Shown here: one piece after another, positions 1 to 64,000 of the stretch | How positions within the stretch are numbered: position 1 is the stretch's first letter | How the letters are laid out: each line of letters begins with the position of its first letter | Assembly (NCBI GenBank): GCA_965221125.1 | Contig: CBDCRW010000004.1 | Coordinates: 32,001-96,000 of the forward strand | Source: Alphaproteobacteria bacterium | GTDB lineage: Bacteria; Pseudomonadota; Alphaproteobacteria; UBA828 | Reading direction: 5' to 3' | DNA: 64,000 nt | Notes under the pieces: model-generated | The model's input: only the letters and a program-made list of their open reading frames with translations | Told to the model about the DNA's origin: nothing | The model's database searches: none | Translations under genes and position numbers: made by a program

Positions 1-156
1 CGCGACCGCCTGCGCGGCATCCTGGCCGGGGGAGATTCTGAACGGGTTCCCCCATTTCGTGCGGCGGTCGACCAGCACGGTGTTGTTCACGACATGCGCG
101 TATTCGAACGCCTCGCGCAGCTTCGGCTCGCGCCTGAGATTGACGACGGCGGACAT
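1..156 (-). CDS. DUF4326-like protein, N-terminal part (runs off the window)
   Basis: Translated by hand: MSAVVNLRREPKLREAFEYAHVVNNTVLVDRRTKWGNPFRISPGQDAAQAVA; the DRxxKWGNPF motif is typical of DUF4326; GGAGGGAG RBS upstream. Confidence 0.75.
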   Translation of the reverse strand, partial: MSAVVNLRREPKLREAFEYAHVVNNTVLVDRRTKWGNPFRISPGQDAAQAVA

Positions 157-294
157 GATCTCCCTCCCTCCTCCGAACGGCTTGCCCGTTCGCAAGCTTT
201 TCTCCCCTCCTGGCGCGGCGGCGGACTCCGGGCCCATGGCAGAAAAAAAGGCGACCGCCGAAACGGCCGCCCGAGTTGGGGGAGGAAGGGTCGG

Positions 295-756
295 CTAGAA
301 CGGGATTTCCATGCCGGACTCGTCGGCGCCGTTCGCCACGGTGGCGGCCTGCGCGGCCCCGTCGTTCATCGGCGCCTGGGCATCCGCGGCCGCCGCGCCG
401 TTGCCGTTCGGCTTGTCGTAGAACTGGACCCGGTTGCCCGGCACGACGATGATCTCGGTCGAGAAGCGGTCCGAGTCCTCGCCGTCCCTGCGCCAGCGCC
501 GGGTCTGCATCTTGCCCTCGACGTGGACCAGCCGGCCCTTCACCGCGTGCTTCTGGAGCATGTCGATCAGGCCGGGCTGGAAGGTGACGACGCGGTGCCA
601 CTCGGTCCGGTCGACCTTCTGGCCCGACTTGTCGAAATAGGACTCGTCGGTCGCGATGCTCAGATTGGCGACGCGCCCGCCCGAGGCCAGATTGTTGACG
701 GTGACGTCGGCGCCCAACCGGCCGACCAGTTCCGCGTGGTTCTTTCCGAATGCCAT
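295..756 (-). CDS. ssb: Single-stranded DNA-binding protein (mobile-element type)
   Basis: MAFGKNHAELVGRLGAD...ANLSIATDESY...RTEWHRVV...VEGKMQTRRW...STEI, acidic tail ending IPF; GAGGAG RBS. Confidence 0.95.
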   Translation of the reverse strand: MAFGKNHAELVGRLGADVTVNNLASGGRVANLSIATDESYFDKSGQKVDRTEWHRVVTFQPGLIDMLQKHAVKGRLVHVEGKMQTRRWRRDGEDSDRFSTEIIVVPGNRVQFYDKPNGNGAAAADAQAPMNDGAAQAATVANGADESGMEIPF

Positions 757-868
757 GACGATCTCCTCATGGGTCTGGATGATGACGATGGGTTGCGAAC
801 GACCGGAGGCCGGGACACCCTCCCGAACCCCCGTCCGCTCACTTTCTCCAAGCCCTCCTCCACCTCCG

Positions 869-1108
869 TCACGCCGGGGGAAGCGCGGCTGCCGGATCCC
901 AGGGCTCGGAGGGTGCCGCCTCGCCGAAGCCCTCCGCCGCCGGTTCCGGGGCGAGACGGGCGAAGCTGTGCTCGGGATAGACCGCCGGACGCTCCGGGCA
1001 GCGGATCGCGCGCACGTCCTCGATCGCCTCGCGGACGGCGGCCGGGTCGATGCCCAGCTCGGCGATGATGCCGGCGGGAAGGTGGGGGAAATGGTCGGAC
1101 TGGAACAT
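869..1108 (-). CDS. Small hypothetical protein (79 aa)
   Basis: MFQSDHFPHLPAGIIAELGIDPAAVREAIEDV...; AAGAGGAG RBS; co-oriented with ssb. Confidence 0.55.
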   Translation of the reverse strand: MFQSDHFPHLPAGIIAELGIDPAAVREAIEDVRAIRCPERPAVYPEHSFARLAPEPAAEGFGEAAPSEPWDPAAALPPA

Positions 1109-1406
1109 GGCGGGGAAACTCCTCTTGCCGTTGCCCGGCCCGGCGTCGAGGCGACCGAACTCCCTCCGGCCGCCCTGCCGGACACGCCCCCCGCGAAAGC
1201 TCTTCTCCAACTCCGGAGTGCGCTCCGCTCCGACGGCGGACGATGGTGGGCAGGCGGAGAAGCCGGGACCGGCCCCGGCAGGCGTTGCGATCGTGCGCGC
1301 GTCAGCAACGTCACGACCGCCGCCGGCGCCGTCGATGCGGCGCGCGCAGGCGAGGATGTCGGCGCGACCGGATCGGCGGTTCGGTTCGGAGGAGCGGTCC
1401 TCGGCG

Positions 1407-1637
1407 CTACAGCCGTCCGGCGACGAACCCGGTCCAGCTCTCGCGCGTCCAGCCGAGGGGGCGGTTGAGCCTGTCCGCCATCTCCATCGCCTCGTCGACC
1501 CCCAGCACCACCAGCGACGTGCCGATGGCGGCGTCCATTTCGTCGACGACGATGCGGATTTGCTGAAAGCCCGTGTCGGGGTCCTCTACGGGCGCAAACG
1601 CATAGACGGGATTGTCGGGCAGGGTCATGCTGCTCAT
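1407..1637 (-). CDS. Small acidic hypothetical protein (76 aa)
   Basis: MSSMTLPDNPVYAFAPVEDPDTGFQQIRIVVDE...ADRLNRPLGWTRESW; GGAG RBS; protein-like composition. Confidence 0.65.
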   Translation of the reverse strand: MSSMTLPDNPVYAFAPVEDPDTGFQQIRIVVDEMDAAIGTSLVVLGVDEAMEMADRLNRPLGWTRESWTGFVAGRL

Positions 1638-1776
1638 CGTGCGATCTCCCGGTGATGGACAGGGGCGGGTGAATATCGGTCTCATCGGCCGACGGCGCGG
1701 GCAGCGTTGCAGCGGCCCCCCGGCCGGCCATACGCATAGCGGCGGGCGGCGGGCCGGCTGCGCAGCAGGGGGCCGT

Positions 1777-3042
1777 TCAGGACCAGGACGTCAACGAGGC
1801 CATCGGGCTCGCGTCGGTGACGATCTCGACCCGGTCGCGGTCGAGCTTCTCGAAGGCGAGACAGAGAGCGATGTCGGATTCACTGTCGAACGGCCCGTGC
1901 TCGCGCCCCGTCTCCACCTCGATCACGGTCCAGGTCGGGTCCCAGACCGGGATGCCGCGAAACGCTCCCGAACTCTCGCGATGCTTGCGCGAGCACGGCT
2001 CGCAGCGGGCGACCCCCGGCGAGGGCGTGTTGCACTCGACACACCGGCCCTTCGCCCGCCGCTCGGCATAGCGGCGGCGCCGGGCGGCCTGCTCCGCCTC
2101 GGGGTTGCGCCGCGCTTCCTTGGCCACGGCGCAGGGCGCGCAGTAGGCCGCGCCGCCGAAGGTGGGCGTCCGGCACTTTACGCAGACCCCGGCGGTCCGG
2201 CGAGCATGGTAGCGGTCGCGCCCGGCGTCGCGGCAGGCCTCGCACTCGGCCGCCCCGTTGGCGGGCTTCCCGCAACTCGTGCAATCGCCCCTGGCGCGCC
2301 GTTCGGCATAGCGCCGGCGGTCGGCCTCCCGCCTGGCCTCCGGGTCGCGCTTCCGCCGCTTGTTCCGGGCCTCGCCACAGGGGCCGCAATAGAGCTTCCC
2401 GCCGGGGGCGGGCGCCGCGCACTTTACGCAGAGGCCGGCGGTGCGGCGACCGGCATCGCGCGCGCGTCGGGCGGCCCGCCGGTCGTCGCGGCACGGCTCG
2501 CAGAGGCCCCGGCCCTCCTCGGTCGGGACATGCCCGCAACGGACACAGAGCCCGGCCGCGCGGCGGGCCTCGCTGCGCCGGCGGCTGCGTGCCCGGTCGG
2601 CCTCCCGCTTGGCCTCGGGATCGCGGCCGCCACAGGGGATTCCCTCGGCCTTCGCCTTGGCATAGCGTGCGCGGTCGCGTGCGCGATGCTGCTCGGCGCA
2701 GGGCTCGCAGGTGGTGCGATCCGGGCGCGCGGGAGCCCGGCCGCATTTTGTGCAGATGCCGGCGGCCTTGCGTTCGATGTGGAGCCGGCGGCTGCGCTCG
2801 CGCTCGTACTCCTTCGCCCGCACCGGATCCCGCACGGGCTTGCCCTCGGCGCGAAGCCGGGCCGAGCGGGCGCGGTCGGCGGCGTTGCGTTTCTCCGTGC
2901 AGGGGGCGCACAGCGTGCGGTCCGGCACCGGCCCGGTCTTGCCGCACTTCACACACAACCCGGCCGCCTTGCGGGCTGCGACCCTCCGGTGGAAGCGCGC
3001 GAGATCGGCCCGACGACGCTTGTCGATGTCGGCATAAGCCAT
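1777..3042 (-). CDS. Tandem C4 zinc-finger repeat protein (7 x CxxC-x9-11-CxxC with Arg-rich linkers)
   Basis: Seven regularly spaced double CxxC units in the translation; strong GGAGGAGG RBS at 3048-3055. Confidence 0.85.
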   Translation of the reverse strand: MAYADIDKRRRADLARFHRRVAARKAAGLCVKCGKTGPVPDRTLCAPCTEKRNAADRARSARLRAEGKPVRDPVRAKEYERERSRRLHIERKAAGICTKCGRAPARPDRTTCEPCAEQHRARDRARYAKAKAEGIPCGGRDPEAKREADRARSRRRSEARRAAGLCVRCGHVPTEEGRGLCEPCRDDRRAARRARDAGRRTAGLCVKCAAPAPGGKLYCGPCGEARNKRRKRDPEARREADRRRYAERRARGDCTSCGKPANGAAECEACRDAGRDRYHARRTAGVCVKCRTPTFGGAAYCAPCAVAKEARRNPEAEQAARRRRYAERRAKGRCVECNTPSPGVARCEPCSRKHRESSGAFRGIPVWDPTWTVIEVETGREHGPFDSESDIALCLAFEKLDRDRVEIVTDASPMASLTSWS

Positions 3043-3126
3043 GACGGCCTCCTCCTTGCCAATCCGGAAACGGACAAGGACGCCCCGCCGGTGTCGGGCC
3101 GGCAGGACGTCCTCGGGAGGAAGGGG

Positions 3127-3456
3127 TCAGCCCTTCTGGCGGCGGTTGCAGAACAGGGACGTCGATACGGCACCCCAGTACTGGACCCCGCCGCGGCTCT
3201 TGAGGCCGGTGCAGACGATGACCTCGTTGGGGGCGGGCCGCATCTCCTTGACCGCCTTCAGGGTGGCGGTGACGACCTTCGCCCTACGGCTCCCGCCGCC
3301 CTTCGGTGCCGGGTCGGAGCAGCGCCGAATCTCGCCGTCCGCCATCGCCCGGAACTTCTCGACCGCATAGCGATCGTCGGCCAGGCCGGGCCCGAAGAAA
3401 TGCGTGAGGAAGGTCGCCGCGGTGTTGCCGGGCATCGCCATCGTTGCTGCGCTCAT
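3127..3456 (-). CDS. Hypothetical protein (109 aa)
   Basis: GGAG RBS before ATG; first gene of the minus-strand run; no recognisable family. Confidence 0.55.
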   Translation of the reverse strand: MSAATMAMPGNTAATFLTHFFGPGLADDRYAVEKFRAMADGEIRRCSDPAPKGGGSRRAKVVTATLKAVKEMRPAPNEVIVCTGLKSRGGVQYWGAVSTSLFCNRRQKG

Positions 3457-3665
3457 GCTGCCGTCTCCATCGTGCCGTTGTGGAAATCGGCGGCAGCGCC
3501 CCGCCCTCCGAAGCGCCGACCGCCGCCTTACTCACGGTCAAAACTCCCCTCTCGGTGGTGAGGAGCGCGCAAATGGAGACGATGGCAGGACGGCGGCGCA
3601 GCGGCAGGAGCGCGGCACGAGTTGAAAAGCCGCACCGGGTGTCATAAAAGGAGCCATGAAGGCGG

Positions 3666-4073
3666 ATGCGCGCGAGGCTCGGGTTGCAGACGTTCAAGAC
3701 CAAGGCGTTCGCCCGTTTCGCCGACCGCGAGGGGCTGGAGGATGAGGCGCTGTGCGAGGCTGTCCGGCGCGCCGGGGAAGGGTTGGTCGACGCCGACCTC
3801 GGCGGCGGTGTCATCAAGCAGCGCATCGCCCGCAAGGGCGGCGGCCGGTCCGGCGGGTTCCGCACGATCGTGCTGTTCCGCCGGGGCGAACTGGCGTTCT
3901 TCGTCTACGGGTTCGCGAAGAGCGACCGGGAGAACCTGCGCCGGGACGAGTTGGCGACCTACAGGCTGCTGGCCGACGGGTATCTGGCGCTGGACAGGAA
4001 GGGTCTTGCGGCCGCACAGGCCGCTGGAACGATTGTCGAGGTGAAATGCGATGACCAAGCAATACAAGAGTGA
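3666..4073 (+). CDS. Type II toxin, RelE/ParE (HigB-like) family
   Basis: FKTKAFARFA...GLVDADLGGGVIKQRIAR.G.GRSGGFRTIV...FFVYGFAKSDRENL; overlaps downstream HTH gene; start may be TTG at 3684. Confidence 0.9.
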   Translation: MRARLGLQTFKTKAFARFADREGLEDEALCEAVRRAGEGLVDADLGGGVIKQRIARKGGGRSGGFRTIVLFRRGELAFFVYGFAKSDRENLRRDELATYRLLADGYLALDRKGLAAAQAAGTIVEVKCDDQAIQE

Positions 4074-4368
4074 GGCGCTGGCGGCGGCGCACGAGGCGGC
4101 GCTCGGCCTGGCCGAGGCGGGCCTCATGTCGAAACAGACCATGCGGAAGTTCGACGAGATGTGCCTTACCCCCGTCAGGGAGATGACGCCCGAGGACATC
4201 CGCGAGCTTCGGCTGCGCGAGCATGCGAGCCAGGCGGTGTTCGCGCGCTACCTCAACGTGACGACGGGTCTGGTGAGCCAGTGGGAGCGCGGCGAGAAGC
4301 GCCCGCGCGGGACCTCGCTCAAGCTGCTGACACTGGTCGCCAAGAACGGCCTCGCGGCGGTCGCGTGA
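4051..4368 (+). CDS. XRE/HTH antitoxin (HigA-like)
   Basis: IRELRLREHASQAVFARYLNVTTGLVSQWERGEKRPRG HTH; toxin-first arrangement. Confidence 0.9.
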   Translation: MTKQYKSEALAAAHEAALGLAEAGLMSKQTMRKFDEMCLTPVREMTPEDIRELRLREHASQAVFARYLNVTTGLVSQWERGEKRPRGTSLKLLTLVAKNGLAAVA

Positions 4369-4400
4369 CGGATTGGCGGCGTCTGTCGGGACATGTCCCG

Positions 4401-5501
4401 TCAGGAATTGGATCGAATCCGGTGACTATACGATGACGGGCAGATACGGGTCTCAAGAAACATAAATAATAACAGTGCTTTATCCACTGTTGCTGCACAA
4501 GAGTGGCGAAGGTCGTGGATGCGCACGTCGTCGAGGCCGGCACGGGCGCGCACGCGGGCCCAGGGCTCGAAGATGCTGGACAGGCGCCGCCCCGCGCGCG
4601 TGCCGGGGATCACCCACGGGTTGCCCGGCACGCGCGGGATGGCAGAGAGAACCTCCGCCGCTTCCGCCGAGAGCGAGACCGTGCGCGGGCCGGTCTTGCT
4701 GTCGCGCAAGCGAAGCTCGCGGGCCTCCATATGCACGTCCTCCCAGCGGAGCGTGAGGATCTCGTTCCGCCGGCAGCCGGTGAGCATGAGGAGGCGGAGC
4801 GCGGCCGCCGCATGGGACGAGACGCGCCCCGTCGCCTCCAGCTCGTCCAGCGCGGTGCCTAGGCGCCGGAACTCGGCGTCGGTGAGGAAGCGCTCGCGCC
4901 GGCCCACCCTGTACTTCTGGGCCGCGCGGCAGGGGTTGACCCCCTCGGCGGCGACGCCCCAGGCCTGGGCCTGGTCGATCATGCGCGACAGCGTCGCCAC
5001 CACCAGGTTGGCCATGGCCGGGCGGTCGCGAAGGGAATGCTGGAGGTCGGCGACGTCGCGCCGCGCGATGACGGAGACCGGGAGCGTGCCGAGGGCGGGG
5101 ACGATATGGCGCTCGATGGCCATTCGGTACTGGGCGGCGGTCGAGGGCTTGCAGCGGACCGCGACGTGCTCGCGCAGGTAGCGCGCAGCAAGGGTTGCGA
5201 GGGTGGGGCCGGCGGGCTTGGGGGCCGGGCGGTCCACGAAATCCTCGCCGGCCCTGATACGGGCGATGACGAGGGCTGCGCGCCTGCGGGCCTCGCCCGC
5301 GCCGATGACGCCGTGGCGGCCGACGGTCGTGCGCCTGGTGCCCGCCGGGCCACGGGTCTGCACGACGTAGACCCTGGCGCCGGAGGGATAGATGCGGACG
5401 CCGAAGCCGGTGAGCGCACGGTCCCACAACACCCGGTCGCGGCCCGGCGCGAGCGCGCCCACCACCGCGTCCGTGATCGTCCCGTGCGTGGGTTCATTCA
5501 T
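4401..5501 (-). pseudogene. Tyrosine integrase with N-terminal arm-binding (DUF4102-type) domain, truncated after HDLRHS
   Basis: LWDRALTGFGVRIYPSG N-domain; LLMLTGCRRNEI (Arg), DSKTG (Lys), HDLRHS; then unrelated AT-rich-encoded residues with no LGH and no properly placed catalytic Tyr. Confidence 0.85.
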
Positions 5502-6141
5502 ATCGAAGAGCCGTCATCACGGAAGCGCACGACGGCTTCACCGCGTAACGCGCCGGAATCACCGGAATCGGCCCGTAAGCACGCGCCGCAAGCGCGCCCA
5601 AACCGGCGCAAAGGTCTGACATCGGTAATTCTGATGGATTTGAAAGGGTTTATCGCAGACTTGCGCGCTGGCTTGTTCGCGGCGGCGCGGCGCAAAGACC
5701 GCTTGCGCGGCGCCCCGAGGCCCGGGCCCGAGGCCTCTTCATTATTGTGGCCATGAAATGCCGACCGTCGCGGAGAGAAGGGCACTGAGTCTGCTCTCTC
5801 TACGACGGGCGTGTGCGTGAATCGCCCTCGCAGACGCGGGAAAAGCGCGGAATTATGTTTGTTTCAAACCCACACCAATAACGCGGGACGCAGTCGGCTC
5901 CTAATCGTCTGAACGCTCGAAATATGTAGAAGGTAGCATAGCGAATTTATATCACCAAATAGTGTGAATTCAACGCTCTGCGGCAACTTAGTGGCGATAT
6001 CGTGATTAGCGGTTGTCGATAAGCACTAATCACCCTCAATCGTCCTGCGAACGTCAAACGTCCGCGCTTATGAAAAACGCCTCGGTTCTTTCGGCTCGTT
6101 TCGCGCCTCGGACTGCAACGGGAATACAAGTCAGTCAAGTT

Positions 6142-6154
6142 TATCAGTATGTTG
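6142..6154 (+). promoter_or_regulatory. IHF-binding consensus
   Basis: TATCAGTATGTTG matches WATCARNNNNTTR exactly, in an AT-rich tract near the island edge. Confidence 0.45.
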
Positions 6155-6694
6155 CAAGGTAGCGCCTTAGACTGACGGCGCGAAGAGAGACGGAACGTCG
6201 GGGATCCGGCGTTTCCAGGTTCTCCTGACGCCCTGCTCGGCAGCGCGAAACGGTCGGTTCGGAACCCGCGCATTTGCAGAGAAGCGGCGCGGTGGTGTTC
6301 CCGCGCGTGCGGCCGAGCCGGCGCCATCAAGCCCGGACAGGCGGCCCTCGACCGTTGAAAACACACGCGCTTGGGCCGGGATTGTCGGTGGGCGGCGTCG
6401 ACGATTTCTAATGGGATGCATCGGTGCTTGTTCGGGTCGCGTGACGAGGTGATGCCGCAGCGCCGGCGGCGCTCGACGTGCTGACCGCGCCCTCCCGCCT
6501 CGTCCCGGCGCGGCGACGCCGCTCGGGAGAGCGGGCTGGGGCAACGGGACTCGCAGCGCGTGCACCCTCCAGCAAGAAGAGTGTCCGCGAGGCGGTGACA
6601 GGCGGTTGCGTTCCGTGCGCCGTGTTGGGACCATGGCCGGCACCGGCGCCGGGCGGCGACCGGGCCTCTCATCAGCGGGCGGCGGGGCGCCAGC

Positions 6695-7402
6695 GTGACC
6701 AATATCGCCGAGGCCTTCGCGGCGGCCTTCTCCCTCGTCTATCGCCTCGACAGCGATCTCGGCGAGATCGTGCTCCTCTCGCTCCAGGTCAGCGTCGGCG
6801 CGGTGGCGGTGGCGAGCCTGATCGGCCTGCCCCTGGGCGCTGCGGTGGCGCTCTTCCGCTTCCCCGGACGCGGCGCGATCGTGATCCTGCTCAACGCGCT
6901 GATGGGCCTGCCGCCGGTGGTGGTGGGTCTCGTGGTCTATCTCGTGCTGTCCCGCGCAGGGCCGCTCGGCGTCCTCGGCCTGCTGTTCACGCCGACCGCC
7001 ATGGTCATCGCCCAGGTGCTGCTGGTGACGCCGATCATCGCGGCGCTCGCCCGCCAGGTGATCGAGGACATGTGGGGCGAGTACGAGGAGCAGCTCCGCT
7101 CCCTCGGCGCGACGCCGCGCCGCGCGCTCGGGGCGCTGCTCTGGGACGGCCGCTGGAGCCTGCTCACCGCCGTGCTCGCGGGCTTCGGCCGCGCCATCGC
7201 CGAGGTCGGCGCGGTGATGATCGTGGGCGGCAACATCGACCACGTGACCCGCGTCATGACCACGGCGATCGCGCTCGAGGTCTCGAAGGGCGACCTCGCG
7301 CTGGCCCTCGGCCTCGGCATCGTCCTGGTCGCGCTCTCGATTGCCGTGAGCACCGCCGCCGCCCTCCTGCGTGGCACGCTGGCGCAGGGGGGGCCGCGAT
7401 GA
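6695..7402 (+). CDS. tupB: Tungstate ABC transporter permease
   Basis: NALMGLPPVVVGL...SRAGPLG...AGFGRAIAEVGAVMIVGGNI...TRVMTTAIALEVSKG. Confidence 0.9.
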   Translation: MTNIAEAFAAAFSLVYRLDSDLGEIVLLSLQVSVGAVAVASLIGLPLGAAVALFRFPGRGAIVILLNALMGLPPVVVGLVVYLVLSRAGPLGVLGLLFTPTAMVIAQVLLVTPIIAALARQVIEDMWGEYEEQLRSLGATPRRALGALLWDGRWSLLTAVLAGFGRAIAEVGAVMIVGGNIDHVTRVMTTAIALEVSKGDLALALGLGIVLVALSIAVSTAAALLRGTLAQGGPR

Positions 7403-8154
7403 CGGCGGCCACCATCCTGCCGCTGGAGTTGCAGGGCGTGTGCGTCGAGCGCGACCGGCAACGGCTGCTCAAGTCCGTCTCCGTGCGCATCGCCCAGGGG
7501 CCGAAGACCATCATCCTCGGCCCCAACGGCGCGGGGAAGAGCCTGCTGCTCCGCCTCTGCCACGGGCTGATCGCGCCGAGCGACGGCGCGGTGCTGTGGC
7601 ACGGCGCCGCCGGGCGCGACCCGCTCCGCTTCCAGGCGATGGTGATGCAGCGCCCGGTCATGCTGCGCCGCTCGGTCGCCGCCAATATCGACTTCGCGCT
7701 GAGTCTCAGGCGCATCCCCCGGCCCGAGCGCCGCCGGTTGATCGCGCAAGCGCTGGAGCGCACCGGGCTCGGCGCCTTCGCCCGCGCACCGGCGCGCGTG
7801 CTCTCCTTCGGCGAGCAGCAGCGCCTCGCGCTGGCCCGCTCCTGGGCGCTGAAGCCGCAGGTGCTCTTCCTCGACGAGCCGACCGCCAATCTCGACCCCG
7901 CCGCGACCCACGTGATAGAGGACGTGATCGAAGCCATGGCGCGGGAGGGGACCAAGATCATCATGACCACCCACGATCTCGGCCAGGCGCGCCGGCTCGC
8001 GGACGAGGTGATGTTCCTGCACCGCGGGCGCCTGCTGGAGCATGCGCCTGCGCCCGCCTTCTTCGCCGGGCCCGAGAACGAGCTTGCCAGCGCCTTCCTG
8101 CGGGGCGAGCTGCTCTGGTGGGAGCGCCGCGAGCTCACGCCGCCCACGGCCTGA
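7399..8154 (+). CDS. tupC: Tungstate ABC transporter ATPase
   Basis: GPNGAGKS, LSFGEQQR, LFLDEPTANLDP; ATGA overlap with tupB. Confidence 0.85.
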   Translation: MTAATILPLELQGVCVERDRQRLLKSVSVRIAQGPKTIILGPNGAGKSLLLRLCHGLIAPSDGAVLWHGAAGRDPLRFQAMVMQRPVMLRRSVAANIDFALSLRRIPRPERRRLIAQALERTGLGAFARAPARVLSFGEQQRLALARSWALKPQVLFLDEPTANLDPAATHVIEDVIEAMAREGTKIIMTTHDLGQARRLADEVMFLHRGRLLEHAPAPAFFAGPENELASAFLRGELLWWERRELTPPTA

Positions 8155-8171
8155 CGCCCGGACGTCTGCAC

Positions 8172-9035
8172 ATGAAATTCGACGGCCGCGTGCCTGGCCG
8201 CATCGTCCGGCTGGCCGCCGTATTGGCGTTCGCGCTCGTGCTGGCTATCGCGGGGGCACGGGCCGGCGAGTTCATCACCGTCGCATCGACGACCTCGACC
8301 CAGAACGCCGGCCTCTTCGACCACCTGCTGCCGCTGTTCGAGGCCGAGACCGGGATCGAGGTGCGCGTCGTCGCCGTCGGGACCGGCCAGGCGCTCCGGC
8401 TCGCGCGGAACGGCGATGCCGACCTGCTGCTGGTGCACGACAGGCCTTCCGAAGAGGCCTTCGTCGCCGAGGGCCACGGCAGCGCGCGCTTCGACCTGAT
8501 GTACAACGACTTCGTCCTGGTGGGCCCGGCACGCGATCCGGCCGGGATCGCAGGCGCGTCCGACGCGGCCGCAGCGCTCGGCCGGATCGCCGAGGCGGAA
8601 GCGCCTTTCGTCAGCCGGGGCGACGACAGCGGCACCCACCGGCGCGAACGCGCGCTCTGGGCAGCCGCGGGCCTGGACCCCACCGGCGCGTCCGGCACCT
8701 GGTACCGCGAGGCCGGCCAGGGCATGGGGGCGACGCTCAACGCAGCCACGATGATGGAGGCCTACACGCTCGCCGATCGCGGCACATGGCTCTCCATGCG
8801 TGGCAGGCTCGATCTGCGCCTCCTGGTCGAGGGCGGTGACGGGCTGCGCAACCAGTACGGCGTGACCCTCGTGAGCGCCGAGAAGCACCCCCACGTCAAC
8901 GCGGCGTCCGCGCGGCGCTTCGCCGAATGGCTCATCTCGCCGGCAGGCCAGGCGGCCATCGGCGGGTTCACCATCGACGGCGAGCGACTCTTCATCCCCA
9001 ACGCGGACTGGACACGGGACGCGCCGTCCGGATAA
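8172..9035 (+). CDS. tupA: Tungstate-binding periplasmic protein
   Basis: ASTTSTQNAGL (TTTS-like motif), VAVGTGQAL, DADLLLVH, MYNDFVLVGP, FVSRGDDSGTH. Confidence 0.9.
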   Translation: MKFDGRVPGRIVRLAAVLAFALVLAIAGARAGEFITVASTTSTQNAGLFDHLLPLFEAETGIEVRVVAVGTGQALRLARNGDADLLLVHDRPSEEAFVAEGHGSARFDLMYNDFVLVGPARDPAGIAGASDAAAALGRIAEAEAPFVSRGDDSGTHRRERALWAAAGLDPTGASGTWYREAGQGMGATLNAATMMEAYTLADRGTWLSMRGRLDLRLLVEGGDGLRNQYGVTLVSAEKHPHVNAASARRFAEWLISPAGQAAIGGFTIDGERLFIPNADWTRDAPSG

Positions 9036-9083
9036 GTCCGGAATAGTCCGGGTTCTTCCGGCAACGCGAGCGGAGGCCGGCTG

Positions 9084-10400
9084 ATGGCGGTCAGGATTCT
9101 ACCCAGGGAAGACGCCACCAACGGCTGGAGCCGCATCCTGCCGCCCCGCGCACCCACGCCTGCGCTCAAGGGCGACGTGCGCGCAGACTGGCTCGTGGTG
9201 GGCGCGGGCTTCGCGGGCCTCGCCGCAGCGCGCCGCCTCGCCGAGAACCGGCCCGACGACTACATCGTGCTGCTGGACGCGCACGAGGTCGGCGAAGGCG
9301 CCTCCGGGCGCAACTCGGGCTTCGCCATCGACCTGCCGCACAACGTCGGCGGCGAGTTCGAGGAGCTTACCGGCGCGCACGGCTACATCCGCCTCAGCCG
9401 CGCGGCGATCGACTATCTCGACGCCTGCGTGACGCAGAACGGGATCGACTGCGCCTACACCCATCGCGGCAAGTATCATGCCGCCCGCACCGAGCTCGGC
9501 CGCGAGAAGATCCTGGCGCCCTTCGCGCGCACGCTCGATTCCCTGGGCGAGCCCTATCGCTGGGTCGAGGCCGACGAGCTGAAGCGCGAGCTCGGCACGT
9601 CCTACCATACGTCTGCGCTCTACACGCCGGGCGGGCGGCTCATGAACCCGGCGGGGCTCACCAAGGGCCTCGCCGACACGCTGCCGGCAAACGTCACGCT
9701 GCACGAGCACACGCCGGTGATGGAAGTCGAGGAGCGGAACGGCATCCGTGCGACCACGCCCGGCGGCAGCGTCGCCGCCCAGGCCATGGTGCTCGCGGTC
9801 AACGGCTACGCGCCGCAGTTCTCGGTCTTCAAGGGCTCGCTGCTGACCTTCGCCGCCCACGGCAGCCTGACCCGGCCGCTCACGGACGCCGAGCACCAGG
9901 CGCTCGGCGGCGTGGACGACTGGGGGCTCACGCCCGCCAACTCCCACATCAGCGTCACCATGCGCTACACGACGGAGCGTCGCATCCTCATCCGCCAGCG
10001 CTTCTTCTACGCGCCGAAGCTCCGCCGCCCCGATGGCGAGATGGAGACCATCCGCCGCGACCACCAGCGGGCCTTCGACGTGCGCTTCCCCATGCTGCCG
10101 GAGGTGAAGATCGAGCACACCTGGCGGGGCTACGTCTGCCTCTCGCGCAACCACGCGCCGGGCTTCGGCAAGGTGGGCCCCCACACTTTCGCCGCGGTTT
10201 GCCAGAACGGAATCGGCGTCACCAAGGGCACGATCTCGGGCGTGCTTGCGGCGGACATGGCGACCGGCCAGGACAACCCGCTCATCGCCGACCTGGAGGA
10301 GCAGGGCAGGCCCGACCCGCTGCCGCCGGCGCCGCTCACCTACCTCGGCGTCCGCGCCCGCCTCGCCCTCGACAACATCCGCTGGCGCCGCGAGCGTTAG
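9084..10400 (+). CDS. FAD-dependent oxidoreductase, DAO family (PuuB/OrdL-like amine oxidase)
   Basis: VVGAGFAGLAAA Rossmann motif; GASGRNSGF; CQNGIGVTKGT. Confidence 0.85.
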   Translation: MAVRILPREDATNGWSRILPPRAPTPALKGDVRADWLVVGAGFAGLAAARRLAENRPDDYIVLLDAHEVGEGASGRNSGFAIDLPHNVGGEFEELTGAHGYIRLSRAAIDYLDACVTQNGIDCAYTHRGKYHAARTELGREKILAPFARTLDSLGEPYRWVEADELKRELGTSYHTSALYTPGGRLMNPAGLTKGLADTLPANVTLHEHTPVMEVEERNGIRATTPGGSVAAQAMVLAVNGYAPQFSVFKGSLLTFAAHGSLTRPLTDAEHQALGGVDDWGLTPANSHISVTMRYTTERRILIRQRFFYAPKLRRPDGEMETIRRDHQRAFDVRFPMLPEVKIEHTWRGYVCLSRNHAPGFGKVGPHTFAAVCQNGIGVTKGTISGVLAADMATGQDNPLIADLEEQGRPDPLPPAPLTYLGVRARLALDNIRWRRER

Positions 10401-10402
10401 CT

Positions 10403-11443
10403 TTACCGCCGCTCCCTGCGGGCTGCGCGCGCGATGCGGAGCAGGGCGTCGGAGCAGATCGCCGCAGGCGTGCCGCCGGAGACCTTGCAGTCGCGCTCGG
10501 CGCGGGTCAGCAGGCCCAGCCCGCCGGCCGCCCGCGCGCTCGGCCAGCGCGCCAGCTCCTGGGCGAAGGCGGCGCGCTCCCGGGGGAAGACCGGCGGCTT
10601 CAGCGCGCCCATCGCGTCCGACCGGCTGGCGCCGCTCTCCATCGCGCCCGCGACGCGATGAAGGCGTGCGAGCCTGCGGGCGGCAGCGCGAAGCAGGGTG
10701 ATCGGCTGAGCGCCGCCGTAGAGCGCGCGCGACATGGCGCGGTCCAGCCCTTCGAGGTCGCCGGCCACCGCGAGCCGCGCGACCGCGTCCGCCGAGGCTT
10801 CGGCCGCATCGCCGACGCAGGCCTCCGCCACCTCCATCGTGAGCACGCTGCCTTCGGGTCCCGGATCGCCGAGGAAGACCGCGAGCTTCTCGACCCCGTT
10901 CTCGATCTGGCGGCGGTCGGCACCTAGGCGCTCGGCGAGCCAGGCGACCGTCTCGGGCGCCGCCGAGATCCGCCGCTCTGCGCAGAAGGCCTCGATCAGC
11001 GTCCGGGCGCCCTCGGCGCTCTCGTCGTAGCAGGGGATGGCGGCGAGGCTTTGCTCCTGCTCGCAGAGCTTCCTGAGCCCGGAGCGTGGCGTGAGCGGGC
11101 CGGCTTCGGCCACCACCAGGCTCTCCACGCCGGGCAGGGCGAGGCACGAGCGGACCGCCGGCACCACCGCCTCGGTCACCCCGCGCAGGCGCACCGCGCG
11201 GCGGCCGCCTGTGAGCGCCATCGCCGCCGCCTCGTCGGCGAGCCTGCCCGGCTCGTCTCGGAGCAGCGCCGGGTCCAGGGTGCTGACGCGGAAGGGATCG
11301 TCCGGATCCTCCGCCACCGCGCGCACGCACGCTTCGGCGCGGGCCCGCACCAGCCCTTCGTTGGACCCGTAGATCAGCACCAGCCGGATGCCCGCGTCCG
11401 GCGCGGCGCAGAAGCGGTCGGCGCGGGCCGGCGCGATCTTCAC
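10403..11443 (-). CDS. holA: DNA polymerase III delta subunit
   Basis: LIYGSNEGLV...LADEAAAM...LRKLCE...AIPCY; canonical leuS-lptE-holA synteny. Confidence 0.9.
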   Translation of the reverse strand: MKIAPARADRFCAAPDAGIRLVLIYGSNEGLVRARAEACVRAVAEDPDDPFRVSTLDPALLRDEPGRLADEAAAMALTGGRRAVRLRGVTEAVVPAVRSCLALPGVESLVVAEAGPLTPRSGLRKLCEQEQSLAAIPCYDESAEGARTLIEAFCAERRISAAPETVAWLAERLGADRRQIENGVEKLAVFLGDPGPEGSVLTMEVAEACVGDAAEASADAVARLAVAGDLEGLDRAMSRALYGGAQPITLLRAAARRLARLHRVAGAMESGASRSDAMGALKPPVFPRERAAFAQELARWPSARAAGGLGLLTRAERDCKVSGGTPAAICSDALLRIARAARRERR

Positions 11444-11480
11444 GGCTTGCCGGCGGGCGGGGTGGAGGATCGCGCGCGCC

Positions 11481-12020
11481 TCATCGGCGCAGATGGAGCA
11501 GGATCAGCGTGAGTATGTCCTCGCTCAGCACCCGCGCGGCCTCCTCCGCAGCGTCCTGCTCGGCGGTCGCGGTGGCGAACCCGGACTCCACCACGTTGAA
11601 GCTCCCGGTCGCTCGCGCGTGATCCCTGTAGACCTCCACACCGTCGCGGTCCGTGAGCGAGAACGTGGCGCGGAGCGTCAGGTTGAACCGGGTCGCCCTG
11701 TCGTCGAGCTGGATCAGCAGCGGCGTCTTGCTCTGCTCGACCGAGAACGCCAGGCGGTAGTCGGGCTGCCTCGGCTGTCCTCTCGGGGTGAGGCCGTCGA
11801 TGAGGTGGTTGCGCACGATGTGGCCGATGCGGTCCTTGACCGGCGCAATCTCGATCGCCGCCGCGCCGCCGCCCCGTTCCTCGCCGGCGCGGGAGCCATA
11901 GAGCGGCTCGACGGCGCAGGCGCCGAGAACGACGAGGGCAAGGACGAGAGCGAGGACGGGTATCGGCCGGCGCCAGGCGCGCGCCGTGAAGCGGACAAGC
12001 GGCCGGTCAGGTGACGACAT
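11481..12020 (-). CDS. lptE: LPS assembly lipoprotein
   Basis: Lipobox LGAC followed by EPLYG; position between leuS and holA. Confidence 0.85.
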
Positions 12021-14574
12021 TCACGATCCGTCCGGGCACGACGATCACCTTGCGCACGTCCCGCCCGCCGATCGCCCGGCGCACGCCGCCGTCCGCCATC
12101 GCGGCGCTTTCCGCCGCCGCCTTGTCGTGATCGGCCGGGAGCGAGATCGTCGCGCGCTTCTTGCCGTCCACCTGCACCGCGACGACCACGACGTCGTCGG
12201 CAAGCAATGCCGGGTCGGCTTCCGGCCACGGCTCGCGGGCGAGCCACGTGTCATGGCCGAGACGGCGCCAGGCCTCTTCGGCGAGATGCGGCACGACCGG
12301 GCCCAGCAGGCGGATGGCCGTCTCCAGGCCGTCGCGCATCACGTGGCCAGCGCCAGGCGCGTCGTCGATGGCGGCAAGCGCGTTCGTCAGCTCGCGCACG
12401 CGCGCGACCGCGCGGTTGAAGCGAAAGCGTTCCAGGTCCTCGGTCACGCCGGCGATCGTCTTGTGGATGGTCCGGCGCAGCCCGCGCAACGGCGGGGCCA
12501 GCGCGTCGTTGGCCGGCGGCACCGCGTCGCAGGGCGCCAGCGCGACCGGGGGCGCGGTGACGAGGCGCCAGAGCTGGGCGACGTAGCGCCACGCGCCCTT
12601 GACGCCGGTGTCGGTCCACTCCAGGTCGCGCTCCGGCGGGCTGTCGGAGAGCATGAAGAGCCGCGCCGTGTCGGCACCGTAGGCCTCGATGATCGCTTCG
12701 GGGTCCACGGTGTTGCGCTTGGACTTGCTCATCGCCTCGGAGCGGCCGGTGGCGATGGGGCGCCCGTCCTCCCGTGTCACCAGGGTGCCCGCGCGGGTCT
12801 CGACCTCGTCGGGGTAGTACCAGCGCCCGTCCTCGTCGCGGTAGGTCTCGTGGCACACCATGCCTTGCGTGAAGAGGCCGGCGAAGGGCTCCTCGATGTC
12901 GAGGTGGCCGCAGAGCTTGAGCGCCTTGGTGAAGAAGCGCGAGTAGAGCAGGTGCAGCACCGCGTGCTCGATGCCGCCGATGTACTGGTCCACCGGCAGC
13001 CACGGTGCCACGTCGCTCTGCGGCAGCGGCTCGTCGGCGCGGGCCGCGCAGAAGCGCGCGAAGTACCACGAGGAATCGACGAAGGTATCCATGGTGTCGG
13101 TGTCCCGCTCCGCGGCGCCGCCGCAGCGTGGGCACGTGGTGTGCTTCCAGGTGGGGTGGCGGTCGAGAGGATTGCCCGGTGTGTCGAAGGTCACGTCCTC
13201 CGGCAGGCGCACGGGGAGCTCCGCGCGCGGCACCGGCACCACGCCGCACGACGGGCAATGGACCATGGGGATCGGGCAGCCCCAGTAGCGCTGCCGCGAA
13301 ATCAGCCAGTCGCGCAGGCGGTAGCTGACCGCGGACCCGCCGGCGCCGCGTTCGGCCAGCGCGTCCACGGCGCGCGCCTTGGCGTCGGCCACCGAGAGCC
13401 CGTCGAGGAAGTCGGAGTTGATGGCCGTTCCATCGCCGACGTAGGCCTCGTCGCCGATCTCGACCGACGCCGAATCCTCGCCGGTTGGGCACACCACGGG
13501 GATGACGGGCAAGCCCTGGCTGCGGGCGAAATCGAGGTCGCGCTGGTCGTGGGCGGGGCAGCCGAAGATCGCGCCGGTGCCGTAGTCCATCAGCACGAAG
13601 TTGGCGACGTAGAGCGGCAGCGTGCGCTCGGCGTCGAAGGGATGGCGGACCCTGACGCCGGTATCGTAGCCGCGTTTGCCCGCGGCCTCGATGTCACGCT
13701 CGCCGACGCCGGCGAGGTTGCACTCGGCGATGAATTCGGCGAGCGCCGGCTCGGACTCGGCCAGCGCCGTCGCCAGCGGGTGATTGGGCGAGAGCGCGCA
13801 GAAGGACGCGCCGAACAGCGTATCCGGGCGCGTGGTGAAGACCTCCAGCGCCTCGTCGCGCCCCTCGATGGGGAAGAGGATGCGTGCGCCGTCGGAGCGC
13901 CCGATCCAGTTGCGCTGCATGAGCCGCACCTTGTCGGGCCAGCGCGGCAGCTCCTCCAGCGCCTCCAGCAGCTCGTCGGCGAAGCGGGTGATGCGGAAGA
14001 ACCACTGCGCGAGCCGGCGCTTCTCGATCAGCGCGCCCGAGCGCCAACCGCGCCCGTCCACCACCTGCTCGTTGGCGAGCACCGTGCGGTCGACGGGGTC
14101 CCAGTTGACCCACGCCTCCTTCTTCTCGACCAGCCCGGCCTCGTGGAAATCGAGGAACAACGCCTGCTGGTGCTCGTAGTAGCCGGGGTGGCAGGTCGCG
14201 AACTCGCGCTCCCAGTCGATCGAGAGCCCCATGAGCTGCAGTTGGCCCCGCATGGTCGCGATGTTCGCGTAGGTCCACTCGGCGGGATGGACGCCTCGCT
14301 CGAACGCCGCGTTCTCCGCCGGCAGGCCGAAGGCGTCCCAGCCCATGGGATGGAGGACGTCGAAGCCCCGCGCCCGCTTGTAGCGCGCCACGACGTCGCC
14401 CATGGTGTAGTTGCGGACGTGGCCCATGTGGATGCGGCCGGAGGGGTAGGGAAACATCTCGAGCACGTAGTAGCTCGGGCGTCCGTCGCTCCGCTCCGCC
14501 CGGAACAGACCCGCGTCCTCCCAGGCGGCCTGCCACTTGGCTTCCACCGCCTGCGCGTCGTAACGCTCGCTCAT
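12007..14574 (-). CDS. leuS: Leucine--tRNA ligase
   Basis: [13 protein letters not shown] (HIGH-like), [15 protein letters not shown] editing domain, AMSKS (KMSKS-like). Confidence 0.98.
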
Positions 14575-14689
14575 CGGCTACGCTCGCTCCATCGTTCCGG
14601 CGGTTGCCGGAGAGCGGCGTCCCTATAGCATGACGGGCCGGGCAGCGCAGCCGCAGCGCGCGAACGGCCTCCCGGCGCTGAACCTTGGG

Positions 14690-15211
14690 CTATTGGATCG
14701 ACGCGGTGCGGATCTGCCTGGCGCGGTCGAGAATCTTGTCTTCCAGGCTGATGGCGGTGTCCGGGCTGGTCGCGCGGTCCTCCCACACGCCGCCGTCGCC
14801 GCGCTCCTGGCGGAACACGGTGACCTGCACGCCGTCCGAGCGCAGCGATCTCGTCAGGATGTAGACGGTCATCTTGAAGCGCTCGTCAGGGGTCTCGGGC
14901 GGCGCGTACCAGTCGGTGATGATGACACCGCCGAAGGGGTCGGCCGAGAGCAGAGGCATGAACGAGATGGTGTCGAGCGTCGCGCGCCAGAGGAAGGCAT
15001 TGACGCCGATGCCGACGGCCCCCGACGCGTCGTCCTCGTCGCCGAACAGCGAAAGGCCGCCGGGGCCGAAAATGCTCTCCTGGGAGGTGTTGCGCAGCCG
15101 CGGATCCACCGACGGATCCGGGACGGGCTCCACATTCTCGCAGCCGGCCCCCGCCAGGGCCAACAGCAGGATGCCCGCGAGCATCCCCTTACCGATGTGC
15201 GAGCGCCTCAT
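14690..15211 (-). CDS. DUF3576-family lipoprotein
   Basis: GVNAFLWRATLDTISFMPLLSADPFGGVIITDWY; usual neighbour upstream of alphaproteobacterial leuS. Confidence 0.85.
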   Translation of the reverse strand: MRRSHIGKGMLAGILLLALAGAGCENVEPVPDPSVDPRLRNTSQESIFGPGGLSLFGDEDDASGAVGIGVNAFLWRATLDTISFMPLLSADPFGGVIITDWYAPPETPDERFKMTVYILTRSLRSDGVQVTVFRQERGDGGVWEDRATSPDTAISLEDKILDRARQIRTASIQ

Positions 15212-15323
15212 TCCGGCTGCCCCCTTTGACCGTGCATGGACGACTTTTACCACGAGGCACGCACGCACCGCAGCAGAATCGAGGCGGCGCCACAAGGTAA
15301 CTTTCCCTGCAGAGGGAAGAAGT

Positions 15324-15397
15324 TGGAGGCCGAGGCCGGAATCGAACCGGCGTACACGGATTTGCAGTCCGCTGCATAGCCACTCTGCCACCCGGCC
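15324..15397 (-). tRNA. tRNA-Cys(GCA)
   Basis: GGCCGGGTGGCAGAGTGGCTATGCAGCGGACTGCAAATCCGTGTACGCCGGTTCGATTCCGGCCTCGGCCTCCA: 74-nt cloverleaf with GCA anticodon and CCA end. Confidence 0.97.
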
Positions 15398-15474
15398 TCA
15401 GGCGCGCATACCGGCGTCCGCGCTTCAATTAGGCGTCGCCGAGCGGCAGGGTCAACCGTCTTGATTCCGGTCAC

Positions 15475-15648
15475 ATGGCGTTTCCGTCCTGGCCGGAAGC
15501 GCCATGGGAATTTATCGCTCACGGCAATCGGCCGTCGCGCGATTCCGCGCGCCTGCCGGCGCGACGGCCGATGCCTGCGCGGGCGCGCCGCATTCGCGGC
15601 GGGCCGCGGTCGCGGCCTGTCGCGCGTCCGTCGAAGGCGGACGCGCTC
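15475..15648 (+). repeat. Structured ~175-bp intergenic repeat, copy 1
   Basis: Colinear with 17873-18045 (shared TTATCGCTCACGGCA, GGCCGCGGTCGCGGCCTGTCGCGCGTCCG, CGGACGCGCTC); series of hairpins. Confidence 0.85.
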
Positions 15649-15726
15649 TCACGCAAGGGCGCGCTGCTGGCAGTCGGCCCGCCCCGCGGCTAAACTCGGC
15701 GGCCATCCATGGCAGGAGGACGCAGG

Positions 15727-16437
15727 ATGACGGCGGAGCTTTCGCGCGACGAGGAAGTCAGGCGGGCACTCGAGACGATCTTTGCCGCCGATTCCGAGAT
15801 TTACCAGACGCGGGGATTCCAGCGCCGCATCGGGTTCGGAACCAGGCCGGCGCTGCTGATCATCGACCTCGCCAACGCGTGGACCAGGCCGGGCCACAAC
15901 TTCACCTGCGACAACATGGAGGTGATCATCCCCGCGAATCAGCAGCTTCTGACTGCTGCGCGGGAGAAGAACATCCCCGTGATCTACACCACGACGGCCT
16001 ACCAGGACCCGACCGGGCCGCGTGCCGACACCGGGCTCTGGCACATGAAGATCCCGGTCGAGACCTTGCGCGAAGGCTCGCCCGAGGCCGCGATCGACGA
16101 GCGCATCGCGCCGATGCCCGAACGCGGCGAGCAGGTGATCGTGAAGAAGCGCGCGAGCGCGTTCCACGGCACCTACCTCGCGGGCTATCTCCGCGCCCAG
16201 CGGGTGGACACGGTGATCATCACCGGCGTCACCATGGCCGGCTGCGTGCGCCACTCCGCCGAAGACGCGATCGCCGAGGGCTTCCGCCCCATCGTCGTGC
16301 GCGAGGGTGTGGGCGACCGGGTGCCTGGCGTCGTCGAATGGAACCTGTTCGATATCGACGCCAAGTTCGGCGACGTCGAGCCGGTGGAGCGCGTCCTCGG
16401 CTATCTCGACGGCCTGGAGGCCTTCAGCAACGAATAG
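15727..16437 (+). CDS. Isochorismatase-family cysteine hydrolase (maleamate/N-carbamoylsarcosine amidase-like)
   Basis: RIGFGTRPALLIIDL (Asp), VKKRASAFHGT (Lys), GVTMAGCVR (Cys). Confidence 0.9.
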   Translation: MTAELSRDEEVRRALETIFAADSEIYQTRGFQRRIGFGTRPALLIIDLANAWTRPGHNFTCDNMEVIIPANQQLLTAAREKNIPVIYTTTAYQDPTGPRADTGLWHMKIPVETLREGSPEAAIDERIAPMPERGEQVIVKKRASAFHGTYLAGYLRAQRVDTVIITGVTMAGCVRHSAEDAIAEGFRPIVVREGVGDRVPGVVEWNLFDIDAKFGDVEPVERVLGYLDGLEAFSNE

Positions 16438-16448
16438 GAGCGCCCGAC

Positions 16449-17873
16449 ATGGCGGCTGCGGACCTCGACCTCTGTTACATGAGCGCGATCGAGGCGCTCG
16501 CCGCGTTCAAGGCGCGGACGCTCTCCCCTGTCGAGCTGATGAAGGCGGTGATCGCCCGCTGCGAGGCGGTCAACCCGGCGCTCAATCTCGTGACCTACAG
16601 CTATTTCGACCGCGCGCTCGAACAGGCGAAGGCGGCGGAGGCGCGCTACGGCAAGACCGACGGCCGGCTCAGGGCGCTCGAGGGGCTGCCCTTCGCGAGC
16701 AAGGACTACCACTCGATCAAGGGCGAGATCACCACGATTGGCTCCCGGATCATGGAGCACAACCGCCCCGATCACACCTATCCGGTCACCGAGCGCCTGA
16801 TGCGGGCCGGCGCGATCCTCCACATCCGCACCACGACGCCCGAGTTCGGCTACGCCGGGACCACCCACAGCCCGCTCTGGGGCGTGAGCCGCAATCCCTG
16901 GAACCCGGAGTACACGCCGGGCGGCTCGTCGGGCGGCAGCGGCGGCGCCGTCGCCGCCGGCATGACGACGATCGCGGACGGGGGCGACGGCGGCGGCTCG
17001 ATCCGCATTCCCGCTTCGGTGAACGGCCTCTTCGGCTTCAAGCCGCCCTACGGGCGCAATCCCAACGACACCGACGCCCCCCACATGTTCCTCGTCCAGA
17101 TCGGCGTGCTCACCCGCACGGTGGCGGAGTCGGCGCTGCTGCAGAACATCGTCTCCGGCCCGCACAGGGCGGATATCGAATCCCTCAGGACGCGTATCCG
17201 CCTGCCGCTCTCCTACGAGGGCATCCGGGGCTGGCGCATCGCGTACACGCCGGATCTCGGCTACGTCCAGGTCGACCCAGAGGTACAGGAGAACACCAGG
17301 AAGGCCGTGCAGGTCTTCCGCGATCTCGGCTGCGAGGTCGACGAGGTCGATCTCGGCTGGACCTCCGGCGTCCTCAACCAGTACCTGCGCCTCTTCGAGG
17401 TCTTCTTCGCCAGCGGCCTTCAGGACTATCTGCCCGAGTGGCGCTACGAGATGGACCCGAGAGTGGTCGACCTGGTGGCGAGGGGAAGCCGGGTCAGCGC
17501 CGTCGAGTTCGAGCGGGTCAACCGCACCCGCGGCGCGATGTACCAGAAGCTCGCGCCGATCCTGGATCGCTACGACGTCATGATTTGCCCGACCCTCGCC
17601 GTGCCGGCGGTCAAGGCGGACCACACCAACATGGACCAGGGCTTCACCATCAACGGCAAGCCTGTCGAGCCGCACCTGGGCTGGCTTCTCACCTACCCCT
17701 TCAACATGATGAACCAGTGCCCGGTCGCGAGCGTGCCGACGGGCTTCGCGAAGAGCGGCGTTCCCACCGGCTTGCAGATCGTGGGCCGCACCTACGACGA
17801 TACCCGCGTGTTCCGCGCGGCGGCGGCCTTCGAGGCGGCGACGAACTGGAGCCGCCATCGCCCGCCGGTTTAG
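16449..17873 (+). CDS. Amidase signature family protein
   Basis: GLPFASKD, TPGGSSGGS, GGDGGGSIRIPAS (Ser-cisSer-Lys triad). Confidence 0.92.
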   Translation: MAAADLDLCYMSAIEALAAFKARTLSPVELMKAVIARCEAVNPALNLVTYSYFDRALEQAKAAEARYGKTDGRLRALEGLPFASKDYHSIKGEITTIGSRIMEHNRPDHTYPVTERLMRAGAILHIRTTTPEFGYAGTTHSPLWGVSRNPWNPEYTPGGSSGGSGGAVAAGMTTIADGGDGGGSIRIPASVNGLFGFKPPYGRNPNDTDAPHMFLVQIGVLTRTVAESALLQNIVSGPHRADIESLRTRIRLPLSYEGIRGWRIAYTPDLGYVQVDPEVQENTRKAVQVFRDLGCEVDEVDLGWTSGVLNQYLRLFEVFFASGLQDYLPEWRYEMDPRVVDLVARGSRVSAVEFERVNRTRGAMYQKLAPILDRYDVMICPTLAVPAVKADHTNMDQGFTINGKPVEPHLGWLLTYPFNMMNQCPVASVPTGFAKSGVPTGLQIVGRTYDDTRVFRAAAAFEAATNWSRHRPPV

Positions 17874-18053
17874 AGCGTTTCCGCCTCAGCCGGAAACGCT
17901 CGGGTCATTATCGCTCACGGCAGCCGGCCAGTCGGCGCTTTCGCGCGCCTATCGGCGCGACCGGCCGGCGCCTCCGCGAGGGCGCCGCGTTCGCGGCAGG
18001 CCGCGGTCGCGGCCTGTCGCGCGTCCGCCAGGGTCGGACGCGCTCATGACCCG
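17873..18053 (+). repeat. Structured ~175-bp intergenic repeat, copy 2
   Basis: Direct-orientation homologue of 15475-15648; additionally closed by the CGGGTCAT...ATGACCCG inverted repeat. Confidence 0.85.
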
Positions 18054-18123
18054 CTCGGCCGTAGGGCGTCACGGCGGCGCGGCGCGGCGCTCCCCGCTCC
18101 GGCGGGAGCCGCTATAATGGGGC

Positions 18124-19248
18124 ATGCCCCGCTATCAACGTTACCTCTTGCGCCAGCTCGTGGGTCCGTTCCTGCTCGTCGCGCTGGGCCTCACGGCGGT
18201 CGTCTGGCTGTCGCAGTCGCTGCGCATCATCGACCTGATCGTCAACAAGGGCCTGTCGTTCAGCGCCTTCCTGCTGATGAGCATGCTGGTGCTGCCGACC
18301 TTCCTGGGCGCGATCCTGCCGATCGCCTTCTTCTGCTCGCTGCTCTTCGTCTACAACAGGCTCACCATCGACAGCGAGCTGGTGTGCCTCAGGGCAGCCG
18401 GCGTCAGCCAATGGTCGCTCGCGAAGCCGGCGCTGCTGATGGCGACGATCATCGTTGTCGCCTCCTACGCGATCGTGATGTACGTCATGCCGATCAGCCA
18501 CCGGGAGTTCAAGGAGCGGCAGTTCGTGCTGCGCAGCGATCACTCGGCGCTGCTCCTCGAAGAAGGTTCGTTCAACTCGCTGACCGATGGCGTCACGGTC
18601 TACATTCGCGGGCGCGAGGGTGGCACGCTCAACGGCATCCTCGTGCACGACGCCCGCGAAAGGGAGAAGCCGGTCACGATGATGGCGGAGCGGGGCCTCC
18701 TGGTTCAGACGGCGGAAGGTCCCCGCTTCATCCTTTTCAACGGTCACCGGCAACGCATCGACCGCGATTCGGCGCAGCTTTCCCTGCTCAATTTCGAGCG
18801 CTATACGATGGACCTGGGCGAGTTCGCCCACCAGCAAGGCGCCCGCTCGCGCGAGCCGCGCGAACGCTTCGTGGGCGAGCTGCTCGACCCCGAGAGCGAG
18901 GGCGCGGAGCGGATGCGCAGCAAGTTTCTCTCCGAAGCGCACAACCGCATCGTCTCGCCGCTGTTCGCCTACACCCTTGTCGCCATCGGCCTGGCGGCGC
19001 TGCTCCTGGGCAACGTCGACCGGCGCGGGCAATGGCGCCGAATGCTCGTTGCGATCGCGGCCGCGGTCCTGTTCCAGGCCGCAGCACTCTTCCTGGTCAA
19101 CGCGACGGCCAAGAACAGCAGTCTCATTCCGCTCATGTATCTCAACCCGGTCCTCGCGACGGCGGCGGCGATCGCCGTGCTGCGTGGCCGTTTGCCGCGC
19201 CTGCTCGGCGGCCGCCCCGCGGCGCCGGAGCCGGGCGCGCAGGGGTAG
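18124..19248 (+). CDS. lptF: LPS export ABC permease
   Basis: RYLLRQLVGPF...WLSQSLRIIDLIVNKG...DSELVCLRAAGVS; first of lptF-lptG-lptD. Confidence 0.92.
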   Translation: MPRYQRYLLRQLVGPFLLVALGLTAVVWLSQSLRIIDLIVNKGLSFSAFLLMSMLVLPTFLGAILPIAFFCSLLFVYNRLTIDSELVCLRAAGVSQWSLAKPALLMATIIVVASYAIVMYVMPISHREFKERQFVLRSDHSALLLEEGSFNSLTDGVTVYIRGREGGTLNGILVHDAREREKPVTMMAERGLLVQTAEGPRFILFNGHRQRIDRDSAQLSLLNFERYTMDLGEFAHQQGARSREPRERFVGELLDPESEGAERMRSKFLSEAHNRIVSPLFAYTLVAIGLAALLLGNVDRRGQWRRMLVAIAAAVLFQAAALFLVNATAKNSSLIPLMYLNPVLATAAAIAVLRGRLPRLLGGRPAAPEPGAQG

Positions 19249-19261
19249 GGGCTTAGGGTCC

Positions 19262-20356
19262 ATGCGCCTCTCGTCCACGCTCTCGCTCTACATGGGCAGG
19301 CAATACCTGCAGAGCGTGGCACTCGTGTTCCTGGTCGTGATCGTCACCATTCTCATCGCCGACACGATCGAGCTGCTGCGCCGCGCGTCGGGGCCGGACA
19401 AGACGGCCACCATCGAGACCGTCCTCCAGATGGCGTCGCTCCATATTCCCTTCATGGCCCAGAAGGCGCTTCCCTTCGTCGTTCTCGTCGGCGGCATCGT
19501 GACCTTCGCGAAGCTGACGCGGAGCCGCGAGCTGGTGATCGCGCGGGCGGCGGGCGTCTCGGTCTGGCAGTTCCTGCTTCCGGCGCTCGTCATCGCGGCG
19601 CTGCTGGGCGGGCTCTTCATGACGGTGGTCAACCCGCTCGCCTCGGCAACCACCGCGCGCTTCGAGCAGCTGGACGCGACCCACCTGCGCGGCCAGTCCA
19701 GCCTCCTGGCGCTGTCGCAGACCGGGATCTGGCTGAGGCAGGGCGATGCGGAAAGCCAGTCCGTGATCCACGCCGAGAGTGTCGATCAGGAGACGATGAC
19801 GCTCCACGACACCATCATCTTCCTCTATGAAGAAGAGGATCAGTTCGTCGGACGCATCGACGCCGCCGAAGCCCGGCTCGAGGACGGTTACTGGAACCTG
19901 ACGGACGCTCTCTTCAGCGAGCCGGACGAGCCCACCCGGCACCGGGCGAACGCCCGCGTGCCGACCGATCTCACCCTGGAGCGTATCCAGAACAGCTTCT
20001 CGCCGCCGGAGACCCTGTCCTTCTGGGCTCTGCCGAGCTTCATCGAGGTGCTGGAGGCATCCGGCTTCTCCTCGGTGAAGCACCGGCTGCACTGGCATTC
20101 GCTACTCGCGGTTCCCCTTCTGCTCTGCGCGATGGTCCTGATAGCGGCGACCTTCTCGCTTCGCTTCACGCGGCGCGGCACGTGGGTGCTGGTGCTGGGC
20201 GGGCTGCTCACGGGATTTCTCCTCTTTTTTGTCTCGGACCTCGTCCTCGCCCTCGGCCTCTCCGGCAAGCTGCCGCCGGTGCTGGCGGCGTGGACTCCGG
20301 CGGTCATATTCACCCTGCTCGGCGTCGCTGGCCTGTTCCACCTCGAGGACGGATAG
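19262..20356 (+). CDS. lptG: LPS export ABC permease
   Basis: ELLRRAS...ELVIARAAGVSVWQF...PETLSFWALP...LFHLEDG. Confidence 0.92.
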   Translation: MRLSSTLSLYMGRQYLQSVALVFLVVIVTILIADTIELLRRASGPDKTATIETVLQMASLHIPFMAQKALPFVVLVGGIVTFAKLTRSRELVIARAAGVSVWQFLLPALVIAALLGGLFMTVVNPLASATTARFEQLDATHLRGQSSLLALSQTGIWLRQGDAESQSVIHAESVDQETMTLHDTIIFLYEEEDQFVGRIDAAEARLEDGYWNLTDALFSEPDEPTRHRANARVPTDLTLERIQNSFSPPETLSFWALPSFIEVLEASGFSSVKHRLHWHSLLAVPLLLCAMVLIAATFSLRFTRRGTWVLVLGGLLTGFLLFFVSDLVLALGLSGKLPPVLAAWTPAVIFTLLGVAGLFHLEDG

Positions 20357-20363
20357 CGCCGGC

Positions 20364-22523
20364 ATGATCAGAGCCCTCGCGCCGTTCATCCTCGCGTGTC
20401 TCCTGGCCCTCTCAGCATTCGAGGCGCGCGCGCAGGAGGCCGACGCCGTGCTGCCAGCCGATGAGCTGCTCGCAGGCGACCTCCTCATGACCGCCGACGA
20501 GCTGACCTATGACGAGGCCACCGATACGGTGATCGCGTCCGGCAATGTCGAGGTCGCCCAGGGCGAGCGCGTGCTGCGCGCCGCGCGCATCCACTACAGG
20601 CAGGGCGAGGGCGTGGTGACCGCCTCCGGCGACGTCGCGCTGCGGGAGCCGGGCGGTGAGGTGCTGTTCGCCGATTCCGTCGAGCTCACCGGCGACCTCC
20701 GAAGCGGCGTCATCCACCGCTTGAGCGTCCTCATGGCCAACAACGCGCGGATCGTCGCCGGCGGCGCCAGGCGCATCGACGGCAACCGCACCGTGATGCG
20801 GAAGGCGGTGTTTTCCCCCTGCGCGCTGTGCGCGGACGAGCCCGCCCGGCCACCGCTCTGGCAGATCAAGGCCGGGACCGTGATCCACGACCAGACCGAT
20901 CACGATCTCACCTACTACGATGCATCGCTCGAGGTCTTCGGCCTGCCCGTCCTCTACACCCCCTACTTCCGTCATCCCGATCCGAGCGTGACGCGGCAGA
21001 GCGGCTTCCTGTATCCCCTCTACCGAAGCTCCAGGGCCCTCGGCGTGGACGTGACGATCCCCTACTACTGGTCCCTCGCGCCCCACCGGGACCTGACGTT
21101 CTCGCCGCGCTTCACCTCCGACGAGGCGGTCGTGCTGGCCGGCGAGTACCGCGAGCGCACGCGGGACGGCCAGTACACCATCGATGCCAGCATCACCCAG
21201 GCGGACACACCGGCCGAGGACGGCCGCAATGTCCGCGGGCACATCTTCGGCCGCGGCCTCTTCGATATCGACGAGCACTGGCGCTGGGGCTTCGACGTGG
21301 AGCGCGCCATCGACGATACCTATCTCAAGCGCTACGACATTTCGTCGCAGGACGAGCTGGTCACGAACCTGTATGCGGAGCAGTACAGCCGGCGCAGCTT
21401 CCTGTCGGGCAACAGCTACTGGTTCCAGAGCCTCCGGGCGGGAGCACAGAGCGACCAGAGCCCCATCGTCCTTCCCCTGCTCGACGCGAATCTGGTGACC
21501 GCGCCCGACTATCTCGGCGGCTACGCCACGCTCGACGGCAATCTCATGATCCTGGAGCGTTTCGACGGGGTCGACAGCCGGCGGATTTCCGTTGCCGGAG
21601 GCTGGCACCGCCCGATGATCCTGTCCGGAGGGCACCTCTTCCGCATCGACGCGAGCCTGCGGGGCGACCTCTATCACTTCTACACGCCGGTCGACCCCCT
21701 GCTGCCCTCCGGCGCCATGGAGAGCGGCACGGCCGTGCGCCTCGTGCCGCAACTGGCTGTCGAATGGCGCTATCCGCTCATCTCCCGCCTCGGCCCGATC
21801 CGTCAGCTCATCGAGCCCATCGTGCAGGGCGTCATCAGCCCGGACGGCGGCAATCCGGCCGAGATTCCCAACGAGGACAGCCAGGACCTCGAATTCGATC
21901 ACACCAACCTGTTCAGCACCAACCGCTTCACCGGCCTCGACCGCATGGAGACCGGCCGGCGCGTGAATTACGGGGTGCGCCTCGGTTTCTACGGGCCCGA
22001 GGGCGGCCGGGCGACGGCATTGTTCGGGCAGAGCATCCGGCAGAAGGAAAACGCGCTGTTCGAACCCGGCAGCGGGCTCGAGCATCGGCTGTCGGACTTT
22101 GTCGGCCACATCCTCTTCGAACCGTCGCCCTGGGTCGATCTCTCGCTCCGCTTTCGCCTCGACCATCGCAACGCCAGGATCAGGCGCAACGAGATCGACC
22201 TCGCGGCCGGGCCGAGCTGGCTGCGGGGCACGCTCGGCTTCGTCGACCTGGACCAGCAGCCGGAGAGCATGACGGGAGACGGCCACGGCGGCAGGCAGGC
22301 GCTCATGGGCTTCACGGCGGGGCCCTTCGACAACTGGACCTTCTCATCCAGGATCCGCCGCGATATCGAGGACAACACTTCCATTAGCTGGAGGATCGGT
22401 CTTACCTATGAAGACGAGTGTGTGCTTGTCGGCACGGGCGTGTCGCGCTCCTTCACCCGTGACCGGGACATCGAGCCGGATACGGTATGGCTTTTGACCG
22501 TCGTTCTGAAGCAGACAGGCTGA
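20364..22523 (+). CDS. lptD: LPS-assembly outer membrane protein
   Basis: ADELTYD...ASGNVEV, FSPCALC...PPLWQIKA, YTPYFRHPDP.V.RQSGFL, IPNEDS, YEDEC. Confidence 0.93.
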   Translation: MIRALAPFILACLLALSAFEARAQEADAVLPADELLAGDLLMTADELTYDEATDTVIASGNVEVAQGERVLRAARIHYRQGEGVVTASGDVALREPGGEVLFADSVELTGDLRSGVIHRLSVLMANNARIVAGGARRIDGNRTVMRKAVFSPCALCADEPARPPLWQIKAGTVIHDQTDHDLTYYDASLEVFGLPVLYTPYFRHPDPSVTRQSGFLYPLYRSSRALGVDVTIPYYWSLAPHRDLTFSPRFTSDEAVVLAGEYRERTRDGQYTIDASITQADTPAEDGRNVRGHIFGRGLFDIDEHWRWGFDVERAIDDTYLKRYDISSQDELVTNLYAEQYSRRSFLSGNSYWFQSLRAGAQSDQSPIVLPLLDANLVTAPDYLGGYATLDGNLMILERFDGVDSRRISVAGGWHRPMILSGGHLFRIDASLRGDLYHFYTPVDPLLPSGAMESGTAVRLVPQLAVEWRYPLISRLGPIRQLIEPIVQGVISPDGGNPAEIPNEDSQDLEFDHTNLFSTNRFTGLDRMETGRRVNYGVRLGFYGPEGGRATALFGQSIRQKENALFEPGSGLEHRLSDFVGHILFEPSPWVDLSLRFRLDHRNARIRRNEIDLAAGPSWLRGTLGFVDLDQQPESMTGDGHGGRQALMGFTAGPFDNWTFSSRIRRDIEDNTSISWRIGLTYEDECVLVGTGVSRSFTRDRDIEPDTVWLLTVVLKQTG

Positions 22524-22530
22524 GGCGGCC

Positions 22531-23499
22531 ATGAGGATTTCGCAGTTCGCAAGGTTGGCTCCACTGCTGCTCGCGCTGCTGCCGCTCGTCCTCTTGCCGG
22601 CAGGCCGGGCGAGCGGCCAGGAGTCCATAGGCATCGCCGCGGTGGTCAACAACGAGGCGATTTCGATCCCCGACCTGGTGGCCCGCATCGACGTTGCCAT
22701 CGTGGCATCGCGCTTGCGCGCCAGCGAGGACCTGCGCCGGCAGCTCGCGCCGCAGGTGCTGCGCTCGCTCGTCGACGAGCGGCTGAAGGTGCAGGAAGCC
22801 GAGCGCCTCGGCGTGACGGTCACTGACGCCGAGATGGCGAACGCGCGGCGCAGCGTCGAGCAGCGCAACGGAATCGCCGGCGGCGGACTGGATGACTTCC
22901 TGCAACGCCAGGGGCTGAATGTCGCGACCGTTACCGACCAGCTCCGCGCCGAGATTCTCTGGTCCAAGCTCGTGCGCGGCCGGCTCGGCGCCGCGGTCTC
23001 GGTGGGCGAGGGCGAAATCGACGAGGCGCTCGCCCAGCTCGAAGCCAACCGGGGGCGCCCCGAGTATCGCGTCGCCGAGATCTTCCTCGCGGTCGAGTCG
23101 AGCGAGCAGGAGAGCGAGGTTCGCGCCGCCGCTGAGAGCCTCTTCGAGCAGCTGAAGGCGGGCGCGAAGTTCGACCAGATCGCCAGCCAGTTCTCGCAGA
23201 GCGCCACCGCCGCCGTCGGCGGCGACATCGGCTGGGTTCTCGAAGGGGAGCTTCCGAGCGAGATCGAGGCCGTGCTCGCGCGCATGCAACCGGGGAGGAT
23301 CGCCCCTCCGGTGCGCACGTTCGACGGCTACAGCATCGTCCTGCTCATCGACCGCCGCACGGTGCTCTCGGATGCGCCTGCCGCGGGTCCCGATCGGGAG
23401 GCGATCCGCCAGGAGATCGGCCAGCGCAGGCTGGAGATGCTCGCGCGACGCTACCTGCGCGACCTGCACCGCTCGGCGTTCATCAGCGTAAGGATTTGA
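22531..23499 (+). CDS. surA: SurA-like peptidylprolyl isomerase/chaperone
   Basis: IAAVVNNEAIS, LVDERLKVQEA, parvulin domain FSQSATAAVGGDIGW. Confidence 0.88.
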   Translation: MRISQFARLAPLLLALLPLVLLPAGRASGQESIGIAAVVNNEAISIPDLVARIDVAIVASRLRASEDLRRQLAPQVLRSLVDERLKVQEAERLGVTVTDAEMANARRSVEQRNGIAGGGLDDFLQRQGLNVATVTDQLRAEILWSKLVRGRLGAAVSVGEGEIDEALAQLEANRGRPEYRVAEIFLAVESSEQESEVRAAAESLFEQLKAGAKFDQIASQFSQSATAAVGGDIGWVLEGELPSEIEAVLARMQPGRIAPPVRTFDGYSIVLLIDRRTVLSDAPAAGPDREAIRQEIGQRRLEMLARRYLRDLHRSAFISVRI

Positions 23500-24377
23500 C
23501 CGGCGCCCGGGCCCCCGATGCGGCGGACGGCGGGCAGGACGCCGCGCTGCCGCCGCTCTCCGCCGTCATCGCGCGGCACGACCTGCAGCCGAGGCGCGCG
23601 CTCGGGCAGCACTTCCTCCTCGATCCCGGTCTTTGCGGCAAGATCGTCCGCGCGGCCCGGCTTCGGAGTTCGGCCGTCGTGCTGGAGGTGGGGCCCGGGC
23701 CCGGCGGGTTGACCAGGGCGCTGCTCGCGGCCGGCGCGGCGCGCGTCGTCGCGGTGGAGAAGGACCGCCGCTGCGTGGCCGCGCTCGGCGAGCTCGCGGC
23801 GCGCTATCCCGGCCGCCTCGATGTCATCGAGGGCGACGCGCTCGCCTTCGACGCCGCGGCCCTCGGCCCCTCCAAGATCGCCATCGTGGCGAACCTCCCC
23901 TACAACGTCGGCACGCGGCTCCTGCTGCGCTGGCTGGAGCGGGTCGAGCGGATCGAGAGCATGACGCTCATGTTCCAGAAGGAGGTCGCGCAGCGGATCG
24001 CCGCGACGGGAGGGCGGGACTACGGCGGGCTCTCGGTGCGCGCGCAGTGGCTCTGCGCTTGCGAGCGGCTCTTCGACGTGAGCCCGCGCGCCTTCGTGCC
24101 GCCGCCTGCGGTGACCTCTGCGGTGGTGCGCCTGGTGCCGCGAGACGCGCCGCTCGCGCCGGCGGACCCCGATGCCCTCGACGCCGTGACCCGTGCCGCG
24201 TTCGGCCAGCGCAGGAAGATGCTGCGGCGCGCCCTGCGCGGTCTCACGCCGGACCCGCAGGCCCTGCTGCAGAGCGCCGGCATTTCGCCCGAGGCGCGGG
24301 CCGAGGCGCTCTCAGTCGCCGAATTCTGCGCGCTCGCGCGGGCGTGGTCCGCCATGCGGAGCGCAGGAGCGCGGTAA
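23496..24377 (+). CDS. rsmA: 16S rRNA adenine dimethyltransferase
   Basis: LGQHFLLD, VLEVGPGPGGLT, VANLPYNV, MFQKEVA, AFGQRRKML; TTG start overlaps surA stop. Confidence 0.95.
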   Translation: MTGARAPDAADGGQDAALPPLSAVIARHDLQPRRALGQHFLLDPGLCGKIVRAARLRSSAVVLEVGPGPGGLTRALLAAGAARVVAVEKDRRCVAALGELAARYPGRLDVIEGDALAFDAAALGPSKIAIVANLPYNVGTRLLLRWLERVERIESMTLMFQKEVAQRIAATGGRDYGGLSVRAQWLCACERLFDVSPRAFVPPPAVTSAVVRLVPRDAPLAPADPDALDAVTRAAFGQRRKMLRRALRGLTPDPQALLQSAGISPEARAEALSVAEFCALARAWSAMRSAGAR

Positions 24378-24526
24378 TTCCGCTTGCCATCGGGGCCGGC
24401 ACGCTTTAGTCATCCCGCCGTCATGATTGTGAACGCTCGCCTGCGACGACGAGACACCTGACTTCGCCGCGCCATCGGCGCGGCGGCTGCACCACAGTGC
24501 CCGTCTGACGTCGAGAGCGAGCAATC

Positions 24527-25063
24527 ATGTCTCCCATACGGTTCGAGCGGCCGCAGGACGGCCCGCAAATCGAAAACCTGCTGGACAGGGCGTTCGGCGT
24601 GGACCGCCACGCCCGGCCCTCCTACCGCCTGCGCGCGGGCGTTGCACCCGTGCGCACCCTCTGCTTCGTGGCTGAAGACGAGGGCCGCATCGTCGGCACC
24701 ATTCGCCATTGGCCCGTCCGCATCGGAGAGACGGGACGCGCGCTGCTGCTTGGGCCGATCGCGGTCGATCCCGTCCGTGAGCGCCAGGGGATCGGCCGGC
24801 GGCTGGTGCGGGCCGGCCTGTATCAGGCTGCGGCGGTTGGATACGAGGCCGTCGTGGCGGTGGGCACGCCGTCGTTCCTCATCGGCTCGCCTGCGTTTCT
24901 CAGCCGCTTCGGCTTTGCCGACGCGGGGAGCTTCGGGATCACGCTCCCCGGCCTCGACGATCCGCGCAAGCTGTTCGCGCTGGCGCTCGCGCCCGGCGTC
25001 TTCGACCGCGTGAACGGCGCGATCCAGCGTGTCAGTGGGTCGGCGTGTTCGCCCCCGACGTAA
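24527..25063 (+). CDS. GNAT N-acetyltransferase (YhbS-like)
   Basis: LLDRAFG..R....YRLR, LLLGPIAVDP...RQGIGRRLV, RFGF. Confidence 0.85.
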   Translation: MSPIRFERPQDGPQIENLLDRAFGVDRHARPSYRLRAGVAPVRTLCFVAEDEGRIVGTIRHWPVRIGETGRALLLGPIAVDPVRERQGIGRRLVRAGLYQAAAVGYEAVVAVGTPSFLIGSPAFLSRFGFADAGSFGITLPGLDDPRKLFALALAPGVFDRVNGAIQRVSGSACSPPT

Positions 25064-25700
25064 GCCGGCGCACGAAGCCCTCCAGGCCCCGAAGGCGCTC
25101 CCGGCGCAGCCGCTCGGCCCGGAGGATCGCACGCACATCCTCGACCGCCTTCTCCAGCGCCGTGTTGACGACGACGTAATCGTACTCGTCGTGGTGGCTC
25201 ATCTCGTCGGCGGCGCGGCTCATCCGCTGCGCCACCACCTCGGGGCTGTCCTGGGCGCGTCGCCGGAGCCGCTGCTCAAGCGCGTCCAGCGACGGCGGCA
25301 GGATGAAGACGCGGACCAGATCGCCCCGCACCGCCTCGGCAAGCTGCTGGCTGCCCTGCCAGTCGATATCGAAGACCACGTCGCGCCCGGCGTCGAGCGC
25401 GCGTTCCACCGGGTCGCGCGTGGTGCCGTACCAGTGGCCGAACACCTCCGCGCTTTCGAGGAACTCGCCCCGCTCCCGCAGGCGGGCGAAGGCGGCCTGG
25501 TCCGTGAAGTGATAGTCCCGGCCGTCCATCTCGTCCGGCCGCTTCGGCCGCGTGGTGTGGGAGATCGAGATTTCGACGCCGCCGCCTTCGAGCTCGACCA
25601 GGCGGCGGGTGATCGTCGTCTTGCCGGCGCCTGAGGGCGACGACAGCACCAGCAGGAGGCCGCGGCGCTCCAGGGCGGGATCGGTATCCGGCGCGCTCAC
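25032..25700 (-). CDS. gmk: Guanylate kinase
   Basis: LSSPSGAGKTT, SISHTTRPKRPDEMDGRDYHF, FDIDWQG. Confidence 0.96.
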   Translation of the reverse strand: MSAPDTDPALERRGLLLVLSSPSGAGKTTITRRLVELEGGGVEISISHTTRPKRPDEMDGRDYHFTDQAAFARLRERGEFLESAEVFGHWYGTTRDPVERALDAGRDVVFDIDWQGSQQLAEAVRGDLVRVFILPPSLDALEQRLRRRAQDSPEVVAQRMSRAADEMSHHDEYDYVVVNTALEKAVEDVRAILRAERLRRERLRGLEGFVRRLTSGANTPTH

Positions 25701-25703
25701 CGT

Positions 25704-26603
25704 CTATTCCACGTTCTGTACCTGCTCGCGGAACTGGTCGATGGCGGCCTTGAGCGCGAGGCCGATGTCCGTGAGCGCGGCGTGGGAGGCTTTTGAGCAG
25801 AGCGTGTTGGCCTCCCGGTTGAACTCCTGGGCGAGGAAATCGAGCTTGCGGCCGACGGCGCCGTCCTCCTGCAGGTGGCGCGCCGCCGCCGCGCAGTGGG
25901 ATTTCAGGCGGTCGATCTCCTCGGTCACGTCGATCTTGACGGCCAGCATCGCGAGCTCCGCGGCGAGGCGCTCCTCGGCCACCGGCGCGCCGGCGTCGAC
26001 CAGCGCCGCCACCTGCTCGCGCAGCCGGGCGCCGAGCGCCTCCTGGCGCGACGGCGCGAGCGCCTCGGCCTGGCGCGTCAGGGCAGCGATCTCCGCGATC
26101 CGGTCCGTGAGCGCCGCCGCGAGCTGGGTCCCCTCGGCCTGCCGCTCGTGCACCAGCTCCGCGAGCGCGGCATCGAGCGTTTCCAGCATGGCGTCGTCGT
26201 CCTGGCCCGAGTCCGCGTCGTTGTCGGGCTGCTCGGCGGCTTCGATCACGCCGCGCAGCGCCAGCATGCCGTCGAGGCTGGGCGGCGCGATGCCTTCGTT
26301 GGCACGGTACTCGGCGGCGAGCGCGATCAGCTCGTCGAGCCAGGCCCTGTTCACGCGCATGGCGGCGGCGTCCGGCGCCTGGGAGAGCCTGAGCCCTACC
26401 GTGACGTTGCCGCGCTTGAGCCGCGCCGCCACCCTGCCGCGCACCGCCGGGTCGAGCCGCTCCAGCCCCTGCGGCAGGCGGCAGCGGATGTCGAGCGCCC
26501 GCCCGTTCACGCTCTTGATCTCCCAGCTCCAGCCGGCAGCGCCGCTGCTGCCGCCGGCACGGGCGAACCCGGTCATGCTGGAAACGCGAATCGTGTCGGT
26601 CAT
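25704..26603 (-). CDS. yicC: YicC/YloC family endoribonuclease
   Basis: SMTGFAR, WEIKSVNGR.LD, EEIDRL, GRKLDFLAQEFNREANTLCSK, REQVQNVE. Confidence 0.95.
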   Translation of the reverse strand: MTDTIRVSSMTGFARAGGSSGAAGWSWEIKSVNGRALDIRCRLPQGLERLDPAVRGRVAARLKRGNVTVGLRLSQAPDAAAMRVNRAWLDELIALAAEYRANEGIAPPSLDGMLALRGVIEAAEQPDNDADSGQDDDAMLETLDAALAELVHERQAEGTQLAAALTDRIAEIAALTRQAEALAPSRQEALGARLREQVAALVDAGAPVAEERLAAELAMLAVKIDVTEEIDRLKSHCAAAARHLQEDGAVGRKLDFLAQEFNREANTLCSKASHAALTDIGLALKAAIDQFREQVQNVE

Positions 26604-26621
26604 CCGGACGCCTCTCCTTGG

Positions 26622-27623
26622 CTAGTTCTTCTCACTGGCCCGCGTGGCGCGCCAGCGGGCGACGTTGCGATTGTGCTCGTCCAGGGTCGCCGCGAAGGCG
26701 TGCCCGCCGGAGCCGTCGGCCACGAAATAGAGAGCGTCGGTCTCCGCCGGCTGCATGACCGCGGCGAGCGAGGCCCGCCCCGGATTGGCGATGGGCCCCG
26801 GCGGCAGGCCGTTCTGGCGGTAGGTGTTGTAGGGACTCTCCAGCCAGAGATCCGCGCGCGAGAGCGGCCGCCCCAGCGGTCGCTTGCCGCCGGTCACGGC
26901 GTAGACCACGGTGACGTCGGCCTGGAGCCGCATGCCCTGCCGCAGCCGGTTGAGGAAGACGCCGGCGATGAGAGGGCGCTCCTCGGCGACGGCGGTCTCC
27001 TTCTCGACGATGGAGGCGAGCACCACCGCCTGCTCCGCACTGTCGAGCGCGACCGCGGAATCGCGCGCCTGCCACAGCTCGTCGACCAGGCGCGCCATGT
27101 CGTGCTCCATGCGCTCTATCAGCCTGGCCCGGCTGTCGCCGAGGTCGTAGTGGTAGGTCTCGGGCAGGAGCGTCCCTTCCGCGGGCGCCTCCGCGATCTC
27201 GCCCACGAGCCAAGGCACGTCGTTCAGCAGGGCCACGACCTCCGCGCTGGTCATGCCCTCCGTGACGGTGAGCCGGTGCAAGACCGTATCGCCCGCCACC
27301 AGCTTCTCCATCACGCCGCGCGGCGTGACCAGCGCCTCGAACATGTATTCGCCCGCCTTGAGCGACTGCTGCTTGTCCTCGATCCAGAGGCCGGCGACGA
27401 AGAGCAGCGGGTCGTCGATTACGCCCGCGTCCTCGAGCAGGTCGGCGATGTCGAAGGCGCTCGCTCCTTGCGGCAGGACCACGGTGCGCTCGTCGCGCGC
27501 AGGCCCCGGCGTGTCGAGCCTGCCGTGAACGTAGAGCCAGCCCGCGATCACCAGGACGACGACGAGGCCAACCAGGACCGCCAACCCCGTCAGCGGCCAC
27601 AGGACGGCGCGCCTCATCGCCAC
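26622..27623 (-). CDS. mltG: Endolytic transglycosylase
   Basis: EGTLLPETY, LASIVEKET, FLNRL..GMRLQAD, SPYNTY..GLPPGPIANPG. Confidence 0.95.
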   Translation of the reverse strand: MAMRRAVLWPLTGLAVLVGLVVVLVIAGWLYVHGRLDTPGPARDERTVVLPQGASAFDIADLLEDAGVIDDPLLFVAGLWIEDKQQSLKAGEYMFEALVTPRGVMEKLVAGDTVLHRLTVTEGMTSAEVVALLNDVPWLVGEIAEAPAEGTLLPETYHYDLGDSRARLIERMEHDMARLVDELWQARDSAVALDSAEQAVVLASIVEKETAVAEERPLIAGVFLNRLRQGMRLQADVTVVYAVTGGKRPLGRPLSRADLWLESPYNTYRQNGLPPGPIANPGRASLAAVMQPAETDALYFVADGSGGHAFAATLDEHNRNVARWRATRASEKN

Positions 27624-27626
27624 CCT

Positions 27627-28904
27627 CTAGGAGGGCCTGCCTACGATGACCGTGGCGTTGGTGCCGCCGAAGCCGAAGGAGTTCGACAGCGCCCGCTCCA
27701 CCTTGCGCTCCCTGGCCTCGTGCGGGACGAGATCGAGATCGCAGCCCGGCGAGGGGTTGTCGAGATTGAGCGTCGGCGGGACCACGCCGTGATTGATGGC
27801 GAGGATGGAGAAGATCAGCTCGACGCTGCCGGCCGCGCCGAGCAGGTGCCCGATGGAGGACTTGGTGGACGACATCGAGAGCCGCCCGGCATCGGCGCCG
27901 AAGAGGTGCTTGACCGCGCCCAGCTCGATCTCGTCGCCGAGCGGCGTCGAGGTGCCGTGCGCGTTGATGTAGTCGATCTCGTCGCAGTTGAGCTCAGCGG
28001 TGCGGAGCGCATGCGCCATGGAGCGGTAGCCGCCCGAGCCGTCCGGCGCCGGCGCGGTCACGTGGTGGGCATCGCCGCTCATGCCGTAGCCGATGATCTC
28101 GGCGTAGATGGTGGCCCCCCGCTTCTTCGCGTGCTCGTACTCCTCCAGCACGACGACACCCGCGCCTTCGCCCATCACGAAGCCGTCGCGCGCCTCGTCC
28201 CACGGGCGGGATGCGCGTTCCGGCTCGTCGTTGAAGTTGGTGGAGAGCGCGCGGGCCGCGGCGAAGCCCGCGACACCGATATGGCAGACGCCCGCTTCCG
28301 CGCCGCCGGCGACCATGACGTCCGCATCGCCCCGCAGGATCAGGTGCGAGGCGTCGCCGATGGCGTGCGCGCCGGTGGAGCACGCGGTCACCACGGAGTG
28401 ATTGGGCCCGCGGAAGCCGTAGCGGATGGAGACGTGGCCGGACGCCAGGTTGATCAGGCTCGACGGGATGAAGAACGGGCTGAGCCGTCTCGGGCCCTTC
28501 TCGGCGACGAGCACGGTCGCCGCCTCGATGGTCTTGAGCCCGCCGATGCCGGAGCCGATCATCACGCCGGTCCGCTCCAGGCTCTCCTCGTCCTCGGGCG
28601 TCCAGCCCGAATCCTCGACCGCCTCGACCGCGGCGCACAGCGCGTAGACGATGAAATCGTCCATCTTGCGCAGGTCCTTGGTCGGCACGATGTCGGCGGG
28701 GCGGAAGCCGCCGTCGGCGTCGCCGTTCGGGATCTCGCCCGCGATCTTGACCGGCAGGTCGGACGGATCGAACGCCTGGATCTGCGCGATGCCCGAGCGC
28801 CCGGCGATCAGCCGTTCCCAGCTCAGGCGCACGCCGTTCGCCAGCGGCGACACCATGCCGACGCCGGTGACCACCACTCTGCGCGCCCGGTCAGCGGTGC
28901 GCAT
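27627..28904 (-). CDS. fabF: 3-oxoacyl-ACP synthase II
   Basis: VTACSTG, YINAHGTST, TKSSIGHLLGAAG, SNSFGFGGTN. Confidence 0.97.
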   Translation of the reverse strand: MRTADRARRVVVTGVGMVSPLANGVRLSWERLIAGRSGIAQIQAFDPSDLPVKIAGEIPNGDADGGFRPADIVPTKDLRKMDDFIVYALCAAVEAVEDSGWTPEDEESLERTGVMIGSGIGGLKTIEAATVLVAEKGPRRLSPFFIPSSLINLASGHVSIRYGFRGPNHSVVTACSTGAHAIGDASHLILRGDADVMVAGGAEAGVCHIGVAGFAAARALSTNFNDEPERASRPWDEARDGFVMGEGAGVVVLEEYEHAKKRGATIYAEIIGYGMSGDAHHVTAPAPDGSGGYRSMAHALRTAELNCDEIDYINAHGTSTPLGDEIELGAVKHLFGADAGRLSMSSTKSSIGHLLGAAGSVELIFSILAINHGVVPPTLNLDNPSPGCDLDLVPHEARERKVERALSNSFGFGGTNATVIVGRPS

Positions 28905-28973
28905 TCCCTTCTCTCCGGCTGTCGAGGTCCCGCGCAGGCGTTGTCCGCGCCATCGGCCTCTCTGGCCGCCCCG

Positions 28974-29213
28974 TCAGGTGATCTGCTCGATGTGGTCGAT
29001 GGCGTCCTTCACCGTGAGGATCTTCTCGGCGGCGTCATCGGGAATCTCGCAGCCGAACTCCTCCTCGAAGGCCATCACGAGCTCGACCGTATCGAGGCTG
29101 TCCGCGCCCAGATCGTCTATGAAGCTCGCGTTCTCGGTCACCTTTTCCTCTTCGATGCCAAGGTGATCGACGACGATTTTCTTGACGCGCGCGGCGATAT
29201 CGTTATCGCTCAT
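28974..29213 (-). CDS. acpP: Acyl carrier protein
   Basis: [21 protein letters not shown]. Confidence 0.97.
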
Positions 29214-29460
29214 GTAACCTTCCCTCGTCGGACTGCGTGAACGGCTACGCCGGTCTGTACCAGCGGACAGCGGCTCCGTGCGGCGCGCGCACCCCGTTCG
29301 GGCCGTGCCGCGCGGACGGACGGACGCGGCGCTAGGTAACACATTTTCCGGCGATACTCCATACGCTCGAACGACGCCGCCCGTGCGCGGGTCAATTCGA
29401 GCCTGAAGCGGTCCCGCGGGCCATGAGAGAGACACGGAATCCGCCGCCAGGCGTCCGATC

Positions 29461-30363
29461 ATGAGCGAGAATCGGAGCGACTCCGGCCGCGCAACAGGGC
29501 GCCGGCGGGTGATCCTGGGCGGTGCCCTCGTCGCGGCGTCCGGCCTCATGTTCGCGCTCGCCGGCATGGGCATCAAGATGGCGGAGGAGAGCCTCTCGAG
29601 CTTCGAGGTGCTCTTCTGGCGCAACGTGCTGAGCCTCGCGATCCTCGCACCCTGGGTCCTCTGGCACTGGCCCGGCTCGCTCCGCCCGGCCCATCGCGGC
29701 CTGATGGCGATGCGGGCCGTGGCGCTGGTGGCGGCGCTGCTCTGCTACTACCACGCGGTGAGCGTGCTGCCGCTGGCCGAGGCGGTGTTGCTCAACTTCA
29801 GCTCGCCGATCTTCGTGCCCGTGCTGGGCTTTGTGCTCTTCCGCTTCGCGCTCGACGGCAGGGTGCTGGCCGCGGTGCTGATCGGCTTCGCCGGCGTCGC
29901 CCTGATCCTCAAGCCCGGAACGGAGTTCTTTCAGCCCGCCGCCCTGATCGGCGCCGTCTCCGGCCTGCTCGGCGGGCTCTCCGCCGTCGCCATCTGGAAG
30001 ATGCCGACCGAGGAGAACGCGATCCGCATCGCCGTCTACTTCGCCGCGCTCGGCATCCTCGTCACGCTCGCGCCGGTGCTGATGGACCCGACCCTGCCGC
30101 CGGCCGAGGCTTGGCCGGGGCTCGTCATGCTGGGCGTCTTCTCGACCGCCGCCCACGTCCTCTTCGCGAAGGGCTGCCTCGTCGCGCCGACGGATCGCGC
30201 GGGCACCTTCATCTACACGTCGGTGCTCTTCGCCGCGCTGTTCGGCTGGCTCTTCTGGGCGGAAGGGCTGGACTGGCTCATGGCCGGCGGCGCGGTGTTG
30301 ATCGTCGCCGCCGGCGTAATCGCCATCCGCGCTGGCAGGCCCGGCCGCGCACGGGTGTCGTAG
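29461..30363 (+). CDS. DMT/EamA family transporter
   Basis: About 10 hydrophobic segments; [30 protein letters not shown]. Confidence 0.88.
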
Positions 30364-30388
30364 AGGGGGACCGGCGAGCACGCCGGGC

Positions 30389-31126
30389 TTAGATCATCGC
30401 CATGCCGCCGTTGACGTGGAGCGTCTGCCCGGTGACGTAGCGGGCCTCCTCGCTGGCCAGGTAGACGCAGGCGGCGGCGACGTCGCTCCCCTCGCCGAAG
30501 CGTCCGGCCGGGATCGTGCCGAGCAGCGCCTCCTTCTGCGCATCCGCCAGCGCGTCGGTCATCGGCGTCTCGATGAATCCGGGGGCGACGCAGTTGGCGG
30601 TGACGCCGCGGGCGGCCGCCTCGGCGGCGAGCGCCTTCACCATCCCCGCGAGCCCGGCCTTGGAGGCGGCATAGTTGGCCTGCCCGGCATTGCCGGTCGT
30701 GCCCACCACCGAGGTGATGAAGATGAGCCGACCCCAGTGCTGGCGGATCATACCGCGCAGGCAGGCGCGGGCGAGCACGAAGCCGGCGCTGAGATTGACC
30801 TCCAGGACCTCCTGCCAGTCCTCGTCCTTCATGCGGAGCGCGAGGCCGTCGCGGGTGATCCCGCCGCAGTGAACGAGAATGGCGGGCGCGCCGGCCGCTT
30901 CCGCCGTCCGCTCGGGCAGGCCTGCGAGCGCGTCGCGGTCGGCGAGATCGCAGGGCGCCGCGTGGGCGCCGTCCCCCAGCCGCGCGGCGAGCGCCTCCAG
31001 GGCGTCCGCGCGCCGGCCGGAGAGCACCACCGCCGCACCTTGGGCGTGCAGGGCTTCGGCGATGGCGCCGCCGATGCCGCCCGTGGCGCCCGTCACCAGC
31101 GCCACCTTTCCCGACAGATCGAACAT
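30389..31126 (-). CDS. fabG: 3-oxoacyl-ACP reductase
   Basis: TGATGGIG, GITRDGL, GNAGQANYAASKAG, NCVAPGFIET. Confidence 0.96.
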   Translation of the reverse strand: MFDLSGKVALVTGATGGIGGAIAEALHAQGAAVVLSGRRADALEALAARLGDGAHAAPCDLADRDALAGLPERTAEAAGAPAILVHCGGITRDGLALRMKDEDWQEVLEVNLSAGFVLARACLRGMIRQHWGRLIFITSVVGTTGNAGQANYAASKAGLAGMVKALAAEAAARGVTANCVAPGFIETPMTDALADAQKEALLGTIPAGRFGEGSDVAAACVYLASEEARYVTGQTLHVNGGMAMI

Positions 31127-31158
31127 TCCTCGCCGCTCCCCGTTGCCGTCCGCTGTTT

Positions 31159-32103
31159 CTAGCCCGCCTGCTCCAGCAGGGCGCTCACGTCTTCGACCGT
31201 GCCGACCGAAGAGGCGGCAAGCGAGCGGTCGATGCGCCGCGCGAGGCCGGTGAGCACCTTGCCGGCGCCGATCTCGATCAGCGTGTCCACGCCCTCACTC
31301 GCCATGTGAAGCACGCTCTCCCGCCAGCGCACCATCGCCGTCACCTGGCGGACGAGCAGCGCCGGCACCTCGGACGCCTCGTGCACCGGGCGGGCCGTCA
31401 CGTTGGCGACGGCCGGGACGGCAAGCGGCATGAACGAAACCTCCGCGAACGCTGCCGCCATCGCCTCCGCCGCAGGGCTGAGCATGGGCGAGTGGAAGGG
31501 CGCGCTCACCGGAAGCATGACGGCGCGCCTGATGCCGTGCTCCGGGGCCAGCGCCACCGCCCGCTCCACTGCGGACGCGGCGCCGCTGACTACCACCTGG
31601 CCCGGCGCGTTGTCGTTGCCGACCACGCAGACCTCGCCGGCGGCGGCAGCCTCTGCGATTTCCTCGGCCTGGGCCAGATCGGCGCCGATCAAGGCGGCCA
31701 TCGCGCCTGCGCCGACGGGGACGGCCGCCTGCATGGCCTCGCCCCGCAGGCGAAGCAGGCGGGCCGCGTCAGGCAGCGCCAGGCACCCCGCCGCGGCGAG
31801 CGCGGTGTATTCACCGAGCGAGTGGCCCGCGACGAACGCGGTGCGCTCCCCGAGCCTCCAGGCGCCCTCGGCCTCGAGCGCGCGGATCGCGGCCACCGAG
31901 ACCGCCATCAGCGCCGGTTGCGCGTTCCGCGTCAGCGTCAGCTCGTCCTCGTCGCCCTCGAAGATGAGGCCGGAGAGACTCTCGCCGAGGGCCTCGTCCA
32001 CCTCCTCGAACACGGCGCGCGCAGCCGGAAACGCATCGTGCAGGTCGCGGCCCATGCCGACCGTCTGCGAGCCCTGTCCGGGGAAGATGATGGCCGTCGT
32101 CAT
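31159..32103 (-). CDS. fabD: Malonyl-CoA:ACP transacylase
   Basis: FPGQGSQ, AGHSLGEY, VSAPFHS. Confidence 0.96.
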   Translation of the reverse strand: MTTAIIFPGQGSQTVGMGRDLHDAFPAARAVFEEVDEALGESLSGLIFEGDEDELTLTRNAQPALMAVSVAAIRALEAEGAWRLGERTAFVAGHSLGEYTALAAAGCLALPDAARLLRLRGEAMQAAVPVGAGAMAALIGADLAQAEEIAEAAAAGEVCVVGNDNAPGQVVVSGAASAVERAVALAPEHGIRRAVMLPVSAPFHSPMLSPAAEAMAAAFAEVSFMPLAVPAVANVTARPVHEASEVPALLVRQVTAMVRWRESVLHMASEGVDTLIEIGAGKVLTGLARRIDRSLAASSVGTVEDVSALLEQAG

Positions 32104-32313
32104 GAGGGGCACTCTCGCGCTTCCGCGAGCCGTTCGCGCGCGCCGCTACTGACCATGCGGCCCGGCACCTGTCAAGCGAGCCCGCAGCAGGGCCGCCCGC
32201 AGTCATGTCCGGCCGATGACAGGTCGAGGAGTCTCTTTGGTATACCCAAATATTCATTTTCATAACTATAAAGGTATATTGAGATATACGTAATATTGCT
32301 TTACTCTATTCAA

Positions 32314-33183
32314 ATGGTCGATCTGGATACCCGGCAACTTCGTTCGTTTCTTTGTCTTGCCGTAGAAAAAAGCTTCTCGAAGGCGGCCCGGCAACTGGGG
32401 TGCTCCCAGGCCACGATGTCGGTTCGCATTCAGAAGCTGGAAGAGGCCCTGGGCGTGCGCCTGTTCGACCGCGGGCCCCAGGAAGTGAAGCTGACGCCCG
32501 ACGGGCGCGATCTGCTGCCGGACATTCGGGACCTCGTGGACATGCAGGACCGCATGTACGAGCGCCTGCAGACGAGCCGGGTCATCGGCCAGGTCAGGCT
32601 CGGCGTCGCCGAGGGTTACGAGGCCTCTCTTCTGCCGGGCCTTCTGACATACATGCACAAGAACCACGCCGCCGCGGAACTGGACGTCACCTGCCGGCCG
32701 AGCTGGCGCCTGCAGCAACTGATCGAGTCGCGCACGCTTGATCTGGCGGTGGTGGCGTTGCCGGAGGAAGCAGCGTCCGCCGTGGAGCTGCAACGCCCGC
32801 AGCTTCACTGGGTTTCCGCACCGGGCCTTGCGCTCGATCCGTCGTTGCCGGTGCCCGTCGCCTGGCATCGGGACAAATGCTTCCTCCGGGCCGCGGGAAT
32901 CGCCGCGCTCAAGGGCGAGGGCACCGCCTGGCGCGAGGTGTTGAGCAGCGACGATTCGCGCGTCATCCGGTGCGCCGTCGAAGCGGGCACCGCCGTCACC
33001 GTCATGGCCGAGGGAACGGTGCCCGACTCGCTCGCCGCGATGCCCACGTCCTCCGTTCTGCCGCCGCTGGGCAGGGCGTGCGTGCAGTTGCTGGAAAGGC
33101 CGGGCCAGCAGTCGGAGGCATGGGCGGTGGCCCGGCGGGAATTGATCCGTGCCTTCCAGGGGCTGCGAACGCAGGTCGCCTGA
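32314..33183 (+). CDS. LysR family regulator (LrhA-like), copy 1
   Basis: LRSFL...SFSKAA..LGCSQATMSVRIQKLEEALGVRLFDR; AT-rich upstream region. Confidence 0.92.
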   Translation: MVDLDTRQLRSFLCLAVEKSFSKAARQLGCSQATMSVRIQKLEEALGVRLFDRGPQEVKLTPDGRDLLPDIRDLVDMQDRMYERLQTSRVIGQVRLGVAEGYEASLLPGLLTYMHKNHAAAELDVTCRPSWRLQQLIESRTLDLAVVALPEEAASAVELQRPQLHWVSAPGLALDPSLPVPVAWHRDKCFLRAAGIAALKGEGTAWREVLSSDDSRVIRCAVEAGTAVTVMAEGTVPDSLAAMPTSSVLPPLGRACVQLLERPGQQSEAWAVARRELIRAFQGLRTQVA

Positions 33184-33277
33184 CCGCCGTTGCCCAGGCA
33201 ATTCCGCCGCGTTCACGCGCGCCGCCGCCAATACATTGCATTGACAAAATCAACATATCGCTATTATCAATATTTCG

Positions 33278-34132
33278 GTGCGGGACATTGATACCAAGCT
33301 CTTGCGGTCGTTCATCGCCGTCGCAACGGAGCGCAGCTTCTCCGTCGCCGCCGACCTCTGCGGCTGCTCGCAGGGGACGATGTCCATACGCATCCGCCAC
33401 CTGGAGGAGCAGCTCGGCATACGCCTGTTCGAGCGCAAGCACAGAGACGTCAGGCTCACGTTCGCTGGCAGCCAGCTGCTGGCGGAAGCGCAGGCCTTCG
33501 TGGACATGCACGACCGCCTCTTCCGGCGCACGAGCGCGAATGCGCTCGCCGGCAGCGTCCGGCTCGGCATCGACGACGCCTGCGCCGCCACCGTGCTGCC
33601 AAGGCTTCTCGAGAAGGTTCTGCCCGTCTACACCGCGCTCGAACTCGACGTTCTGAGCGAGAACTCCGTGTCGCTCCGACAGAGGATCGACGAGGAGTCG
33701 CTCGATCTCGCGGTCGTCATGACCGTCGATGCGCTGCCGTCCGCGATGCAGCTGTCTCGTCCTCGCCTGCGATGGGTCGCCGCGCCCGGCTTCGCGATCA
33801 ACGACTGGGACGTGCTGCCGATCGCCTGCCACCCCGCGGACCATCTGTTGGGGGCTGCGGCCAGAGACGCGCTGCGCTCCCACGGATTCGCCTATCGGGA
33901 AGCGCTCTGCAGCGCGAACGAACGGATCATCCGGAGCGCCGTCTCGTCCGGGACGGTGCTCGCCGTCATGCCGGAGGGCGCGATGCCTGTGGGATTGCAG
34001 GTCGTCTCCGGCGCGCAGGCTCTGCCGCCGCTGGACCGGGTCCGCATTCAGGTGCTGGAAGCGTCGACGCGGCGCTCAGACGCAGCCCACCTCGTGAAGC
34101 GGGAACTCGCCGGCCTCTATCCGGCCGCCTGA
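33278..34132 (+). CDS. LysR family regulator (LrhA-like), copy 2
   Basis: LLRSFIAV...SFSVAA..CGCSQGTMSIRIRHLEEQLGIRLFER; GTG start after AT-rich spacer. Confidence 0.92.
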   Translation: MRDIDTKLLRSFIAVATERSFSVAADLCGCSQGTMSIRIRHLEEQLGIRLFERKHRDVRLTFAGSQLLAEAQAFVDMHDRLFRRTSANALAGSVRLGIDDACAATVLPRLLEKVLPVYTALELDVLSENSVSLRQRIDEESLDLAVVMTVDALPSAMQLSRPRLRWVAAPGFAINDWDVLPIACHPADHLLGAAARDALRSHGFAYREALCSANERIIRSAVSSGTVLAVMPEGAMPVGLQVVSGAQALPPLDRVRIQVLEASTRRSDAAHLVKRELAGLYPAA

Positions 34133-34137
34133 CCGCC

Positions 34138-34551
34138 TCAGGCCGCGATGCCGGCGAGCGTGCAGATGCGCCGCCACTCGGCCTCGGTCACCGGGCTCAC
34201 CGAAAGGCGCGACTGCCGCACCAGCCACATGTCGCCGAGCGCCGGGTCCTCCTTGATCTGCTTCAGCGTGACCGGCTGCTTCACCGGAAGGATCGCCTTC
34301 ACGTCCACCATGCCGAAGCGCCCGGAGGAGTCGGTGGGGTCCGGGTAGTGCTCCTTCACGACCTCGACGACGCCCACGATCTCCTTGGCATTGACCGAAT
34401 GGTAGAAGAAGCAGCGGTCGCCCACCTTCATGGCCTTCATGTTGTTGTTCGCCTGGTGGTTTCGCACGCCGTCCCATTCGGCGACGCCGTCGCGCACCTG
34501 GTCGTCCCACGACCAGCTTCCGGGTTCCGACTTCAGGAGCCAGTAGGCCAT
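34138..34551 (-). CDS. EVE domain protein
   Basis: MAYWLLKSEP..WSW, WDGVRNHQA, MKVGD.CFFYHS, RLSVSPV. Confidence 0.95.
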   Translation of the reverse strand: MAYWLLKSEPGSWSWDDQVRDGVAEWDGVRNHQANNNMKAMKVGDRCFFYHSVNAKEIVGVVEVVKEHYPDPTDSSGRFGMVDVKAILPVKQPVTLKQIKEDPALGDMWLVRQSRLSVSPVTEAEWRRICTLAGIAA

Positions 34552-34750
34552 TCCATCCCCTCCAGAGAGCGCTTCGCTCGGCGCGCAGTCTAGCCCGAAT
34601 TTCGCGCCGGGGTCATGGTCCGCGCGGAACCAGCCGGGCCAACGTCTTGATATCGGCGCACGATGCGCCCACACTATGACCATTGCCGGTTAACGTGACA
34701 GGCTGGGGGCGCTCGTCGCAGCGCCGCCGGCAGCGGGTGAGCGCGAGGCA

Positions 34751-34960
34751 ATGTCCTTCTTCGAAATGGGCGGCTATGCGGCCTATGTCTGGCCGGCCTT
34801 CGGCGCCGCGGCCGTCATCATGGTCGCGCTCCTCGCGCTCAGCATCCGCACCATGCGTGCGCGCGAGGCGGCGCTCAGGGCCCTCGAGGCGACCGCCCGC
34901 CGCCGACGTGCCGCCGCGGAAGAGGGCGAGCGCGACGGGGAGCAGAACGCTCCGGCATGA
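34751..34960 (+). CDS. ccmD: Heme exporter protein D
   Basis: FFEMGGYAAYVWPAFG plus TM segment and basic tail. Confidence 0.9.
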   Translation: MSFFEMGGYAAYVWPAFGAAAVIMVALLALSIRTMRAREAALRALEATARRRRAAAEEGERDGEQNAPA

Positions 34961-35400
34961 AGCGCAAGCACTGGCGGTTGGTCTTTCTGGGCGGCGGGCT
35001 CGGCGCGCTCGGTCTCGCTGCGGGCCTGGTGCTGACCGCGCTCGACGACACGCTTGTCTTCTTCCATGACCCGAGCACCATCAAGGAGCGCGAGTTCCCG
35101 CCCGAGCAGCGGCTCCGCGTGGGCGGCCTGGTGGAGGAGAACAGCGTGGTGAGGGCCGACGACGGCTTGACGGTGCGCTTCACCATCACCGACCTCGCCC
35201 ATGCCGTGGCCGTCACCTACCGCGGCATCCTGCCCGACCTGTTTCGCGAAGGGCAGGGGGTGGTGGCCGAGGGTTACCTGAAGGGCGGCGTCTTCGAGGC
35301 CGACGAGGTGCTCGCCAAGCACGACGAGAACTACATGCCGCGCGAGGTGGCGGACGCGCTCAAGAAGTCCGGCAACTGGAAGGGCGAGGGCGCCGAATGA
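34957..35400 (+). CDS. ccmE: Cytochrome c maturation heme chaperone
   Basis: RVGGLV, YRGILPDLFREGQGVVAEG, VLAKHDENYMP. Confidence 0.96.
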   Translation: MKRKHWRLVFLGGGLGALGLAAGLVLTALDDTLVFFHDPSTIKEREFPPEQRLRVGGLVEENSVVRADDGLTVRFTITDLAHAVAVTYRGILPDLFREGQGVVAEGYLKGGVFEADEVLAKHDENYMPREVADALKKSGNWKGEGAE

Positions 35401-37394
35401 TCGCGGAGATCGGCCATTTCGCCCTGATCCTGGCGCTCGCGATGGCGCTGGTGCAGGCCTGCGCCGCGCCGCTCGGCGCGAGGCTCCGCGACGCGAGCCT
35501 GATGACGCTGGCGCGGCCGGCGGCGCTGGCGCAGTTCGTCTTCATCTCGGCGGCGCTTGCCTGCCTGATGCAGGCCTTCGTCGTCTCCGACTTCTCGGTC
35601 GTGACCGTCGCCGACAACTCGCACTCGGCCAAGCCGCTCCTCTACAAGTTCACCGGCACCTGGGGCAATCACGAGGGCTCGATGCTGCTCTGGATCTGGA
35701 TCCTCGCGGTCTACGGCGCCGCGGTCGCGGCCTTCGGGCGCAACCTGCCGCCCGCATTCCGCGCCTGGGTGCTGGCCGTGCAGGCGTTGATCGGCCTCGG
35801 CTTCCTGGTCTTCGTCCTCGCCACCTCCAACCCCTTCTTCAGGCTCGACCCCGCGCCCTTCGACGGGCGCGACCTCAACCCGCTGCTGCAGGACCCGGGC
35901 CTCGCCTTCCACCCGCCGCTGCTCTACCTCGGCTACGTCGGGCTTTCCACCGCCTTCTCCTTCGCCGTGGCGGCGTTGATCGAAGGGCGGGTGAACGCTG
36001 CCTGGGCGCGCTGGGTGAGGCCGTGGACGCTGCTCTCCTGGTGCGCGCTCACGGCGGGGATCGCTCTCGGGTCCTGGTGGGCCTACTACGAGCTTGGCTG
36101 GGGCGGCTACTGGTTCTGGGATCCGGTGGAGAACGCGTCCTTCATGCCCTGGCTGATGGCGACGGCGCTGCTGCACTCGTCCATCGTGGCGGAGAAGCGG
36201 GACAGCCTGAAGAGCTGGACCGTGCTGCTCGCGATCCTCGGCTTCTCGCTCAGCCTGCTCGGCACCTTCCTCGTGCGCTCCGGCGTGCTGACCTCGGTGC
36301 ACAGCTTTGCCTCCGATCCTGCGCGCGGGGTCTACATCCTGGTGTTCCTGGTGATCGTGGTCGGCGGCTCGCTCACGCTCTACGCGTGGCGCGCACCGGG
36401 GATGCGGGCCGGCGGCTCGTTCCGCCCCGTCTCGCGCGAAGGCTCGCTGCTCGCCAACAACCTGCTGCTCGCCGTCGGCTGCGCCACGGTCTTCATCGGC
36501 ACGCTCTATCCGCTCGTTCTCGACGCGATCGCCGACCAGAAGGTCTCGGTCGGCCCGCCCTTCTTCGAATCGACCTTCGTGCCCATCATGATCCCGCTCC
36601 TCCTGATGATGGCGGCGGGGCCGCTGATGGCCTGGAAGCGCGCGGGCCCCGGCGGGGTGCTGCCCCGCCTCGCGATCTCCCTTGCAGCCGCCGTTGCGGT
36701 GGCCGCAGTGGTTGCGGCGAGCGGCGGCGGGCCGTGGGGCGCGGTGCTCGGCATGGCGCTCGCCGGCTGGGTGGCGGCCGGCGTGCTGACCGAGCTGGCG
36801 GAGCGCGTGCGGCTCCTCCGCGTGCCGCTCGCAGAGAGCGCGCGCCGCGCGATCGGCCTGCCGCGCGCGGCCTGGGCGATGAGCATCGCCCACCTTGGCG
36901 TCGCCGTCCTGGTGGCGGGCACCGTCGGTGCCGGCAACTGGCAGACCGAGCGGGAGCAGGTCATGCGGCCGGGGGACTCGGTCGCGCTCGCCGGCTACGA
37001 TTTTCACTTGCAAAGCGTCGGCGACGTGCCCGGCCCCAACTATCTCGCGCGGCGGGGCGAGGTGGCGGTGACGCGAGGCGGCGAGGAGGTCGCGCTCCTC
37101 CTGCCCGAGCGCCGCCACTACCCGGTGCAGGACACCTGGACCACCGAGGCCGCGATCCACACGACGTGGCTTTCCGATCTCTACGTCGTCGTAGGCGAAG
37201 ATGCGCCGGGCGGCGGCACGGCGATCCGTATCCATCACAACCCGCTGGTGCCCTGGATCTGGATCGGCGCGCTCGTCATGGTGGCGGGCGGCGCCGTTTC
37301 GCTCACCGACCGGCGCCACCGCGTGGGCGCGCCTGCCCGTCGCCGGCGGCCGGCGGAAACCGCCGTCGCCGCCTCGGGCGGCGCGGGCGACTGA
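35397..37394 (+). CDS. ccmF: Heme lyase
   Basis: WGNHEGSMLLW, GSWWAYYELGWGGYWFWDPVENASFMPW. Confidence 0.97.
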   Translation: MIAEIGHFALILALAMALVQACAAPLGARLRDASLMTLARPAALAQFVFISAALACLMQAFVVSDFSVVTVADNSHSAKPLLYKFTGTWGNHEGSMLLWIWILAVYGAAVAAFGRNLPPAFRAWVLAVQALIGLGFLVFVLATSNPFFRLDPAPFDGRDLNPLLQDPGLAFHPPLLYLGYVGLSTAFSFAVAALIEGRVNAAWARWVRPWTLLSWCALTAGIALGSWWAYYELGWGGYWFWDPVENASFMPWLMATALLHSSIVAEKRDSLKSWTVLLAILGFSLSLLGTFLVRSGVLTSVHSFASDPARGVYILVFLVIVVGGSLTLYAWRAPGMRAGGSFRPVSREGSLLANNLLLAVGCATVFIGTLYPLVLDAIADQKVSVGPPFFESTFVPIMIPLLLMMAAGPLMAWKRAGPGGVLPRLAISLAAAVAVAAVVAASGGGPWGAVLGMALAGWVAAGVLTELAERVRLLRVPLAESARRAIGLPRAAWAMSIAHLGVAVLVAGTVGAGNWQTEREQVMRPGDSVALAGYDFHLQSVGDVPGPNYLARRGEVAVTRGGEEVALLLPERRHYPVQDTWTTEAAIHTTWLSDLYVVVGEDAPGGGTAIRIHHNPLVPWIWIGALVMVAGGAVSLTDRRHRVGAPARRRRPAETAVAASGGAGD

Positions 37395-37488
37395 GGGACA
37401 CGTGTTCAACTTAAGACTGCTATTCTCATTATCCCTAGGCCGCCGCCGAGGGGGGCCAACAAGCGACACCGCGGACCAAGTCACCCAG

Positions 37489-38097
37489 GTGCCCACACAG
37501 GCGAGCACCTTGGACCCGGCGGAATCGCAGGAAACCCGCCCTCCTGTCTCCGCCTTCCGCCGGCTGCGCTACCTCGTGCCGGTGTTCGTTTTCGTGGCGC
37601 TGGCGGCTGCCCTCGGCGTTCAGCTGCTCACCGGCGATCCGAGCAAGGTGCCGTCGGCGCTGATCGACAAGCCGGTGCCGGAGTTCGCGCTCCCGCCGGT
37701 CCAGGGGTTCGAGGAGGCGGGCGGCTTCGCGACCGCCGACCTCGGCAAGGGCGAGATCGTGCTGGTCAACATCTTCGCCTCCTGGTGCGGCCCCTGCCGG
37801 GTCGAGCATCCGCTGTTCATGGCGCTCGCGGAGGCCGGCACGGTCCCCCTCTATGGCATCAACTATAAGGATTTACCGGAGGACGCCGAGCGCTGGCTCG
37901 GCCGCCTCGGCAATCCCTACACGCTGATGGGGGCCGATCTCGACGGCCGAACGGGGATCGACTGGGGCGTCTACGGCGTGCCCGAGACCTTCGTGGTGGA
38001 CGGTGCCGGGCGCATCCGCCACCGCCACGTGGGCGTGCTCTCCCAGTACGACCTGGACGAGACGATCCTGCCGTTGATCGAGGAACTCGGCGGATGA
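37489..38097 (+). CDS. ccmG: Thiol:disulfide interchange protein CcmG/DsbE
   Basis: PSALIDKPVP, NIFASWCGPCRVEHP, WGVYGVPETF; start uncertain (GTG 37402 or 37489). Confidence 0.9.
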   Translation: MPTQASTLDPAESQETRPPVSAFRRLRYLVPVFVFVALAAALGVQLLTGDPSKVPSALIDKPVPEFALPPVQGFEEAGGFATADLGKGEIVLVNIFASWCGPCRVEHPLFMALAEAGTVPLYGINYKDLPEDAERWLGRLGNPYTLMGADLDGRTGIDWGVYGVPETFVVDGAGRIRHRHVGVLSQYDLDETILPLIEELGG

Positions 38098-38582
38098 GCG
38101 GCGTGCGGCGGGCCATGCTGGGCGCGTCCTGCGCGCTCTGGCTCGTGCTGGCGGCGGGCCCCGGCCTCGCGTTCTCGCCCGACGAGCCGCTCGGCGATCC
38201 GGCGCTCGAAGACCGCGCCCGCGCGCTCCACGAAGAGCTTCGCTGCATGGTGTGCCAGGGCCAGTCCATCGCCGATTCCGATGCGGCGCTCGCGCAGGAC
38301 ATGCGCGCCATCGTCCGCGAGCGCATCGCCGCCGGCGAGAGCGACGATGCGGTGCGCGGCTTCCTCACCGCGCGCTACGGCGACTACGTCCTGCTCGACC
38401 CGCCGGTGAAGCCCGAGACCTATGCGCTCTGGTTCGGGCCGGCCGCCGTCTTCGTCGCCGGCGCCGCCATCGCCTTCGCCCTGCTGCGCCGCTCGCGTGC
38501 CGCCGCGCGCCGTGCCGAGGCGGCGCCTCTCTCGGCGGAGGAGCGGCGGCGGCTCGACGCCCTTCTCGACGACGACACCTAG
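38094..38582 (+). CDS. ccmH: Cytochrome c biogenesis protein CcmH/CycL
   Basis: LRCMVCQGQSIADS..LAQDMR, RYGDYVL. Confidence 0.94.
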   Translation: MSGVRRAMLGASCALWLVLAAGPGLAFSPDEPLGDPALEDRARALHEELRCMVCQGQSIADSDAALAQDMRAIVRERIAAGESDDAVRGFLTARYGDYVLLDPPVKPETYALWFGPAAVFVAGAAIAFALLRRSRAAARRAEAAPLSAEERRRLDALLDDDT

Positions 38583-38601
38583 GCACCCAACCGGGCGACC
38601 G

Positions 38602-39993
38602 ATGATCTTCGCGCTGGCCGCCGCCCTGCTGACGGCGCTTGCCGTGGCTGCGGTGCTGATCCCGGTGCTGCGCCGCCAGCGCCGGGGCCCGTCGCGGGCG
38701 GATTACGACCTCACCGTCTACCGCGACCAGCTCCGCGAGCTGGAGAGCGACCGCGCGCGCGGGCTGGTGAGCGCGGAGCAGGAGCAGGCGGCCCGCACCG
38801 AGATCGAGCGGCGCATGCTGCGCACGGACCGCGCGCGGGAGGCGGCGCCGGACGCCCGGAGGGCGAACGCCCGCGGGCGCACGACGTGGCGCCGGCGCGC
38901 GGCGGCGGTGGGCCTCGGCCTCTGCATCCCGGCGCTTGCCGCCGGCGTCTACGCGAGCCTCGGCAGCCCCGGACTGCCGGGCCGCCCCTTCGCCGAGATC
39001 GAGCGCCCGGCCGCGACCGCCGAAGCGACCGCGGCCATCGGCGAGTCGGTCGAGCGGCTCGCGGCCCGGCTCGAGAGCGACCCCGACAACCTCGATGGCT
39101 GGCTCCTGCTCGGCCGCTCCTACGTCGTGCTGCAGCGCTACCCGGAGGCGGCCGATGCGCTGCGCCGGGCGGCCGCGCTCTCCGGCGGCGACCCGGAAGT
39201 GCTGACGATGCTGGGCGAGGCGATCGTCTGGGCCAACGGCGGGGTGGTCGCGCCCGAGGCGGTCGGCGTCTTCCGCCGGGCCCTCGAAGCACGGCCGGAC
39301 GACCCGGCCGCCCGCTTCCACCTGGCACTCGCCCGCGCGCAGGCCGGGCAGGTGCAGGAGGCCTACGAGATGTGGCTCGCGCTCGCCGCCGATACGCCGG
39401 CCGAAGCGGCCTGGCGCGGCGATCTCGAAGCGCTCATCGGTCAGGCCGCCGAGGTGCTGGGCGTCGAGCCGGGGGCGCTCCCGCTTGCGCCGCCGCTCGC
39501 CGAGGCGCCCTCCGGCCCGACGGCGGACGACGTGGCGGCCGCCGCCGACATGACGCCGGAGGAGCGCATGGAGATGATCCGCTCCATGGTGGCGGGCCTC
39601 GCCGCGCGGCTAGAGGAAAACCCGGACGACCCGGAAGGCTGGCGCCGGCTCGCCCGCTCCTACGCCGTGCTCGGCGAAGCGGAGAAGGCGCTCGACACGC
39701 TGCGCCGGGCGGTGGAGCTCGCGCCCGACGATCCCGAAACCCTTCATGCCTACGCCCGTATCCTCGCGGGCGACCTCGGCTCCAACGCCCCGCCCCCGGA
39801 AGCGGTCGCGGTTTACGAGCGCATTCTGGCGCTGGATCCTGACGACGGCGCTGCCCTCTGGTTCACAGGCCTCGCGGCGGCGGAACGCGGCGATGCCGCC
39901 ACCGCGCGCACGCATTGGCAGCGCCTTCTGCCCCTGCTCGCGCCCGGCACCGAAGAGCACCAGGCCGTCCGCTCCGCGCTCAACGCCCTCTAG
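38602..39993 (+). CDS. ccmI: Cytochrome c biogenesis protein CcmI/CycH (TPR)
   Basis: VYRDQLRELE.D..RGL, Y..LGSP, TPR repeats, MIRSMVAGLAARL. Confidence 0.92.
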   Translation: MIFALAAALLTALAVAAVLIPVLRRQRRGPSRADYDLTVYRDQLRELESDRARGLVSAEQEQAARTEIERRMLRTDRAREAAPDARRANARGRTTWRRRAAAVGLGLCIPALAAGVYASLGSPGLPGRPFAEIERPAATAEATAAIGESVERLAARLESDPDNLDGWLLLGRSYVVLQRYPEAADALRRAAALSGGDPEVLTMLGEAIVWANGGVVAPEAVGVFRRALEARPDDPAARFHLALARAQAGQVQEAYEMWLALAADTPAEAAWRGDLEALIGQAAEVLGVEPGALPLAPPLAEAPSGPTADDVAAAADMTPEERMEMIRSMVAGLAARLEENPDDPEGWRRLARSYAVLGEAEKALDTLRRAVELAPDDPETLHAYARILAGDLGSNAPPPEAVAVYERILALDPDDGAALWFTGLAAAERGDAATARTHWQRLLPLLAPGTEEHQAVRSALNAL

Positions 39994-40193
39994 CCGGAAG
40001 CGCGCCCCTCCCCGGCGCGTCGCCGGCCTCCACCGATATCCGGCGCAGCGGCGGGCATCCCTCGATGACACCAATCCGTCACGGAAGCGCAACCGTCGCT
40101 TCACGCCCGCCGCCTAGCCTCGTCCCCAGGGAGCCGCCTGCGTGGGCTCGGAATATCCGTTCGTCGAACGAACCAGCGAAAGAGGAGAGGGTG

Positions 40194-41465
40194 ATGGGAT
40201 TCGTGCGCATTCGGTGTCGCTTCGGGGGGCGGTCTCTGGCCGCAGCGCTTCTCGGCACGACCTTCCTGGTGAGCCTCGCGGCCCCTGCGCTCGCCGACAG
40301 CCACCTCGAATCGGAGAATGCCGAGCTCCGCTCCCAGATCGAGGATCTGCGGCAGGAGGTCGAGATCCTCAAGAACATGGTGGTCCAGCAGGGCAGCAGG
40401 ATGATGGAGGAGTCGGAGCCCGCAGAACCGCCCAAGATGGTGAAGTCCGGCAAGGACAGGGTGAGTCTCAAGGTCTACGGCCAGGTCAACCGGATGCTGC
40501 TCAGCGCCAACGACGGCAGCGAGAGCCGCCTCTTCCATGCGGACAACGACATGTCGTCCACCCGCGTGGGCTTCAAGGGCAAGACCAGGATGGACGGCGG
40601 GTGGTCGGCCGGCACCACCATCGAAGTACAGATCGAATCGAACTCGTCGTCCAAGGTGCACCTTGGGGACGATGGGGACGACGTAAACACCGGCAAGGAG
40701 TCATTCTCCGAGCGCAAGCTCGAGTTCTGGGTCAAGCACAAGGGGGCGGGCAAGTTCTCCGTCGGCCAGGGCAGCACCGCGTCCGACGGTGTGGCCGAAG
40801 CGGATCTCTCCGGCACCGGCGTGATCAGCGGCTCGGGCTCCGGCGGTGCGATGGGCGCCGACGTCAAATTCGTGGACTCCAATGGCGAGCGCACCAAGAA
40901 GGTCGACGCGATCTTCGACAATCTCGATGGGCAAAGCCGGAAGGATCGGTTGCGCTACGATTCGCCGAGCTTTGGCGGCTTCCAGATCTCGAGTTCCATC
41001 CAGAGCGACAAGGACGATGGCGAGTCCGGTCCCTGGGATCTGGCCCTGCGCTACGGTGCCGACCTCGACGGTTTCGAGGTCGAGGCAGTGGCCGCCCAAT
41101 GGACGAATGGCGACGACACCGGCATGGGCGCTTCGGCGTCGGTCCTGGCACCCAGCGGCACGAGCGCCACTCTCGCCTATTCGACCGAGGAGGACGGCGA
41201 AGACAGCGCGGCGTTCACATACGCCAAGCTGGGGCAGAAGTTCGACGTCAGCTCCGTCGGCAGCACGGCGGTCTCCGTCGGGTTCATGGATGCCGAGAAC
41301 GCCGACGGCGATACCGGCAGCTACTACGACGTGGCCGTCGTGCAGAAGATCAAGGACCTCGGCGCCGAGATCTACGGCATCTACGGCGTCTACGACGCCG
41401 GCATCGTCGACACCTCGACCAGCAACGTCACCGTCACCGGCATCGGCGCCCGTATCAAGTTCTGA
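40194..41465 (+). CDS. Outer-membrane porin with N-terminal coiled coil
   Basis: Signal peptide, coiled coil ELRSQIEDLRQEVEIL, VSLKVYGQVNR, STRVGFKG, RLRYDSPSFGGF, C-terminal Phe. Confidence 0.88.
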   Translation: MGFVRIRCRFGGRSLAAALLGTTFLVSLAAPALADSHLESENAELRSQIEDLRQEVEILKNMVVQQGSRMMEESEPAEPPKMVKSGKDRVSLKVYGQVNRMLLSANDGSESRLFHADNDMSSTRVGFKGKTRMDGGWSAGTTIEVQIESNSSSKVHLGDDGDDVNTGKESFSERKLEFWVKHKGAGKFSVGQGSTASDGVAEADLSGTGVISGSGSGGAMGADVKFVDSNGERTKKVDAIFDNLDGQSRKDRLRYDSPSFGGFQISSSIQSDKDDGESGPWDLALRYGADLDGFEVEAVAAQWTNGDDTGMGASASVLAPSGTSATLAYSTEEDGEDSAAFTYAKLGQKFDVSSVGSTAVSVGFMDAENADGDTGSYYDVAVVQKIKDLGAEIYGIYGVYDAGIVDTSTSNVTVTGIGARIKF

Positions 41466-41470
41466 TCGCG

Positions 41471-41505
41471 CCGCACGGGCCGCCTCCGCACGGGAGGCGG
41501 TGCGG
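41471..41505. terminator. GC hairpin between convergent porin and oxygenase genes
   Basis: CCGCCTCC-GCACG-GGAGGCGG stem just after the porin stop; no U-tract. Confidence 0.35.
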
Positions 41506-41563
41506 AGGAACAAGGGGGCGGTCGCGCCGGGCGGCCGCCCCGTCGCGCTCATGGGGTGAGGCT

Positions 41564-42136
41564 CTACACCCCCATGAAGCTGATCCAGCCGGTTACGATA
41601 TACTTCTCTTCCCGCGGCGCCACCTCGCCCCGGTGGGTGTGAGTGAAGCCCGCCGGCCAGATCACGGTCTTGCCCTTGGCCGGCGTGACGAGATGCTCCT
41701 GGAAGGTGAAGTAGGTGCCGCCGCCTTCCCTGATGTCGTTGAGGAAGGTCTGGAACGCCAGCACCCGGTGGCCGAGGTCGAGGCCGCTGCTCTCGTAGTG
41801 GGCGCCGTGGAAGGCGCCGCCCGGCTTGTAGTACTGCATCTGCGGCGGCTCCAGGAAGCCGAGCTTGTCCGATGCCTCGCCCAGCACCGGGAATGCGCGG
41901 AGGTAATCGCCGAGGCAGGCCATGACGTGGCCGCGGTAGGCGCGCACCGACTTGGCGTAGACCTCGTAGGGGAAACAGGTGAGGCTCGCGTCTTCGGAAT
42001 CCTTCCAGGCCTTGTCGACGCCCTTGGCGCTCGTCCCCGGCCGGGTGAGGCCGAGCCGGCGCGTTCGCTTGAAGCCCTTGATCAGCTCGTCGCAGAGCGC
42101 GGGCTTCTCGATCTCGTATTCCCTGATCCAGCGCAT
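41564..42136 (-). CDS. 2OG-Fe(II) oxygenase (prolyl-hydroxylase-like)
   Basis: QYYKPGGAFHGAHYE (HxE), FLND..EGGGTYF, IWPAGFTHTHRG, EKYIVTGW. Confidence 0.9.
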   Translation of the reverse strand: MRWIREYEIEKPALCDELIKGFKRTRRLGLTRPGTSAKGVDKAWKDSEDASLTCFPYEVYAKSVRAYRGHVMACLGDYLRAFPVLGEASDKLGFLEPPQMQYYKPGGAFHGAHYESSGLDLGHRVLAFQTFLNDIREGGGTYFTFQEHLVTPAKGKTVIWPAGFTHTHRGEVAPREEKYIVTGWISFMGV

Positions 42137-42407
42137 CCTCGGATCCTGACTCCGCACACGGTTGTTCGCACCCGCACACCTGCCGTCATACGCCTGCCGT
42201 CATGCACCTGCGCGCGGGCATTCTACGCGCGTCCATTCTAATTGCATTTGCATGCTCGGTGCCCCTTGCATGAGCAGCGCCTCATGGTATTGTGCGCCGC
42301 GCAAAGGGAGTGTCGAAAGGCGCCGCGCCCGCGCGGCGCACCACCTTGGACAAACGACTGAGAACCGGGTCCGCACGTCTCGGCCCGGTACGAGAGGGAG
42401 GGTGCGC

Positions 42408-44021
42408 ATGTCGCATACCGACAAGAAAGAGCAGTTTACGAAGGAGCTTTACCGGCTCTGGTCGATGCACGCGGACCGGAAGAACTACAAGGTCTCGCGG
42501 CGTGACCTGATCAAGGGCATGGCCGGCCTCGGCCTCGGCGCCGGCGCCATCAAGATGCTCATGAACCAGGCGCCCTTCAGCGTGCGTCAGGCTTGGGCGG
42601 CCGAGGGTGCCACGCCCGAGGAGCGCGCCATCAACGGCGCCAAGGCGCTCTTCGACAGCGCCGAGAAGAAGACCATCAGCATCATGTACCCGTCGGGCTC
42701 CGGCGGTAACCTGTCGCCCTTCGTCGACGAGTGGAAGGGGCTCACCGGCTTCGATCTCGAGCTGATCGAGGTGCCGGTCACCGAGACCCACCAGAAGGCG
42801 ATGCAGGAAGCGGTGGCGAAGACGGGCCGTTACGACATCATGATCCCGGCGCCGCTCAGCCTCGCCGACCTCGCCGAATCCGGCGTGGCGCGTCCCCTCG
42901 ACGACTACATGGACAAGTACGATCCCGAGGTCTACTCGGGGCCGAACCAGCTCCAGTTCCCGGTGTCCGACTTCGGGCAGAAGTACAAGGGCAAGACCTA
43001 CGGCCTCTACTGCGACGGCGACTGGTGGCACCTCAGCTACCGCAAGGACAAGCTCGCCGAGAAGGGCCTGGCGCCGAAGTCGAAGCGCGAGATGGTCCAC
43101 ACCTGGGGCGAGTACGACGAGCTGTGCGCCACGATGCACGACCCGGACAACAACTTCTACGGCGCTCTCGAGTACCGCTCGCCGTTCTGGAACAAGTTCC
43201 ACTGGATGACGCGGGTCCAGTCGAAGGGCCACTTCTACTTCGACGAGGACATGAACTCGCTGGCCGACACGCCGCAGGGCATCGAGACGGTCAAGGAGCT
43301 GATCGCGCTGCAGGACATCATGCCGGCCGAGCAGTTCACCTACGGCTTCACCGAGAACTACGCGCAGTACTACGCGCAGGGCCGTGGCTTCTGCGAGTTC
43401 GGCTGGCCGTCGCTCTGGCGCTACAGCAACGACGCGGCGGGCTCCCAGTCGATCATCGCCGGCAAGGGCGAGGACGGCGAGCCCAACCAGACCGCCGTCT
43501 CCAAGGTGCCGGGCACCATGCACAACGGCGAGCTCATCCGCTCGTGCATCCACGCCTTCGCCTGGGACTTCGTGGTCAGCAACTACTCGCCGATCCAGGA
43601 AGCCGCGTACTGCTTCTCGCAGTGGATCACGGGGCCGACCATGTCGATGCGCTCGATCCCGAACGAGGGCGGCTACTTCGACCCGTGGCGCGACAACCAC
43701 TTCTTCGCTCCGTCGGCGGAGTTCTTCGCCGCCTATCCGGGCGATTTCCTGGCGACGCACGCCGAGGCGATCGTGGACGCGGTGCCGGAGATCCAGCTGC
43801 GCGGCGCGGCCGAGTACCTCAACGCGCTCGACGTCAATCTGACCGCGGCCTACAACGGCAACAAGTCGCCGGAAGAGGCCATGGAAGACACCGCCAAGGA
43901 GCAGAACCGCATCACGCGGCGTCTCGGCAAGGCGGAGCAGAAAGAGAGCTGGCACGGCCTGGCCAAGATGTATCCCGAGCCGCTGCAGAAGCTCGTCGGC
44001 GTCGACAAGTGGGTTCTGTAG
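42408..44021 (+). CDS. CUT1-type ABC substrate-binding protein, Tat-exported
   Basis: SRRDLIK twin-arginine motif, QAWA cleavage site, GKTYGL..DGD....YRKD; GAGGG RBS. Confidence 0.88.
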   Translation: MSHTDKKEQFTKELYRLWSMHADRKNYKVSRRDLIKGMAGLGLGAGAIKMLMNQAPFSVRQAWAAEGATPEERAINGAKALFDSAEKKTISIMYPSGSGGNLSPFVDEWKGLTGFDLELIEVPVTETHQKAMQEAVAKTGRYDIMIPAPLSLADLAESGVARPLDDYMDKYDPEVYSGPNQLQFPVSDFGQKYKGKTYGLYCDGDWWHLSYRKDKLAEKGLAPKSKREMVHTWGEYDELCATMHDPDNNFYGALEYRSPFWNKFHWMTRVQSKGHFYFDEDMNSLADTPQGIETVKELIALQDIMPAEQFTYGFTENYAQYYAQGRGFCEFGWPSLWRYSNDAAGSQSIIAGKGEDGEPNQTAVSKVPGTMHNGELIRSCIHAFAWDFVVSNYSPIQEAAYCFSQWITGPTMSMRSIPNEGGYFDPWRDNHFFAPSAEFFAAYPGDFLATHAEAIVDAVPEIQLRGAAEYLNALDVNLTAAYNGNKSPEEAMEDTAKEQNRITRRLGKAEQKESWHGLAKMYPEPLQKLVGVDKWVL

Positions 44022-44056
44022 TCCAGGCGTAACAGCACAACCGGACTACAGGTACC

Positions 44057-45043
44057 GTGGTTACGAAGACTGCGAACGGCGGCGTGTCCGCGCCTGCATT
44101 GCAGGCGCGGGCACGCCTGTTCGACCCCAACGACAAGCGCTACATCGGCATCCTCTTCATCACGCCGGTGCAGCTCTTGTTGATCACGATGCTGATTTTC
44201 CCCTTCGGCCTGGAGTTCTTCGTCGCGCTGACCGAGTGGCAGCCGACCTACGGAACCTCCATCTGGCATGCCGTGGGCACGGTGTTCTCCGGCGATGCCG
44301 AGCTCGGCCTCAATTACTATTACCTGGTGACGGACGAGCCGCGCTTCCTGGAGGCGCTGGGGCGGACGCTCGCCATATCGGTCTTGAGCCTCTGCCTCGA
44401 ATTCGTCATCGGGCTCGGGCTCGCCACGATTTTCCTTAAGTCATTCTGGGGCAAGCGCATCTGGTTCACCGCGCTGCTGACCCCGATGATGATCATGCCG
44501 GTCGTCGTCGGCTACACCTGGTTCATGCTGTTCCAGTACAGCGGTCCGGTCAATCAGGTGCTGGGCTGGATCGGCGGCACCTCTGCCGGCGCCGACCTGC
44601 AGTGGCTCAACAACGGCGTGCTGGCCTTCTTCGCCGTGGTCATCACCGAGGTCTGGCACTGGACGCCGCTGTTCTTCCTGATCCTGCTCTCCGGGCTGAA
44701 CGCGGTGCCGGAGAACCCGGTGCGCGCCGCGACCGTGCTCGGCGCCAGCAACTGGCGGATCTTCTGGACTGTCATCATGCCGAACATGCGGGGCGTCATC
44801 ATTATCGCCTTCGTGATCCGCGGCATGGAGGTCATCAAGCTCTTCGACGAGATCTACATCCTGACGCGCGGCGGCCCCGGCACGGCGACCGAGACCATGA
44901 GCCTCTATCTCTACAAGCTCGGCTTCCAGGACTTCCGTCTCGCCTACGCGGGCTCGGCAGGCTTCATCGTGCTGGTTATCACGGTGGTGATGATCAACAT
45001 GATGCTGAAGCCGATCCGCTACGAGTTGCTGGAGAAGCGTTAG
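44057..45043 (+). CDS. CUT1 ABC permease (MalF-like)
   Basis: PMMIMPVVVG, EVWHWTPLFFLILLSGL, FDEIYILTRGGPGTATET. Confidence 0.92.
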   Translation: MVTKTANGGVSAPALQARARLFDPNDKRYIGILFITPVQLLLITMLIFPFGLEFFVALTEWQPTYGTSIWHAVGTVFSGDAELGLNYYYLVTDEPRFLEALGRTLAISVLSLCLEFVIGLGLATIFLKSFWGKRIWFTALLTPMMIMPVVVGYTWFMLFQYSGPVNQVLGWIGGTSAGADLQWLNNGVLAFFAVVITEVWHWTPLFFLILLSGLNAVPENPVRAATVLGASNWRIFWTVIMPNMRGVIIIAFVIRGMEVIKLFDEIYILTRGGPGTATETMSLYLYKLGFQDFRLAYAGSAGFIVLVITVVMINMMLKPIRYELLEKR

Positions 45044-45991
45044 ATGGGCGCGCGGAAGTTCGGCCCCGGCAGCGCGATCGGGCTCGCCTTCGGGCTGCTC
45101 TTCGCGGTGTTCCCGCTGTTCTGGATGGTGTCCACCTCCTTCAAGCCGTCCAACGAGTGGGTCACGACGCCGCCGGTGTGGGTGTCGGAGAACGGCACCG
45201 TCACCAACTATCTCGTCATTCTGTGGCCGTCCGTCCTGCTCGAGCAGCGGGGCGGTCTCGGCCAGTACACCGAGGAGGGCGAGGTCACCGCCCAGCGCGC
45301 GACCGAATCCGACGCGGTGAGCGGCGCGGTCGCCGACTTCCTCACCAAGTCGGCGTGGCAGTCGATCCGGGGCTCGGTCATCATTTCGGTGCTCTCGACC
45401 ATGCTGTCCATTGTGGTCGGCTTCATGGCCGCAATTGCCATCGCGCGATACCGATTCGGTGGCAACATCACGCCCTTCTTCATATTATCGGGGCGAATGT
45501 TCCCGCCCATTGCGATCGCCATCCCGTTCGTCGTGATGTTCAGCGCGCCGGGAATCGAGGCGACCGACTCCTACTGGGGCCTGATCCTGGCCTATGCCGC
45601 GGTCACCGTGCCCTTCTCCACCTGGATGCTGAAGAGCTTCATCGACGAGCTGCCTCAGGAGATCGAGGAAGCCGCGATGATGGACGGCATGTCGCGATGG
45701 GAGGCGCACATCAAGGTCACCGTGCCGCTCATCAAGGGCGGGCTGATCGCGACCTCGCTCTTCATCTTCATCCTCAACTGGAGCGAGTTCCTGTTCGCGC
45801 TGGTGCTGACCTACACCAACGTCGAGACCATTCCGGTGAAGCTGTCGAAGTACTTCAGCGCCACCTCGGGCCAGCAGTACGGCATTCAGGCCGCGCTCGC
45901 CTGCGTCTCGATCGTTCCGCTGGTCATCGTCGGCTTCTTCATCCAGCGCCATCTGGTGCGCGGCCTCACCCTCGGCGCGATCAAGCGTTAG
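45044..45991 (+). CDS. CUT1 ABC permease (MalG-like)
   Basis: FPLFWMVSTSFK, LPQEIEEAAMMDG, FILNWSEFLFA. Confidence 0.92.
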   Translation: MGARKFGPGSAIGLAFGLLFAVFPLFWMVSTSFKPSNEWVTTPPVWVSENGTVTNYLVILWPSVLLEQRGGLGQYTEEGEVTAQRATESDAVSGAVADFLTKSAWQSIRGSVIISVLSTMLSIVVGFMAAIAIARYRFGGNITPFFILSGRMFPPIAIAIPFVVMFSAPGIEATDSYWGLILAYAAVTVPFSTWMLKSFIDELPQEIEEAAMMDGMSRWEAHIKVTVPLIKGGLIATSLFIFILNWSEFLFALVLTYTNVETIPVKLSKYFSATSGQQYGIQAALACVSIVPLVIVGFFIQRHLVRGLTLGAIKR

Positions 45992-45998
45992 CGGCACG

Positions 45999-47090
45999 AT
46001 GGCAAATATCAAGCTGGAGCTGGTGCAGCTCCGCAAGGAATTCGGCGACCTGATCGCCGTCGACGACATGTCCCTCGCCTGCGAGGAGGGCGAGACCATG
46101 GCGCTGCTGGGGCCGTCCGGCTGCGGCAAGTCGACCACGCTGAACATGATCGTGGGCCTCGAAGCGCCCACCGCGGGCGACATCCTGATCGACGGCAAGT
46201 CCGTGCTCGACACGCCGCCCGGTCAGCGCAACGTCGGCCTGGTGTTCCAGGACTACGCCGTCTTCACGCACATGAACGTCCGGCACAACCTGGAGTACGG
46301 GCTCCGCGTGCGCGGCATGAGCCGCCCGGACATGGAGCGCGAGGTGGCGAAGGTCGCGGCCTTCCTCAATCTCGGCCACCAGCTCGATAGCAAGCCCCTT
46401 GAGCTCGGCGCGAGCGAGCTGCAGCGCGTCGCCATCGGGCGCACCCTCGTGACCAACCCCGAGATCCTGCTGCTCGACGAGCCGCTCAGCAATCTCGAGG
46501 CCGAGATGCGCAACCAGATGCGCCGCGAGCTCCGCCGCATCCAAGCCGAGACGGGACAGACCATCATCTACGTGACCCACGACCAGATCGAGGCGCTCTC
46601 GCTCGCGCACCGTATCGCGGTCATGGATTTCGGCCAGCTCAAGCAGTACGACACGGCGCACAACGTCTACCACTATCCCGACAACACCTTCGTCGGCAGC
46701 TTCCTCGGCAATCCGCCGATGAACTTCGTGCGCGGGCAGTTCGGCCATGACGGCAACCGGCCCGTCGTGGCGCAGAACGGCTCCATCATTCCCGTGCCGC
46801 CGTCCAGCGCCGCGGGCCTGGGCGATGGCGCCGACGTGATCGTCGGCATGCGGCCGGAATCGATGGTGGTGGCGCAGGCGGACGACCCCGAAGCGTTCAA
46901 CGCCTCGGTCGTCGCGGTCGAGCCGCAGGGGCCGGAGACCGTTCTCACCGTGCGGGTCGGCCAGACCGACCTGAAGGTGATCGTGGAGACCGGCATGCAG
47001 GCCCACGAGGGCAGCGAGATCACAATCAGGCCGGACGCCGAGCTGCTGGCCATTTTCGACGCCGCCTCCGGCGTTCGCTTCAAGGCGTGA
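45999..47090 (+). CDS. ABC ATPase (MalK-like) with degenerate signature motif
   Basis: GPSGCGKST, VFQDYA, LGASE, LLLDEPLSNL, YVTHDQ. Confidence 0.92.
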   Translation: MANIKLELVQLRKEFGDLIAVDDMSLACEEGETMALLGPSGCGKSTTLNMIVGLEAPTAGDILIDGKSVLDTPPGQRNVGLVFQDYAVFTHMNVRHNLEYGLRVRGMSRPDMEREVAKVAAFLNLGHQLDSKPLELGASELQRVAIGRTLVTNPEILLLDEPLSNLEAEMRNQMRRELRRIQAETGQTIIYVTHDQIEALSLAHRIAVMDFGQLKQYDTAHNVYHYPDNTFVGSFLGNPPMNFVRGQFGHDGNRPVVAQNGSIIPVPPSSAAGLGDGADVIVGMRPESMVVAQADDPEAFNASVVAVEPQGPETVLTVRVGQTDLKVIVETGMQAHEGSEITIRPDAELLAIFDAASGVRFKA

Positions 47091-47093
47091 GCC

Positions 47094-48191
47094 ATGGTCG
47101 AAACCCTCCTGGAGCTTCGCTCCGTCTCGAAGAACTTCGGCGCCGTGCAGGCGTTGAAGGACCTCAGCCTGGAGGTGCCGCGCGGCTCGCTGATCGTGCT
47201 GCTCGGCCCCGCCGGTGCCGGCAAGACCACGACCTTGCGCATCGTCGCCGGGCTCGAGGCGCCGACCTCGGGCGAGGTCTGGGTCGAGGGGCAGAACTTC
47301 ACCAGGCTGCAGCCCAACCGGCGCGACATCGCGATGATCTTCGACAATCTCGCGCTCTATCCCAACAAGACCGGGTACGAGAACGTCGCCTCCCCGCTGC
47401 GGCTCGCCAGGATGCCGAAGGCCGACATCGAGAAGCGGGTCGACGAGATCGCGGGGCTGCTGAAGATCGGCCACATCCTCGACCGCCTGCCCGCCACCTT
47501 CAGCGGCGGCGAGCGGCAGCGCGTGGCCCTCGGCCGCGCCATGGTGCGGGAGCCGCGCTTCTACCTGCTGGACGAGCCGCTCTCGAGCCTCGACTTCATG
47601 CTCCGCATCGAGCTCAGGACCGAGCTGAAGCGCCTGCAGCGCGACCTCGGCCGCACCTTCGTCTTCGCGACGCCTGACTACACCGAGGCGCTGGCGCTGG
47701 CGGACACCGTCTGCGTGCTGCTGGAAGGCGAGGTGCGCCAGATCGCCAAGGCGCAGGAGCTCTACGACGAGCCGGCGGACCGCGACGTGGCCCGCTTCGT
47801 CGGCAACCCCAAGATCAATATCGTGCCCGGCCGCCTCTCGCGCGAGAACGGCGCGGCCCATCTTTCCATCGGCTCGATGAACCTGCCGCTGCCCGATCGC
47901 ATGGAGCACGGCCTGCCGGCGCACATGAGCGAGGTCGAGGTGGGGCTCCGGCCCGAGCACGTCCGGATCGTGGCGTCCTCCTCCGAGGAGACGCACCGCA
48001 CCGGCATCGTCAACGACCTCGAGCCGCTGGGCATGCACACGACGGTCGGCATCGACCTCTCGGGCATCAACCTGGCGCTCACCGTGGCCGGCGTGCAGGA
48101 GTTCAACGACGGCGACCGGGTCGAGGTGCATCTCGATACCGAGACCCTGCTGTTCTTCGACCCCGTCTCAGGGCGGCGCGTCGGAAACTAG
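47094..48191 (+). CDS. ABC ATPase (MalK-like) with degenerate Q- and H-loops
   Basis: GPAGAGKTT, IFDNLALY, FSGGERQR, LLDEPL, FATPDY. Confidence 0.92.
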   Translation: MVETLLELRSVSKNFGAVQALKDLSLEVPRGSLIVLLGPAGAGKTTTLRIVAGLEAPTSGEVWVEGQNFTRLQPNRRDIAMIFDNLALYPNKTGYENVASPLRLARMPKADIEKRVDEIAGLLKIGHILDRLPATFSGGERQRVALGRAMVREPRFYLLDEPLSSLDFMLRIELRTELKRLQRDLGRTFVFATPDYTEALALADTVCVLLEGEVRQIAKAQELYDEPADRDVARFVGNPKINIVPGRLSRENGAAHLSIGSMNLPLPDRMEHGLPAHMSEVEVGLRPEHVRIVASSSEETHRTGIVNDLEPLGMHTTVGIDLSGINLALTVAGVQEFNDGDRVEVHLDTETLLFFDPVSGRRVGN

Positions 48192-48284
48192 CCGGGCCGC
48201 GCGACGGCTTCCCCGTCTCCGGCGCATGGCCGCCGGGTGCGCTGGCCCGTATCATCAGGGTCGCAGACGAGGGAGTGATCCACC

Positions 48285-49136
48285 ATGCCGAAGACCGCAC
48301 GCGCCGAGGCGCCAACACTAAGCGTCGAAGACGAGATCACACAAGCGGCGATCGAGCGCCTGCACGAGGGCGGCGAGGGTCGGCTGCAGGACATCATGAT
48401 CAGCTTGACCCGTCACCTGCACGGCTTCATCCGCGACGTCGAGCCCACGGAGGAAGAGTGGATGGCCGCCATCCGCTTCCTGACCGCAACCGGCAAGAAG
48501 TGCGACGACCAGCGGCAGGAGTTCATCCTGCTCTCGGACACGCTCGGCGCGTCGATGCTGATCGACGCGATCAACAACCGGAAGCCCGAGGGCGCGACCG
48601 AGAGCAGCGTGCTGGGCCCGTTCTATCAGGAGGGCGCGCCGGCCTACGACAATGGCGCGGACCTGGCGGACGAGACGACCGGCGGCGACCCCGTTCTGGT
48701 CTCCGGCAAGGTGGTCGATCTCGACGGCGCGCCGATCCCCGGCGCCGTGCTCGATATCTGGCAGACCGCGCCGGATGCCGTCTACGCGGCCCAGGACCCG
48801 GCCGGGTCGTTCAACCTGTGCGGCCGCATCACCACCGAAGATGACGGGCGCTACTGGTTCCGCACGCGCAAGCCCGTGAGCTACACGGTCCCCGGCGACG
48901 GCCCGGTCGGCGCCATGCTGGATGCCGCCGGCCGCCACAACTGGCGCCCCGCCCATATCCATTTCATGCTCTCGGCGGCGGGATACGAGACGCTGGTGAC
49001 CCAGCTCTTCACCGACGACGATCCTTACCTCGACACCGATGCCGTGTTCGGCGTCAAGGATTCCCTCATCGTCCACTACGAGCCGGGCGAGGACGGGCTC
49101 CGCCTCGACCACGATTTCGTCATGACGGCGGCGTAG
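48285..49136 (+). CDS. Intradiol ring-cleavage dioxygenase (hydroxyquinol 1,2-dioxygenase-like)
   Basis: RQEFILLSDTLGAS, ATESSVLGPFY, DIWQ...Y, YTVPGDGPVG, WRPAHIHF, D.YL.TDAVFGVK. Confidence 0.92.
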   Translation: MPKTARAEAPTLSVEDEITQAAIERLHEGGEGRLQDIMISLTRHLHGFIRDVEPTEEEWMAAIRFLTATGKKCDDQRQEFILLSDTLGASMLIDAINNRKPEGATESSVLGPFYQEGAPAYDNGADLADETTGGDPVLVSGKVVDLDGAPIPGAVLDIWQTAPDAVYAAQDPAGSFNLCGRITTEDDGRYWFRTRKPVSYTVPGDGPVGAMLDAAGRHNWRPAHIHFMLSAAGYETLVTQLFTDDDPYLDTDAVFGVKDSLIVHYEPGEDGLRLDHDFVMTAA

Positions 49137-49470
49137 CGGTGAAGGCAGCCCGTCCCGGTCTCGATTTCGGGCGGCAAACCTGAGAATTCCGGTGTCGATC
49201 GGCTTCGGACAGCCGGTCTTGTGGACGGCCGGCGACTCGACGGTGTCACGTGCGCGTCAACCTGCCGTCGCGCAGTGCCCGCCGCCTGATTCCGTTCGGA
49301 ATCTTCTATCTCTCTGATCAAAAACGACTATTTCCATTGTTCATGCGTTCGCTCAGGCGGCGGCTGGACATGGCGCCGCGTGCTGCCCAAGATAAACCAC
49401 CGCGAGTCGTACCGTCGCGCGGAGACCAACAACGACGCGGTGCGCGGCACCACAAGGTATGGGGAGCGCT

Positions 49471-50877
49471 ATGGGTGATCCTGTCGATGCCTTGACAACA
49501 ATTTTCACCGAATCCTACTACTGGATCACGGTGGTCATGATGTTCCTCATTCACGCCGGGTTCTGCACCTACGAGGTGGGCGCATCCCGGCGCAAGAATG
49601 TTCTCCACACGTTGATGAAGAACACGATGCTGATCCCGTTGGTCACCGTCACGTTCTTCTTCTTCGGTTGGTATGTTTATTTCTCATTTCCCAACGTGCC
49701 GTTCGCATCCGGAGGCTTCACGCCCGCGTCATGGGCCGAGCCCTGGAACGAGGCCATGGGAACGAACATGCAGGATCGCATTAATGGCGTCTTCTGGGCC
49801 GCGTTCCTGCTCTTCTCATGGACAACGGCCTCCATTGTCTCCGGCGCGGTGATCGAGCGTATCAAGACCGGCGCATTCCTTATCTTCGCGGTCCTGATCG
49901 GCTCCTTCACCTGGATCCTCGACGCGGCCTGGGGCTGGCACCCGGGCGGCTGGATGGTCCAGATCCTCGGCTATCACGATGCCTACGCATCCGGTGTGGT
50001 TCACGCCATCGCCGGCGGCTCGGCACTCGCGATCCTCACCGTGCTGGGGCCGCGCATCGGCAAGTTCGGGCCGAACGGGGAAGTGAACGAGATCAAGCCG
50101 CACAACCCCTGGCTGGTCACGGTCGGGCTGTTCCTGATCTTCACCGGCTTCTGGGGCTTCTATGCGGCCTGCAACGTGCCGATCATCGACATCGGCGGCG
50201 AGGCGGGGACCTTCTTCTCGGCAACCAACATCTATCTGATGCCGACGACGCTGTCCGCCATCGTCTTCAACTTCCTGATGTCCTTCTCGGGCGGCCTGAT
50301 GACGGCCTACATCGTCAGCAAGGGCGATCCGTTCTGGACCTACTCTGGCGGCCTCGGCGGCATCATTGCTGCCTCTGCCGGCAACGACCTCTATCACCCG
50401 TTGCAGGCGCTCTTCATCGGTGGGGCCGGCGTGGTGGTCATGATCTTCCTGCACCGTTGGGTCGAGCGGCGATTCAAGATCGACGACGCAGTCGGCGCGG
50501 TCGCCGTCCACGGTTACGCCGGGTTCTTCGGCGTCGTCGTGGCCGGGTTCGTGCTTTGGGGCTATCCGGCCGCCGCACCCATGTTCGGCGACTACGAGGC
50601 CCGCGAGGCGTCGATCGCGCTGTTCACCACCCCGGAGGGTTATCCGCAGATCAATCCGGTGGGTAACATCCTCGGGGCCATCATCATGTTCTGGGTGCTG
50701 GGCTTTATCCCCTGCTACGTCCTCGCCAGGATCCTGCAGTACTTCAACATGCTGCGGGTGCCGCGCGAGGTGGAGCTGGCGGGTCTGGATACGCATCAAC
50801 TCGGCGATGCCTATCCCTACCATGCACACCAGGAAACGGCGTTCGAGAAGATCGAGCGCACCTACGCCAAGGAATAG
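49471..50877 (+). CDS. Amt/Mep/Rh family transporter, divergent subtype
   Basis: HAGFCTYEVG..R.KN, SIVSGAVIER, GVVHAIAG, LGPRIGK, KIDDAVGAVAVHG. Confidence 0.92.
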   Translation: MGDPVDALTTIFTESYYWITVVMMFLIHAGFCTYEVGASRRKNVLHTLMKNTMLIPLVTVTFFFFGWYVYFSFPNVPFASGGFTPASWAEPWNEAMGTNMQDRINGVFWAAFLLFSWTTASIVSGAVIERIKTGAFLIFAVLIGSFTWILDAAWGWHPGGWMVQILGYHDAYASGVVHAIAGGSALAILTVLGPRIGKFGPNGEVNEIKPHNPWLVTVGLFLIFTGFWGFYAACNVPIIDIGGEAGTFFSATNIYLMPTTLSAIVFNFLMSFSGGLMTAYIVSKGDPFWTYSGGLGGIIAASAGNDLYHPLQALFIGGAGVVVMIFLHRWVERRFKIDDAVGAVAVHGYAGFFGVVVAGFVLWGYPAAAPMFGDYEAREASIALFTTPEGYPQINPVGNILGAIIMFWVLGFIPCYVLARILQYFNMLRVPREVELAGLDTHQLGDAYPYHAHQETAFEKIERTYAKE

Positions 50878-50886
50878 GAGGCAAAG

Positions 50887-51144
50887 ATGGCTTCGACCGG
50901 CTTGGACACGTTTGCCAATCCCGCCGACATCGGTGCCATGTATCCTGGTGTGGGCGCCGAAACGGCAATGCTCGGGGTCCTCGTGGCCCTCTGGGTGGGC
51001 TGGCACTTCTTCCAGATCCACCAGGAGGAAAGCGAGTATCGCGAGGCGGTGAAGCTATATCGTGAGGTCGGCATGGAGCGCGCCATGCACCATGCGACCG
51101 GCTCCATCGCGACGGCGGACGAGGTTCAGATCAGCAAGACCTGA
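50887..51144 (+). CDS. Small single-TM protein coupled to amt
   Basis: AGGAGG RBS overlapping the amt stop; IGAMYPGVG.E, TM segment, WVGWH. Confidence 0.8.
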   Translation: MASTGLDTFANPADIGAMYPGVGAETAMLGVLVALWVGWHFFQIHQEESEYREAVKLYREVGMERAMHHATGSIATADEVQISKT

Positions 51145-51169
51145 CCTCTCGCTACCGTCAATCCAGTAC

Positions 51170-51199
51170 GGGGCGGGCCTTCGGGTCCGCCCCTTTTTT
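51170..51199 (+). terminator. Rho-independent terminator
   Basis: GGGGCGGGCC-TTCG-GGTCCGCCCC-TTTTTT. Confidence 0.9.
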
Positions 51200-51214
51200 C
51201 GGCTACTCGGCGCC

Positions 51215-52054
51215 TTACTGCAGGGCCTGCCGCGCATCGGCGATGGCGACGCGGAAATGCTCCAGCGGCAGCGCGCCGCCGATCAGGCGATCGCCGACGA
51301 CGAAGGCCGGCGTCCCGCTGATTCCGAGGGCGCTGGCAAGCGCGGCGTTCCGCTCGATCAGCCCATCCAGCGCCGGGTCTTCCATGTCGCGCGCGAGCTG
51401 CTCGGTATCGAGGCCGACGGATTGCGCGACGGAGAAGATATGGTCGCGGTCGAAGGAGCCCTCCGCTTCCATCAGCGCCCAGTGAAACGCCTCGTAGTTG
51501 CCCTGGCTCCGCGCGGCCAGCGCCGCGTAGGCCGCCATCGTCGATTCCGGACCCAGGATGGGGAACTCCTTGAACACGAGGCGCAGGTCGTCGTTCTCCG
51601 CCAGCAGGGTTTCCACGGTGGGCTTGACGCGCCGGCAGTAGCCGCAGCGATAGTCGAAGAACTCGACCAGCGTGATCGCGCCGTCGGGATTGCCGGCGAC
51701 CGGCGCCTCCGGGTCGGAGAGGAGCTCGTCGCGGTAGAGCTGAATGGCCGCGCTGGCCTGTTCGGCCTCCCGCGCGGCCCGCTTCGCCTGCAGCGCCTGC
51801 TGGGCCTCGATCAGCACCTCCGGGTGCTCGATCAGGTACTCGCGGATGATCTGTCGAATGGCGTCGACCGGCAGGTCGCTGGCCGAAGCGCCGGACGCCT
51901 CGCCGCTGTCGGCGACCTGCGTGGCAGCGCCGGGATCGCACGTGCCGTCTTCGATGCTCTCGGTATCGCAGACGACCTCCGCCTGACCGGGCGCGGCGAC
52001 GGCGAAGGCAAGGGCGAGCGCGAGCCCCGTTGCGGCGAGGGTGCGGGCGAGCAT
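51215..52054 (-). CDS. DsbA family (Com1/ScsC-like) thioredoxin-fold protein
   Basis: IIREYLIEHPEVL, GNPDGAITLVEFFDYRCGYC, FKEFPILG, GISGTPAFVVG. Confidence 0.93.
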   Translation of the reverse strand: MLARTLAATGLALALAFAVAAPGQAEVVCDTESIEDGTCDPGAATQVADSGEASGASASDLPVDAIRQIIREYLIEHPEVLIEAQQALQAKRAAREAEQASAAIQLYRDELLSDPEAPVAGNPDGAITLVEFFDYRCGYCRRVKPTVETLLAENDDLRLVFKEFPILGPESTMAAYAALAARSQGNYEAFHWALMEAEGSFDRDHIFSVAQSVGLDTEQLARDMEDPALDGLIERNAALASALGISGTPAFVVGDRLIGGALPLEHFRVAIADARQALQ

Positions 52055-52125
52055 GTCGTGTCTCCTTGGCGTGGAATGGCTGGAGAGTACCCGCGCGCTG
52101 CCCCCGCCGCCAGCCCGCGGCGCGA

Positions 52126-53001
52126 CTACAGCCGCACGGTGCGGCGGAAACGGAAGCGCAGCGTCGCGAGGACGAGGCCGACGAACACGAGGCCCACGCC
52201 CGCGAGCCGCTGCGGCCCCAGGCTCTCGTCCAGCAGCAGAGCCGTGCTGATGAGGCCCGAGATGGGGATCACCAGGGAGAAGGGCGTCACCAGGTAGGCC
52301 GGATAGCGCCGCAGCAGGTAGCTCCACAGCATGAAGCCGAAGCAGGTGGCGATCAGGCCGAGGAAGAACAGCTCGCCGATGGTCACCCAGCCGATGTCGA
52401 CGAGCGCGGTGAACGCCGCCGCCCCGCCCTCGAAGACGTAGGAGAGCCCGAGCAGCGGCACCACGCCGATCAGGTGCGCCCAGGCGATCAGGCGAAGCAG
52501 GTCGTCGGTGCCGGCGAGCTTGACGATCATGTTGGAGCAGGCCCAGCACACCGACGCTGCGAGCACGAAGCCGAGGCCCGTGATCGTCGGCCCGCCCGGC
52601 AGCGTGAGCCCGATGATCGCGATGCCCGCGCCCGAGACGGCGATCCCCGCGTACTGGGCGCGCCCCGGCCTCTCGCCCAGGATCGCGAAGGCGAAGATCG
52701 TCGTGAAGAAGACTTGCGATTGGAGCAGCAGGGAGCTCAGCCCCGCCGGCATGCCGAACTCCATGCCGAAGATCACCAGTGACATCTGGATCGTGCCCTG
52801 GGTGAGCCCGATCCCTACGGTCCAGTACCAGGCGATGGCCGGCGGGCGGAACAGGATCAGCACCGGCAGCGCGGCGGTGGCGACACGGAGCCCGGCCATC
52901 ATGAGCGGCGGCAGCGCGTCGAGCAGCTCCCGCATGACCACGAAGGAGAAGCCCCAGAGGCCGGTCACGGCGAGAGCGAGCGCGATGTGGGGGAGGGACA
53001 T
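52126..53001 (-). CDS. EamA family exporter
   Basis: LWGFSFVVM, GMPAGLSSLLLQSQVFFT, LLRRYPA..VTPFSLVIP. Confidence 0.9.
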   Translation of the reverse strand: MSLPHIALALAVTGLWGFSFVVMRELLDALPPLMMAGLRVATAALPVLILFRPPAIAWYWTVGIGLTQGTIQMSLVIFGMEFGMPAGLSSLLLQSQVFFTTIFAFAILGERPGRAQYAGIAVSGAGIAIIGLTLPGGPTITGLGFVLAASVCWACSNMIVKLAGTDDLLRLIAWAHLIGVVPLLGLSYVFEGGAAAFTALVDIGWVTIGELFFLGLIATCFGFMLWSYLLRRYPAYLVTPFSLVIPISGLISTALLLDESLGPQRLAGVGLVFVGLVLATLRFRFRRTVRL

Positions 53002-53055
53002 GGAGCAGCTGCGTCGCGGCGGGGCCAGGGGCGGCGCTCTGGCCGCACCAGGCGG

Positions 53056-54051
53056 CTAACCCGGCGCGCTCTCCCCCGGTGCCGCAGGCTCGGGGCGGCG
53101 CTGGATGACGAAGATCACGCCCAGCATGAGGCAGACCAGCGCGAGCCAGACCCAGTGGCTGTGGGTCTCGCCGAAGAACAGGAAACCCCAGCCGATCCCC
53201 GCGAGGGCCACGATGAAGTTCACCGTCGAGAAGAAGACCGGCCCCAGAAAGCGGATCAGCTCGACGAAGAGGTAGATGCCGAGGGTCTGCACGAACGTGG
53301 CCGTGATCAGCGCCCAGTCGCCGGCATCCATCCTGCCGTCGAACCACCACCACCCGTCGGTCAGCGCCACCAGCGCCAGGATGGGGAGCGTGCCGAAGAA
53401 GAAGTAGCCGAAGGCGAAGTGCAGCGATTCGGTCGCCGGCGGGCGCATCAGCGCGGTGGCGAGGCTGGTCGTCGCATAGCCGATCGGCAGCAGCAGCGTG
53501 AGCAGGATCCAGGGCACCAGCTCGCGCGAGGGCAGGCTGGTCTCCGGCACGACCAGCAGGGCGACGCCGACGATGCCGACGCCGAGGCCGAGCACCCGCG
53601 GCCACCAGATTTTTTCCAGCCGGAAGGCGACCGCGCCCGCGTAGGTCAGGATGGGCGCGAGCACCACGAGCATGCTGATGATGCCGGCGGGCACGCCCTC
53701 GCCGCTGACGTAGCCCACCGTGAGGTAGGGCACGCCCTGCCCGCTGATGCCGGCGACCGCGTACGACGCAATGTGTCGCAAGCTGAGCGGCGGCAGGCTC
53801 CCCTGGCCGAGCGAGAGCAGCAGGGCCGCAGCGGCGCCGCCCATGCCCATGAGAAGGACGAAGCTGGTGAACGGGATGCCGTTCGCGATGCCGACGCCGG
53901 TCAGCGAATAGCTCAGCCCGTAGAGAACGCCGGTGAGGAAGAGCAGCGCGACCGCAATCCAGAACCCGGCCGGCCGCGCGGCCCAGCGCCGGGCACGGCC
54001 CGAGCGAACGGCGGAGAAGTCGCTTGAGGAGGATGGCTCCTGGTGTGCCAA
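53056..54051 (-). CDS. DMT family transporter
   Basis: About 10 TM segments; GVPYL, LIRFLGPVFFS; start uncertain (TTG 54051). Confidence 0.82.
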   Translation of the reverse strand: MAHQEPSSSSDFSAVRSGRARRWAARPAGFWIAVALLFLTGVLYGLSYSLTGVGIANGIPFTSFVLLMGMGGAAAALLLSLGQGSLPPLSLRHIASYAVAGISGQGVPYLTVGYVSGEGVPAGIISMLVVLAPILTYAGAVAFRLEKIWWPRVLGLGVGIVGVALLVVPETSLPSRELVPWILLTLLLPIGYATTSLATALMRPPATESLHFAFGYFFFGTLPILALVALTDGWWWFDGRMDAGDWALITATFVQTLGIYLFVELIRFLGPVFFSTVNFIVALAGIGWGFLFFGETHSHWVWLALVCLMLGVIFVIQRRPEPAAPGESAPG

Positions 54052-54089
54052 GGGATGCGGGCCGGACGGCCGGCGCCGCCGCTGGAGCG

Positions 54090-54368
54090 TCAGGCCGGGT
54101 CTTCGCCGTCCCCGCTGGCCTTCTGCCACCGCCTCATCACCGGCCCGATCACCATCTTGAAGATGCCGCCCGCCAGGACGAAGACCGTGACGTAGATGAA
54201 GAGAACGCCGGCAATGCCGTATCCGTCTTCCGCGGGAAGAAGCTCCGCGTTCACCATCAGGAAGGCGGTGACGACACAGAAGATCAGCGCCGCCAGCAGC
54301 GCGGGCCCTTCGCCGGAGCGCCAAAGCCGGCGCAGTCCGCGCATTCGATGGTTGTCCAGAATAGCCAC
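54090..54368 (-). CDS. Small two-TM hypothetical protein
   Basis: Two hydrophobic stretches; co-oriented with neighbours. Confidence 0.6.
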   Translation of the reverse strand: MAILDNHRMRGLRRLWRSGEGPALLAALIFCVVTAFLMVNAELLPAEDGYGIAGVLFIYVTVFVLAGGIFKMVIGPVMRRWQKASGDGEDPA

Positions 54369-54491
54369 GGCCGTTCCCCGTCAGTTATCGCCCGGCATGT
54401 TAGCCGAAGTCGCCCGCCGGGCAAGCCTTTCCTGTCCCCGGAAGGGCGAATAAGCGCCATGTTCCGGGCGATCGAGTCGCCGGAAACACCC

Positions 54492-55547
54492 TCATGCGGA
54501 GAGGCGCGCGTCTGCCGCCTGCTCCAGCAGGCCGGCTCGCGCCGCAAGCTCCATCGCCCGGGGAACTTCCACGGTGAGCGGGCCATCGGGATCCAGCACC
54601 ACGCCCACCCGGTCCGCGGGCCCGAAAGCGATCTCTCGCTCGCCGTCGAGCGCCACCACGCCACGCCGAAGCCGGATGGGGTGGGCCACGCCGGCCTCAA
54701 GGTCGAACACGCGCTCCACCCCGATATCCGCCATCAGCCCCGGCGCCAGCGGGGCCGAGACCATCCGCGCGGCACCCGGCGCAGATCCCAGATCGAGGGC
54801 GACGCCGCCCGCCGCGTCGCGCGAGACCGGGCGCACGAGCCCCGCGATGGAGGAAAGGCCGATGGCGTCGGCCTCGGCGAAGGTCACGAACAGTTGGTCG
54901 AGGGCTTCGGCCCGCCACAGCGCCTTCGCCCCGGTCCACGCCGCTCCGCTCACGCACACGTCGACGAGCGCCATGTCGCGCGGCGCGCCGTTGACCGTGA
55001 TCCGCAACACCTTGTTGCGGCGCGACGCCTCCTCGCGCGGCAGCGCGCCGGTCGCCACCAGCCCGGCCGCGAGGCCCGCGATGGTCGCTTCGCGCATCAT
55101 GGGGAAGACGTTGTTGGTGCCCGTGGAAAGCGAGGTCAGCGGCACGCCGTCGCAGGCCTGGGCGACCAGCCGGTTGGTGCCGTCGCCGCCCAGCACCATG
55201 ATCCCGCCGACGCCGCGCTCCACCATCCGCGCGGTGCCCTCGAGCGTATCGGCCGGCGACTCCTCGATCGGCATGTCGAGAAACGCGACCTCCGGCCACA
55301 CCTGGCCCTCCGGCGGGCCGTGGCCGATGGCGCGCTTCACCCGGTCGGCGATGCCGCTCTCGTCGGGGATCATGTAGCAGGTGCTCACGCCGACCGCGCC
55401 GAGGGCCGAGAAGATGCGCGTGATCATGTTGCGCTTCTCGGCGATCGGGAACACCGATGCCTGGGCGACGAGGCGCCTGATATCGCGGCCGGCGGCCGGG
55501 TTGGCGATGATGCCGACGGACGCGCTGTCTGAGATTTCTCTTGCCAT
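54492..55547 (-). CDS. ATP-NAD kinase-like protein, AcoX type
   Basis: VGIIANPAAGRDIRRLVA, VLGGDGTNR, STGTNNVFP, VALDGERE. Confidence 0.88.
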   Translation of the reverse strand: MAREISDSASVGIIANPAAGRDIRRLVAQASVFPIAEKRNMITRIFSALGAVGVSTCYMIPDESGIADRVKRAIGHGPPEGQVWPEVAFLDMPIEESPADTLEGTARMVERGVGGIMVLGGDGTNRLVAQACDGVPLTSLSTGTNNVFPMMREATIAGLAAGLVATGALPREEASRRNKVLRITVNGAPRDMALVDVCVSGAAWTGAKALWRAEALDQLFVTFAEADAIGLSSIAGLVRPVSRDAAGGVALDLGSAPGAARMVSAPLAPGLMADIGVERVFDLEAGVAHPIRLRRGVVALDGEREIAFGPADRVGVVLDPDGPLTVEVPRAMELAARAGLLEQAADARLSA

Positions 55548-55699
55548 AATCCCTCCGCGAGGGCTTATAGCCCGGCCGGCGGTGCGGCGCTATGTGTCTC
55601 TCGCCATTGCCCAAAGTTGTGACCGTCGCAGCCGCTTCGTGTAGAAACGGCAGGCCATGCGGGGTGAACCGTTCGGCGCACGGAGAAAGTCGAAGCAAC

Positions 55700-56113
55700 A
55701 TGAATCGGCCAGGCCCGGCGAACTTGCGCGTCTACGGCGTGCTGCTGCGCGCAGGCCGGGTGCTGATCGCGGCGGAAGAGGTGGGCGGCCGCGACGTGCT
55801 CAAGCTGCCCGGCGGCGCGGTCGAGGCCGGCGAGACGCCGGAGCAGGCGCTGAAGCGCGAGTTCATGGAGGAGGGGAACCTGAGCATCGAGCCGACCCGC
55901 CTGCTGCACGCGCCGGGCACTCTCTACAGCCACTGGATTCACGGACTCTACACGCCCATGTACTACGCGGTTCAGGGGGACGGCGAGCCGGCGACGCCGG
56001 CGGACGAGCCGGTCGAGCTGCTGTTCATGCGGCCCGAAGAGGCGGTCGCGAGCGGGCGCATGGCCCGGCCGGAGATCGTCGCCATAGACCGCGCGCTGGT
56101 GGCCGCCCGATGA
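55700..56113 (+). CDS. Nudix hydrolase
   Basis: Nudix box GGAVEAGETPEQALKREFMEEGNL. Confidence 0.9.
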   Translation: MNRPGPANLRVYGVLLRAGRVLIAAEEVGGRDVLKLPGGAVEAGETPEQALKREFMEEGNLSIEPTRLLHAPGTLYSHWIHGLYTPMYYAVQGDGEPATPADEPVELLFMRPEEAVASGRMARPEIVAIDRALVAAR

Positions 56114-57282
56114 CGATGCGCTGGGAGAGCGGTTCGATGCTCGAGCGCCGAGGCCAAAACCGCTCTCGGCACGGCCTTCGGGGTCTTGCCGGCGTGGCCG
56201 CCGCCGCCGCGCTCTGGCTCGGCGCAGGCGCGCCCGATGGGGCCGCCCAGCAGCCGCCTGCCGTGGTCTCCGTCGACGAGGTGCGGATGGAGGCGATGGC
56301 GCAGACCGTGCCGGTGATCGGGCGCCTGGTCGCCCGGCGGTCGGGCGAGGTCGCGGCCCGCACTGCCGGCCCGGTTGCGGCGCTTCATGTCGAGGTGGGC
56401 GACCGCGTGGAGACGGGCGATGCCATCGCCGTTCTCGACACGGTCCGCCTTCGTGCCGAGCGCGACCGCCTGGCGGCGATCGTCAACCAGGCGCAGGCGC
56501 AGCTCGAGCGCATGACCGCCCAGGCGGCCCTTCACCGCCAGGAGCTGCGCCGTCTCGAAGGGCTCCGCGATTCGGCCGCGTTCAGCCAGGGCCGCTACGA
56601 GGACGCCAAGCAGGAGGTGATCATCGCCGAGAGCGCCATCGGTACGGCCGACGCCACCCGCGTGAGCGCAGCCGCGAGCCTCTCGCTCGCCCAGATCGAC
56701 CTCTCCTGGGCCACCATCCAGGCTCCCTATCCCGGCGTCATCACCAAAGTTCACACCGAGGTCGGCGCCTGGCTCGCCGTCGGCCAGCCGGTGGTGTCCC
56801 TGCTCAACGACCTCGATCTCGAGGTCGAAGCCGACGTGCCATCGAGCCGCGTCGCGGCGTTGATCGACGGCACGGCGGTGGCGCTCGTCCTCGACGACGG
56901 CAGCGAGCACATGGCGGCCGTGCGCACGGTCGTGCCGGAGGAAAACGCGCTCACCCGCACGCGCCAGGTCCGCTTCACGCCGCACTTCGGGCCGGTGAGC
57001 AAGCCGCTCGCGGTCAACCAGTCGGCGACGGTGCTGATCCCGGCCGGGGCGGAGCGGCAGGTGCTCACCGTGCACAAGGACGCCATCGTCCGCAATCAGG
57101 GGCAGGCGTTCGTCTATGTCGCCTCGGAGGGCACGGCGCAGATCCGCCCGGTGCAGCTTGGCGCGGCCGTGGGCGGCCGCTTCGAGGTCCTGGGCGGCCT
57201 CGGCCCCGGCGAGCCGGTCGTGGTGCGCGGCAACGAGCGCCTGCAGCCCGGCCAGGCCATCACCGTCGCCGGGGCCGGCTAG
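56110..57282 (+). CDS. RND efflux membrane fusion protein
   Basis: VEVGDRVETGD, IQAPYPGVI, GLGPGEPVVVRGNERL. Confidence 0.9.
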   Translation: MTMRWESGSMLERRGQNRSRHGLRGLAGVAAAAALWLGAGAPDGAAQQPPAVVSVDEVRMEAMAQTVPVIGRLVARRSGEVAARTAGPVAALHVEVGDRVETGDAIAVLDTVRLRAERDRLAAIVNQAQAQLERMTAQAALHRQELRRLEGLRDSAAFSQGRYEDAKQEVIIAESAIGTADATRVSAAASLSLAQIDLSWATIQAPYPGVITKVHTEVGAWLAVGQPVVSLLNDLDLEVEADVPSSRVAALIDGTAVALVLDDGSEHMAAVRTVVPEENALTRTRQVRFTPHFGPVSKPLAVNQSATVLIPAGAERQVLTVHKDAIVRNQGQAFVYVASEGTAQIRPVQLGAAVGGRFEVLGGLGPGEPVVVRGNERLQPGQAITVAGAG

Positions 57283-57297
57283 GGCAGCGTCTCGGCC

Positions 57298-60200
57298 ATG
57301 AACCTGATAAGGCTGGCCATCGACCGGCCGATCGCGGTGGTCGCCGCGATCCTGATGGTGGTCATGTTCGGCCTCGTCGCGCTGCAGACCATCCCGATCC
57401 AGCTCACGCCCGACGTCCGCAAGCCGCTGCTCACGGTCGAGACCTACTGGCCGGGCGCCGCGCCCGCCGAGGTCGAGCGCGAGATCATCACGCAGCAGGA
57501 GGAGGTGTTCAAAGGCCTCGAAGGGCTGAACCGCATGGTCGGCTCGGCCGACGACGGCGTCGGCGAGATCGAGCTGGAGTTCGCCGTCGGCACCGACATG
57601 GACCGCTCGCTCGTGCTCGTGGCCAACCGCCTGGATCGCGTGCCCGACCAGCCGAGCGACGCCGCCGAGCCCGTCATCAGCGCCGCCGGCTCCGAGGACC
57701 AGCCCATCGCCTGGTTCATCCTCTCGCGCGAGCCCGGCAACGACCGCCCCATCCACACCTACGGTGACTTCGTGGAAGACGTGATCCAGGAGCGCCTGGA
57801 GCGCGTGCCGGGCGTGGCCCGCGTGAACATGTTCGGCGGCACCACGCGGGAGCTTCGCATCACGGTCGATCCCGAGCGCATGGCCCGCTACGGCCTCACC
57901 GTGACCGAGATCGCGGACGCGCTCAGGCGGTCCAACGCCTCGATCTCGGCTGGCGACATCGACGAGGGCAAGCGCCGCTACGTGGTCCGCACCGACGGCG
58001 AGCTCAACACGCCGGAGCGCGTCGCCGGCGTCGTGCTGCGCTCCGACAGCGACCCCCTCTCCGGCCGGGTCGGCCGCGTCACCATGGGCGACATCGCCAC
58101 CATCGCCTACCGCCACAAGGAGCCCGTCGCCCGCATTCGCCAGCTCGGCGAGCCGGCGCTCGCCGTCAACGCGGTGCGCGAGACCGGCGCCAACGTGATC
58201 GAGACCATGGAGAGCGTGAAGCAGGCGGTGGCGGAGCTCAACGCCGGCGCCATTCCGCAAGCCGGGCTCGTCTTCGAGCAGGTCTACGACGAGACCGTCT
58301 ACATCAACTCCGCCATCGACCTGGTGCAGCAGAACATCTTTGTCGGCGGCGCGCTGGCGGCGCTGATCCTGCTGCTGTTCCTGCGCTCCTTCTCGGCCAC
58401 CCTCATCGTCTCGATCGCGATTCCCGTCTCGGTCGTGGGCTCGTTCGTCGCGATGGCGATTCTCGGGCGCTCGATCAACGTGATCTCGCTGGCGGGCCTC
58501 GCATTCGCCGTCGGCATGGTGGTGGACGCGGCCATCGTGGTGCTGGAGAACATCTACCGCCTGCGCCAGAGCGGCTACGGGCGGCTGCAGGCCGCCTACC
58601 ACGGCGCGCGGCAGGTGTGGGGCGCGGTGTTCGTCTCGGCCGCGACCACGGTGCTCGTCTTCGTGCCGATCCTGGTGATGGAGCTGGAAGCCGGCCAGCT
58701 GTTCCGCGACATCGCCGTCGCGATCTCTGTTTCCGTCGTCCTTTCCCTTATCGTGGCGAGCACCGTGATCCCCTCGCTCGCGAGCCGGATCCTCGGGCGC
58801 AGGCGCAGGCGCGACCCCGGCGCCTCCGCAGCGCTCGCCGCCCGGGAGGAAGCGCCCTACCGGCTCCGCCTTCCCGTCATCGACGATGCCGCGGCGTTCT
58901 TCGTCCGCATCATCCTGGGCTTCACCGGCTGGGTGGTGCGCCGCCGCGCGCGCGCCGCGGCCGTGGCGGTCGTGGTCTGCGGTGGTGCGCTCTTCGTGTC
59001 GTGGCTGCTGCTGCCCCGGCTCGACTACTTGCCCACCGGCAACCGCAACCTCGTGTTCGGCGTCCTGCTGCCGCCGCCCGGCTACAACCTCGAGACCACC
59101 ATGGGCATCGCGCGCTCGGTCGAGGATGCCGTGAAGCCTCTCTGGCAATCGGAGACGGGACCAGTCGCAGCACCCGGCGAGCCGCCGAAGATGGAACGCT
59201 TCTTCTTCGTGACCTTCCGCGACCAGGCCTTCGTCGGCGCGGTCGCGGTCGAGGCCGACCGGGCCGGCGAGCTGATCGATCCCATCCGCCGGCCGGTGTT
59301 CTTCGAGCCAGGCACCTTCGGCTTCGTGAGCCAGGCCTCGCTCTTCGGCCGCGGGATCGGCGGCGGGCGCAAGATCGACGTCGACATCTCCGGCCCGGAT
59401 CTCGAGACCGTGCTCGGCATCGCGCTGCAGGCGACCGGCCTCGTCGCCCAGGCGCTCCCCTTCGACCAGGGCAACCAGTTCCGCCCCAAGCCCGGCCTCG
59501 AGCTTGGTGCGCCCGAGGTGCGCCTCCTCCCCGACCCCGTCAAGCTCGGCGACAACGGGGTCTCCGCGCGCGAGTTCGGCGCCACCATCGAGGCCTACAA
59601 CGACGGCCTCAAGGTCGACGAGGTGACCATCGACGCCAAGCGCTACGATCTGGTACTGGCGGGGCCGGACGCCAACGTCGACCGCACCCAGGGCATCGAG
59701 AGCCTGCCGGTGGTGACGAGGGCGGGCGCCACGGTGCCCGCAAGCTCGCTCGCCGACATCGTGGTGACCGCGGGCCCGACCAAGATCCGCCATGTCGAGC
59801 GCGAGCGCACGATCACGCTGGAGATCCGCCCCGCCGCGGACATTCCGCTGGAAATCGCGTTGGAGAGGCTGGAGACCGGCGTCGTGCAGGCGCTGGAGGG
59901 CCGCGGGCTGCCGCCGGGGGTGAAGATCAGGCTCTCCGGCACCGCCGACGACCTGGAGGCGACGTGGGATGCGATGGCGATCAATCTCGTGGTCGCCATC
60001 GCCATCGTCTACCTCATCATGGCCGTGCTGTTCGAGAGCTTCATCTATCCCTTCGTCATCATGCTCTCGGTGCCGCTGGCGGCCGCAGGCGGCGTGCTCG
60101 GGCTTGCGGCGGTCAACACCTACACCTTCCAGCCGCTCGACATGCTGACCCTGCTCGGCTTCGTCATCCTGGTCGGCATCGTCGTCAACAACGCGATTCT

Positions 60201-60537
60201 GCTCGTCCACCAGACCCTCTACCACATGCGCGAAGAGCAGATGGCGGTGGCCGACGCGATCACGACGGCGACCAGGAACCGCATCCGGCCGATCTTCATG
60301 TCGACGCTGACCAGCGTGTTCGGGATGCTGCCGCTGGTGCTCTTCCCCGGCGCGGGCTCGGAGCTTTACCGCGGGCTCGGCTCCGTCGTGATCGGCGGGC
60401 TTGCGCTCTCCGCCGTTCTCACGCTTCTGATCGTCCCGCCGCTGCTGGCGGTGGTGGCGACCCGCCAGCAGGGCAGGCGCGAACGGCTGAGCACTGCCCT
60501 GGACGGCCCCTCGCTCGGCGGCACCGGCGCGGAATGA
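57298..60537 (+). CDS. RND efflux permease (AcrB/AcrD/AcrF family)
   Basis: GMVVDAAIVVLENI, GIVVNNAILL, RIRPIFMSTLT; 1079 aa. Confidence 0.95.
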   Translation: MNLIRLAIDRPIAVVAAILMVVMFGLVALQTIPIQLTPDVRKPLLTVETYWPGAAPAEVEREIITQQEEVFKGLEGLNRMVGSADDGVGEIELEFAVGTDMDRSLVLVANRLDRVPDQPSDAAEPVISAAGSEDQPIAWFILSREPGNDRPIHTYGDFVEDVIQERLERVPGVARVNMFGGTTRELRITVDPERMARYGLTVTEIADALRRSNASISAGDIDEGKRRYVVRTDGELNTPERVAGVVLRSDSDPLSGRVGRVTMGDIATIAYRHKEPVARIRQLGEPALAVNAVRETGANVIETMESVKQAVAELNAGAIPQAGLVFEQVYDETVYINSAIDLVQQNIFVGGALAALILLLFLRSFSATLIVSIAIPVSVVGSFVAMAILGRSINVISLAGLAFAVGMVVDAAIVVLENIYRLRQSGYGRLQAAYHGARQVWGAVFVSAATTVLVFVPILVMELEAGQLFRDIAVAISVSVVLSLIVASTVIPSLASRILGRRRRRDPGASAALAAREEAPYRLRLPVIDDAAAFFVRIILGFTGWVVRRRARAAAVAVVVCGGALFVSWLLLPRLDYLPTGNRNLVFGVLLPPPGYNLETTMGIARSVEDAVKPLWQSETGPVAAPGEPPKMERFFFVTFRDQAFVGAVAVEADRAGELIDPIRRPVFFEPGTFGFVSQASLFGRGIGGGRKIDVDISGPDLETVLGIALQATGLVAQALPFDQGNQFRPKPGLELGAPEVRLLPDPVKLGDNGVSAREFGATIEAYNDGLKVDEVTIDAKRYDLVLAGPDANVDRTQGIESLPVVTRAGATVPASSLADIVVTAGPTKIRHVERERTITLEIRPAADIPLEIALERLETGVVQALEGRGLPPGVKIRLSGTADDLEATWDAMAINLVVAIAIVYLIMAVLFESFIYPFVIMLSVPLAAAGGVLGLAAVNTYTFQPLDMLTLLGFVILVGIVVNNAILLVHQTLYHMREEQMAVADAITTATRNRIRPIFMSTLTSVFGMLPLVLFPGAGSELYRGLGSVVIGGLALSAVLTLLIVPPLLAVVATRQQGRRERLSTALDGPSLGGTGAE

Positions 60538-61283
60538 GGCTGCAGGACGCACCGCCGCTTCATCCGTGGGATCTGTCGCCGGCCGAGGCGATCGCGCTGC
60601 AGAAGACGCTGGCCGGCACCGTGGTGCGCTCGGACCGGCTGGGGTCCGGCGGCCGCCGCGCCATCGGGCGGGTGGTAGGCGTCGACGCCGCCTTCGCCGA
60701 CGGCGGCAAGGTCATCAGGGCGGCGGCGGTGATGCTGTCCTACCCCGGACTGGAACCGATCGACGAGGTACTGATCGAGCGCCCGACGACCTTCCCCTAC
60801 GTGCCGGGGCTGCTCTCCTTCCGCGAAGTGCCCGCTCTGCTGGAGGCTCTGTCCGGGCTCACTGCGGCGCCGGACCTGATCCTCTGCGACGGTCACGGCT
60901 ACGCCCATCCGCGCCGCTTCGGGCTCGCCTGCCATCTGGGCCTCTGGCTGGATACGCCCGCCATCGGGGTCGCGAAGTCGCGGCTCACCGGCACCCACGA
61001 CGAGCCCGGTCCGGCGAAGGGCGATGTCGCATGGCTCCTCGCCGGCAAGGGCGAGAAGCCCCGTGAGCGCCTCGGCGCCGTCCTTCGCACTCGCGCGCGG
61101 GTGAAGCCCGTCTACGTTTCGGCCGGCCACCGCATTTCGCTCAGGACCGCGCTGGCGCTGACCCTCGCCTGCACGACGCACTATCGCCTGCCCGAGCCGA
61201 CGCGCCTCGCCGACAAGCTCTCGAAGGCCCGCCGGGCCGGGGGTAATGGGATGGAGGCCTTCTCGCGCCTACTCGGTGCCTGA
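60534..61283 (+). CDS. nfi: Endonuclease V
   Basis: VVGVDAAF, FPYVPGLLSFRE, LCDGHGYAHPRRFGLACHLG, IGVAKS, PVYVSAGH, RLPEPTRLAD. Confidence 0.96.
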   Translation: MRLQDAPPLHPWDLSPAEAIALQKTLAGTVVRSDRLGSGGRRAIGRVVGVDAAFADGGKVIRAAAVMLSYPGLEPIDEVLIERPTTFPYVPGLLSFREVPALLEALSGLTAAPDLILCDGHGYAHPRRFGLACHLGLWLDTPAIGVAKSRLTGTHDEPGPAKGDVAWLLAGKGEKPRERLGAVLRTRARVKPVYVSAGHRISLRTALALTLACTTHYRLPEPTRLADKLSKARRAGGNGMEAFSRLLGA

Positions 61284-61300
61284 GTTGGCGGCGGCCTGAC

Positions 61301-61546
61301 CTATCGCTCTTGCTGGGCGATGTCCCCGTCGCCTGTGTTCACCGCCTCGTCTGCCGCAGCGGTGGCACCGTCGGCCGCGTCCACCGAACCCTCCTCGGCG
61401 GCGTCGCCCTCGGCCGTCTGGCCGGCCTTCTCCTGCCGTCTGAGCTCGGCCCGCTCGGCCTTCAGTTTGGCGCGGGCGGCCTTTCTGGCGGCCTTGTTGC
61501 GCTCACGTTCGAGGCGAGCGAAGCGATAGTTGGGCTTGCGTGCCAT
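61301..61546 (-). CDS. Small protein with basic N-terminal helix and acidic tail
   Basis: MARKPNYRFARLERERNKAARKAAR...; GGAAGGA RBS; downstream of the cold-shock gene. Confidence 0.75.
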   Translation of the reverse strand: MARKPNYRFARLERERNKAARKAARAKLKAERAELRRQEKAGQTAEGDAAEEGSVDAADGATAAADEAVNTGDGDIAQQER

Positions 61547-61692
61547 TCGAATCCTTCCGGCGTGGCGGCGGTGCACGCAGGGCGCACCCGCCCGCCGGCG
61601 CGGCGAGGGCTACCCCGTCGCGCCCGTGCGGGCGGCGCCGCACCGCCGGCAGCGGTCGCCGCCGGCGGTTTGTGGGGGAGGTCTGCCGGGGC

Positions 61693-61902
61693 TCAGTCGA
61701 GAACGACCAGATTCTCTGCCGACGCTCTGCCGTCGCGGCCCGGTGTCAGCTCGTACTCGACCTTCTGGCCTTCGCGCAGGTTGGTGAGCCCCGCCCTCTC
61801 GACAGCGGAAATGTGGACGAATGCATCCTTGGACCCGTCGCTCGGCTGAATGAACCCGTAACCTTTGACCGAGTTGAACCACTTCACCGTTCCAGTCGCC
61901 AT
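61693..61902 (-). CDS. cspA: Cold-shock protein
   Basis: GTVKWFN..KGYGFI (RNP1), AFVHISA (RNP2); AAAGGAG RBS. Confidence 0.95.
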   Translation of the reverse strand: MATGTVKWFNSVKGYGFIQPSDGSKDAFVHISAVERAGLTNLREGQKVEYELTPGRDGRASAENLVVLD

Positions 61903-62114
61903 GACTACTCCTTTCGCAAAGTTGTACGCCCGCGCCACGATTTGCGGCGTCGCGGGATCTCGGGGCGCAGCGTGTCTCTAGAGTAGCTCGGCCCGGCTGG
62001 AGCCAGTCAGCGAAGATACATCAAGGTCACGTGCAACCGACCGGCCCCTTGTTGGGCCATTGTCGCCCGTATTGCAAGGAGTTTCGCGCGCAGGGATTCG
62101 CGCCGGCAAGCCTG

Positions 62115-63782
62115 TCAGCCGCCCTTGGGCAGGAACTTGAACGCCCATTTGACCGTGATCGCGTCCTCGATCGGGCCCGTCAGCGCGATCTGGGAGGTGC
62201 GCCGCTGCCTCGCGCCGTCGCCGGCGTAGACGCTCTCGTCGATGCTCATGGAAGCGCCGGCGGCGCGCATCTGCCACATCGCGCCGCTGGGGAGCCGCAG
62301 CAGCGCCGCGCGCCGGTCCTCGGTCATCGCGCAGCGCACGTCGGGGTGCAGGTGGAAGCGCACCGCGAACTCGCGCCCGCGCCGCCGCCGCGTTCTCACG
62401 TGCGTAAGCGAATCCTCACCGCGCACGTCGCTGCCTGCGGCGCCCACGTAGAGCCTGCGCTTGTGAAGCAGGCCGAGGCCGTCGAGGTAGCCGTCGTGGC
62501 TGGCGTCGATCCAGGTCGCGCCGTCCCGCTCGCGCCGCTCGACCTTCACGGCGTTGGGGCCGTCGGCAATCGTGCCGTCCGAGCCGAGGGTCGCGCTGTT
62601 GGTGTCGTCGACGACGAGCGTGCTGTGGGCCGCCGTGGCGCGCAGCGCATCCAGCCACCCGTCGTCGCTGCCGCGCCAGCCGCCGCAATTGACGACGAGG
62701 CGCTCGCGCCCGGCGCTCAGCTCCAGGCTCAACGTGCCGGCATGCGCCCAGCGCCCGGCGGCCGCCGGCGCGCCGGTATCCGCGATCAGCGTGGTGTGCC
62801 TGCTCTCGATTCGCGAGAAGCCGGTGTCGGGCGTCTCGTGCGGGGCGCTGGTGTCGCTCGCCGCCGCCCGGCTGAGCGCGAGATCGATGAGGCCTCGCTC
62901 TTCCTCGACCCCGCCGTTGAACAAGGCGAGCCCGCCGTCGCCGTGGCGGAACAGCTGGAGCGCCGACGCGATCCGGCCAATCCCCTCCGAGAGCGCCGGA
63001 GACGCCGGGTGTCCGCCTTCCTCCAGCGTCGCGCTCAGCCCGGCGAGGCACCAGAGCGCCGCGAGGTGCGTCGACGGGTTTCGCCCCAGCCGGTTGCCGT
63101 TGCCGGCCTCCTGCTTCGCCAGCGCCGCCTCGACGAGCTTGAGGCCCTGGGCGATGCGCCGCTCGCCGTCCGCGAGGCAGAGCCCGCTCTCGATCAAGCC
63201 CCTGGCGGCGATCAGCCGCGGCAGCCCTTCGCCCGCGTTGCGCGCAGTTCGCGTGAGGTGGCTGGCCTGCAGCTCGAGCCCCTTGTGGAAGCGCCGGGCG
63301 AACGCGTCGTCCGCGCCCTGCAGCAGAAACGCGCTGTGGGCGAGCCAGGCCGAGAGGCGCCGCCCGAGGGCCTCGGGCCCCCAGGCCGCGGCCACGGCGT
63401 TCTCGGTTGTCCGGTGGCGGCGCAGCCAGTCGAGCACCATGGCGCGGCCGCGCTCCGCCGCATCGCCCGTGCCGGCCGCACGCAAGTCCCGCAGCCAGGC
63501 AAAGCCCTGGAGCTCGGCGAGCCAGTATTCGCCGGCGCCCTTGTGCCGCCAGGGCGTCTCGCCCTGCTCGCCGACGTCGCCGGCGCGAACGACCTGCCCG
63601 CCGAAGTCGTAGACGCCTGCGGCCAGCGCCTCGCCGCGCCCGGCGACGCCCGGTATCAGGTCGGGCGGCCGGTGCAGGAGTTCCGGTATTTCCTCGGGCG
63701 TGCGCCGTGCGGAGACGCGGCGGCGCACGCGCCGCAGGGCACCGAGAAAGCCTCCCGGGGCCTGCTCGTCCCTTGCGCCCAT
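62115..63782 (-). CDS. Heparinase II/III family protein
   Basis: LQGFAWLRDL, FRHGDGGLALFNG, HAGTLSLELS, LVVNCG, RATAAHSTL, ASHDGY; usual neighbour of rpe. Confidence 0.9.
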   Translation of the reverse strand: MGARDEQAPGGFLGALRRVRRRVSARRTPEEIPELLHRPPDLIPGVAGRGEALAAGVYDFGGQVVRAGDVGEQGETPWRHKGAGEYWLAELQGFAWLRDLRAAGTGDAAERGRAMVLDWLRRHRTTENAVAAAWGPEALGRRLSAWLAHSAFLLQGADDAFARRFHKGLELQASHLTRTARNAGEGLPRLIAARGLIESGLCLADGERRIAQGLKLVEAALAKQEAGNGNRLGRNPSTHLAALWCLAGLSATLEEGGHPASPALSEGIGRIASALQLFRHGDGGLALFNGGVEEERGLIDLALSRAAASDTSAPHETPDTGFSRIESRHTTLIADTGAPAAAGRWAHAGTLSLELSAGRERLVVNCGGWRGSDDGWLDALRATAAHSTLVVDDTNSATLGSDGTIADGPNAVKVERRERDGATWIDASHDGYLDGLGLLHKRRLYVGAAGSDVRGEDSLTHVRTRRRRGREFAVRFHLHPDVRCAMTEDRRAALLRLPSGAMWQMRAAGASMSIDESVYAGDGARQRRTSQIALTGPIEDAITVKWAFKFLPKGG

Positions 63783-63796
63783 GAAACCGGGTGAGG

Positions 63797-64000
63797 CTAG
63801 GAGACCGCTGCGCCGACTGCGCGCGGCCTTGCGTGGTCGTCGAGCGAGGCCGTGCGCCCCGCCTCACCCGCTGCTCTCAGTCGCGCGATGTTGCCAGGAT
63901 ACGCGGACCGGCTGCCCGCGAAGCTCGCGGAGCCCGCGATCAGCACGTCGGCGCCTGCTGCGCAGGCCGGGCCCGCCGTCTGCTCGTCGATGCCGCCATC
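63797..64000 (-). CDS. rpe: Ribulose-phosphate 3-epimerase, C-terminal part
   Basis: Translated by hand: DGGIDEQTAGPACAAGADVLIAGSASF...*. Confidence 0.88.
   Translation of the reverse strand, partial: DGGIDEQTAGPACAAGADVLIAGSASFAGSRSAYPGNIARLRAAGEAGRTASLDDHARPRAVGAAVS

Follow-up and report, generated by a model that had tools for sequence, protein, structure and literature searches.

Genes at the Locus

The window, that is, the whole stretch of 64,000 nucleotides that we analyzed, carries near its beginning a gene for a protein with seven predicted zinc fingers (the ZnF gene, 1777..3042, minus strand; protein P0001). The gene encodes 421 aa, its coordinates include the stop codon, and a strong ribosome-binding site, AGGAGG, lies 7–8 nt upstream of the ATG at 3042. 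Directly upstream, orf109 (3127..3456, minus strand) is a conserved, uncharacterized gene of 109 aa with 356 homologues. It has no match in Pfam, PHROG or NCBIfam, and the ESM Atlas returned nothing above 0.80; orf109 is an orphan family itself. Downstream of the ZnF gene and on the same strand lie orf92 (1407..1685, cluster 8), a small conserved ORF with no Pfam, PHROG or NCBIfam match, and orf113 (869..1210, cluster 24), a small ORF that is kept in some loci according to the locus comparison. They are followed by ssb (295..756, minus strand; 153 aa ending in MEIPF; Pfam SSB, E = 2.1 × 10−22) and by the start of a DUF4326 gene (1..237, minus strand; Pfam), which runs off the window. A YAcAr/SLOG gene comes after DUF4326, just outside the window (G000:C4:30512-32020). 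The families identified among the neighbours of ZnF genes are YAcAr/SLOG (3.3 × 10−24), DUF4326 (7.7 × 10−13) and TrwC (4.8 × 10−64).

On the other side of orf109, Pfam detected a RelE-family toxin (PF06296) paired with an HTH_3 antitoxin (3666..4368, plus strand) and the tyrosine integrase of the island (4401..5501, minus strand; Phage_integrase, Arm-DNA-bind_3 and SAM_3). No relaxase lies close to the island of the window; what comes after the SLOG gene is a Calx-beta ORF of 2622 aa. A first-pass annotation, made from the sequence alone, had described a modular protein of a mobile element, linked to ssb and DUF4326. Pfam and the locus comparison bear this out, and in the window the three genes share one strand.

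Within positions 1–6000 of the window, a sigma-70 scan gave 0 sites, and terminator-like sites were no commoner than in shuffles. The DNA upstream of orf109, taken as a single strand, folds no better than its shuffles (z = −1.39), so there is no sign of a Frpo-like single-strand promoter at this place.

Architecture of the Zinc-Finger Protein

A regular-expression scan of the 421 aa found exactly seven CxxC-x(9-11)-CxxC units, whose spacers from finger 1 to finger 7 are 11, 11, 11, 10, 9, 10 and 9, the same as in the first-pass annotation. The units contain 28 of the 30 cysteines of the protein. Finger 1 (CVKC-x11-CAPC, residues 30–48, 2899..2955), whose Cys columns are invariant in the homologue alignment, is followed by finger 2 (CTKC-x11-CEPC, residues 97–115, 2698..2754) and finger 3 (CVRC-x11-CEPC, residues 166–184, 2491..2547), both supported by the scan and the homologue alignment. 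In homologues with 5 or 6 fingers, finger 4 (CVKC-x10-CGPC, residues 205–222, 2377..2430) is either absent or a hybrid. Finger 5 (CTSC-x9-CEAC, residues 254–270, 2233..2283) and finger 6 (CVKC-x10-CAPC, residues 287–304, 2131..2184) are supported by the scan and the alignment analysis, and finger 7 (CVEC-x9-CEPC, residues 334–350, 1993..2043) by the scan and the homologue alignment; all seven are on the minus strand. In 20,000 shuffles of P0001 the mean number of units was 0.025 and the maximum was 2. Because seven units were observed against this maximum, an origin of the pattern by chance is excluded.

Two sequence motifs that had been pointed out around the fingers were recovered. R(R/K)xxGxC precedes all seven units, and R(D/N)P occurs four times, at residues 71, 140, 232 and 312. 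The fingers 4–5 and 6–7 had also been taken for a duplicated pair, and this holds at the DNA level: positions 2047–2110 and 2287–2350, which are 240 nt apart, share 75% identity over 64 nt, and positions 2318–2349 and 2594–2625 share 91% over 32 nt. These repeats support an internal duplication of the two finger pairs.

The charge of the protein is distributed very unevenly. The finger array has 97 K+R vs. 46 D+E and a pI of 10.38, whereas the C-terminal 64 residues (358–421; 1780..1971, minus strand) have a pI of 4.27, in agreement with the small acidic C-terminal domain that had been proposed. This domain is predicted to fold as beta-beta-alpha-beta-alpha and contains the conserved motif FRGIPxWDPxxTVIE...CLAF. 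The ZnF gene is real and conserved, and its product is a very basic protein with seven predicted zinc-stapled helical modules and a small acidic end domain.

Predicted Structure and Fold Searches

The AlphaFold2 model of P0001, built on a 97-sequence alignment, has a pLDDT of 85.9 and a pTM of 0.38. With a high pLDDT but a low pTM, the model is an extended string of modules: the seven units each form a helix-knuckle-helix module, and residues 368–418 form a beta-beta-alpha-beta-alpha domain after them. In the DSSP assignment, short beta bridges or a hairpin are found at the first CxxC and a helix starts at the second CxxC in all seven units. By secondary structure, with the geometry taken from strand and helix assignment only, the modelled units are treble-clef-like; the resemblance to treble-clef fingers suggested in the first-pass annotation fits this model.

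Fold searches were run with the full-length model and with a separate model of the last finger and tail (pLDDT 83.7). They did not lead to a known family, since Foldseek gave nothing at E ≤ 1 × 10−3 in the PDB with either query. The top PDB rows for the full model were eukaryotic C2H2 arrays (CTCF, PRDM9, ZFP568; E = 0.29–2, TM-scores 0.06–0.16), none of them significant. VIA-align over 48,161 chains reached a best Z of 4.3 for the full model, which is below the meaningful level, and 4.0 for the last finger and tail. A topoisomerase II segment and Erh1 were considered for the C-terminal domain and rejected, as their best rows (Z = 4.0–4.3) stay below the tool's meaningful level. No single unit had a significant fold match in the searches with these two queries. 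When a profile of 37 single units was compared with PDB sequences, the best rows were PHF5A (E = 0.012), eL40 and S14; these have generic Cys4 knuckles only and were not accepted as relatives.

Family Membership

The first-pass annotation recognized no characterized family, and the database searches agree with it. P0001 has nothing significant in Pfam, PHROGs, NCBIfam or PADLOC, and the sole match of a PDB sequence search was compositional (E = 0.072). The two nearest Pfam families both stay below their gathering cut-offs: DZR_2 (PF18912) with 16.9 bits (E = 0.0058, cut-off 27) and DZR (PF12773) with 13.7 bits (cut-off 27.3). A unit-by-unit Pfam scan of 37 units gave only sub-threshold zinc-ribbon and treble-clef families, with DZR_2 matched by 10 units and DZR by 6, all under the cut-off. 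One homologue cluster (P0027) carries a precomputed PF18912 label. In the ESM Atlas, ZnF falls in a cluster of its own at 0.96, and viral DZR_2 clusters follow at 0.86–0.87, which we use as leads only. P0001 fits no curated family.

The DksA/TraR finger (PF01258) was matched weakly by 5 of the 37 units (best E = 0.0017), all below the cut-off of 24.9 bits. We rejected P0001 as a DksA/TraR C4 finger on account of these sub-cut-off matches and of the spacer, which is 9–11 residues vs. the CxxC-x17-CxxC found after a coiled coil in that family. Pfam and PHROGs gave no HNH or endonuclease VII motif in P0001. The family zf-C4_Topoisom is absent from the Pfam matches of P0001 (E ≤ 0.1) and from the best 25 of 37 unit-level families (E ≤ 1), and there is no TopA chain among the Foldseek and VIA matches listed for the full protein and for the last finger and tail.

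No paper describing the ZnF family was found in the literature searched; supplementary tables, for example those of leading-region gene families in PMC11541004, were not covered and might list it. The module type was known already and short phage arrays are present in databases. The long free-standing protein of 4–8 units with an acidic domain and an orf109 partner is undescribed in the literature searched.

Phage Relatives of the Repeat Unit

A Foldseek search against BFVD returned six phage proteins at E ≤ 1 × 10−3, which are small 'double zinc ribbon' proteins, and weaker rows (E = 0.01–0.3) were phage HNH and endonuclease VII proteins. Among IMG/VR contigs, 162 of 224 candidate stretches encode relatives of the ZnF unit, and the 17 ORFs that were read out have 1–4 pattern-matching units each. 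Two of the phage ORFs exceed the Pfam cut-offs, L055 for DZR_2 (36.3 bits) and L099 for DZR (37.3 bits), whereas P0001 stays below at 16.9 bits. Comparison of the ZnF unit profile with L099, a four-unit phage protein, by hhalign gave a probability of 96.1 (E = 3.4 × 10−9). The ZnF repeat unit is homologous, as judged from these profile matches, to proteins that pass the DZR_2 and DZR cut-offs.

In one phage relative (L107; BLASTP against P0001, 2 × 10−12), three units stand ahead of an HNH nuclease domain (HNH_4, 27.4 bits, cut-off 22; phrog_1035 'endonuclease VII', 4.7 × 10−13). Another is encoded between a helicase loader and pieces of a DNA methyltransferase, in a replication module. The phage DZR/DZR_2 proteins have the same unit plan as ZnF, namely an Arg/Lys-rich helix, G-(L/I)-CxxCG, a loop, CxxC and a helix, and they too are encoded on mobile DNA in DNA-metabolism neighbourhoods. 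However, they are Lys-rich proteins of 130–290 aa with 2–4 units, and they have neither the acidic C-terminal domain nor the orf109 partner. These double zinc ribbon relatives are themselves uncharacterized.

Homologues and Variation in Finger Number

Among 8000 candidates scored, 1006 homologues were found at E ≤ 0.001; at the level of cluster representatives, 2104 were found at E ≤ 0.001 and 78 at 1 × 10−30. Few of the homologues are named, and these are called 'hypothetical protein' of Rhodospirillaceae or of Alphaproteobacteria MAGs. Finger number varies, as had been anticipated, from 4 to 8: the counts in 121 sequences were 3 with four fingers, 10 with five, 25 with six, 55 with seven and 28 with eight, and the lengths of the homologues step by about 42 aa. 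The cysteine positions are conserved. In the 97-row alignment the conservation of the Cys columns is complete or no lower than 90%, and 78 rows retain all 28 cysteines (four in each of seven fingers); the remaining rows lack whole fingers in the 4–6 region and not single cysteines.

The finger loops had been thought to vary and possibly to set specificity. This expectation did not hold up, because the orthologous loops are 52–89% identical to those of P0001, compared with 70% for the whole protein. The paralogous loops, those of different fingers within P0001, are only 26% identical. The contrast between these two values means that the loops are finger-specific and conserved, not hypervariable.

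In the source genome there are eight loci, with one 7-finger copy and several 4-finger copies whose aligned parts are 42–51% identical to it. The C-terminal domain can be made out in several of the short copies, and the copy at C7:295401 is without it; in the copy at C5:721778 the frame continues past a TGA and joins that of orf109 upstream. Matches occur in 19 of the 49 genomes of the order, and a single genome holds up to 53 matching segments. Besides the source genome (G000), the matches are found in 17 of the 20 genomes of the window's genus and in 1 of 28 genomes of other genera (0/23 in the rest of the family, 1/5 in a second family). A class-wide profile search with the last finger and tail gave matches in 2 of 120 other genomes, which belong to two different families. 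Closed MAG chromosomes carry 13 ZnF loci in one case and 4 in another. Tblastn against PLSDB plasmids (E = 1 × 10−5) and GenBank phages (E = 1 × 10−3) gave no match.

Ten longer representatives were scanned as possible fusions. Four of them proved to be chimeric or read-through products that include parts of transposase, integrase, LolA-like or DruA type, and the other six had no domain, so they were not accepted as fusions. No longer fused form (738–2105 aa) was found, which is weak evidence. The ZnF gene family is also a repeated insertion target of a serine-recombinase element.

Gene Neighbourhood on Mobile Islands

The ZnF gene rides multi-copy mobile islands of uncultured Alphaproteobacteria, near ssb. 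A co-directional module of orf109, ZnF, ssb, DUF4326 and SLOG recurs there, with tyrosine integrases and TrwC relaxases alongside. We compared 43 loci from 18 genomes; loci of one genome are not independent, and the denominators vary per feature. Of 41 loci, 27 have orf109 on the strand of ZnF and no more than 400 nt upstream of it, which corresponds to 14 of 17 genomes. A SLOG gene on the ZnF strand is found at a distance of up to 7 kb in 19 of 37 loci. Integrases occur within 10 kb in 22 of 34 loci, and TrwC relaxases within 10 kb in 10 of 34. The linkage to ssb and DUF4326 had been proposed as a check. On the strand of ZnF, 22 of 38 loci have ssb no more than 3.1 kb downstream. Among the 37 loci whose downstream flank measures 8 kb or more, 15 have none of ssb, DUF4326 and SLOG within 7 kb, and many of these 15 look rearranged.

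TrwC is placed 3.2–7.2 kb downstream of ZnF on the same strand in six loci, and 8–9.4 kb downstream on the opposite strand in three. These loci are partly consistent with a position of ZnF in the leading region of a transferred element. No oriT or nic site was located. A complex prediction for ZnF with orf109 scored 0.16 and 0.00 against a mark of 0.32; without controls, these scores count neither for nor against an interaction.

Possible Function of the Protein

ZnF most likely binds DNA. A nucleic-acid-binding role tied to the processing of island DNA is suggested because the basic helices are predicted to be stapled by zinc, because the same unit is used ahead of a nuclease in L107, and because genes with this unit stand in modules for replication or with SSB on mobile elements of two kinds. 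Our best explanation, to which we give a probability of roughly 0.45, is that ZnF may be a DNA-binding accessory protein of the DNA-entry and establishment module of an integrative, mobilizable or conjugative island. Function can be predicted only weakly from basic charge and genomic context, and no solved relative was found.

According to this explanation, each unit would consist of a helix, a Cys4 zinc knuckle and a second helix, and zinc would fix the Arg-rich helices so that they run along nucleic acid, in all likelihood single-stranded or newly replicated island DNA. The acidic C-terminal domain may serve to bind a partner protein, or it may contact the basic array by folding back. The genes orf109, ZnF and ssb would be read as one set that precedes DUF4326 and the SLOG-domain gene; the timing of expression, as well as any protective or anti-defence effect, we infer. 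Gene sets of this kind are found in the part of conjugative elements that enters first, the 'leading' or establishment region. In PMC11541004, leading regions are described as rich in anti-defence genes, and their SSB, anti-defence and toxin-antitoxin genes as having one common orientation. DUF4326 and SLOG proteins have been proposed, in PMC9503650, to process ADP-ribose-derived products in conflicts and to be counter-defence enzymes. If ZnF is such an accessory protein, we slightly prefer the binding of single-stranded DNA or binding at the entry stage over site-specific regulation.

A rival and rather unlikely explanation is that ZnF could serve the island that carries it as a regulator with sequence specificity or as an architectural factor, which would bind a long composite site (for example at the attachment site, oriT or a promoter) and control excision, transfer or superinfection immunity, with the number and identity of fingers matched to the island lineage. 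The finger-specific conservation of the loops described above is what this explanation would lead one to expect, and so is the source genome, in which the 7-finger copy and the divergent 4-finger copies each have their own orf109 and mostly their own ssb. It would also suit the frequent tyrosine integrase nearby and the HNH phage relative, as in homing-type enzymes an added module of such kind usually supplies site recognition. However, the intergenic regions of positions 1–6000 of the window contain no repeated or iterated DNA motif, and all larger direct-repeat families of this segment fall inside the ZnF gene itself. The integrase is found at very different distances (−145 to −8980) and on either strand, and ZnF has no helix-turn-helix or other classical regulator domain.

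The zinc modules and the acidic tail could instead bind proteins such as host nucleases, RNA polymerase or SSB partners and not nucleic acid, so that ZnF would act as a scaffold or decoy in anti-defence or host manipulation. We consider this unlikely. The proposed counter-defence neighbours, the anti-defence genes of leading regions and the conserved acidic domain without a known fold all speak for it, and the weak DksA/TraR matches of five units point in the same direction but reach no threshold. On the other hand, P0001 matches no PADLOC or known anti-defence family, and the net charge of the array, about +50, is more typical of nucleic-acid binders. It is highly improbable that ZnF descends from the targeting module of a phage or homing endonuclease and has lost the nuclease, being kept as selfish baggage or as a site-occupying 'immunity' protein that would block cleavage or insertion. 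Such an origin would be in keeping with the unit common to the HNH-fused phage protein, with the weaker HNH and endonuclease VII rows in BFVD and with the repeated insertion of the serine-recombinase element into the family. But the strong purifying conservation of a full-length protein of 4–8 fingers with a dedicated C-terminal domain, seen across over 1000 homologues, speaks for a role that ZnF itself performs; there is no nuclease motif, and the fused forms looked for, although weak evidence, were not found.

Beyond the accessory role in DNA entry, we can offer a speculation that is itself quite improbable: the family may be a natural modular reader of polynucleotides, in which each unit would contact a fixed number of bases of single- or double-stranded DNA, and the gain or loss of units (4 to 8) would retune the target length. 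The acidic domain would then recruit orf109 or SSB, and ZnF would be a prokaryotic counterpart of C2H2 and TALE arrays and a new establishment or anti-defence factor on the incoming strand.

The family has more than 1000 members, on islands that reach more than 10 copies per genome. As far as we know, early conjugative establishment has so far been studied almost only in enterobacterial plasmids, and if ZnF binds the transferred strand it would be a new player in this poorly understood stage. If each unit reads bases, the protein would provide a compact natural scaffold for engineered DNA recognition. If it is an ordinary non-specific coat protein, the result would still be a useful annotation for a large orphan family and its partner orf109.

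Comparison with Other Zinc-Module Arrays

We know of no described class of bacterial DNA-binding protein that consists of long free-standing Cys4 zinc-module arrays. The earlier statement that long tandem arrays are mostly a eukaryotic design is nevertheless overstated, because homologous arrays of 2–4 units are common on phage contigs and because bacterial topoisomerase I carries tandem C4 zinc-ribbon arrays, as described in PMC4678816 and PMC9369019. The former reports ssDNA binding by these tandem domains in the E. coli enzyme. TopA D5–D7 ('Topo_C_ZnRpt') is, like ZnF, a bacterial tandem array of C4 zinc modules and, as far as these sources go, the best-documented precedent for how such an array acts. 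The TopA modules, however, are four-stranded beta domains on an enzyme, whereas the ZnF units are predicted helix-knuckle-helix modules of a free-standing protein, and no sequence or fold match between the two was seen in the Pfam lists or among the fold matches listed.

The eukaryotic C2H2 arrays (CTCF, PRDM9, ZFP568) resemble ZnF in having zinc modules arranged as beads on a string, with a helix after each knuckle. They use C2H2 ligands and units of 28–30 aa, whereas ZnF has C4 units of 33–69 aa, and there is no sequence relationship; the likeness between them is one of design only.

Interruption of ZnF Genes by a Probable Serine-Recombinase Element

In the related genome G046, we found three genes of the zinc-finger (ZnF) family that were broken behind finger 3 (query residues about 186–192), and the two gene halves were separated by a gap of about 3.4 kb. 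The split genes are located at G046:C3:105100-110800 (stretch L136, entry at 1132-3255 on the minus strand), G046:C9:883003-887638 and G046:C6:419120-423542. The insert in L136 codes for a 707-aa large serine recombinase, with the domains Resolvase, Recombinase and Zn_ribbon_recom, and for an HTH_32 protein. Because G046 holds three split genes and the L136 insert codes for a recombinase, the ZnF gene family seems to be the target of a small serine-recombinase element. The window's own ZnF copy is uninterrupted.

Partner Gene and Flanks in the Window's Island

The closely linked upstream partner of the ZnF gene is orf109 (window 3127-3456, minus strand), for which 356 homologues were found. 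In an alignment of 64 rows, 19 columns were invariant, among them H19, C82 and W94. No match to orf109 was found in Pfam, PHROG, NCBIfam or PADLOC, and it is an orphan family in its own right.

Immediately past the ssb stop codon, a terminator-like hairpin with a T-run (window 249-272, minus strand) may be the end of the orf109-ZnF-ssb transcription unit; terminator-like sites around this position were no more frequent than in shuffles. Next to the left edge of the window is an ORF of 2622 aa that contains a Calx-beta domain (G000:C4:20282-28150, plus strand; G000 is the window's genome); it occupies the position at which related islands have the relaxase. This arrangement could reflect a truncated island in the window, or an island with the Calx-beta gene as cargo.

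Related Zinc-Finger and Zinc-Ribbon Proteins

A 268-aa four-finger ZnF paralogue with its own ssb was observed at two sites in G000 (C4:467-3350 and C7:49139-49933), and the predicted protein sequences are identical. The flanks of the C4 copy were examined, and a second tyrosine integrase adjoins ssb there.

Dozens of phage contigs in IMG/VR (40–80 kb, about 44% GC), many of them near-identical, encode a four-unit zinc-ribbon protein of 217 aa. On one such contig, L055, its gene (7965-8615, plus strand) has a helicase loader on one side and DNA methyltransferase fragments on the other.
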